Below, in pieces: positions 1-64,000 of a stretch of 64,000 nucleotides of DNA; position 1 is the stretch's first letter; each line of letters starts with the position of its first letter. The notes beneath the pieces were generated by a model. That model saw only the letters and a program-made list of their open reading frames with translations, was not told the DNA's origin and did no database searches. The stretch lies in assembly GCA_002269645.1 (NCBI GenBank), contig NIVC01000010.1:1054001-1118000 (forward strand), in the 5' to 3' direction. The DNA is from Macrostomum lignano (taxonomy: Eukaryota). A program made the translations under genes and the position numbers.

Positions 1-103
1 CTTATGCGAGTCCCAAACTTTCGATTATACCTATGTATTCAACCTACTTCTACAGATATCTTGCCATCGAAAATTTATGAGAGTCCCTTGTGTCTCAGAG
101 TCT

Positions 104-630
104 CGTGTCTGATCGTACCGTGTCTGAAATGACTTATGTCTGATAGTCCCGTGTCTGAAATGACTTATGTCTGATAGTCCCGTGTCTGAAATGACTTATG
201 TCTGATAGTCCCGTGTCTGAAATGACTTATGTCTGATAGTACCGCGTCTGAAATGACTTATGTCTGATAGTACCGTGTCTGAAAAGACTTATGTCTGATA
301 GTCCCGTGTCTGAAATGACTTATGTCTGATAGTCCCGTGTCTGAAAAGACTTATGTCTGATAGTACCGTGTCTGAAATGACTTATGTCTGATAGCACCGT
401 GTCTGAAATGACTTATGTCTGATAGTCCCGTGTCTGAAATGACTTATGTCTGATCGTACCGTGTCTGAAATGACTTATGTCTGATAGTACCGTGTCTGAA
501 ATGACTTATGTCTGATAGCACCGTGTCTGAAATGACTTATGTCTGATAGTACCGTGTCTGAAATGACTTATGTCTGATAGCACCGTGTCTGAAATGACTT
601 ATGTCTGATAGTCTCGTGTCTGAAATGTCC
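104..630. repeat. 31-bp minisatellite (GTCTGAAATGACTTATGTCTGATAGTCCCGT), ~16 copies
   Basis: Direct tandem repeat visible; variants only in the TAGTCC/TAGTAC/TAGCAC part. Confidence 0.95.
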
Positions 631-1815
631 TACATGTTGTCTGAGAGTCCCTTTCTGAGAATCTCGGGTCTGAGGGCAAAGATCCCAGAGTTGAACTTGT
701 CGAACCCAAATTTAATAGCAATCTCTTTTCTATTGTCAATTGAAATGGATTAGCCATACACTTTAAGCCTCAGGATCAGTTTTACTGTCAAATGCACCTG
801 TCTCAGCAGTTGAGCTGGGCCTCCCAACATGCGAAATTGACACCCCCACAGACAGAAAGCTTAGATTGAATTTCAATAAACATATACTCGTAACTGAATT
901 TGACATATTGACAGTGAAATGCGCAACAGATGGTCCGGGGTAAATGAGGTTTAATCTTGACTGTATTTCACATTAATCGTATTAGTGCGTCAAAAACTTG
1001 TACATATTACCCCCTTCATCTGTTGTGACAAAATTATTTAGCTATGAGAGGTCACGAGCTATTTACTACGGTTCTGCAACCCCTGTCCTCGTATCGTCCG
1101 ACTTGAAACCGCTCTCCCGCTGGTAAACAGTTCAACATAAAGCTGCGTAAACTTCTATAGCGGTCCTTGGGTGTCCACCGGTCAGTGGTTCTGGACAGCC
1201 GAGGACAGGACAGACACCATTAGTGCCCGTTCTGTCAGATGACAGCAGATTGCTGAGCACTAAGGCATCTCAGACCGAATTTTAGGTGGCATGGAAAGTC
1301 CCGTGGAAAGTGATGGCGACCGTGTTTAAGTAATCAATCAATAAAAACTATTCATTCAACTCTTTTATAAGCTATAATTGTCACAACGAAGTAGTGTAGT
1401 AATTTATGACTTGTTTAAGAAAAAAATCATTATAATTTCTTAGGAGTTGCTTCTACACTATTGAACTCAAGGTAGTAAAAGTGTCTGATTTATGCAAATT
1501 TATGCAAGACAAATATTTTATGCATTGTCACATCTCTCTAATATTGCCAGTCAGCGTCGATGAAGGCTACAGGGGAAGAACCGTTCACTCCTTAAATGCA
1601 GCCCGTCTTTTATAGAAAAGCTTAGAAATTTCTTGTTGTTAAAACAAGCTCACTGCTGCCGGCTGATCTGGTTTCTTCCATGTCAAACTTTTAGACTCTG
1701 GACCTGGGTGAATCTCTTTTCTGTAAGTCATCAAGTTACCCGATTGTTCTGGCGCAGATGTTGCCCCCGTTGCGCGGTGTCGCATTTCCGATTCTACCCC
1801 CAGTTCTGAATCGTG

Positions 1816-1822
1816 TATAAAT
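1816..1822 (+). promoter_or_regulatory. TATA box of the secreted Cys-rich gene
   Basis: TATAAAT about 105 nt upstream of the ATG at 1924. Confidence 0.5.
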
Positions 1823-1923
1823 GACAGCGCTTGTTGAACGTCTCCTGCAAGCTACTCACTAAACTACCCACAGTTCAAGTTGGTATTGAAGCAACCCCCA
1901 GCACTCCATATCGCTCCAAAGCC

Positions 1924-2343
1924 ATGTCCAAGCGTTGCTATCTGCTAGCTCTGGCCCTCTGCGCCCTCCTCGGCCTCGTCTTGGCCAGCGGCGACGCCGA
2001 GTGCGCCAGCGAGCGCCGGACCAAGACGGCCAATCTGGGCGGCAAGGTGATCAGTCAGAGTCTTGTCCGCATGCGGGTCGGCACCGGCCAGTGCCTGTGG
2101 GTCCGGGAGGGCAGCACGCCGAACAGGTACCGATCCGAGAGCTGCATGAACTGCCGCGTGTACGGCAGCAACCAGGTGTACTGCACCGGCGCTCCCTCCA
2201 TGGCCGTTCCACCGCCATGCGTTGTGGCACTGGGACCCGACTGCTCCTGGCACACCGTGGACCCGACTGACAAGACCAAAGCCTGCGACCCGGCCGCTCT
2301 GATGAAGAAGATGCTGGCTGCAGGACCTCCGCCTCTGCCATGA
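1924..2343 (+). CDS. Intronless secreted Cys-rich protein, 139 aa, beta-microseminoprotein (PSP94/MSMB)-like
   Basis: ATG in good context (AAAGCCATG), hydrophobic signal peptide MSKRCYLLALALCALLGLVLASG, 8 mature Cys. QCLW..YRSESCMNC..VYC..PPPC..PDCSWHTVDPTDKTKAC aligns by eye with PSP94 KCMD..WQTDNCETC..ISCC..DNC..EDCKYIVVEKKDPKKTC. The TTG start given in the ORF track is upstream of the likely start. Confidence 0.75.
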   Translation: MSKRCYLLALALCALLGLVLASGDAECASERRTKTANLGGKVISQSLVRMRVGTGQCLWVREGSTPNRYRSESCMNCRVYGSNQVYCTGAPSMAVPPPCVVALGPDCSWHTVDPTDKTKACDPAALMKKMLAAGPPPLP

Positions 2344-2544
2344 ATATTTTCCTCTGTTGAACCTATTTAACGGATTAACTGGTTGATTGGCTGAAAAGAA
2401 ATGTGCTAAATACAACAAATATATACTGTGAACCATGAACATCGGATCAGCTTGCTGGTGTAGAAAAATGATTAAAATTAATTTAGGTCTCGAGCAATAG
2501 TGTTAACAAATTCTTCAGAACTGTGAGCAACTCTGGCACACCGG

Positions 2545-2665
2545 CAGGACAGGGGGGACATGCCCCCCCCCCAGTAAAAGTTGTGGGGGACATGCCCCCC
2601 CCCGCCCAGTAAAAGTTGTGGGGGACATGCCCCCCCCGCCCAGTAAAAGTTGTGGGGGACATGCC
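2545..2665. repeat. Three copies of a ~33-bp unit with a GGGGGACATGCCCCCCC palindrome
   Basis: CAGTAAAAGTTGTGGGGGACATGCCCCCCC(C)GCC repeated immediately before the large satellite. Confidence 0.85.
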
Positions 2666-2739
2666 AATGCCTTGCTCCCCCCTCACCCAACCGCATGACC
2701 GGTTATGAAAAATCTATAATTTTGCTTCAGGGCGACAAA

Positions 2740-5700
2740 ATAAGTGCCTGCAGCGCTAAAATGAGTGCCTGCAGCGCTAAAATGAGTGCCTGCAGCGCTA
2801 AAATGAGTGCCTGCGGCGCCAAAATGAGTGCCTGCGGCGCTAAAATGAGTGCCTGCGGCGCTAAAATGAGTGCCTGCGGCGCTAAAATGAGTGCCTGCGG
2901 CGCTAAAATGAGTGCCTGCGGCGCCAAAATGAGTGCCTGCGGCGCTAAAATGAGTGCGGCGCTAAAATGAGTGCCTGCGGCGCCAAAATGAGTGCCTGCG
3001 GCGCTAAAATGAGTGCCTGCGGCGCTAAAATGAGTGCCTGCGGCGCTAAAATGAGTGCCTGTGGCGCTAAATGAGTGCGGCGCTAATATGAGTGCCTGCA
3101 GTGCTAAAATGAGTGCCTGCAGCGCTAAAATGAGTGCCTGCGGCGCCAAAATGAGTGCCTGCGGCGCTAAAATGAGTGCGGCGCTAAAATGAGTGCCTGC
3201 GGCGCCAAAATGAGTGCCTGTAGCGCTAAAATGAGTGCCTGCGGCGCTAAAATGAGTGCCTGCGGCGCCAAAATGAGTGCCTGTAGCGCTAAAATGAGTG
3301 CCTGCGGCGCTAAAATGAGTGCCTGCGGCGCTAAAATGAGTGCCTGCGGCGCTAAAATGAGTGCCTGCGGCGCCAAAATGAGTGCGGCGCTAAAATGAGT
3401 GCCTGCGGCGCCAAAATGAGTGCCTGTAGCGCTAAAATGAGTGCCTGCGGCGCTAAAATGAGTGCCTGCGGCGCTAAAATGAGTGCCTGCGGCGCTAAAA
3501 TGAGTGCCTGCGGCGCTAAAATAAGTGCGGCGCCAAAATGAGTGCCTGTAGCGCTAAAATGAGTGCCTGCGGCGCTAAAAATGAGTGCCTGCGGCGCTAA
3601 AAATGAGTGCCTGCGGCGCTAAAATGAGTGCCTGCGGCGCTAAATGAGTGCGGCGCTAATATGAGTGCCTGCAGTGCTAAAATGAGTGCCTGCAGCGCTA
3701 AAATGAGTGCCTGCGGCGCCAAAATGAGTGCCTGCGGCGCCAAAATGAGTGCCTGCGGCGCTAAAATGAGTGCCTGCGGCGCAAAAATAAGTGCCTGCGG
3801 CGCTAAAATGAGTGCGGCGCTAAAATGAGTGCCTGCGGCGCCAAAATGAGTGCCTGTAGCGCTAAAATGAGTGCCTGCGGCGCTAAAATGAGTGCCTGCG
3901 GCGCTAAAATGAGTGCCTGCGGCGCTAAAATGAGTGCCTGCGGCGCTAAAATGAGTGCCTGCGGCGCTAAAATGAGTGCCTGCGGCGCTAAATGAGTGCG
4001 GCGCTAATATGAGTGCCTGCAGTGCTAAAATGAGTGCCTGCAGCGCTAAAATGAGTGCCTGCGGCGCCAAAATGAGTGCCTGCGGCGCTAAAATGAGTGC
4101 CTGCGGCGCTAAAATGAGTGCCTGCGGCGCTAAAATGAGTGCCTGCGGCGCTAAAATGAGTGCCTGCGGCGCTAAAATGAGTGCCTGCGGCGCTAAAATG
4201 AGTGCCTGCGACGCTAAAATGAGTGCCTGCGGCGCTAAAATGAGTGCGGCGCTAAAATGAGTGCCTGCGGCGCTAAAATGAGTGCGGCGCTAAAATGAGT
4301 GCCTGCGGCGCCAAAATGAGTGCCTGTAGCGCTAAAATGAGTGCCTGCGGCGCTAAAATGAGTGCCTGCGGCGCTAAAATGAGTGCCTGCGGCGCTAAAA
4401 TGAGTGCCTGCGGCGCTAAAATAAGTGCCTGCGGCGCTAAAATGAGTGCGGCGCTAAAATGAGTGCCTGCGGCGCCAAAATGAGTGCCTGTAGCGCTAAA
4501 ATGAGTGCCTGCGGCGCCAAAATAAATGCCTGTAGCGCTAAAATGAGTGCCTGCGGCGCTAAAATGAGTGCCTGCGGTGCTAAAATGAGTGCCTGCGGCG
4601 CTAAAATGAGTGCCTGCGGCGCTAAAATGAGTGCCTGCGGCGCTAAAATGAGTGCCTGCGGCGCTAAAATGAGTGCCTGCGGCGCTAAAATGAGTGCCTG
4701 CGGCGCTAAAATGAGTGCCTGCGGCGCTAAAATGAGTGCCTGCGGCTCTAAAAGGAGTGCGGCGCCAAAATGAGTGCCTGCGGCGCTAAAATGAGTGCCT
4801 GCGGCGCCAAAATGAGTGCCTGCGGCGCTAAAATGAGTGCCTGCGGCGCTAAAATGAGTGCCTGCGGCGCTAAAATGAGTGCCTGCGGCGCTAAAATGAG
4901 TGCCTGCGGCGCTAAAATGAGTGCCTGCGGCGCTAAAATGAGTGCCTGCGGCTCTAAAATGAGTGCCTGCGGCGCTAAAATGAGTGCGGCGCTAAAATGA
5001 GTGCCTGCGGCGCCAAAATGAGTGCCTGTAGCGCTAAAATGAGTGCCTGCGGCGCTAAAATGAGTGCCTGCGGCGCTAAAATGAGTGCCTGCGGCGCTAA
5101 AATGAGTGCCTGCGGCGCTAAAATGAGTGCCTGCGACGCTAAAATGAGTGCCTGCGGCGCTAAAATGAGTGCGGCGCTAAAATGAGTGCCTGCGGCGCTA
5201 AAATGAGTGCGGCGCTAAAATGAGTGCCTGCGGCGCCAAAATGAGTGCCTGTAGCGCTAAAATGAGTGCCTGCGGCGCTAAAATGAGTGCCTGCGGCGCT
5301 AAAATGAGTGCCTGCGGCGCTAAAATGAGTGCCTGCGGCGCTAAAATGAGTGCCTGCGGCGCTAAAATGAGTGCCTGCGGCTCTAAAAAGAGTGCGGCGC
5401 CAAAATGAGTGCCTGCGGCGCTAAAATGAGTGCCTGCGGCGCCAAAATGAGTGCCTGCGGCGCTAAAATGAGTGCCTGCGGCGCTAAAATGAGTGCCTGC
5501 GGCGCTAAAATGAGTGCCTGCGGCGCTAAAATGAGTGCCTGCGGCGCTAAAATGAGTGCCTGCGGCGCTAAAATGAGTGCCTGCGGCTCTAAAAGGAGTG
5601 CGGCGCCAAAATGAGTGCCTGCGGCTCTAAAAGAGTGCGGCGCCAAAATGAGTGCCTGCGGCGCCAAAATGAGTGCCTGTAGCGCTAAAATGAGTGCCTG

Positions 5701-8700
5701 CGGCGCTAAAATGAGTGCCTGCGGCGCTAAAATGAGTGCCTGCGGCGCTAAAATGAGTGCGGCGCTAAAATGAGTGCCTGCGGCGCTAAAATGAGTGCCT
5801 GCGGCGCAAAAATGAGTGCCTGCGGCGCTAAAATGAGTGCGGCGCTAAAATGAGTGCCTGCGGCGCCAAAATGAGTGCCTGTAGCGCTAAAATGAGTGCC
5901 TGCGGCGCTAAAATGAGTGCCTGCGGCGCTAAAATGAGTGCCTGCGGCGCTAAAATGAGTGCCTGCGGCGCCAAAATGAGTGCGGCGCTAAAATGAGTGC
6001 CTGCGGCGCCAAAATGAGTGCCTGTAGCGCTAAAATGAGTGCCTGCGGCGCTAAAATGAGTGCCTGCGGCGCTAAAATGAGTGCCTGCGGCGCTAAAATG
6101 AGTGCCTGCGGCGCTAAAATGAGTGCGGCGCCAAAATGAGTGCCTGTAGCGCTAAAATGAGTGCCTGCGGCGCTAAAATGAGTGCCTGCGGCGCTAAAAT
6201 GAGTGCCTGCGGCGCTAAAATGAGTGCCTGCGGCGCTAAATGAGTGCGGCGCTAATAGTGCCTGCGTGCTAAAATGAGTGCCTGCGCGCTAAAATGAGTG
6301 CCTGCGGCGCCAAAATGAGTGCCTGCGGCGCTAAAATGAGTGCCTGCGGCGCTAAAATGAGTGCCTGCGGCGCTAAAATGAGTGCCTGCGGCGCTAAAAT
6401 GAGTGCCTGCGGCGCTAAATGAGTGCGGCGCTAAATGAGTGCCTGCGTGCTAAAATGAGTGCCTGCGCGCTAAAATGAGTGCCTGCGGCGCCAAAATGAG
6501 TGCCTGCGGCGCTAAAATGAGTGCCTGCGGCGCTAAAATGAGTGCCTGCGGCGCTAAAATGAGTGCCTGCGGCGCTAAAATGAGTGCCTGCGGCGCTAAA
6601 ATGAGTGCCTGCGGCGCTAAAATGAGTGCCTGCGGCGCTAAAATGAGTGCGGCGCTAAAATGAGTGCCTGCGGCGCCAAAATGATTGCCTGCGGCGCTAA
6701 AAATGAGTGCCTGCGGCGCTAAAATGAGTGCCTGCGGCGCTAAAATGAGTGCCTGCGCGCTAAAATGAGTGCCTGCGGCTCTAAAAAGAGTGCGGCGCCA
6801 AAATGAGTGCCTGCGGCTCTAAAAGGAGTGCCTGCGGCGCTAAAATGAGTGCCTGCGGCGCCGAAATGAGTGCCTGCAGCGCTAAAATGAGTGCCTGCGG
6901 CGCTAAAATGAGTGCCTGCGGCGCTAAAATGAGTGCCTGCGGCGCTAAAATGAGTGCCTGCGGCGCTAAAATGAGTGCCTGCGGCGCTAAAATGAGTGCC
7001 TGCGGCGCTAAAATGAGTGCCTGCGGCGCTAAAATGAGTGCCTGCGGCGCTAAAATGAGTGCCTGCGGCGCTAAAATGAGTGCCTGCGGCGCTAAAATGA
7101 GTGCCTGCGGCTCTAAAAGGAGTGCGGCGCCAAAATGAGTGCCTGCGGCTCTAAAAGAGTGCGGCGCCAAAATGAGTGCCTGCGGCGCCAAAATGAGTGC
7201 CTGTAGCGCTAAAATGAGTGCCTGCGGCGCTAAAATGAGTGCCTGCGGCGCTAAAATGAGTGCCTGCGGCGCTAAAATGAGTGCGGCGTTAAAATGAGTG
7301 CCTGCGGCGCTAAAATGAGTGCCTGCGGCGCAAAAATGAGTGCCTGCGGCGCTAAAATGAGTGCGGCGCTAAAATGAGTGCCTGCGGCGCTAAAATGAGT
7401 GCCTGGCGCTAAAATGAGTGCCTGCGGCGCTAAAATGAGTGCCTGCGGCGCTAAAATGAGTGCCTGCGGCGCCAAAATGAGTGCCTGTAGCGCTAAAATG
7501 AGTGCCTGCGGCGCTAAAATGAGTGCCTGCGGCGCTAAAATGAGTGCCTGCGGCGCTAAAATGAGTGCCTGCGGCGCTAAAATGAGTGCCTGCGGCGCTA
7601 AAATGAGTGCGGCGCTAAAATGAGTGCCTGCGGCGCCAAAATGAGTGCCTGCGCTAAAATGAGTGCCTGCGGCGCTAAAATGAGTGCCTGCGGCGCTAAA
7701 ATGAGTGCCTGCGGCGCTAAAATGAGTGCCTGCGGCGCTAAAATGAGTGCGGCGCTAAAATGAGTGCCTGCGGCGCTAAAATGAGTGCGGCGCTAAATGA
7801 GTGCCTGCGGCTAAAATGAGTGCCTGCGCGCTAAAATGAGTGCCTGCGGCGCCAAAATGAGTGCCTGCGGCGCAAAATGAGTGCCTGCGGCGCTAAAATG
7901 AGTGCCTGCGGCGCAAAATGAGTGCCTGCGGCGCTAAAATGAGTGCGGCGCTAAAATGAGTGCCTGCGGCGCTAAAATGAGTGCCTGCGCGCTAAAATGA
8001 GTGCCTGCGGCGCTAAAATGAGTGCCTGCGGCGCTAAAATGAGTGCCTGCGGCGCTAAAATGAGTGCCTGCGGCGCTAAAATGAGTGCCTGCGGCGCTAA
8101 AATGAGTGCCTGCGGCGCTAAAATGAGTGCGGCGCTAAATGAGTGCCTGCGGCTAAAATGAGTGCCTGCGCGCTAAAATGAGTGCCTGCGGCGCTAAAAT
8201 GAGTGCCTGCGGCGCTAAAATGAGTGCCTGCGGCGCTAAAATGAGTGCCTGCGGCGCTAAAATGAGTGCCTGCGGCGCTAAAATGAGTGCCTGCGGCGCT
8301 AAAATGAGTGCCTGCGGCGCTAAAATGAGTGCCTGCGGCGCTAAAATGAGTGCGGCGCTAAAATGAGTGCCTGCGGCGCTAAAATGAGTGCCTGCGGCGC
8401 TAAAATGAGTGCCTGCGGCGCTAAAATGAGTGCCTGCGGCGCTAAAATGAGTGCCTGCGGCGCTAAAATGAGTGCCTGCGGCTCTAAAAAGAGTGCGGCG
8501 CCAAAATGAGTGCCTGCGGCGCTAAAATGAGTGCCTGCGGCGCTAAAATGAGTGCCTGCGGCGCTAAAATGAGTGCCTGCGGCGCTAAAATGAGTGCCTG
8601 CGGCGCTAAATGAGTGCGGCGCTAAAATGAGTGCCTGCGGCTAAAATGAGTGCCTGCGCGCTAAAATGAGTGCCTGCGGCGCTAAAATGAGTGCCTGCGG

Positions 8701-11700
8701 CGCTAAAATGAGTGCCTGCGGCGCTAAAATGAGTGCCTGCGGCGCTAAAATGAGTGCCTGCGGCGCTAAAATGAGTGCCTGCGGCGCTAAAATGAGTGCC
8801 TGCGGCGCTAAAATGAGTGCCTGCGGCGCTAAAATGAGTGCGGCGCTAAAATGAGTGCCTGCGGCGCTAAAATGAGTGCCTGCGGCGCTAAAATGAGTGC
8901 CTGCGGCGCTAAAATGAGTGCCTGCGGCGCTAAAATGAGTGCCTGCGGCGCTAAAATGAGTGCCTGCGGCGCTAAAATGAGTGCGGCGCCAAAATGAGTG
9001 CCTGCGGCGCTAAAATGAGTGCCTGCGGCGCTAAAATGAGTGCCTGCGGCGCTAAAATGAGTGTGCGGCGCCAAAATGAGTGCCTGCGGCGCTAAAATGA
9101 GTGCCTGCGGCGCTAAAATGAGTGCCTGCGGCGCTAAAATGAGTGCGGCGCTAAAATGAGTGCCTGCGGCTAAAATGAGTGCCTGCGCGCTAAAATGAGT
9201 GCCTGCGGCGCTAAAATGAGTGCCTGCGGCGCTAAAATGAGTGCCTGCGGCGCTAAAATGAGTGCCTGCGGCGCTAAAATGAGTGCCTGCGGCGCTAAAA
9301 TGAGTGCCTGCGGCGCTAAAATGAGTGCCTGCGGCGCTAAAATGAGTGCCTGCGGCGCTAAAATGAGTGCGGCGCTAAAATGAGTGCCTGCGGCGCTAAA
9401 ATGAGTGCGGCGCTAAAATGAGTGCCTGCGGCGCTAAAATGAGTGCGGCGCTAAAATGAGTGCCTGCGGCGCTAAAATGAGTGCCTGGCGCTAAAATGAG
9501 TGCCTGCGGCGCTAAAATGAGTGCCTGCGGCGCTAAAATGAGTGCCTGCGGCGCTAAAATGAGTGCCTGCGGCGCTAAAATGAGTGCCTGCGGCGCTAAA
9601 ATGAGTGCCTGCGGCGCTAAAATGAGTGCCTGCGGCGCTAAAATGAGTGCCTGCGGCTCTAAAAGGAGTGCGGCGCCAAAATGAGTGCCTGCGGCGCTAA
9701 AATGAGTGCGGCGCTAAAATGAGTGCCTGCGGCGCTAAAATGAGTGCCTGCGGCGCTAAAATGAGTGCCTGCGGCGCTAAAATGAGTGCCTGCGGCGCTA
9801 AAATGAGTGCCTGCGGCGCTAAAATGAGTGCCTGCGGCGCTAAAATGAGTGCCTGCGGCGCTAAAATGAGTGCCTGCGGCGCTAAAATGAGTGCCTGCGG
9901 CGCTAAAATGAGTGCCTGCGGCGCTAAAATGAGTGCCTGCGGCGCTAAAATGAGTGCCTGCGGCGCTAAAATGAGTGCCTGCGGCGCTAAAATGAGTGCC
10001 TGCGGCGCTAAAATGAGTGCCTGCGGCGCTAAAATGAGTGCCTGCGGCGCTAAAATGAGTGCCTGCGGCGCTAAAATGAGTGCCTGCGGCGCTAAAATGA
10101 GTGCCTGCGGCGCTAAAATGAGTGCCTGCGGCGTAAAATGAGTGCCTGCGGCGCTAAAATGAGTGCCTGCGGCGCTAAAATGAGTGCCTGCGGCGCTAAA
10201 ATGAGTGCCTGGCGCTAAAATGAGTGCCTGCGGCGCTAAAATGAGTGCCTGCGGCGCTAAAATGAGTGCCTGCGGCGCTAAAATGAGTGCCTGCGGCGCT
10301 AAAATGAGTGCCTGCGGCGCTAAAATGAGTGCCTGCGGCGCTAAAATGAGTGCCTGCGGCGCTAAAATGAGTGCCTGCGGCGCTAAAATGAGTGCCTGCG
10401 GCGCTAAAATGAGTGCCTGCGGCGCTAAAATGAGTGCCTGCGGCGCTAAAATGAGTGCCTGCGGCGCTAAAATGAGTGCCTGCGGCGCTAAAATGAGTGC
10501 CTGCGGCGCTAAAATGAGTGCCTGCGGCGCTAAAATGAGTGCCTGCGGCGCTAAAATGAGTGCCTGCGGCGCTAAAATGAGTGCCTGCGCTAAAATGAGT
10601 GCCTGCGGCTCTAAAATGAGTGCGGCGCCAAAATGAGTGCCTGCGGCGCTAAAATGAGTGCCTGGCGCTAAAATGAGTGCCTGCGGCGCTAAAATGAGTG
10701 CCTGCGGCGCTAAAATGAGTGCCTGCGGCGCTAAAATGAGTGCCTGCGGCGCTAAAATGAGTGCCTGCGGCGCTAAAATGAGTGCCTGCGGCGCTAAAAT
10801 GAGTGCCTGCGGCGCTAAAATGAGTGCGGCGCTAAAATGAGTGCCTGCGGCGCTAAAATGAGTGCGGCGCTAAAATGAGTGCCTGCGGCTCTAAAAGGAG
10901 TGCGGCGCCAAAATGAGTGCCTGCGGCGCTAAAATGAGTGCCTGCGGCGCTAAAATGAGTGCCTGCGGCGCTAAAATGAGTGCCTGCGGCGCTAAAATGA
11001 GTGCCTGCGGCGCTAAAATGAGTGCCTGCGGCGCTAAAATGAGTGCCTGCGGCGCTAAAATGAGTGCCTGCGGCGCTAAAATGAGTGCCTGCGGCGCTAA
11101 AATGAGTGCCTGCGGCTCTAAAATGAGTGCGCGGCGCCAAAATGAGTGCCTGCGGCGCTAAAATGAGTGCCTGCGGCGCTAAAATGAGTGCCTGCGGCGC
11201 TAAAATGAGTGCCTGCGGCGCTAAAATGAGTGCCTGCGGCGCTAAAATGAGTGCCTGCGGCGCTAAAATGAGTGCCTGCGGCGCTAAAATGAGTGCCTGC
11301 GGCGCTAAAATGAGTGCCTGCGGCGCTAAAATGAGTGCCTGCGGCGCTAAAATGAGTGCCTGCGGCGCTAAAATGAGTGCCTGCGGCGCTAAAATGAGTG
11401 CCTGCGGCGCTAAAATGAGTGCCTGCGGCGCTAAAATGAGTGCCTGCGCGCTAAAATGAGTGCCTGCGGCTAAAATGAGTGCCTGCGGCGCTAAAATGAG
11501 TGCCTGCGGCGCTAAAATGAGTGCCTGCGGCGCTAAAATGAGTGCCTGCGCTAAAATGAGTGCCTGCGGCGCTAAAATGAGTGCCTGCGGCGCTAAAATG
11601 AGTGCCTGCGGCGCTAAAATGAGTGCCTGCGGCGCTAAAATGAGTGCCTGCGGCGCTAAAATGAGTGCCTGCGGCGCTAAAATGAGTGCCTGCGGCGCTA

Positions 11701-12285
11701 AAATGAGTGCCTGCGGCGCTAAAATGAGTGCCTGCGGCGCTAAAATGAGTGCCTGCGGCGCTAAAATGAGTGCCTGCGGCGCTAAAATGAGTGCCTGCGG
11801 CGCTAAAATGAGTGCCTGCGGCGCTAAAATGAGTGCCTGCGGCGCTAAAATGAGTGCCTGCGGCGCTAAAATGAGTGCCTGCGGCGCTAAAATGAGTGCC
11901 TGCGGCGCTAAAATGAGTGCCTGCGGCGCTAAAATGAGTGCCTGCGGCGCTAAAATGAGTGCCTGCGGCGCTAAAATGAGTGCCTGCGGCGCTAAAATGA
12001 GTGCCTGCGGCTCTAAAAGAGTGCCTGCGCGCTAAAATGAGTGCCTGCGGCGCTAAAATGAGTGCCTGCGGCGCTAAAATGAGTGCCTGCGGCGCCAAAA
12101 TGAGTGCCTGCAGCGCTAAAATGAGTGCCTGCGGCGCCAAAATGAGTGCCTGCGGCGCTAAAATGAGTGCCTGCAGCGCTAAAATGAGTGCCTGCGGCGC
12201 TAAAATGAGTGCCTGCGGCGCTAAAATGAGTGCCTGCAGCGCTAAAAAAAATGCGGCGCTAAAATGAGTGCCTGCGGCGCCAAGT
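2740..12285 (+). repeat. ~9.5-kb satellite of a 21-bp unit GCTAAAATGAGTGCCTGCGGC with 17-bp deletion variants
   Basis: Continuous array; source of all MSACGAK/APQALIL/AAGTHFS ORFs. Confidence 0.98.
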
Positions 12286-12289
12286 GAGC

Positions 12290-12374
12290 GCTGGCAACAC
12301 CGATTTTGAAAATAGTGTACATGTAGAATTCTTGGCTTTGTCCCCCCACCAAAAAATCCATGCCGACGCCCCTG
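12290..12374 (-). mobile_element. Terminus of a CAGGGGCG-ended non-autonomous DNA element (hAT/Tip100-like) abutting the satellite
   Basis: Reverse strand reads CAGGGGCGTCGGCATGGATTTTTTGGTGGGGGGACAAAG. No matching left TIR found. Confidence 0.4.
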
Positions 12375-13275
12375 TTTGAGTGGTCTATTGATTGATGCAA
12401 AATGACAGTTTCTAATCTTTGAACTTCATACCAGCAAAAATCTAAATTCTGATGCTCTAGCAGACTACTAGTAGTAGACTAGTGTAATTTGTTTCGGAAT
12501 TAAAAATTAACCAGAAATAATCTCCAAGAAGCTCATTACCCTCTGTAAGACACATTATTAACTTAAAGTTGTGATAAATTTAAGGTTTAGGATCGGTTGA
12601 GAATTACAATTACATCACGATTACGGGGCTAGCTTTGGTTCGTATCTATACATGTATTACTTGAGTACACCTGCCTCATTTCATGCTCATATTTCGATAT
12701 TTCTAGTCAATAAAAAGTTTACCCATGGTCTGCTGCAATGAAAAATGCCCATCTACATCTACCTGGACAGATGAGCACATCACGGGGCTGCTCCTACCCT
12801 GGGCAACTACGTAGCTAGGGATAAACCAGGAATAACTCGTAGCAGAAGAATAATCATGTGACTTCTAGGAGCAGAAATCTTTGTTCTTAACAAGAAGATA
12901 CGCGCTGAAGATAACTGCTGCTCAAAAAAGATGAACGGGCAGCTCTAACCCCGCCCCTTTCGAGTCCCGTCCATCTCCCTCGCCATTGAAGACGTGATCG
13001 GGAACTCATGCTCACAATTTAGAGAGATTGTCCTCCCTGATTGGGAAGAGAGATGTAGCAGTTCACAGGGAGTCTGCGTGATCGGGGGCAGGTCAACAGA
13101 GCTGGGAGAAACTTTCATCCGCCGAAGACAGTTTGATAACCTTTCGATACACCCGTCATCTGTAAAGGAAAGAAAACTGTGCCATTGGCTCACCATATCA
13201 AGCTTAAAAAGGTTCTCATAGCTAACGGGAATCTTCAATCTCGTACCTTCAATTTACAAAATTCATCACGCAACT

Positions 13276-13917
13276 ATGGGTCAAAATTTGAGCTCCTGGT
13301 GTTCCTGCTGCTGCTGGCAGCTGGACGCATTCGTGGCCGATAAAAGCTACGACGCGAGTCCGTCGGTCACCACCAACAATTTTGCAGCGGCTAGCAGTGC
13401 GGCCAACACGAGCAACAATGTCAACAGCAGCTGCAGCGGCGGCAGCGGCGGGGTGAGCGCGAAGAACTGCCAGAAGCCTATTGAAACAGCGCCTGCCATC
13501 AGCATTGAACAGCCGCCCAAAACAGCCCGAAGCCGTTCAGTCAAGCCGTCGGTCAACTTCTCGTCGCCATCAGCCGGACGGAGGATCTCTCTCCGGCGCT
13601 GCTCCAGCCTGGCGGACAAGCAGCTGTTCGGCGACCTGCCCGAAGGCGTGTCGCAGCAGGCGGTCTCCGAGATCCTGCTGCTACGCGGCATGGTCCGCTC
13701 CGGCCTGCTGCCGCTCCGCTCTTACATGTCGATCGCGGCCGAGATACTCGAATGCGACCAGCTCAAGCTGCTGCAGGAGCAGCAGAACCGGAGGCAGCGA
13801 GAGAAGGAGTTGAAACTGCAGCAACTGCGGCAGCAGTACATTCAGCTGCAGCAGAGGAAGGTTCGACCGAAGAGGGAGAAAGCCAAGCCCAGGGCCCGCG
13901 ATGCTGACAGTTCCTAA
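13276..13917 (+). CDS. Intronless 213-aa orphan protein: N-terminal MG + Cys cluster, low-complexity linker, C-terminal Q/R/E/K coiled coil
   Basis: ATG-initiated ORF with GC-rich coding-like codons against an AT-rich background; MGQNLSSWCSCCCW; no recognisable domain. Confidence 0.7.
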   Translation: MGQNLSSWCSCCCWQLDAFVADKSYDASPSVTTNNFAAASSAANTSNNVNSSCSGGSGGVSAKNCQKPIETAPAISIEQPPKTARSRSVKPSVNFSSPSAGRRISLRRCSSLADKQLFGDLPEGVSQQAVSEILLLRGMVRSGLLPLRSYMSIAAEILECDQLKLLQEQQNRRQREKELKLQQLRQQYIQLQQRKVRPKREKAKPRARDADSS

Positions 13918-13977
13918 TTAATTAGTCGGCAACAACTTCTTATTGAATGTTTAGTTTCATATTCATATTTAGGTACT

Positions 13978-14385
13978 TATTTTAGCGCCGCAGGCACTCA
14001 TTTAGGCACCGCAGGCACTATTTTAGCGCTGCGGGCACTCATTTTAGCGTCGCAGACACTCATTTTAGCGCCGCAGGCACTCATTTTGGCGCCGCAGACA
14101 CTCATTTTAGCACCACAGGCACTCATTTTAGCGCCGCAAGCACTCATTTTAGCGCCGCAGGCACTCATGTTAGCGCCACAATAACTCATTTTAGCGCCGC
14201 AGGCACTCATTTTAGCGCCACAGGCACTCATTTTAGCGTCGCGAGCACTCATTTTAGCGCCGCAGACACTCATTTTAGCGCCGCAGGCACTCATTTTAGC
14301 GCCGCAGGCACTCATTTTAGCGCTACAGGCACTCATTTTAGCGCCGCAGGCACTCATTTTAGCGCCACGGGCACTCATTTCGTCA
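13978..14385 (-). repeat. Inverted, more diverged copy of the 21-bp satellite (~19 units)
   Basis: TTTTAGCGCCGCAGGCACTCA is the reverse complement of the 2740-12285 unit. Confidence 0.95.
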
Positions 14386-14774
14386 CAAAAGCGTCACACC
14401 AGGGAACGCTGGCCTTTGTTGTCAGCAGTAACTATTGTACCTTTGTTCCTGTTCACTAATAATATCAACGCAGCATACTTTTCAATTTTTTATTTGCTAA
14501 ACATTTGTACTAGTTTATGTAGCTCAAAGTTTTATTAAAAAGCATCTTGGGTATATTTGACCGAAGCAAACATGCAATAATGTGATTCTACGAACGTACG
14601 TTAGAAGCAAAATGGCTCTTCATCTTAAACCATGATTGTGTCAGCGTCTTTTGCTTGTTTGTGATTGTGCGCGGATACTTTGAAAAAATAAAACAGGAAT
14701 ATCGATAGGGTTCTTTTACAAGGTTTGCGATTTTGTTTGCAGTTCTGAAACATTAAAAAACAATACTACCGTGT

Positions 14775-15162
<388 letters not shown>

Positions 15163-15210
15163 AAGCAAAAGAAAGCAGATCATCTAGCAGTCGTAGGTGC
15201 ACAGAAACTC

Positions 15211-25381
<10,171 letters not shown>

Positions 25382-26791
25382 CGTGCTGTACTTTACCAGG
25401 GAGACTGAGATTCTATCTAGATTTTCTTTAACAAAATCGAAAGAAATTTGTAGTGCCAGCTGGGGGGTTGCGCAGTTCGCGTTTTCAAAGTTCTGGACCA
25501 ATTAGACTTTGTTGGCCAGAGATTCGCATTACCGTTTTGTTCGTTGCCATAGTGTGGCTGAGAGTTCGGTGGGCGAGTAAGAGAGGCAGAGTAGACGGGG
25601 CAGATGGATGGGGGCACAGCCACAGGCTCGGGGCTTTCCGTCAATCAACCTAACCCCGGTTCGCTTTTTGCGCCGCTGTCGTCTCCTTTCTGCATAACGC
25701 CGCTGCGCTCTCAATGCTCTCACTCACTCACTGTAGTTGCTAAGATGTCTTTTAGTGGGTCTAAACGATCTCTATTCTCTCTCTTTCTCTCCCTCTCGAC
25801 CGCTGCGTTTGCTGTCATCTGAATAATTAGAAAAATGAGCAAAAAACCCAGTAGAGTAAAGACAGTGCTCCAGGTGCAAACAGAACCCTGCCTCTTTATT
25901 CAGCATAGTTATCAAACCATGCAATAAGAACTTTTGAAAAAAAACCTTTCCTACTCAGAAAGTTTCTGTGCGTCATGAGAATTTGTGTGCTCAGCCTGCA
26001 TAGCTAAATAATTAGCTATCATCTACTCAAACAGCGCACCTGTCCAGTGACCGATTCTCGCTGGAGTACCCGTTGAAGACTAATTTTAAGTAAAAAAGGT
26101 TCCACTAATGACGCAGCTAATTCTTTGGAAAATGCGTCGCACTATCGACTGTAGCAATGTCTAGCTGACGTATTATCGCTTTTTGCATAGCGACGCTTTT
26201 CGAAGAGTCGAGTAACGTCTATTTCTTTGCCACTTTCAGGTACTTCAAGGTACGGCAGTGCCTTGCACCTGCTAATATTTTGTACTGAATCTCGACAGAA
26301 TCTGGTTTCTTGGCATTCGCAGCCTGAACTTCTGGTCGTTCTGCAATCTCTTGACAACAAATAGAAAGCAAGTCAAGTAGGTGCTCGGGCGCTTTCACTC
26401 TAGTCTGATTGAAAGCTCGCAAATCTCTACACTGTGCTGCTCCGCCCATGTTCAACTAAAAGTTTTGCCTAGCTCAATAGTTCTAGCAGCTTTAACACTC
26501 CTTGCTATGTTGGTTGCAGACAAAGAGCCTCCTATAGTTTTATGCTAGCCAAGTGCTAGCCAACAGAGCAGGGCAGTTTGAGCAAAGCAGACTCGGACAT
26601 GCCTGTCGTTGCTAACAAACGAACGCCTCACCGTTCGGGCTCTCAGCTCTGAAGTGCTGTAGACAAGATGAAATACCTTTTGCAGCGCCTGCCTATCCCA
26701 AATGAACTAGTTTACTCAAGAATGCCCCGTGACAACCCGTGTTTGCTTTCGTTTCCCATCTGAAAGCACATTTTTACGAACTCTAGTCGAA

Positions 26792-27450
<659 letters not shown>

Positions 27451-27887
27451 TTATTGATCGATCTATTTTTCTGTATTTCGAATGTCCAGAGCGCCCTACT
27501 TTTTCAGAAGACTGAATAGTAGTATCTTTGGCATTAAAAATAAATAACTCTACGAATTTTACTCAAAACAGGAGGAAAGAAAGCGAAATCGAAACTGCTA
27601 CTTGTTCTTTGAGATCATCATCATTCTCCGTAGACTCTACTTGGAAATGCATCACATACTTGAATACATTGCCATCGTTACATTTGTGTCGCAATTGCTT
27701 TGCTCCAATTGCCCTTTAATTAATGCCAGAGTGTACTATTATCATTAATTCAACTATTTACAAACAGCTATGATAGCAGGGACAAGGAACTTTGGCAGCT
27801 GTGTATCGCAAATCATTCTTAAGGCTTATTGTCTTCTCAAAGGCATTTTGGTGGCACATACGGCCTGGGCTCGCACCCCACCCTGCT

Positions 27888-29178
27888 GTAGCTGTGTTCC
27901 CACCCCGTTGTAGCTGTCTCCCCCCGCTGTAGCTGTCTCCCCCCGCTGTAGCTGTCTCCCCCCGCTGTAGCTGTCTCTCCCCCGCTGTAGCTGTCTCCCC
28001 CGCTGTAGCTGTCTCCCCCCGCTGTAGCTGTCTCCCCCCGCTGTAGCTGTCTCCCCCCGCTGTAGCTGTCTCCCCCCGCTGTAGCTGTCTCCCCCCGCTG
28101 TAGCTGTCTCCCCCCGCTGTAGCCGTCTCCCCCCGCTGTAGCTGTCTCCCCCCGCTGTAGCTGTCTCCCCCCCGCTGTAGCTGTCTCCCCCCGCTGAAGC
28201 TGTCTCCCTCCGCTGTAGCTGTCTCCCCCCGCTGTAGCTGTCTCCCCCGCTGTAGCTGTCTCCCCCCGCTGTAGCTGTCTCCCCCCCGCTGTAGCTGTCT
28301 CCCCCCCGCTGTAGCTGTCTCCCCCCCGCTGTAGCTGTCTCCCCCCGCTGTAGCTGTCTCCCCCCGCTGTAGCTGTCTCCCCCCGCTGTAGCCGTCTCCC
28401 CCCGCTGTAGCTGTCTCCCCCCGCTGTAGCTGTCTCCCCCCCGCTGTAGCTGTCTCCCCCCCGCTGTAGCTGTCTCCCCCCCGCTGAAGCTGTCTCCCCC
28501 GCTGTAGCTGTCTCCCCCCGCTGTAGCTGTCCCCCCCCGCTGTAGCTGTCTCCCCCCCGCTGTAGCTGTCTCCCCCCCGCTGTAGCTGTCTCCCCCCCGC
28601 TGTAGCTGTCTCCCCCCCGCTGTAGCTGTCTCCCCCCCGCTGAAGCTGTCTCCCCCGCTGTAGCTGTCTCCCCCCGCTGTAGCTGTCTCCCCCGCTGTAG
28701 CTGTCTCCCCCCGCTGTAGCTGTCTCCCCCCGCTGTAGCTGTCTCCCCCCGCTGTAGCTGTCTCCCCCCCGCTGTAGCTGTCTCCCCCCGCTGTAGCTGT
28801 CTCCCCCCGCTGTAGCTGTCTCCCCCCCGCTGAAGCTGTCTCCCCCGCTGTAGCTGTCTCCCCCCCGCTGAAGCTGTCTCCCCCGCTGTAGCTGTCTCCC
28901 CCCGCTGTAGCTGTCTCCCCCCGCTGTAGCTGTCTCCCCCCGCTGTAGCTGTCTCCCCCCGCTGTAGCTGTCTCCCCCCCGCTGTAGCTGTCTCCCCCCC
29001 GCTGTAGCTGTCTCCCCCCGCTGAAGCTGTCTCCCCCCGCTGTAGCTGTCTCCCCCCCGCTGTAGCTGTCTCCCCCCGCTGTAGCTGTCCCCCCCGCTGT
29101 AGCTGTCTCCCCCCGCTGTAGCTGTCTCCCCCCGCTGTAGCTGTCCCCCCCGCTGTAGCTGTCTCCCCCCGCTGTAGC
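27888..29178. repeat. 18-20-bp minisatellite GCTGTAGCTGTCT(C)5-7
   Basis: Tandem array with variable C-run length. Confidence 0.96.
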
Positions 29179-30046
29179 CGACCCTCTGTTGCTGCAGGAC
29201 TGTAGAACGACTCATTTTAGATAAATGGCAACTCAAATAAATCGGTTGGCCGCCCACGCTCAGGTACTCACAAAACTGACAAGGAGAATGAACTTCCATT
29301 TTTTCGTGAGCAAGCGAGCTTTGTAAATCTGTCAGAACAGAGTCTGAATGTTTTACACAGGCTCTCTTGTGACGTCTTTTTAAAGCTGGCTACTCACGAA
29401 ATCCTGAATATTTGCGAGCCTCATCCAGGCAGGCAGACAGGCGAGCAGTTGTCATCGGCAACTCAAGTAGAAGGTCGCGATTCTCTCACAAAATCGTGCG
29501 ACTCTTACTTTGCCGAAAAAGCACTAGCTATATAGTAAGAACTCCCAATCTCGCTACTGAATTTTATAGGTAAACCTTGCCTCATTTATCCGGATTAAGA
29601 ATTAATTGTGCTCATCATAGTGTAAATTTGTTACCAAACAAAATACATTTGTATTTAGTTAGGTAAATAAGCATGTCAAGCAGAGAAGTACAATATGCCA
29701 TTTAAATGATTGCTATCTTTCACATTAACCCACTGCTCATCGATATATTTACTTTGTTTATTTAAATGTCACACAAATCCAATTAAATAGTTTCCAGAGT
29801 CGCAGACTTTTAGGATCTTTTAAAAAATAAAGCCAAAAGAAACAGTCGGTCGCTGCTCGACTTAGGATGTCACGTAGCCCTCAGTTAAACATGCTCCAAA
29901 TTTTCTGTTTTTAAACTCGAGGGGGGATTTGTTATTTTTGGTTAACAAGCATTAAAGACAAACAAATTGCGATTGATATTATCGTAGGATTTCTCGCTGA
30001 CTTGATTCATAAACGGTGCTGACTCGAGTTGCGCATGGCAACTAAC

Positions 30047-30426
30047 CTACTGCGGCCGCTCATGCATGGCTCGCAGTTTCCAATAGAAGTTTGGACAGCC
30101 GCACTGGCAGGGCAGCTGCTGGTTGCCATAGTTATACCAGCTCGACTTGCACTTGAAAGCCGCCAGACAGAAGTGCCGGCAGATCATGCGCCAGTGGGCG
30201 ATCACCTTGGCTGTAATCAGGGGGGGGGCAATTCAGAGATGGAACACCTGCGTCAATTTAGAAGACATATGTAGCTAAGCCAGGACTCACCATGCGCCGA
30301 CGGTATAAACGACACGCGTTTGCTAGCGATTGAAAGGTTGTCGGTGTTAGTTGAATCTGCAGCGCCGTCCACTGCCACAGCGACAGCGCAGGCAAGAATG
30401 AAGCAGATGCCAACCAGGACTTGCAT
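30047..30426 (-). CDS. Two-exon 99-aa prepropeptide with a 6-Cys cationic mature region (defensin/mytilin-like candidate)
   Basis: join(30426-30291, 30210-30047) on the minus strand. 80-nt intron with GTGAGT donor and C-rich TGATTACAG acceptor, phase 1 matches. MQVLVGICFILACAVAVAVDG-AADSTNTDNLSIASKR-VSFIPSAHAKVIAHWRMICRHFCLAAFKCKSSWYNYGNQQLPCQCGCPNFYWKLRAMHERPQ*. Confidence 0.7.
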
Positions 30427-30526
30427 TTCTGTCTCTATTGATCTATCGAGTAGCAAACTAAGGCCTTCGACTGATTCCAAATTTCCAAGTTTGCGCAGCA
30501 AAAGCTGACGCCTCACGGGCGCTCAA

Positions 30527-30532
30527 TTTATA
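30527..30532 (-). promoter_or_regulatory. TATA box of the defensin-like gene
   Basis: TATAAA on the minus strand ~100 nt upstream of the ATG at 30426. Confidence 0.5.
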
Positions 30533-31869
30533 CTATTGATTTTCATCGATGCAGCCAATGAGAGCGTTAATGGGATAGCTGAAGGACGACTAATCGCAAG
30601 TGGGAGGAGCAAAGGAGAGACTGGCGGGGGTGGACTTTAATGAGGATATGGACAACTACAGTAGAAGGACGTTTTACTCGCAAATCGTCCAAGTCAAAGT
30701 TGGAGGTCGGGTTTCACATTGGAAAACGGATGACAGACTTAGGAAGTGGGTTTAGTTTCTTTGCACCAAATTTCCTAAGCCTCACCTTTTGCAAGTACGC
30801 GAGTTCTTCAGGTTTTAGGTAGATAAAATAGTTGCAGTTGTTACAGGGTCATAATTTCATCTCTATAAAGGTTTTTGATGATGCTGATTTCAATTTTTTT
30901 GCTTCATTTCTGTGTAGCATGAGATTCTTCATTTGAATTGAGTTCACGAACCTAAACTTCAATGGAGGAATGGAGGCCTATAGAATAGGTATATTTATTC
31001 TTGACTCTTGGGAACCAACTGAACCCAGAGGTGAAGCAGAGAGCTCTGAAGATAACAGTTGTTATATTTAGAAGTCTCTGGGTGAACCCAACAACCATCC
31101 ACCAGGGGCATAAGGAATGGGGGTTTTAGGGTGGGGAGAAAAAACAACTATATTTGAGCGTTTTGGCTCTTTAACAAGAAGTTTTTCACAACTTTTCTCG
31201 ACTATCTTGTGAGAACACCTCGAACTAAACCGCGCAAGAAGATGATTTATTGGGAGTTGAGTGCAAAAGGAACTGAAAAACACCCACTTTGCTAATGCGT
31301 TTTACAGCAAAAAAATCGAGCCTCCAGCAAATCTTTTGAGCGGGATTCTTTTAAGTTAAAACCCAGCATTTTCAAGTCACACAGATTCTTGTCAGTTTTT
31401 GCGTCTTTCATCTTCGGTAGTTAAAGAATATTTAATCAAATAAATCCGCATCTGGTGTGTCGGATGAGCAGGTAGGCAAAAGATCCATCAATAAGGAAAT
31501 TGATTTTTAAAAATACTAATTTTTGAAATGGAGATTAACATGCCTGCAGGCTGTTCTTATGAGTTATTTTTCGGTTCAGCCTTTCAATCTTTCCTACCAC
31601 CCAGAACAATTGACGTCATTGCCTTGTGAGCCCGATCGTCAAATAGAGCGCAGTTTTTTCAAAAGCAAAAAGCTAACTTGTTGCAACCATCTAGCTAGCT
31701 TCACGCTCCCCCACAGAGAAGCTAAGCAATACTATTTGCGATTCAGAACAGCGGTTGAAGGAACTGAGAGCTTGGAAGAGTGCCGTCCGTCACCTCTTCG
31801 CATCAGGGGTGTGGCCTTCATCAGCGTGTATTTGAGGTAGGCACCAGAGAGCATTTCGCATTATTAACG

Positions 31870-32855
31870 ACCAGGGGCTTTAGCACCAGGGGCGCCAGCA
31901 CCAGGGGCTTTAGCACCAGGGGCGCCAGCACCAGGGGCTTTAGCACCAGGGGCTTTAGCACCAGGGGCTTTAGCACCAGGGGCGCCAGCACCAGGGGCGC
32001 CAGCACCAGGGGCGCCAGCACCAGGGGCGCCAGCACCAGGGGCGCCAGCACCAGGGGCGCCAGCACCAGGGGCGCCAGCACCAGGGGCGCCAGCACCAGG
32101 GGCGCCAGCACCAGGGGCGCCAGCACCAGGGGCGCCAGCACCAGGGGCGCCAGCACCAGGGGCGCCAGCACCAGGGGCGCCAGCACCAGGGGCGCCAGCA
32201 CCAGGGGCGCCAGCACCAGGGGCTTTAGCACCAGGGGCGCCAGCACCAGGGGCTTTAGCACCAGGGGCGCCAGCACCAGGGGCGCCAGCACCAGGGGCGC
32301 CAGCACCAGGGGCTTTAGCACCAGGGGCGCCAGCACCAGGGGCGCCAGCACCAGGGGCGCCAGCACCAGGGGCGCCAGCACCAGGGGCGCCAGCACCAGG
32401 GGCGCCAGCACCAGGGGCGCCAGCACCAGGGACGCCAGCACCAGGGGCTTTAGCACCAGGGGCGCCAGCACCAGGGGCGCCAGCACCAGGGGCGCCAGCA
32501 CCAGGGGCTTTAGCACCAGGGGCTTTAGCACCAGGGGCGCCAGCAACAGGGGCGCCAGCACCAGGGGCGCCAGCACCAGGGGCTTTAGCACCAGGGGCGC
32601 CAGCAACAGGGGCGCCAGCACCAGGGGCTTTAGCACCAGGGGCGCCAGCACCAGGGGCTTTAGCACCAGGGGCTTTAGCACCAGGGGCGCCAGCACCAGG
32701 GGCGCCAGCACCAGGGACGCCAGCACCAGGGGCTTTAGCACCAGGGGCGCCAGCACCAGGGGCGCCAGCACCAGGGGCGCCAGCACCAGGGGCGCCAGCA
32801 ACAGGGGCGCCAGCACCAGGGGCTTTAGCACCAGGGGCGCCAACACCAGGAGCAC
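31870..32855. repeat. 15-bp minisatellite AGCACCAGGGG(CGCC/CTTT), ~65 copies
   Basis: Tandem array with two dominant unit types. Confidence 0.96.
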
Positions 32856-33634
32856 CAGTTGTTGCCTTTTATATATTTTTGATAAAAAAAATCCAGATAT
32901 TGAATAATGTCAATAGTACATACTAGCAATGAGATGTCAATGAATTAGCCATACATCACGCTCTGGTATGTGTAGTGAGTGATAAACATGCCAAGGTTGG
33001 ATCGTTCGATAATAAATCATATAATATTTAAGTAGAAGGACAATGTACTTCTACAAACTGCTTAAATTTCGCTTCAAAGTTCAAATAGAGCAGGTACATT
33101 TTTGTACGAAGTTGCTAATTAGAGCAATAATTATAACTTTATTCTTTAGTGCTAAGCCGATCTTAAGATGTGAAGAACTTCGTCTCCGGTTATTTTCTAT
33201 TTGTCTAGAGAGCGGAAGGAATCACTGAGACATTTTATCAAGATTTTTGTATTGTCTATTGCTTAATTATTCTTTGAAATCTGTGACTAGTTTCAGTTTG
33301 GTCGTTTAATTACCTCCTAATGGACAAAAAAACTGTTGCAGCACAACGTTATGGAGGATTTCGCTGGACTTTAAAGGCATCTTCACTTTTGTAACGATTT
33401 TGAAGTTCTGTAAAAACTTTTAAAAGCGCCTGACTAATAGTCTAATGCGAAGAGGAACTGCTTTATCCTAAGGCCGTATCCCGCCATGCAGTATCTGGTT
33501 AAAAATAGAACGATTCCAATGCACACCTGATCAGACGGACATGCGCAACAGTCGAAATTTCCTAATATAGAAAGCCCAGCATTGGTAGAAAATTTCTTTA
33601 CCCCCCTCCATGTGGGTAGGACAGCCATCATTTA

Positions 33635-33800
33635 TCTCTACATATAAAAATCAAAACTCTGTGTGTCTGTGTGTGTGTGTGTGTGTGTCTGTGTGTGTAC
33701 AATTTTGATCGCTATGGACTCCCAAACCGCTCAACCAAATTACACCAAACTTTACACCCACCCTAAACTTACTACGGAGAATGTCTTAGGCTACCTTTAA
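33635..33800 (+). mobile_element. Helitron-like (Lep1/HINE-type) 5' end
   Basis: A|TC start, TCTACATATAAAAATCAAAA, then a (TG)n tract, then GCTATGGACTCCCAAACCGCTCAACCAAATTACACCAAACTTT, the usual layout of non-autonomous Helitron heads. The 3' end was not identified. Confidence 0.45.
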
Positions 33801-34149
33801 ATTTCCTAGACTCAAGTCTTCCTACCTAAAAGTACAAAAAACTGCTCAAAATGCGCGATTTTTTCACTTAATCCTCCATAGCGCCGCTCCACTTTTACCG
33901 ATTCTCTTCAAATTTGACACAGATAATCTTAAACTATTTTGGCACAATCATGTAATAAGAACTAAATAAGACAGTCGCGATAGGGCCAATATTCCGCTTC
34001 TGCACTAAGTTGACAATTTCCCTATGCTTCCGAAGATTGTCTTTCAGCTTTGATTTGAACTTCAAACTGTTAGAAACGTCTTACAACAAAGTGTTAGAAC
34101 CCATGTTGGCTATGCAGCCTGCAAGTAGGAGGGGGAAGGGTCAAGAGCA

Positions 34150-34510
34150 GGGGCCGTAGCCCAGTGGTCCAGCGAGGCGCTCTGATGTGCCAGCGGCCCA
34201 GGCTCGATTCCAAGTGCAGTCACATTAATTTGGGGCTGAATTGGAATCTCGGCTTGGCTCTGCTCGTGCAATTAACGGCCAGCTTTGAGGGCCAACCCCC
34301 AAGGCACAGTGAAGTGTACATGCCTAACGATAAATAAAGTTAGGCCCGCTGTACACTCCTGTGTGAGTGTGTGCCTGCGCGTATGACTGCGTACGTATCC
34401 GCGCGCTTGTATGCCTGCTCAGGGAGTCGGCGGAATGGGGGCAGTAATGCCTATCGCCGGTTGTGAGACAATGTCGCTTAAAGTGCGCCAGGGGGCCACA
34501 CAGTAAAAAA
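34150..34510 (+). mobile_element. tRNA-derived SINE, full-length copy
   Basis: GGGGCCGTAGCCCAGTGG (A box), GGCTCGATTCC (B-box-like), shared core, A-rich end. Confidence 0.85.
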
Positions 34511-35553
34511 GTTTACCAAAAGGTGTAAGATCGGACGAGACGAGAAATTAGGCAGGAAATTATTCGAGATTTTCGCCTTCAAGGCGAGACTTAAGGATTT
34601 TGCACAGGTAAGATGATTTGATTGATTGCTCAATGAGAACCATGCGGGTTAGCTCATTTTAAAAAATAGACCTTGCGTAAGGCCTTATTATGAAGGATAA
34701 AAGACACTGTATAAACAGTAATCCTAAATAAGAGACTTTATTAAACTATACGAATGGCAAAGTACGGGCGTAGGTTGGCAATTTTGGCTGCAAAAAACAA
34801 GCCAAAAACACGTGACTAATCGGCAGGCAATTTCCAGATCGCAGCTGCGTTGAAACAAAAGTCTGGAGAGTCCACAAACGGCAAAGGTTCCTAATCGCGG
34901 ACCAGCTCATGCACAGGCAAAGAAAAAGCAGCAATTTTAAACAAAATACTCAACACGGCTTTTCAATCAAAGGCATCAAAGTTGCATCTACAGACAAAAA
35001 TATGAGGTGGGCGGTCACTTTGATCCGGAAACCATCTGAGGCTCAGGCAGAGGAACTGCCCAGTCGTACGAAGGGGGGGGGGAAGCACGAGAAATGCCCG
35101 CAGACGAATTTCCCGCCGAGATTTGCCCGCAGGAGATTTGCCAACATAAAACTCTCAGGCTCTTAGTTTTGCTGAACTGAATTATTGAATTTAAGAATGC
35201 ACTATACCAAAATTGATAAGCTGCAGAGGGCAGAAACGAGCTATAACGCCGAGCACATGGATAAAGCGAGAGAAGAGACGAGTGAGTTGAGAGGAAAGAC
35301 AAGAAGACAGAAGAGAGAAGGTAGAGCGAGCGTTATGGCTCGTTTCGGCCCGATGCAGCCCATCCATATAAGTGTAATAGTTAGCGAGCGAGAAACCGCG
35401 TTTCACGGCCCGCTGAAAATGTCTATGGCAAAGTCAGAAGACAGCGGGGTCAGGGGGGCGCCACCAGCACTCTAGAGAAATCAAGAGAGAATGAATCTAA
35501 GAAATTGTCTATGGCCAAAACTAGCTCCTAATTTTGTGAATATACTCGTAAAT

Positions 35554-36016
35554 AAGATATTCTATGGGTTTGAGGTCGGTATGTGATTAAATCCCGAGAG
35601 CCTTGTTGGGTAGGGGTTGCGTAATGTGGGGGGCTCGCCGCCCCCCACACCCCCCGCTCCCCCACCCCTCAAGGCTCTCGGGATTTAAGTAAAATACCGA
35701 CCTCAAACCCATAGAATATCTTTTTTAAACTACTTTAATTTTGCGGGATGTAATCAGATAAATCCTGGAGCCATACTTGTATGTCTATGGTTGAAGTTGG
35801 GGATGGGGGTGTGGGGGCGAAGCCCCCACATTCTTACCATAGACAAAATTTCATTAAGAAATTTTTCGAGTCACGAAGGAAGAGAATAGAGAAGCTCGCT
35901 TATTTACATACATACAATAATCCTTGCAATATGTCCGGGAAAGTGATCGATTAAATTCCGCAAAATAAAATCTATGTCAATAACCTCCCTGAAAGTGAGC
36001 TTTAAAGTGGTTTAAA
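35554..36016 (+). mobile_element. Interspersed element with a 169-bp internal hairpin and GC-rich palindromes; partner copy inverted at 39019-39359
   Basis: 35554-35722 has arms AAGATATTCTATGGGTTTGAGGTCGGTAT..TTAAATCCCGAGAGCCTTG and their reverse complements. 35710-36016 is a near-identical reverse complement of 39019-39359. Confidence 0.8.
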
Positions 36017-36647
36017 TAAATCTATATGCTCTAGTTGGGTCGAAATAACCTCTGGAGCGTATTGCAAGGCCGCTCAATTTTAATGTTAATAAAGTAGCAC
36101 TGAAGATAACCATTCGAGATTCCAAAACTGAAGGAGCAGTGCAGCGTACTATTTATGCTGCAGTATTCAGTTTTTTTTACTTGTTGTGCCTCAATTAGCT
36201 TTGCTTTGCAGACTTTTTTGTTGCATTTACACTCGTGTACTTATTCCACGATTGGTGATAATTATAGCTATTAAAAATACTACCTTACATAAAGTTCTTC
36301 TAACAAAATGTTCGTCTACGAGTGTTTATTCCGCATAAATTTACATGCATATCTGAATATTAATTCAGGTTTAGCTACTAGACTAGAAGTAAATATACAT
36401 GTACCTGTAACATTATTTAATCAGATTCAATAATTACATCCCAAAAATCGGCCTTTCTAAATCATTCGAGTATACTACTTAAATGTTGCTAGTAGTGTAT
36501 TTATTGATGAATAAATTATACTAACGATAGTAATTGATTTAAAACTGTGCTTAAAGAAGGTAAGAGTAGGATCGAGTGCAAACTTTGTGACCGCGAATTA
36601 CTCTCCAAGTTAAAGATTGGCTGCGGTCTCCAAGCACCTGTCAACAG

Positions 36648-39600
36648 CTACAGTGGGCTTTCGCTGCCATAGAGAATATACCTGACCACCTGGCCAAACA
36701 TGGAATTCAGTCTGCGAACAGAAGTCTCGTTAATCGCTGGACGACTAAATCGCCACAGGTGTAGCAGATGATTGTTGCTCCAATTCCACCTGGGTATTTT
36801 GGTGTTATTGGTGAGATCGCCGTACAGCATGCTCAGCTCCCGTTCGGTCCAACCCGGACGCGCAAAGGACTGGTTCTCCACTCGGCACAGATGCGGATAT
36901 CGTTGCCAAATCTGCTGGGGCAGCAGCACCGAATGCTGAGCCCACTGCCTGTCATCAAAAGTCTGGTAGAGCATGTACCACAGCATTAGGAAAATGTCTC
37001 CTGGTTTGGTCATGAAGGCACCGATGGTCAGACCGATGGATGACTCGCGGCCGATCACGCAGTCAAAACTGCAAAGTTTAATTGAAGATATATCATATAG
37101 TTCTCTAGTAAATACAGTAGTCAATTAGTTAATAAACTCTTGGAAAACATGTGAACCAGAAAGTAATCCTTCAGGCTTGTTCGCACAGCCGTCAAATAAG
37201 AAATCAAATGAAACAACTGATGTTCGAGCTACGTAAATAGCATATGTGTCTACTTGTTTACAAGCAGGATGATTAGGAAAAAATGGTCTGGCGGCGGTGT
37301 GAACTTGTCATAGAGTCCTAAGTCCTGAGTCCTTAAGCTGTCCAACTCTCATACTAAAGTCATTGGGTTCGATTGGGAGGGGGGGGCCGTAGCCCAGCGG
37401 TAGCGCAGCTGCTCTGGTGTGCCAGCGACCCAGGCTCGATTCCAAGTGCAGCCACATTAATTTGGGGCTGAATTGGAATCTCGGCTTGGCTCTGCTCGTG
37501 CAATTAACGGCCTTGAGAGCCAACCCCCCAAGGCGCAGTACAGTGTACATGCCTAACGATAATATAAAGTTAGGGCCGCTGTACACTCCTGTGTGAGTAT
37601 GTGCCTGCGTACGTATCCGCGCGCTTGTATGCCTGCTCAGGGGAGTCGGCGGAATGGGCAGTAATGTCTCTCGCCGGTTGTGTGCCTATGTCGCTTAAAG
37701 TGCGCCAGGGTGCACACAACCCCTGCCTCTAATAAAAAAATTGGGTTCGATTCCGCACAAAGTCGTGTGCGTCGTTCGATTCATAAGAACCAATCCACTT
37801 GACACAGAGCTATAGAGTGTGTACTTGGTGACATCAAGCAAGTCACAACTGCTCTACAACCTGTGTGCTTTCGTGTGCGAACTTACGTGTCTGTGCCCCA
37901 TAGTCAGAAACGTTTATACTACTGTCCAATAGTACTATCTACTTTCACTTTCAGCACCACTCAAAGGCTCGTCGAGTCCGCGACTAGCTGCAGACTGTTA
38001 CCGCTCATTTTGAGTTCAAATTTACTCACCGTCTCAGTGGTTGCAGAGAGCGTAAAGTTAATACGTCAGTGTCCAAAATTATACCACCGATGGTGATGCC
38101 AGTTTCCAGCTTCATCACGTCCACTTGATGCTGGATGACTCGCACGTTTCGATTGAACACTCGTTTGGGCAGCGGTCTCGTTGCTAGCAGCAGCTGGTTC
38201 TGCTTGCCGTGCGCAGTCAGATTACTTTTCAACTGGTGCCAGTAGTGCCCATCGGGCATAGCACTGCACCACAGGATGACGAAGTCAGTTCCGGATAACC
38301 AGGCTGCGCTGAGGAGAGCCACGTAGTGGTGAAACTTTAATTCGACGTAGCGCTGCCTCGGATAGAACAAGAAAAAGTGTACAGCATTTGGAATTGGTTG
38401 CAGTTTGCTGCTACTCGCCCGAATTGCTGAGACGATCCGGTAAGCGCTGAGCTCACGACCGTCCATGGTTCGAAACTGGTGACCGACTAGGCTCAGCCTG
38501 TCCGGATAGTACTCCGACAGCAGAGGAGCCACTTCAATCGAAAGAATAGGAAAATTATAATCTTTTAGCTATCAACACAGTAATACTTAAAGTACTCCAT
38601 GTATATGCGTGTAAAGATGTAGCTTTTATGCTCAGTTTAAAAATATCCCCCCCTATTTTAAGAATCGCTGTACAAGGCTTTCCAGACACTAAAGGCATGC
38701 GCATCTCTATTGGCCCAAACCTTTAAATTTTGCGTTCAGTAAAAAAGTCGCTGTCTGAGGCACATATAGTATAGGTTTCTACGCTCGTACTTACTCAGCG
38801 TGTTGGTTACAACGTTAAAATCTGATGCAGTAGAGACTAGCAATGCTGCAGTGTAATTGCTGCTCAAGCCCAGTCTTACCTCATCGCACTGAAGGTGCCA
38901 CCCTACATGACTTTAACTATTACTGTTCCTGTGTTTCTGGTTTTCCAAAATGTGAGTATTGACATATTTCTTTAACTGAGCGCAAAAGTTATTGTTGGTA
39001 AAAAATAGTTTTATACTCTTAAACCACTTTAAAGCTCACTTTCAGGGAGGTTATTGACATAGATTTTATTTTGCAGGATTTAATCGATCACTTTCCCAGA
39101 CATATTGCAAGGATTATTGTATGTATGTAAATAAGCGAGCTTCTCTATTCTCTTCCTTCGTGACTCGAGAAATTTCTTAATGAAATTTTGTCTATGTTAA
39201 GAATGTGGGGGCTTCGCCCCCACACCCCCAGCAGGGGCTTCGCCCCCACACCCCCATCCCCAACTTCAACCATAGACATACAAGTAACAAGTATGGCTCC
39301 GGGATTTATCTGAATACATTCCGCAAAATTAAAGTAGTTTAAATAAGATATTCTATGGTATTCTATGATATTCTATCTATCTATATCTATATCTATATCT
39401 ATATTAGAGTTACTTGCCTTTATTACTAGGTTTTACCGTGTTTGCGAGCTCCAGAAAGACGCCCGTTTCGAAGAGGTGACGCAAAATCTCTCTCGAGGAA
39501 TTTTGATGCAATGGCTCGTTAAAGAAAGTCCATTCACCTGTGTTGCTGTTGATGCTTGAAAAGTTTGAGTCTGCGTACCAAGTCAGCAGGTTTAGCTTCT

Positions 39601-39700
39601 TGTAGTGCAGTCTTTTTATCAACACAGTCGCAATGGCGCTTATTACCAGCACGGCTGTAACTAGCTTCAGTCGTGACAGTAGGCGAAACTCTTGCGGCAT
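36648..39700 (-). CDS. Golgi type-II alpha-1,4-glycosyltransferase (GT32, A4GNT/A4GALT-like), 3 exons, 407 aa
   Basis: join(39700-39437, 38568-38030, 37068-36648), GT-AG, phases 0 and 2, 1224 nt. N-terminal signal anchor KLVTAVLVISAIATVLI, IPNAVHFF, GGIILDTDV (DXD), LRRFDCVIGRE, HSVLLP, NHLLHLW. Confidence 0.88.
37375..37739 (+). mobile_element. tRNA-derived SINE with a 13-bp TSD (ATTGGGTTCGATT) in glycosyltransferase intron 2
   Basis: A box TAGCCCAGCGG, B-box-like GGCTCGATTCC, AATAAAAAAA tail; identical 13-mers at 37362-37374 and 37740-37752. Confidence 0.9.
39019..39359 (-). mobile_element. Second, inverted copy of the 35554-36016 element, in glycosyltransferase intron 1
   Basis: Reverse-complement match, duplicated GGGGCTTCGCCCCCACACCCCC palindrome, followed by a (CTAT/CTATAT) decay tract. 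Confidence 0.8.
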
Positions 39701-41058
39701 CCCGGAAGTTCAATATTTCATAAACTGTTAAACAAATAAGAAAGAGAATTTATGACGGTTTTTTCCAGTACAGCAAGAAGGCGTATATAGATTATGATGA
39801 CGGATGCAACGATTGTATGAGGGCTGCTACGGACGCGCCCTAGTAAAAAATGTCAATTGTCAATTGTCAGCCATTTTGATTTGTGCGACTTATAACTTCA
39901 CCTCCACTCTCGAGTGGAGACACTGCCGAGATAAAAATGCTTAGAATTAAGTTTTAAATGGAGATTTTCCTGCCAGAATTGCCAACGGTATGAGTTGTGT
40001 GGAATTGTTCCAATGCTCGACTCGAGTGCCGGAGAAGTAAAATCCGATTAAAATTATAACCCAGTGGGTCAGGATGTACATATACGAGAATGTGCGCCTG
40101 GGTGGGTGACCGCCCTTATTGGAGCGACATCCAGCGCCGGACACATTTCTATAGGTCTTATTTCTAGCACAATGTAGAAAAAAAGATCTTTAATGCACCT
40201 GACGGTTGACGTACTTGAGCTGGAGTGGCGCGACAATAGCCTCTCCCCCCAGCTTTGCATTCAGAAAGCCATTTTGCAGATTCAGAAATCAGCGATCATT
40301 TTTAGTTAGTAGCTAACTACTGGATCAACCCTGGCTGCTAAGATTATAAAAAATGCTTAAAAAGAATTTTACCTAAGGCGATTTTAAAACGTTCAATTCG
40401 CGGTATTCACGAGTACGCCAACAATTTTATTCATTTCTGTGCCTTCAATTTTATGACACTTTTTGCGCATGATGTATCATTTATGTGTATCAGTTTCAGA
40501 ATTTTGAAACTTTTGAAATGCTAGGCAAGCTTACATGTAAGTGCCAGGGAAACATCTATGGTCGCTGCGCTCCCCAGGAAGGGACATTGTCGGCTTATTT
40601 TCCATGCAAGAATGGCATTCTTGCACTCTTTTGCGTGCAGGAATGGATTTCTATGGTAAAATCTCACTGAAAAACATTAGGCGCAGAAATGCATTCCTGC
40701 ACGGTTTTGTGCATTCCTGCACGATGAATCATCCGACAATGGAATTCCTTCACGTTCACTCGTGCGTGAAGGACATCGTGCACTCGTGCGCTAGCGCACA
40801 CTCGTGCAGATGTCATTCCCGCACTCGTGACCGTGCAGGAATATATCATTCACCCGCCCACCCCACCCCGCTATCGAGTTTATGGGCATGGTATAGAGTG
40901 AAATGATGCTGCTGCTTATCGATTGCTCGCTAGAGCAGTTTGTACGCGACCTTTTGTAACACCTCTCGTAGTTCATAGCTTGCTAAGTGCAGAAAAAGAA
41001 TTGACAGCAATACTGGGTATTTGCAGCAATCTGCTTTTAAACTTTGCTAAAATAAATC

Positions 41059-41575
41059 ATGGTATTTAATTGCTGTGCTCCACTCTGTCACCAATCTGCC
41101 TCGATATGAGAAGAATCAGGCAGTCTCCATGCACAAATACCTCCATCTACACAACCGAAGCTTTTGGAAAAATGGATCTCTGCAATTCCCCGAAAGTGGA
41201 CAGCAGCAGAGTTGGAGAAGCACAACTACCGGATCTGCTCGATGCATTTTTTGAAAAGGTTATTTGTAACAAACTCTCAGGACTCCAACTCCAACCGTAA
41301 GCGCCCCGCATTTGCAAATGTAGATGGACAAGCAAAGAAGCTGAAAAATCGACGGTTGACTTCTGATGCCGTACCCAGCATCTTTCCAAACGCGCCATCC
41401 TTACTTCAAAAAAACTGTTCCTGATGAGCGACCTACCACAGTGACACCTGCTCAGACTCGGCGAGAGAATGCCATGCGTCGCTGCGAGGATGAGGCAGAA
41501 ACATTCCTCGAAAGCGATGTCATTGGAGGCTTCCCTGATCTACTGGCGTTCGAGCTGCCGATCATTTGCGCTGTT
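41059..41575 (+). pseudogene. Frameshifted THAP-domain ORF, probably the N-terminus of a P-element/THAP9-type transposase
   Basis: MVFNCCAPLC, then (other frame) VSMHKY, then EKWISAIPR..YRICSMHF..RRLTSDAVPSIFP: the C2CH THAP signature, broken by frameshifts and stops. Confidence 0.75.
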
Positions 41576-41599
41576 TTTTTAAGCACGCATCCGAGTCTC

Positions 41600-42460
41600 A
41601 GGTAACATTCTTCACCACCCGTGTGTCCTCTGCTGATAGGATAGAGATCGCAATGTCATCTACTCATGATCATCTACTCATGATCATCTACTCAGACGGC
41701 TCGGTCAGCAAAGGGAAGGGACGGGGAGCTAGGAGCGGTGCTCTGCAGACCCTCAGAGACAAACCGGCCAGGCAGGAGCTGCATTCTGGACAAACTGAGG
41801 AGGCCCGCAGGTACACCCTGCTCATCCACGCAGGCGGAACTGGTGGCTATACAGCTACGAGTAGGACTAGATTTGCTAATTCAACACGAGCCAGATTAGA
41901 CGAAGTTGGTGATCATTGGCGACAGCCAAAGTGCACTCCAGAGCATCGGAGGGAGGTGCAGGAACCCCCTTGCCATAGACATCAGGGATAAGCTATGATG
42001 GCTTGGGAATTCCCGCACACTGCGGCTTGGAAGGCAATGCGATGGCGGACGCTACGGCGAGGGAAGCGGCTGAGGAGGGGCAGACTTTTGCTACGAGGAC
42101 ATAGAGCCTGACGAATTAAGCCACCATCACAAGGAAGTTGGAAGACTGAGGGGAGCGACAGCATGCGAGATGCCGCTGCGTGTACGGGGACAGCAGGATG
42201 GCGAATCAACCCGGCCGGTTCCGGAGCAGGCCAGGGCTGAAGCTGTGAGCTTCAGGAGAATTCGGACAGGGTACCCACTCCATCGAGCTGCACAGCTGCA
42301 GTAAGAGGATTGGCAGGAGCACAAATGATAGGTGCAGAATGCGTGGAGAAGAGGAGAATGTGGGGCAGTGCATGTGGGGCAATGTGGGGCAGGCAGACGC
42401 GACGACACTGATCGATCGCATTGGAATGTATATATTCGAACACGAATGAGGGCCTTTGAA
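41600..42460 (+). mobile_element. Degenerate 3' part of an RNase H-containing non-LTR retrotransposon ORF2
   Basis: IIYSDGSV (RNase H), IPAHCGLEGNAMADATAREAA, RIRTG..HS..RIGRSTNDRCR (start of the C-terminal zinc knuckle); multiple frameshifts. Confidence 0.78.
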
Positions 42461-45400
42461 TAATTGTACATTTAACTGATGGGTTTCAGCCTTCGGGCTC
42501 CTTGTTAGGGAAGCCTTCGGGCCTCAGGTCTGAGAAATAAATCAATTAGAGTCCTGGCACTCCACTCCTGTCAGATGATCAGCCCCATTGGTAGCTTGAT
42601 CGTGTGGCGAGCAGTCTAGGTCCTATAGCTAAGAGATGGACAGCGAGAGACGAGCAGGGAGAATTTTGAAAGTAGAAATTAGCTAATCCGCAGATCAAAT
42701 AACTTGCTGCCACCAGCCAGTGCGCCCTGGCTCACCACACCGGGGCTTAGCACTTACCTGCCAACTAGTGTCTTTTTGCTGTCTATCTCGAAGTCATAGC
42801 CGATGATAAGGGACACTGCTGGGACTAGATCGCATTGGCCATGCAGGTACAGAGGGGACTTGTGCAGGGGATTCTTGCAGTGGCGAGTCTATGGGGTAGC
42901 TACATGTACTATTACATTGCTAAATACGAAGAATTGCACTTTTGGCCTTCAACGCGCGAACTAGCCTCTCCTAGCGCTGATGATAGGCTAATTCGAACAT
43001 CAGAGACCGCATGAATCATTTACCCGAGCCGCTTGGCTAACCTAGAGTGCACAGAGTAAATCTCTGGAGCCGATTTTGCACTATTGGCAATTTTGCTCAC
43101 TGATTTGATAGATTGATCGACTGAGAACTGCCTTGCCATTGGTCCACTGTAACCGGCGCCTACTAGCTTAGCTACTCATCTGAGCCATCGGCGAACAAAG
43201 AAATAAAACCGATAAAAATAACTGTCAGATTTAACCTTCTCTTTAGATCACTTCACACTTCAGATTGAATTGGAGTTTTAGACTACTAGCAGTATTATTG
43301 AATGACTTCTGCCTCAGCAACAGCACTACTGAACAAAATGAGCAAAAGTGTGCGCCTAATTCAGCTACTGAAACAGGGGACAGACAAGGGATCACCCAAT
43401 CAAGCAAGTCTAGGTAGCCTCTCACCCAACCAATCAGAAACTCAACAGCCAGAGACCAGGTAATCCACAGTGACCGAATCGGCTCGATGCTTCGCAGCTG
43501 TAGACTCGAGATGATGCTGTCACAGTCTTCGCAGATAGCTAGCAGGTGATGATCTTAACTTTGATGTTCGCTGCTGGTGACCGGGGGACTCGTCCTTGAT
43601 GATGAGGGGGGGGGGGAGTCGCAATCCGGGGATCAAGAAACGACGGTCAGGCTCCGGGAGGTCTCAAGCTAAGCCAAGTTCCTAGGAGGTACCGGAGGTG
43701 GAGGAAGTTGCAGTCCGAGCGGGTCAAAAACTCCAGTTTAAATAGCCGCCAACTGGACCGCAGTTTGTTATAATGGAACACGTCGATTCTGATTGGCTGA
43801 GCCGTTTTGTTAAAATGAGCGCCGAATTTTCTGATTGGCTAAGCTTGTTGCTACCCAGAATCAGGTGACTGAGAGATCCTATCAGTTCCCACAGGTCATA
43901 AAAAGATGACAGGTGCGGCCATAAATCAATCAAAATTGCAACAAAATGATTTATGACTTTTCGCGTAGGATTGGCAGAAATTAATGAAAAAATATACATT
44001 AGAAAGCTCTTATTAAGTAGAAAGTGAAGATAATAAAGAGAAATCACTAATTGCTAATCCCAAGGTACTTTTAGGGGTAAAACGCATAGCTGTCAAAGCT
44101 GTCACACGCTTGAGTGAACACGAACAATAGGCTCTGACCTCATAAATCTTGATGGCCTGTCAAAATGATGAGAAAAAAAATCTACCGCCCGCATCCTCTC
44201 AGACCATCTGGCGCCCGCCTCAACACTGAGTGAGGCGCAGGTGGTTGTCAGACCAGTTTCGAAAGCGATGATTTATGACCCAAAAAGCTTCGCCTATGTT
44301 ATTATGACTACTAGTATGACCAATCATTATATCAAGTATAGATTCTATGACAATAAGTAGAAAAAGATAAAAATGCCCATTTTGCCCACTGTTAGTAGGC
44401 TAGTAAGTTTAGAGCCCATGTGCTAGCGCGGGATTTGGGAAAAAGTGCGTCCTTATCATAACTCCATAATTGTTGCAAACATTGCTTATGCTCTAGCTTA
44501 TGTACAAGCTTAAGTACTGTACATGTAGTTAACATGTACTGTATACCAGCTGTACGTGTATTTAATTTTAGGGTTATTGGGTGTCACTCAAGTCATTGAG
44601 TGTGTGTGTATACTGTAGGTGCTGGGCTCGAGTTTAGGTGTTGAAGAGATTTTCATTAATTTGCATCAGTATTGTTTCTTTAATAATACACACATGAGGT
44701 AGGACTCAAGTAAAAGTGCATGCTTAAAGACTCAAGCTAGTACATACACATGTCATATTTTTATACAATTGGACCTATGTACACTGCATCTACGAGTATA
44801 AGTATGTGTAGTAACTTATGTAATGTATGTAAAGATCGTGTAATTATTTGGAGGCCCATTTAAGAGAAAAAATACACTGCAAAGATAGAAGAAAAAATTT
44901 GATTTATCAACTTATGCGAATGAATGAAAATAAGAATGCACTTTAATCTAGACTAATAGGCAATTATTGAAAGTCATTGTTTAGGAAAACCAAATTGCTT
45001 ATATTTTCTCGGCAATAGTATGCAAGTCTTGTTATATTTGTTTTGTTTTACAGAATGCTTTTGAATTTAATTTTTAAACCAAATTTTTAACTGTTTTTTA
45101 TATTGTCTGCATGATATTTATGCCCGGCTCCAAACTGCGGTCTGCGGAAAAGTAGAGGTCTTTTGGTTGTTCGTTAACCCGTCAAAGTCAAATGAGAACC
45201 ATACTCTGCCTCGTCATTTAATCAGCAATTGGCAAAACCCAGTTGACAAAGTTGAAGTGACCAGCAGCACAATTGTTTTAATGCCAACCACTTGTCTTGT
45301 AGGCCCTAGCTATCTAAGCATAAGCAAGGAAATAAAAAGAATACAAGTAGGCCCCTAGGGACTTCAGTGAGTGTCCCATGACTTGCCAATTTGCATATGC

Positions 45401-45890
45401 ATATATTGAGTAGAAAAATATTATAAAAACCAGTGTGTAGGCGTAGCCAGGAATTTCCTATGGGAGGGGAAATAGATACACCACGGTGAATTTTCTATGA
45501 AGGGATACACCAAGGTAAAAGTGCTATGACAGAGTCACGTAGTAGCATGTATAGCAGCAAAGGGCAACAAAAAAGTTTTGGTCAGGCTCTTTGTAGGGGA
45601 TACATCCCCCCTATCCCTCCTCCCTATGCCCCTGCTAAAAAACTAACTTTCAAAATCTCATTGAAACTACTAGGCGCCAGCCGCGCCACTGCACCAGTGG
45701 TAGGCCTAATTATAATGTAATGCTATTTCTATTTCTGTTATTTATTATTAAGATTAGATTAGAGACAGTCAATGTCAGTCATTAGGCCTATTAATTTATT
45801 GTAGGCTAGGCCCTAGGCCTATTTATTGCTTTTTCATAAGAATTAAGCCTAATTTAAGAACTTATTGTATAGGGCCTACTATAATAGGCC

Positions 45891-47130
45891 TATTGTTGTA
45901 GTAAAAGTTTTGAGTGTTTTCTTTAAACTTCTAGAACTTTCTCTAGAGAAATTTCTAGAATGTTCTATAGGGTATATAAGAATAACCAATGTGCACTACT
46001 GTATCTATAGATAAGCTCAACCTGTAACTACAATGGCTATACAACAACAAAATCAACATTACCTTATTCAAGCATCTTTACTTTTCTGCTATAAGCTAGG
46101 CAACTCAGTAACTAAGGTGCATTGCAAGTTAGGCCTATGTCAGGCATATAGAAAAGACTATCTAAGCAAACAATGCTACCATACCTGGTTTGTGCAATTC
46201 AAGAATCTCTCAAAAACAAGGAGCACTCTGGTTGCCCACCTGAGCTCAATATATAGTAGCTTGCCTTGCTTGTCAAAGCTAAGCTATATTTAGCAACACA
46301 TAAATGGCAGAGTACTTTAAGGTCTTTGCCATGACCATTGACTGCAGCCTTCATCAACTTGGAAAAGTGCACAAGCTTGGTCAATAGGTTCTGCATAAAC
46401 TTTCATGTGAGAACAAAGATCAATGTATCATCACATGCATCCAACTCCTAGGCCTATCCTATTGTCACAACCTAGGATGGCTCAATGCCTTGGTGACTGG
46501 CAATGAAAAGTGGGTGGCCTATTTTAACATCCCACGCAAGCGTCAGTGGCTTGGCATGGGAGATCAGCCACAACCAATGCCCAAACCTGATCTACACCAA
46601 AAAAAGGTCATGCTATGCATCTGGTGGAATTCCAGTAGAATTGTCCACTGGGAGCTTTTGCCTTGTAACACCAGCATCACTGCCAATGTCTACTGCAAGC
46701 AGCTGGATAGATTGCACCAGGCAATTGTCAAGTAGCAGGGCATTGGCACCAAAATTCTATTTTTTCACAATGCCCAATCTCCTATGGCAAAGAAGACAGA
46801 AGCTGTTCAAGCTGGGCTGGGAAGTCATGCCCCACCCTTCATACTTGCCTGATCTTGTGCCATCAGACTACCACTTGTTCCGCTCAATGTAAAACCACAT
46901 AAATGATGTGATGTTAAAAGACAAGGAGGTGAAAGCCTGGCTTGAGCAATATTTCAAGTCGCTGCCACCTGAGTTCTTTAAGAAGGGCATCCACAATCTC
47001 ATCGCCAGATGGCAATAGGTCATTGATCAAGATGGTGATTATAGCCTAGAATAGAAACTGTTATAGGAATGGAAAAATTAATTCAAAGTTTGAGTACAAA
47101 AATGCTTGAAACTTTTGTTATAACCCAATA
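45891..47130 (+). mobile_element. Decayed mariner (DD34D) transposon, ~1.24 kb
   Basis: VTGNEKWV..RKRQW..DLHQKKVMLCIWW..VHWELLP..ITANVYCKQL, LGWEVMPHPSYLPDLVPSDYHLFRSM, FFKKGIHNL..RWQ. Right end ACTTTTGTTATAACCCAATA is mariner-TIR-like; the left TIR is degenerate. Confidence 0.88.
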
Positions 47131-48628
47131 AATAGGTATAAAATAGAATGAAATTTTGTAGACAGGACTTTTTTGTAACTAGTGCCAATGGTGCAATGCA
47201 ATGGCACTGCACAAGTCAATAGGCCTAAAAGTAGGTGGTGGCCGGTAGGGGCAAAGAAAGTCTGTTGCAGTGCTGCCCCTGGGTGACAAATACAATCCAC
47301 TTTGGTAAAAGCTGATAACCTGAAACATTAATATTAAACATTAAAAATACAAGTTAGAATAGGCTTAACCAATATGCAATAATTTGTATAAATACAAGTC
47401 ACTATATATAAATTTGTAGGCCTAATTCCAATAAATATATTGTGACTGTCACCCTTTTGACCATTGCCATTTTAACTATATATTTTTGATCTATTACCTT
47501 TTTGACTTAAAGTAAAGCCAATTATGCATTGCATGCACCAATGACCTTGATATATGCTATGATTAGGTCTTAACCAGGGTCCAGATCATGTAGTAGTATA
47601 TATACTAGAATAAAAATCCTATTTTAGCTAAATATATGCTAAATATATGACAAAAATAAAAAAATTCCTAAAATATAGGCCTATGCCAAAAATCCATATA
47701 CTAAAAATGAAAATTTTCTTCTAAATAGGCTAAAGGTCATTCATTTTTCAGTTGAGTTTTCTTAAAAAGGGTTTTGTATGAAAATTATTTCTAAAATAAT
47801 ATAAATATTTTATTTTAAACAAACTTAAATTATACCTATAAATTAATGATGCAAAATTTAAGTTTTTAGCTTTACTTTCATTTATTATTAGTTTTAAATA
47901 TGCAAACATTTTATCACTGACTTTCAAGACTATATAAATTTTCTTTATCTTATATAAAAATGTTAATTTATACTATATTTTATGCATGAATTTGTATGCC
48001 AAAATTTATATGTCAAAAATACATGAATTTGTATGCCAACTCTGAAAGGGGTCATTTGTATGCTAGAATTTTTTCATATATTTGTTGTAACCTTCTAGAG
48101 TTTGAGGCCCTGAATCTATTTTTACTTTAACTAAATTAAAAGTGCTTTTTTTCTAAGAAACAGAAAGAAAGCCTATTACAATATTTTGTTATACTTAAGC
48201 TTTGTTTTATATAATAATGAGTTTTATTCCTATAGGTAATTTATTAAGCATATTTAATTTTATTATGTTTATGCTTTTAAAGGTCAACTTGTATTATATA
48301 GTTCTTTAATTAAATTAGACTTATATAAAAATATTGAGCCAACAAAGTGGGCTGGCTTTCTCTAATTCTCTTTATTTGTATACCTAAAGAGTCATCTATA
48401 AAAAGGCTCTTGTTTGCAATATAGCATATGATATAGGTATCTCATATCATTATCTCATAGATATCAACCATGACTATTATATAATCTAACACTGCGATGA
48501 TGCCATTCTGTAAATTCTTATTAAATCTCAAATTTATGCATTAAGCAGGAAAGCAGTTTTCTTTAACAAAGTTACTAAAAGCAACTGGTTAAATAAGTCA
48601 AACAAGAATAATCAGTTAAAGCAGCACA

Positions 48629-51468
48629 ATGCGCCAGCTCAGCCTGTTAGCCAGAGTTGGAATTCGCTGCCTCCACCAGTCGGCTGTGAGCCGATTGGCC
48701 GCCCCGCCGGCAGCTAAAAAAGTTTTCAAGCGGGACAAGCCGCACATGAACATCGGCACTATTGGCCACGTTGATCACGGCAAGACCACTCTGACCGCCG
48801 CTATTACTAAGATCCTCTCGTCTGATAAGACGGCCACGTTTAAAGCTTACGATCAGATTGACTCGGCGCCAGAGGAGAAGAAACGCGGCATCACTATCAA
48901 TGCAGCTGTGGTGGACTATAGCACCAAAAATAGGCACTATGCTCACGTTGATTGTCCGGGCCACGCTGATTATATTAAGAATATGATTACTGGTTTGTTA
49001 TTCTTTTATATACTGTGCCTATTTTTGCTATTTCACAATCCTCACAATCACCTCATCTACAAATCCTCAGGTTGGGATTAGAGTGAAGTCACCCAGATCC
49101 CCAGTTGCTGGGAACCCAGGCTCACAGATCCCCAGTTGCCGGGCACCCAGCCTCACAGATCCCCAGTTGCTGGGCACCCAGCCTCACAGATCCCCAGTTG
49201 CTGGGCACCCAGCCTCACAGATCCCCAGTTACTGGGCACCCAGCCTCACAGATCCCCAGTTGCTGGGCACCCAGCCTCACAGATCCCCAGTTACCGGGCA
49301 CCCAGCCTCACAGATCCCCAGTTTCTCTGTCGCCATCCTCTCAGGCGCGCAATACTCGAATGCGAACCCTCACTGCTAACTGAACTGCAGGCTCGAACCA
49401 GATGGAAGCGGCCGTGCTAGTTGTGGCGGCCACCGATGGCACAATGCCTCAGACCAAGGAGCACTTGCTCTTAGCCAAACAGATCGGCATCCAGAATCTT
49501 GTTGTCTTCATCAACAAAGCCGACGCCGCTGACAGCGAGATGCTCGAACTAGTCGAACTGGAGATCCGAGACGTGCTGAAGTCCTACGGCTTCGATGGCG
49601 ACAACATCCCCGTGATTGCCGGGTCCGCCCTCTGCGCCCTGGAAGGCCGGGAGTCGGCTATTGGCGAGTCAAAGATCCGCGAACTGCTTGATAAGATCGA
49701 CTCCGTGCCGCTGCCTCCGAGGGATTTAGACAAGCCGTTTTACCTGCCTATCGAACAGGTGAGCTGTTTGTTGACCATCGGACACTTCATTGATGGCAAC
49801 CCACTAAAGAAGGTTGCAGCCTTGCAGGTAGATGGCAACCCACTAAAGAAGGTTGCAGCCTTGCAGGTAGATGGCAACCCACTAAAAAAGGTTGCAGCCT
49901 TTCAGGTAGATGGCAACCCACTAAAGAAGGTTGCAGCCTTGCAGGTAGATGGCAACCCACTAAAGAAGGTTGCAGCCTTGCAGGTAGATGGCAACCCACT
50001 AAAGAAGGTTGCAGCCTTGCATGTAGATGGCAACCCACTAAAGAAGGTTACAGGTAGATGGCAATCCACTTCAAAGTTTGCAGGTAGATGGCAACCCACT
50101 TCAAAGGTTGCAGGTAAATGGCAATCCACTTCAAAGGTTGCAGGTAGATAACAACCCACTTCAAAGGTTGCAGGTAGATGGCAATCCACTTCAAAGGTTG
50201 CAGGTAAATAGCTACTCATTTTAGGAGGCTGCAGGTAGATGGTAACCCACTTTTAGGAGGTTGCAGATAGATGGTAACCCACTTCAAAGGTTGCAGGTAG
50301 ATAGCTAGCTACCCGCTTTAGGAGGGTTGCAGGTAGATGGCAACCCGCTGAAGGAGCAACCCACTTAGGAGGTTGCACGTAGATGGCGACCCACTTTAAA
50401 AGGTTGCAGTTAGGTAACAACCTACTTAAAGAGGCTGTGGGTACATGTAGATAGCAAACCTACTTAAAGAAGCTTTCATTATTCATTTTCAAAAAAGTTG
50501 ACTCTTGTGCACCTTTTGTCTCACTGTTTATTCAACCTATAGGTGCACCAAATCACTGGCCGAGGTTGCGTAGCCACTGGCCGAGTTGAACGGGGCATCT
50601 GCAAGCCGCAGGATGCGGTAGAAATTATTGGCTACAATCGGTTCGTTAAGTCCACCGTGACTGGCGTTGAAATGTTCAGGCAGCTGTTGGACAAGGCGGA
50701 ACCTGGTGATCAGGTTTGTGCCTTTTTATTGTTCCAACTGAGATACCCGGGTAGTGCGTGGATAAAAAAGCTGCTGCAGGCTAAAGGAGAGGAGAGAGGA
50801 GTGGGAATAGAGAGGAGCGGAAAGGAGAGAAGAGGAAAGAAAAGAAGAGAAGAGAAGCGGAGATCACAGAGAAAAGAAGAGAAGAGAGAAGAGGAGATTA
50901 GAGAAAAGAACTGAGAAGAGACACGCAAGCCTTGAGCGGGCCGGATTGCTATTGTGAAGTTTCAAAGGACCCGAGGGCTGGATAAAGAGGCTTTTCGGGC
51001 TCTTTGCCGACCCCTGAGCTGATATCTCAATGCTAAGATACCTGCTATTAACAATAATGAATTCGACCCAATGCTTCAAAGGTCGGAGTCCTACTACGCG
51101 GAGTTAAACGCGACGATATCCGGCGCGGCATGGTGATCTCGGCGCCTAAATCGGTCACCCAGCACAATCGCGCCAAAGTGAAGCTGTACATGCTAAGCAA
51201 AGACGAAGGCGGCCGCGACAAGCCGCTGATGCCCGGCTCGCAGATCCATGTGTACAGTAAGACATTCGACTGTCCCTGTCTTATTGGCATGGAGGGCAAT
51301 CGGGAGATGCTGATGCCTGGCGAAGATGCGCCAGCCGTGCTCGACATGCACAAGCGCATGGTGATTGAGCCGGGCCAGCGGTTCACTATACGGAGCGGCG
51401 GTAGCACTTCTGGCTATGGCGTTGTTGTGGAAGCCCTGCCGGACTCGGACGGATCCAAGTGGAAGTGA
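48629..51468 (+). CDS. TUFM: Mitochondrial elongation factor Tu, 4 exons, 429 aa
   Basis: join(48629-48992, 49391-49758, 50543-50713, 51082-51468), 1290 nt. Arg-rich presequence, [52 protein letters not shown]. Confidence 0.95.
49085..49325. repeat. 31-bp minisatellite CACAGATCCCCAGTTGCTGGGCACCCAGCCT in TUFM intron 1
   Basis: ~7 tandem copies. Confidence 0.93.
49790..50410. repeat. 39-bp then ~30-bp related minisatellite (GCAGGTAGATGGCAACCCACT..AAGGTT) in TUFM intron 2
   Basis: Tandem copies decaying toward the 3' end. Confidence 0.92.
50750..51016 (+). mobile_element. hAT-type (MER58-like) MITE fragment with a purine-rich interior, TUFM intron 3
   Basis: Ends TTTGCCGACCCCTG; core GATTGCTATTGTGAAGTT(T)CAAAGGACCC shared with 56875 and 57679. 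Confidence 0.65.
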
Positions 51469-54400
51469 GGAATCGGTGAATGCTAAGTAAACTAATATAT
51501 GAGCCCCAGAATGCAAGTCGGTGAAGATTAGTTCAATTATTAATAGACTCTGATTTGATAAGCATCATTTCGGCATTTGATGGCTCATTTGTTTGTGTGT
51601 TTTTATTTTAACTATCGTTGTTATTGTTTCTAAACTATTAAGGGATACTTTATGTTCGAACAGCTCTGTCTAATCCCTTTTGCTGAAAATTGAAGGTTTT
51701 TTCAAATTAAATCATCTACTTGGGCTTGGTTGAATCCGCAGGTACTAAAATAACTAGATGAGCCACTCAGGCATTGTATACTTAGTAAAACAGCTTTCTA
51801 CTTTCAGTTCAGTAGCAATGAAGAATATACAAGGTAATTTTATAAAAATAAAGGCAGCTGAAATGGCTTTGATAAGTTTAGAAGCCCACAAGCTTGCAGG
51901 CGCAAACAACTTGCTAATTGGTTCAGCAATGATGTACATTGGCCAGTCCACTGAAATGTACATGGCAGCTCTAGACTGGAATTCCGAGAAAGGCAATAAA
52001 ATTGGGTCGGGGCGGGGGTATTGTGGAAAGGAGGAGGAGCGGTTGGAGGGTTTAAGCTAGGGGGGGGGGGGTAAGAGCCAATAAGTGAGCCTTGGCTTTA
52101 AAAAAGCATTAAAATGCTTTGTCTAACATGCTACTAAACTGAAAGTAGCTTACACGCAAATGTGCTGAGTGGCCCATCTAGCTGATATCTGTGGTTGAAT
52201 CTTGAAAATCTATTGTAGCTGTGAATTTATTAGTTGCCGTTTATTTTTCTCTTATTATGCAAATCACTTGCTACTGTTAGCAGTATATAATACAAAGTAG
52301 GAAAATATTGGCAGTTAATTTTTCAGCTTGTAGTAAGGCAATAATGTTATTGTTTTTTTTCGTCAAGTGTTACGAATACTCTGTTACGGATACTGAAGCG
52401 AATTGTATTAAAAAAGTGACTTGGGTTGCTTGAGGTCGGCCCTCTCAATATGCCACTTTTGCGCTTCAATTGAAAGAAATATAAAATCCGAAAAATCGAT
52501 TTCACTGGTAGTTTTTTTACAAACTTTTGAAATAATGGCACTGAAATCTGATTGTAACGGCTTGCTTTGTTATATCATGCTTAATTAATTTTATGAAAAA
52601 ATATCTATTGCGTTATATTGTACAGCTATTGCTATCGTGCGGACGTAGACTCAGTTGGTAAATATTCAATTTTGAGAGGTAACTGCGTGATCTCCAGGTT
52701 GAGTTTGTGGTTGCGTGTCCTACATGAATTCATATATTCAATTCCAATTCATTCACTTAAATGAATGATAATCACTTCAAAAATGAATGTACAAGTGTGC
52801 ACATTTCAGTTTTTCACTGTTAATAAAATAAAATAATGTATATAAATTTTTGCACATGTAGGATCGAACAGTGTACTGTGCATGAATGGCATTCTATAAC
52901 CGAATATGTACGTATATTGCAAGAGATAAGGGCTATTGGTTTTCCAAAACTGTTGAAGCTGTTTTAAATTGCATTTAAAAGAAATATGCTATGAAACAAA
53001 TGCATCTGCATGTGAAGTAACAAATTCTAGCTTAGGTTAATTTGAGGACCAGAATTTGTTCAGGTTATTTGAACAGGATAAACATCTCGATCATTTGGAT
53101 CAGTTCAATTCGTAAAGTTCATACTATCATTCCTTTCATTCTGCTAGTTTAATCATCATTTAGTTGAATGCAAATGAACGCATAAACGGCTTTGAAGTAT
53201 ATCCAAATCTTCTTAGATTCAAGTACTTTCAAGAATAATTTTTGAACAAACACTCGCTTGTCAGAGTATCATACTTCAAAATCAAGGTAAGCGTTTGGAA
53301 TCACCTCTTTGCTGGTGTTACTATATGTAAAATCAATATAAACTTGAACAAGGGAAAAATAACGAGAGCTAAAGGTCGTGTTTTCGACTTTTTGCAAAAC
53401 CTAGCACGATTTCAAAAACATTATTTTTTTGCAATTTATGTTTTGCAACTTAAATCGCATTTTGGATGAACCGTTTTTTGCATCAAAGCCATACGGTACC
53501 TGTTTTTATAACTCCCTACTTAATTACTTTTCGTTCTGTTGTTAGTCCGTAAAGTTCGCCCGTAAAAACCGCAAAAAATCCTATACGCTCTTTCAAATAC
53601 CATATTTAATACAAATTTGTTATTATCTAATTAATGCCTATATAATTTTTTATTACCTACGGGTTCAACTGATTTGCTCAATATCACTAACTACTAACTA
53701 CATACATCAATTTCACACAATAGTTGTCTTTTTAAATTCCTTACTTTTTCTTCGTTAGTCGTTAAAGCTCGTTCAAAGTTTCGTAAATAACATTTAGGCG
53801 CTCTTTCAAATATCATATTATTACAAAAAAACACGAACTCGTACCATCGATCGTACTTACGTACTAATGCATTAAATAAATTGTCTTCTTGAATTTCTTG
53901 AAATTTCTTGAACTCTTGAATTTTTTTAAGTACACTGAAATATATTGAACAAACAGGCTTCTTGCCTGAGCCAAACTTACTACTACTACTTCTAGATAAT
54001 CTAGCCCTAGTCCTAGTACTAATAGCAATAGGTCTAGCCTAATTATAGCCATGCTAAGGCTTAGCTAGGGCTAGGCTAGGGGTAGATGAGATGAGCAGGG
54101 TTTTTTTAAGGTTGAAAATCCAGTTGCCAGCTGGCCCTTGCGCTCAAAATCCAGTTGCCAATGGCTATTTTCGGTTGCCCATTGGCAACTAGGGGCCTAG
54201 CAAAGCCAAATTCTCGAGGATGAATATTTCCAAGGCTCATTAAACATGTATGCACTATATAATTGCAGGGAATGAGACTGCCTAGGACTTGTTATTGACA
54301 TTGTCAATTTTTGTAACGTAGGCCGGGTAGGCCCTATTTAATTTAAGCCAGTTATTTAAGCCAGTAAGCCAGCTAAAAACAAATTCATCAATCATAATTT

Positions 54401-56874
54401 AAACTTAACTTAACACTAAATTTTGAGTAGCATATATGTTTGTTATACTAGGGCAATTCCATCTAACAATTCCATCATATCATATCAATTCATATGGCCC
54501 TTTTTTACACTTAAAAAACAATTTTTTGAATTTGGCAATTGGCACGGATAAAATGAAGTTGCCACTTGCCAGTGAAGTGATACATTTTGGCTCTAGAAAG
54601 TTCCCATTCAGATTGAATGTATGTTAACCAATGAATGCGCTCCAAATAGCAAAAGCTGAGGACACAACCCCAACCTCAACCAATGAAAAACAGTTATGTA
54701 TTATCCAATGTGATCAAGACTGAAAAGTACTATAAAAGCTCATGTTAACCAAGTAAGAAGCTCGCGCCTCCCTGGCCCTTTCTCTCTTCCGCCTCTCTTT
54801 TGCCCTCCTCCTAGCTTACCTCCTTTGACTACTTTTGATTGACACTGCTAGGGTCTCAACCCAAACACTAAAACTGATAAATTGACTCACTAAAACTAAA
54901 ACAACAACCAAGTTCCAACCCACGTTCCACAATAGACAAAACCTTCAGTTCACCCAAACACTTAGAAACCCTTTGGAACTCGAACAAAATGAGCTTCTTA
55001 TTTGGAATTCCATCTTAGGCATTATATTTGTAAGATAACATCTCGAGATTATGACCATCAAATACAACGATCTATAAGTTACCATCAAGTATTTGCATCA
55101 TCAGGAAAAGTCAGTTGAATCTGCCGCCTCAGTTATTTGGCTTTCACATTGATATTTGAAATAGACATAGAGCCATAGAAGTGAGAGACCAGAAGAAGAA
55201 CAATAACCTATAATTTTAAAATATTTCACCAGATAAGCCTTTGATGCCTAAAATCTATTGTTAATAAGATTTTCAAGGGGCCAAAAAACCCAATAGACAA
55301 GTCTAGGCCTACCTTGATAGGGGCAGTGGGGGTGTTACACTGCTTTGCTTTATAGATTGAGTTTGGCTTTGGCTCTAGTTTTGCTCAATGACTTAGGGCC
55401 CAGGCTATTTATACTAGACCTATAATTAACTAGGCCTAGTAAAATAGGCCTATAAGTAGGGTATTATAATTATTATTGTTTAAAACAGTTAAATTGTCTT
55501 TAAGCCTATGGCAGACTTTAGTCTAGCATAGTTAAGGCTACATTAGGCCATTAGGCCTAGCTAGTATTAGGACCAATTGCAATTAGGTTAAATATATAAT
55601 AGGCTAGGTAGGCCATAGGCCTATTATTAATATTTTAAATTATGACTCATTATATTATTCTTGCCTAGACAATGGACATAATAATGTTAATTGATAATAA
55701 TGATGTTAATTAATTAGTCTAATTGATAATAATGATATTAATTAATTAGTCTTTGATTTGGATGCTTAATAAATAGGGCTTGTGGTCAATTTTTTTCAAA
55801 TAAATAGGCCTAATAAATAGGCCCTTACCCTAGCTAGCCCTAAGCCTATGCTTATATATAAGATCTATTTAGTTAATATTTTTCTAAGGCATCCAGTAAA
55901 TAAAATATTAAAATGCAAAATCTGCAGTGGAATAATAAAACGTGGAATAAGCAATGGAATCCATTAGGCCCCCCTAAATTTCTTACTTCCTAAGCTTTCA
56001 AAATTTTACCAAACTACTAAAAAATTATGATAATTTTTAAATACCCATCAGCTATATTATTCACAAAAGAACCTATATTATTACTTTGAGTAGGTCCAAT
56101 AGATATTGCTATTTCTAGTTCAGTTTGCCTTAATATAGAATCATACTAAAAATTTTTATAACTTTTATATAGTTACAGTGCTATAGGCAAAGCTATATAT
56201 ATTGAAAAATAACATAATTTTTTATTCCTATATTTTACATTTTATTTCAAGTTAGTTGATTCTGCAATTGATTCTACATTTTACTATTCCACTGTGGATT
56301 CCGCATTTTACTGTTCTATTTAATTCTAATTCTACTGTGGATTCCGCATTTTACTAGGTACCTTATTCTAGGCTTTTTTCTAATGTGCCCTAGCCCTAGG
56401 AGCCAAGTAAGACATATCATATAAAAATGCATAAATATATTATATTATATTATAATTAAGCTATAAAAGATTAAAATGTTATATGACACTAAGTGCAAAT
56501 TATGCTTTTTTGTATGCTATTATAAGATACTTTATCTTTATCTTTATGGGTCATAAGATTTTGACTTGATCTTAATCTCAATCATCAAGATCTTGATACT
56601 TTTCTCAATCTTGATTTTGGTTTTGAGATCTTGAAAAAAGTCAAGATTTGTAACTATGTGACTATTGGTAACTATAATAATATATTTATATTAGATATAC
56701 AGTATATTAAGTTACTTGGCCTAACAAGCTCAATATTATATAATAATTGTTTTTCTTTTTTATTATCATTGTGCATATTAAACAAATTGGAGAGGTTGCA
56801 CATGTACAAGCATATGAGTAAATGACCTGCACCACCATGAGCATATATATTATATATTATAAGTGTTTAGATGA

Positions 56875-57261
56875 GGGTTGGCAAGCTTTTTACCTCAAGG
56901 GTCAGATGGAGAATATAGTGCATGCCTGCGAACCAGAGGAGAGAGAGCAGAGGGAATAGAGAAGAGAAGACAGGAGAGAGAAAAGGTGGGAGAAGGGAGA
57001 AGGGACAGGAGAGATTAGAGAGGAGAGATGAAAATTGAGAAGAGAGAAGGGAGAGGAGAGAAAGGAGATGAGAGAAGTCGGGAATGAAGAGAGGGGAGAG
57101 AAGAGAAAGGAGAGAAGAGAAGAGAGAGGAGATTAGAGAGCTGATAGCTAAGCTGAGAAGAGACAAACTTTGAGCGAGCCAGATTGCTATTGTGAAGTTC
57201 AAAGGACCCAATAGTTGAATAGAGAGGCTTGGCCCATGGGCTAAAGTTTGCCAACCCCTGG
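56875..57261 (+). mobile_element. hAT-type (MER58-like) MITE upstream of Elongin A
   Basis: Inverted termini GAGGGTTGGCAAGCTTT and AAAGTTTGCCAACCCCTG; AAGGGTCAGATGGAGA subterminus; GA-rich interior. Confidence 0.75.
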
Positions 57262-57402
57262 TTTAAACAAAGGGGCTAGTCTTTGTTGCAGGAAAGCTTT
57301 TATAAGAAATCCAACATTTGTACTGATTGATAATTTTGAAGCGTTTGTCAATCAGAAATTTTTAAATAGTTATGTTTTTTTTCAGAAACATCTCTAAGTG
57401 AA

Positions 57403-59772
57403 ATGGCATCGGGAGACACTGGGTCCTCCGATGTGGAACTCGTTTATTTTAAACGATGCACCGACAAGCTCATGTCAGCATCTACCTCAGCTGCAAAGGT
57501 AAGTCCTGTCTTTTTACTGGGTAGTATTAAACTGGGTTTCAAATGCATAGCATAACATTGCACTCCTAGCTAGTGTCTTGCCGAACTGCTTTTTTGTGGT
57601 GCAAAACAGGTATTAATTTAGAATTTGCAAAGGCCATAACTCTAGCGTCTAGCGTAAATTAATAAGCTTAGTCCAGTCCAGTGTCTCCTCCAACCCCCTG
57701 GCCCGCGGGCCACATTCGGCCGCAAAGCCTCGCCTCTATCCGGCCCTCGGGTCCTTCGAAACTTCACAAAAGCAATCCGGGGCGCTCAAGGTTTGTGTCC
57801 TCTCTATTCTCCTATTCTCCTCTTTCCTTTCTCTCCTCTCCCTTCTCTCGTCTCATTCTCTTCTCTCTTCTCTCCTCTTCTTTTCTCTATCCCCCTCTCT
57901 TCTCTCCTATACCCCCTTTCCTTCTTTTTTCTTTCTTCTTTTTTTGCTAGGCTCTCCATCTGGCCCTTGAGATAAAATTTTGCCAACGCTTGAGCTTGGA
58001 CAATCTAAAATATTTTAAAAAATATTGACTCAAATAATCCGACCAAACCTTTCCAAATTGCCAAAATGAAACTTAAAACATTAAATCAGCATCGAAATCA
58101 ATCCCTTCAGAAGCTGGATTTGCTCAGGCGCCTACGCCAGGTCAAGGTGAACATGCAGGTGCTAGCCAGCAGTGGCATTGGCAAAGCTGTCAACGCTTGT
58201 CGCGACGGCTCGCGCAGCGAACTTGACACGGTTGCCACCGAGCTTGTTAACAATTGGAAACGAATTGTTGACTCGGCCTTGACTCAACGACCGGAATTGC
58301 TCAGCCAGCCCTTGCCAGCTGTAGCCGAGGTGACTTCCACAGCTAAACAAAAATCCAGTCCTAGCTTTAGTACCGAACCAATTTCTACAGATACGAATTC
58401 GAAGATTGGCAATTCTTCTAATTCTTTTATTGCTTCCAATTCGGATTCTAAGAAATCAAGTAGCGTTTCTAAGAAATCAAGCGACGATTCTAAGAAACCG
58501 AATGGCGATTCTAAGAAATCTGTCAACGAGTCCATAAAGCAAGAACTAAGCCACTCGGCTTCTTCTGCTAACCAATCAAGCAGTTGTCTTGAGTCAAAGA
58601 AGAAGCCCAGTGAGTTGGACAAGTCCGAACAATCTTCAGGTAAAATTGCTGCTAGGCCGGGCGTGTCTTTCAGTTTGCCACCGCCTGTTCCTCCCGCTAC
58701 TACGGAAGATTCGACTCGCTCGAGTTCATCTTGTAAGGCCAAGAAGAAGAAGAAAAAGAACAGACCAGAATCCAGTTTAGGCGAATTCGATAATACGACA
58801 GGATTAACATTCGGCGACTGCCTAGAGCTGGCCGCCTCGAAGCGACCAGACAAGAAAAAGAAGAAAAAGAAGCAGAAAGCTGAGGCATTGCCTCAACTGC
58901 CGTCAGAATTGGACTTGGGAATTAGCGAAGACCCAGCAATAGCTGCCAAATCGGCAGCTTCATTGAAGCAAAACTCAACAACAGAGGACAATAATGACGG
59001 ATTGGCTATTCCGTTGAAATTTCACACTCGAACAGCTGTTTACTCGGGCAGATCGCGTAGCGTGTACGACACTGTGCCGACTCTGAAACAGGTCTGTCTT
59101 GATTATCTTGCCGCTCACTTGGACTGGCTGGGTGCCATGGGGCCAGGCGTGCCCTATCACGTGATCAAGCCTGTCTTAGCCAAATGCAACGTGGAGCAAC
59201 TGGAACGCCTAGAAGGTCACAATCCTCATTTAATTGGAGACGATGACGAACTGTGGCAGTTGCACTTCATGCGCGATTTCCCCGATGTCCAATTAATCGA
59301 GGATGACGGCGCCAGCTCCAACTCGGCGCCGTGGCGCCGGCGCTATATAAAATCGAGGCGCAAACAGCAGGCAAAGCTGCAAAGCATAACGGAACGATTA
59401 GCTAATACCCAGGCTCAGGCGCGCAGTCAGCAGCGTAAAACTATGTTCACGCTAATTGACAAGCCGCCGCAGCGCAAGCGAAATCGGCATCGCGACGATT
59501 CGGAGGCGCCTTCGTTGAAATTTTCCAATTCAAGCAAAACCGCGCGTAGTTCAGCAAATCCTGAGCGTGCTCAGCTAGTTGAGCAGTTGTCTCAGCACAT
59601 ATTGCCAACCGCTTCGGCGCCAATGTCGGTGCACAGCGGCGAAGGCGGCGGCAAGTCCTCGGGTGCGTCAACCTCTGGCGGGGCTCGGGGTTCTACTAAA
59701 TCCGCTCCGCTGATGAGCAAGACGCTGAAACAAGTGAAACGACTCAAAGCTAGCGGTTATTATCGGGTGTGA
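57403..59772 (+). CDS. ELOA: Elongin A (transcription elongation factor B polypeptide 3), 2 coding exons, 585 aa
   Basis: join(57403-57498, 58111-59772), AAG|GTAAGT donor and TTCAG acceptor, phase 0. TFIIS-N domain (LASSGIGKAVN..LVNNWK), RTAVYSG, BC box VPTLKQVCLDYL, VPYHVIKPVL..C..EQLERLE..NP..DDDELW, WRRRY, C-terminal APLMSKTLK. Confidence 0.93.
57679..57992 (-). mobile_element. Third copy of the MER58-like MITE, inverted, in the ELOA intron
   Basis: GGCCCGCGGGCC signature; reverse complement of the shared core and CT-rich tract; ends TTTGCCAACGCTTG. Confidence 0.7.
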
Positions 59773-59783
59773 AAAATCGATAA

Positions 59784-59789
59784 AATAAA
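59784..59789 (+). terminator. Polyadenylation signal of ELOA
   Basis: AATAAA (overlapping pair) about 12 nt after the stop codon. Confidence 0.55.
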
Positions 59790-59873
59790 TAAATGAAATG
59801 TCGCTTGCTAATTCAATACTGATTTTTAGTCATCAGTGCTACACGTGGGTTATATAATTTAGTTATGAACATA

Positions 59874-60717
59874 CCAAGGACCACTAGAAAGGGAAGGACG
59901 GGACACTTCGTTTCTTGGAAAATTTATTGAAGGCTGATGTTCACGGAAAATGCACTAGCGAGATAGCAACTTTTCACTTTTTTCATTTTAAATTGGTGAT
60001 AGCTTTTTATTGAAAGCAGATACAAAGCTCTTCTTTTGATATAACTTACAAAACATGTTGCTTCGACGGATTTTATAAAGATTTCTTCATGAATAATTGA
60101 TCTACATATTATTTTAGTTACTAGCTATATCATGCAGCAATTATAGTCTAAAGCTAACTAGTGACTAACTTGAATTTTACAATATCTGTTTAATCGAATG
60201 CATCTATCTATTAGCAATATATCATTAAAAAACACTGATTAAGAAATATAGAATAGCTAGCCAAATTAAAGATAATAGCTATATTAATATAATAAAAGCC
60301 TAAGTTTAAAAATAAAAGGGAACAAGCTTGGTTAAAATCATTTGCTTGGATTCATACATTTATTTAATATAAAATTTTGTCAATTCTTAGTAAAATAGAT
60401 CCTGTCTTGATAAACATGTAACTAGGTCTAGGCAAAGCTAGTATTGCTAAGGTAGCTACATATTTAAATACTTATTTTATATAAAAAGTAAAAAACTAAA
60501 ATGAATAAACAATGAATTATAGCCAACTGTTTTTTAATGATATATTGCTAATAATTAGATGAATTCGATTAAACAGATATTGTAAAATTCTAAGTTATAA
60601 ATTGTAAGTTATATCAAAAGAAGAGCCGTGAACCATGAACATTTCCGTGAACATCAGCCTTTAATAAATTTTCCAAGAAACGAAGTGTCCCGTCCTTCTT
60701 CTTCTAGTGGTCCTTGG
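59874..60717. mobile_element. 844-bp foldback MITE with long TIRs and a 6-bp TSD (AACATA)
   Basis: CCAAGGACCACTAGAA..GAAGGACGGGACACTTCGTTTCTTGGAAAATTTATT..GGCTGATGTTCACGGAAA mirrored at 60641-60717; further internal mirrored blocks; AACATA at 59868-59873 and 60718-60723. Confidence 0.9.
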
Positions 60718-61969
60718 AACATACATGCGCAACCCCCTGGATTTACACCGGCCGTGTGACTTGCTGCTTTTTGACCAAAAATGCGACTTACCTACGAAAG
60801 CAACCTAAGCAAAATTAACGTAATTTTAGGCAGACGGCTAGAGTAACTATGACCATATTGTTAAGGCTAAATGCCTCGTCATCTAATTAGTAGTACGTTT
60901 GGTTTTCGAGTGTGCATTTTTGCGACTTACCTGGGTGTTGCGCATGTATGGTTATGAATTTCGACGAGTACTGCTTGCAGTGGTAGGGCTTATCAAAGTT
61001 ATTAATTTTACTGGATTTTGTATAATTTAACAACTTTAAACTTTCATGCCGTTGATTCATTTTAAAAAGTCTATTCTTGTACAAAAATGTGATTTTTTAT
61101 TTTTGTCATCGATCCATTTTTTTTCCTATATTGAGTTTTTATTATTCGCAACTGGGTAAAGCTGTCATATGAAATGTCATAGTTCCATGCGTGTCTTCTG
61201 TGCTTTTAGTGTTGACAAGAGAGCATCGCTATTCATTTTGGTAGCAATCTAGCATTGCTAGATTGGGGCGCTAAATGCCTTCTACCATCTGACACAAACA
61301 GGATTTCGTTTTTTATCCACTCTTAAATCACATTTCCTAACCACATCGCTATCCTGCTATTTAAAATTGTTTTTTTGTCATTGAATTTATTTTATTATAA
61401 GCTTCTTAAGTTTATTTTGAGTCAGTTATAGTATTTCTGTAGTAAACTGTGAAATTATGACACTATATTATTTATAGCTTATACTACTTGCTAGTAGTTT
61501 TCTAAAACTATCTTTTTGCTACACTGTACAATTTCATATGGTTTAATTTTTTTCCATAAGTTTTGCACCTCTCAACGCGGTGTTGGTGTTGCTATCTGTG
61601 TCAATGCCTTCCCTACACCAGCTTGCTTAAGTCTTTCCTGCTGTGCGCTTCTGCTTCAAGATAAAAAATAGCACAGTAATATGTTCTGAACATCGGTTAC
61701 TGCCTACGTCTGATATTGGTTCTACATTGCATTGGTCCTATCATACCCGACTTTTAGTTGTTTTTGCTTCATAATTGTGTTTAATTGTGTTAACTCTTTT
61801 ATAAGTTCTGAAAAAAGAAATAAAAATTAGTAATATGTATGTGAGTGCCACCTGCAATCCAATACTATTTAACCGGTTTTCAAATCCAATAGTTACTCAA
61901 ATTTGATTATTTTTGTAAATAATTTTCCTTTTTTGTAGATTACGACACTGTTGTAGGCTCTCAAAGATA

Positions 61970-63695
61970 GATTTTCAGTAGACTGGTGGGTACTCAGACA
62001 AGTATGTGTTGGGTAGACTAGTAAGTACTTAGGTAGACAGGTAGGTTTTCAGTAGATTGATGAGGGCTCACGTAAGTTAGGCACTCAGACAGGTAAGGTG
62101 TTTGGATAGACTGTTGTGTACTCAGGTAGACAGGTAAGGTGTTTGGGTGGACTGTTAAGTACTCAGGTAGACAGGTAAGGTGTTTGGGTGGACTGTTGTG
62201 TACTCAGGTAGACAGGTAAGGTGTTTGGGTGGACTGTTAAGTACTCAGGTAGACAGATAGGTTTATGGGTAGACTGTTGTGTACTCAGGTAGACAGGTAG
62301 GAGTTTGGGTAGACTGTTGTGTACTCACTACTCAGGTAGACAGGTAGGAGTTTGGGTAGACTGTTGTGTACTCAGGTAGACAGGTAGGACTTGGGTAGAC
62401 TGTTGTGTACTCAGGTAGACAGGTAGGACTTGGGTAGACTGTTGTGTACTCAGGTAGACAGGTAGGAGTTTGGGTAGACTGTTGTGTACTCACTACTCAG
62501 GTAGACAGGTAGGAGTTTGGGTAGACTGTTGTGTACTCAGGTAGACAGGTAGGACTTGGGTAGACTGTTGTGTACTCAGGTAGACAGGTAGGACTTGGGT
62601 AGACTGTTGTGTACTCAGGTAGACAGGTAGGAGTTTGGGTAGACTGTTGTGTACTCAGGTAGACAGGTAGGAGTTTGAGTAGACTGTTGTGTACTCAGGT
62701 AGACAGGTAGGAGTTTGAGTAGACTGTTGTGTACTCAGGTAGACAGGTAGGAGTTTGGTTAGACTGTTGTGTACTCAGGTAGACAGGTCGGAGTTTGGGT
62801 AGACTGTTGTGTACTCACTACTCAGGTAGACAGGTAGGAGTTTGGGTAGACTGTTGTGTACTCAGGTAGACAGGTAGGAGTTTGGGTAGACTGTTGTGTA
62901 CTCAGGTAGATAGGTAGGTGTTTGGGTAGACTGTTGTGTACTCAGTTAGATAGGTAGGTGTTTAGGTAGACTGTTGTGTACTCAGTTAGATAGGTAGGTG
63001 TTTAGGTAGACTGTTGTGTACTCAGTTAGATAGGTAGGTGTTTAGGTAGACTGTTGTGTACTCAGTTAGATAGGTAGGTGTTTGGGTAGACTGTTGTGTA
63101 CTCAGTTAGATAGGTAGGTGTTTAGGTAGACTGTTGTGTACTCAGTTAGATAGGTAGGTGTTTAGGTAGACTGTTGTGTACTCAGTTAGATAGGTAGGTG
63201 TTTAGGTAGACTGTTGTGTACTCAGTTAGATAGGTAGGTGTTTAGGTAGACTGTTGTGTACTCAGTTAGATAGGTAGGTGTTTGGGTAGACTGTTGTGTA
63301 CTCAGTTAGATAGGTAGGTGTTTGGGTAGACTGTTGTGTACTCAGTTAGATAGGTAGGTGTTTGGGTAGACTGTTGTGTACTCAGTTAGATAGGTAGGTG
63401 TTTGGGTAGAATGTTGTGTACTCAGTTAGATAGGTAGGTGTTTGGGTAGACTGTTATGTACTCAGTTAGATAGGTAGGTGTTTGGGTAGACTGTTGTGTA
63501 CTCAGTTAGATAGGTAGGTGTTTGGGTAGACTGTTGTGTACTCAGTTAGATAGGTAGGTGTTTGGGTAGACTGTTGTGTACTCAGGTAGATAGGTAGGTG
63601 TTTGGGTAGACTGTTGTGTACTCAGGTAGATAGGTAGGTGTTTGGGTAGACTGTTGTGTACTCAGATAGACAGGTAGGAGTTTGGGTAGACTTAC
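61970..63695. repeat. 40-bp minisatellite GTAGACTGTTGTGTACTCAGGTAGACAGGTAGGAGTTTGG upstream of the EFTUD2 coding start
   Basis: Period-40 array with a degenerate 5' start. Confidence 0.96.
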
Positions 63696-63769
63696 TTCGG
63701 TAGACAGGAATGAACTTGATGAACCCTTACGTACTGCAGAGTTAATGCAACAACCGAATTGTTTCCTGC

Positions 63770-64000
63770 ATGGACGGCGAGGACCTCTACGACGAGTTCG
63801 GCAACTACATCGGGCCGGACTTGGCTTCCGATGATGACGACGAGGATGACGAAGTCGAAATCGGTCATCGCGGCGGCCACGGTCGACCCGGCGACGATGG
63901 CGACGACGATTTTGATGAAGAGGAAGGCGACGATGATGAGGCTGCTGATGCTGGAGGCGCCGGCTCATCTCGCCTGGCTCTGGGCAAAGGTGACGAAGAT
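63770..64000 (+). CDS. EFTUD2: 5' end of U5 snRNP 116-kDa GTPase (Snu114), partial
   Basis: MDGEDLYDEFGNYIGPDL followed by an acidic tract, the diagnostic N-terminus. Missing from the ORF track because it runs off the window. Confidence 0.92.
   Translation, partial: MDGEDLYDEFGNYIGPDLASDDDDEDDEVEIGHRGGHGRPGDDGDDDFDEEEGDDDEAADAGGAGSSRLALGKGDED

Follow-up and report, generated by a model that had tools for sequence, protein, structure and literature searches.

Mlig016917, an apparently lineage-restricted gene for a predicted secreted cysteine-rich peptide of Macrostomum lignano, a flatworm

A 64,000-nt stretch of genomic DNA (hereinafter referred to as the window) was found to contain a two-exon gene, Mlig016917.g1, whose product is best read as a lineage-restricted secreted disulfide-rich peptide. 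With a probability of about 0.7, we regard Mlig016917.g1 as a genuine, transcribed, and selectively constrained coding gene of Macrostomum lignano, which specifies a lineage-restricted small secretory protein and is one of three homeologous copies.

Gene structure and annotation

The window was assigned to contig NIVC01000010.1 of the M. lignano assembly Mlig_3_7 (GCA_002269645.1), as the fetched locus of PAA94439.1 matched it at 100%. The features of the gene are listed in Table 1. Splicing of the two exons on the minus strand gives a translated product of 99 amino acids, MQVLVGICFILACAVAVA / VDGAADSTNTDNLSIASKR / VSFIPSAHAKVIAHWRMICRHFCLAAFKCKSSWYNYGNQQLPCQCGCPNFYWKLRAMHERPQ. In a protein search, this product was identical to the UniRef entry A0A1I8IHM5, and it equals GenBank PAA94439.1 (hypothetical protein BOX15_Mlig016917g1, partial) except for the translated 5' UTR of the latter. 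The M. lignano proteins P0008, P0006, and P0001 matched the product at 100% and 99%. A first-pass annotation of the window had proposed a spliced 99-aa ORF in two exons. This ORF is present, equals the transcript-derived GenBank/UniProt model, and shows signs of purifying selection in the same frame. It had also been described as hidden, which it is not, being already annotated in GenBank as BOX15_Mlig016917g1.

Table 1. Features of Mlig016917.g1 in the window (positions count from the first letter of the window).
Feature	Position	Strand	Details
Inverted CCAAT box	30555-30559	minus	reads ATTGG in gene orientation, as part of CTCATTGGCTG; TATA box follows ~25 nt downstream
TATAAA box	30532-30527	minus	101-106 nt upstream of the ATG; kept in three copies
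5' UTR	30427-30486	minus	at least 60 nt; in-frame translation GNLESVEGLSLLLDRSIETE in the GenBank "partial" model P0006
Exon 1	30426-30291	minus	136 nt; ATG at 30426
Predicted signal peptide, codons 1-18	30373-30426	minus	MQVLVGICFILACAVAVA; hydrophobic; A-V-A before the likely cleavage point
Acidic spacer/pro-segment, codons 19-37	30316-30372	minus	VDGAADSTNTDNLSIAS; calculated pI 4.4; ends in KR
KR, residues 36-37	30321-30316	minus	candidate proprotein-convertase site
End of exon 1	30291-30315	minus	opening 8 codons of the putative mature peptide, then base 1 of codon 46
Intron	30290-30211	minus	80 nt; phase 1; GTGAGT...C9-tract...TTACAG
Exon 2	30210-30047	minus	164 nt; ends in TAG
Exon 2, coding part	30050-30210	minus	residues 46-99; all six cysteines; C-terminal tail PNFYWKLRAMHERPQ
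Stop codon TAG	30047-30049	minus	read from the sequence
AATAAA	29757-29762	minus	284 nt past the stop codon; no other canonical poly(A) signal in the downstream 650 nt

As read from the sequence, the splice donor is CATG/GTGAGT, and a C-rich tract precedes the acceptor TTACAG/CC, which lies within CCCCCCCCCTGATTACAG/CC. The GenBank gene set of M. lignano was produced from a genome-guided RNA-seq transcriptome using StringTie/TACO together with de novo assembly (PMC5730564). Trans-splicing and poly(A) reads supplied the gene boundaries, and ORFs were called by TransDecoder and not ab initio (PMC5730564). Since the annotation was built on an RNA-seq transcriptome (PMC5730564), the 30291^30210 junction has transcript support, at second hand through the method of annotation. 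The use of an upstream acceptor, named in the first-pass annotation as a case that would speak against the gene, was without support; the upstream acceptors yield Cys-poor frames.

The TATA box that had been reported about 100 nt upstream of the start codon was found (Table 1). It is located approximately 40-45 nt upstream of the annotated mRNA-derived 5' end (30486, in the partial model P0006, 60 nt upstream of the ATG), and this position of the assembled 5' end fits a TATA promoter. The block containing the inverted CCAAT box, a candidate NF-Y-type site, was identical across the three homeologous copies. Promoter and splice signals were canonical and conserved among the three copies. Downstream of the gene, the AATAAA listed in Table 1 probably serves as the poly(A) signal.

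Two shorter UniProt entries, A0A1I8FK52 (70 aa; P0002) and A0A1I8FKI6 (46 aa; P0003), agree with the 99-aa sequence over part of their length, after which their frame changes. They were rejected as splice isoforms and read as frameshifted predictions of the same sequence, presumably made on an older, error-prone assembly containing indels. Both entries could mislead analyses of homology or isoforms.

The precursor layout claimed in the first-pass annotation, namely signal peptide, acidic pro-segment, KR site, and cationic Cys-rich peptide, is present in full in the sequence, with the signal peptide and the KR cleavage predicted from composition. The n-region of the predicted signal peptide contains no basic residue, and its h-region is long (~17 residues). 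A shortened UniRef model that shares the first 41 residues with the 99-aa product bears the name "Secreted protein". The peptide following KR consists of 62 amino acids with four Lys, four Arg, one Glu, four His, and three Trp, in agreement with the counts given previously, and has a calculated pI of 9.5 and a net charge of about +7. Its cysteines are residues 56, 60, 66, 80, 82, and 84, which confirms the reported spacing C-X3-C-X5-C-X13-C-X-C-X-C.

The window is crowded with mini- and microsatellite arrays (2737-12280, 13971-14380, 27881-29178, 31870-32858, and ~15 others), and the peptide gene is bracketed by arrays of a 19-mer and a 15-mer. The 9.5-kb array consists of 467 copies of a 21-mer, and a short inverted array is present 1.7 kb away from it. 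Most of the long ORFs in the window (e.g., 27758-29299 and 22042-23264) fall within such arrays and represent artefacts of the repeats. In addition, two plus-strand ORFs (48629-49081 and 49402-50151) correspond to consecutive halves of an EF-Tu-type GTP-binding domain (PF00009). They are separated by a 31-mer tandem repeat (49094-49323), and the end of the second one is overlapped by 39-mer and 30-mer tandem repeats (49792-50346), which may be a coding repeat. Further, a single-exon ORF of 568 aa with Med26/TFIIS-helical and Elongin-A domains was identified on the plus strand (58066-59772), corresponding to an elongin-A-like gene.

Homeologous copies and coding constraint

Two further copies of the gene were found in the assembly, g3 on NIVC01002402.1 (locus L001) and g2 on NIVC01000199.1 (locus L002). 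A Na/Ca-exchanger gene (PF01699) is present ~3 kb downstream of each of these copies, and exchanger exons are found downstream of the peptide gene in the window too. The three copies are thus syntenic homeologs of a neopolyploid genome and not dispersed repeats. The exchanger exons of the window, which are of NCKX type, extend from ~25500 to 15200 on the minus strand (e.g., 23230-23421, 21494-21811, 16093-16323, and 15214-15426). Both the alpha-1 and the alpha-2 motif are present, and the introns are packed with satellites. No exchanger gene is listed in the part of the contig that the GenBank locus spans, from about 20047 to 40486.

For the analysis of constraint, g1, g2, and g3 were compared in a three-way alignment of 1.4 kb, in which the coding sequence of these recent homeologs contained only 11 substitutions. 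Variable columns made up 3.7% of the coding sequence (11/300) versus 10.8% of the intron and flanks (123/1141; Fisher p = 7e-5). The intron, located between the two exons, had 7 variable columns of 80 as well as indels in the C-run. In the 99-aa frame, the coding changes were 7 synonymous to 4 non-synonymous, versus 3:8 and 1:10 in the other frames; the probability of at least 7 synonymous changes out of 11 was 0.004, or 0.03 when only transitions were considered. The lower variability of the coding sequence relative to intron and flanks, together with the synonymous bias in one frame, points to a constrained coding gene. Within the limits of a small sample of substitutions, the signs of purifying selection in precisely the 99-aa frame are coherent.

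The amino-acid differences among the copies were N30D, S32P, S43L, and P85S, two of which (N30D and S32P) fall in the acidic spacer. Three non-synonymous changes were thus located in residues 1-43 and one in residues 44-99. In the coding part of exon 2, four sites were variable among the three copies, comprising three synonymous changes and P85S, the latter being the only difference between the protein of the third copy and that of g1. The ORF, six cysteines, KR, splice sites, and stop codon were intact in all three copies.

Site patterns along the alignment were mosaic. In the flanks, g2 and g3 were the same and both unlike g1 (23 consecutive sites on the 5' side and 21 sites on the 3' side), and in exon 1 and the intron (30376-30200) g1 was equal to g3 and g2 differed; a second g2-specific block was found at 29742-29620. 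These patterns suggest gene conversion between homeologs. They bear on an alternative in which Mlig016917 is a transcribed but functionless young ORF, conserved through the recent origin of the copies and gene conversion. The absence of homologues outside the species, the total of only 11 substitutions, and the ability of gene conversion, indicated by the mosaic sites, to homogenise exons are compatible with such an origin. However, the intron has diverged 2-3 times as much as the exons on either side of it, so that gene conversion alone does not explain the conservation of the exons. The synonymous bias, moreover, is confined to one frame, and no copy has lost the ORF, a splice site, one of the six cysteines, or the KR site. 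We therefore consider a functionless ORF highly improbable.

Comparison with known cysteine-rich families

Homologues of the constrained, lineage-restricted product were sought among 5.8 billion word-indexed proteins and by exhaustive phmmer search over 1.84 billion representative proteins, and no relatives outside M. lignano were found in either collection. Two other matches below 1e-3 were spurious: a repeat protein of 6209 aa (P0004), aligned without any cysteine, and an unrelated fragment of 173 aa (P0005). The restriction to the species is provisional and may partly reflect the small number of other macrostomid sequences in public protein collections. By tblastn against the window, the protein matched only its own gene, and the paralogue cluster for which this search had been proposed was absent from the window. 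Nothing on Mlig016917 was found in the literature on flatworm antimicrobial peptides or neuropeptides, and a full-text literature search returned no mention of it. The same was true of those parts of the supplements to PMC5816591, PMC5946080, PMC12896417, PMC7336406, and PMC12732829 that were searched, an absence that is uninformative.

The first-pass annotation had compared the peptide with invertebrate CS-alpha-beta defensins and bivalve mytilins. Three queries (full precursor, mature peptide, and Cys core) were searched against Pfam-A by hmmscan at E up to 10, where the HMMER filters set an effective reach of ~E 0.1. Within this reach, none of the three queries matched a defensin (Defensin_2), gamma-thionin, macin, myticin, or scorpion-toxin-like/toxin family, so the proposed profile search for defensin, macin, and myticin relatives came out negative. 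Only sub-threshold noise was returned (ATG5_UblA, Somatostatin, and zf-RING_16). A phmmer search of PDB sequences, which include Kremen1, found nothing at E up to 10.

Mlig016917 shares with the CS-alpha-beta defensins (Defensin_2) a predicted signal peptide, an anionic spacer, a dibasic site, and a cationic mature peptide with six cysteines. Unlike them, it has no cysteine before CxxxC, and its third Cys of the C-terminal group belongs to a terminal CxCxC. The mature part thus departs from the canonical order C1...C2xxxC3...C4...C5xC6, and without a Cys N-terminal to CxxxC the canonical C1-C4, C2-C5, C3-C6 pattern is impossible. A regular-expression scan of the mature peptide for the gamma-core, reportedly defined by Yount and Yeaman, found neither GXC-X3-9-C nor its reversed forms (GXC/CXG; 0 of 3 forms). 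In addition, the Mlig016917 peptide is longer (62 aa versus ~35-45 aa in CS-alpha-beta defensins) and is extended by Cys-free stretches, 18 residues long N-terminally and 15 C-terminally.

Two AlphaFold2 single-sequence models gave the same helix / beta-hairpin / helix topology at low confidence (mean pLDDT 51 and 64). In both of them, the long helix bears CxxxC, the short beta-hairpin ends at C80, where the CxC is situated, and a C-terminal helix follows; the first two of these predicted features recall the CS-alpha-beta defensins, in whose fold two disulfides hold a helix against an antiparallel sheet. The hydrophobic moments of the predicted helices were no higher than those of shuffled sequences. 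Two Foldseek searches against the PDB retrieved no defensin and nothing below E = 2, the top matches being K+ channels, Wnt, and RecA at E >2.

Antimicrobial-peptide and toxin families usually diversify in the Cys core. The few substitutions among the three copies showed the opposite pattern, being mostly located in the signal, pro-, and N-terminal parts, albeit in small numbers. Mytilins and myticins have eight cysteines and a C-terminal anionic pro-region and form diversified multigene families. The Mlig016917 peptide resembles them in being cationic and Cys-rich, with an early C-X3-C and a late C-X-C-X-C as in the mytilin pattern, but it has six cysteines, an N-terminal spacer, a single locus per subgenome, and no match to the Myticin-prepro profile.

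These results bear on the possibility that the product is a cysteine-stabilised alpha/beta host-defence peptide, in which a helix-on-hairpin fold locked by the CxxxC/CxC disulfides would kill microbes via anionic membranes or cell-wall precursors. Its charge and pI, the six cysteines among abundant Trp, His, and Arg, the precursor layout, the placement of CxxxC and CxC in both models, and a TATA-type promoter, which is typical of inducible genes, are all in keeping with this function. Against it stand the lack of any match to a defensin, macin, myticin, or toxin profile up to ~E 0.1, the missing first Cys and gamma-core, the unremarkable hydrophobic moments, the negative Foldseek result, the presence of one copy per subgenome with no tandem cluster, and a Cys core that is the most conserved part, on small numbers. 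We consider a host-defence peptide of this type questionable. The affinity to defensins or mytilins claimed in the first-pass annotation is therefore not borne out: profile, Cys order, gamma-core, helix amphipathicity, gene clustering, and comparison of the low-confidence models with solved folds all failed to reveal it. Its remark that the peptide matches no recognised family was upheld, as the only relatives among the 1.84 billion representatives were M. lignano copies. Of its suggestion of a possibly undescribed peptide family, the absence of a known family stood, whereas kinship with antimicrobial peptides or toxins was without support.

Another lead came from the automatic UniRef name "WSC domain-containing protein", which is attached to the g1 and g2 proteins, with PROSITE PS51212 as its probable source. 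By eye, there is a likeness between CRHFC...YNYGNQQLPCQCG of Mlig016917 and CLRFC...YQLAGVEAGYACFCG in the centre of the KREMEN1 WSC domain, with a common core of C-x-[RH]-F-C ... Y-x-[YL]-[GA]-G ... C-x-C-G. On these grounds, the peptide could be a WSC-type (PAN-like) carbohydrate-binding module in degenerate or minimal form. As in WSC domains (PF01822; Kremen1 and yeast Wsc1), a CxxFC in a helix is followed by an aromatic-Gly stretch and C-x-C-G. However, Pfam WSC gave no match even at E up to 10, and profile-profile comparison with KREMEN1 WSC sequences (hhalign) gave a probability of 0.3%. A WSC domain has ~90 residues and 8 cysteines versus 62 residues and 6 cysteines in Mlig016917, which would cover only the middle third of the domain and is without its N-terminal YxGC strand and C-terminal CGG segment. 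The third copy, for all its near identity to g1, carries no WSC name. A WSC identity was rejected on the PF01822, hhalign, and PDB phmmer results together with size and Cys count, and a degenerate module is very unlikely.

The C-terminal stretch CPNFYWKL (residues 84-91; 30050-30074) gave a match to the somatostatin/cortistatin core (PF03002) of 13.8 bits and E 0.057, below the cutoff of 20.3. The NFYWK stretch is flanked by a single Cys and lacks a basic site in front of it; among the copies, the first position of CPNFYWKL to vary is either P or S. A peptide of somatostatin/allatostatin-C type was rejected on the score below gathering, the lack of a ring-closing Cys, and the lack of a preceding basic site; judged from the sequence, the match is most likely due to chance.

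The same stretch enters into a further alternative, in which Mlig016917 would be the precursor of a prohormone or water-borne pheromone, from which a convertase frees the conserved 62-aa disulfide-rich peptide as a ligand for a receptor in neuroendocrine or reproductive communication. A single KR that follows a variable spacer and precedes a highly conserved peptide (one versus three non-synonymous changes) is in line with this function, as are a size and Cys count like those of invertebrate protein hormones and pheromones and the sub-threshold match of CPNFYWKL, though the latter has the shortcomings given above. No C-terminal Gly for amidation is present, and no homologue was found in planarian or parasitic flatworm proteomes, while bilaterian hormone families are usually traceable across proteomes. 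A prohormone or pheromone precursor is therefore regarded as unlikely.

On sequence grounds, membership of Mlig016917 in the defensin, mytilin, myticin, macin, or WSC families was not detectable. It most closely resembles the lineage-restricted secreted Cys-rich orphans of flatworms, such as the gland and seminal-fluid transcripts of Macrostomum (PMC5977470, PMC7336406), with which it shares small size, a predicted signal peptide, no annotated domains, and no homologues outside the genus.

Predicted processing and possible roles

For the lineage-restricted secreted disulfide-rich peptide, the following course of events can be proposed. The hydrophobic N-terminus of 18 residues would direct the nascent chain co-translationally into the ER, with cleavage near A18/V19. 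The six cysteines would form three disulfides, which would probably staple the CxxxC helix (approximately residues 44-64) to residues 70-84, which hold the short hairpin as well as the CxCxC segment. Because the structure models are of low confidence, the disulfide-stapled fold is conjectural. A convertase of Kex2/furin type may then cut after KR37, releasing a peptide of ~7.4 kDa, and the exported peptide may bind a specific extracellular partner via its cationic, aromatic surface. Secretion, processing at KR, disulfide formation, and any activity are deduced here from the features of the precursor.

Outside the cell, such a peptide could serve in defence or as an antimicrobial, which is a tentative possibility; it has a charge and a Cys content suited to defence. 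Another gland secretion, whether reproductive, pharyngeal, or epidermal, is proposed just as tentatively, and in Macrostomum an uncharacterised gland secretion is what the base rate favours. A signalling role as a hormone or pheromone-like molecule is considered slightly less likely. With its conserved Cys core, variable spacer, and single locus per subgenome, the gene is a better fit for a signalling ligand or specific binding protein than for an antimicrobial peptide or toxin of the fast-diversifying kind. It is decidedly unlikely that Mlig016917 is the founder of a macrostomid-specific family of disulfide-stapled host-defence peptides, which would have arrived convergently at a helix and hairpin with the new Cys arrangement CxxxC...C...CxCxC. 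If the host-defence reading were true, no disulfide-rich antimicrobial peptide of a free-living flatworm would, to our knowledge, have been characterised before this one.

The main value of the present analysis lies in the finding that the gene is in all probability real, constrained, and already annotated, and that neither the defensin/mytilin label nor the automatic WSC label is supported. As matters stand, the M. lignano annotation contains many lineage-restricted hypothetical secreted proteins, of which Mlig016917 is one, and it amounts to a new and unnamed family only in the way that many lineage-restricted secreted Cys-rich proteins do. M. lignano is a model organism with transgenesis and RNAi. 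Should the peptide turn out to act as an effector in immunity or as a ligand in signalling, it would provide a new cysteine scaffold and a handle on the poorly known secreted peptides of free-living flatworms.
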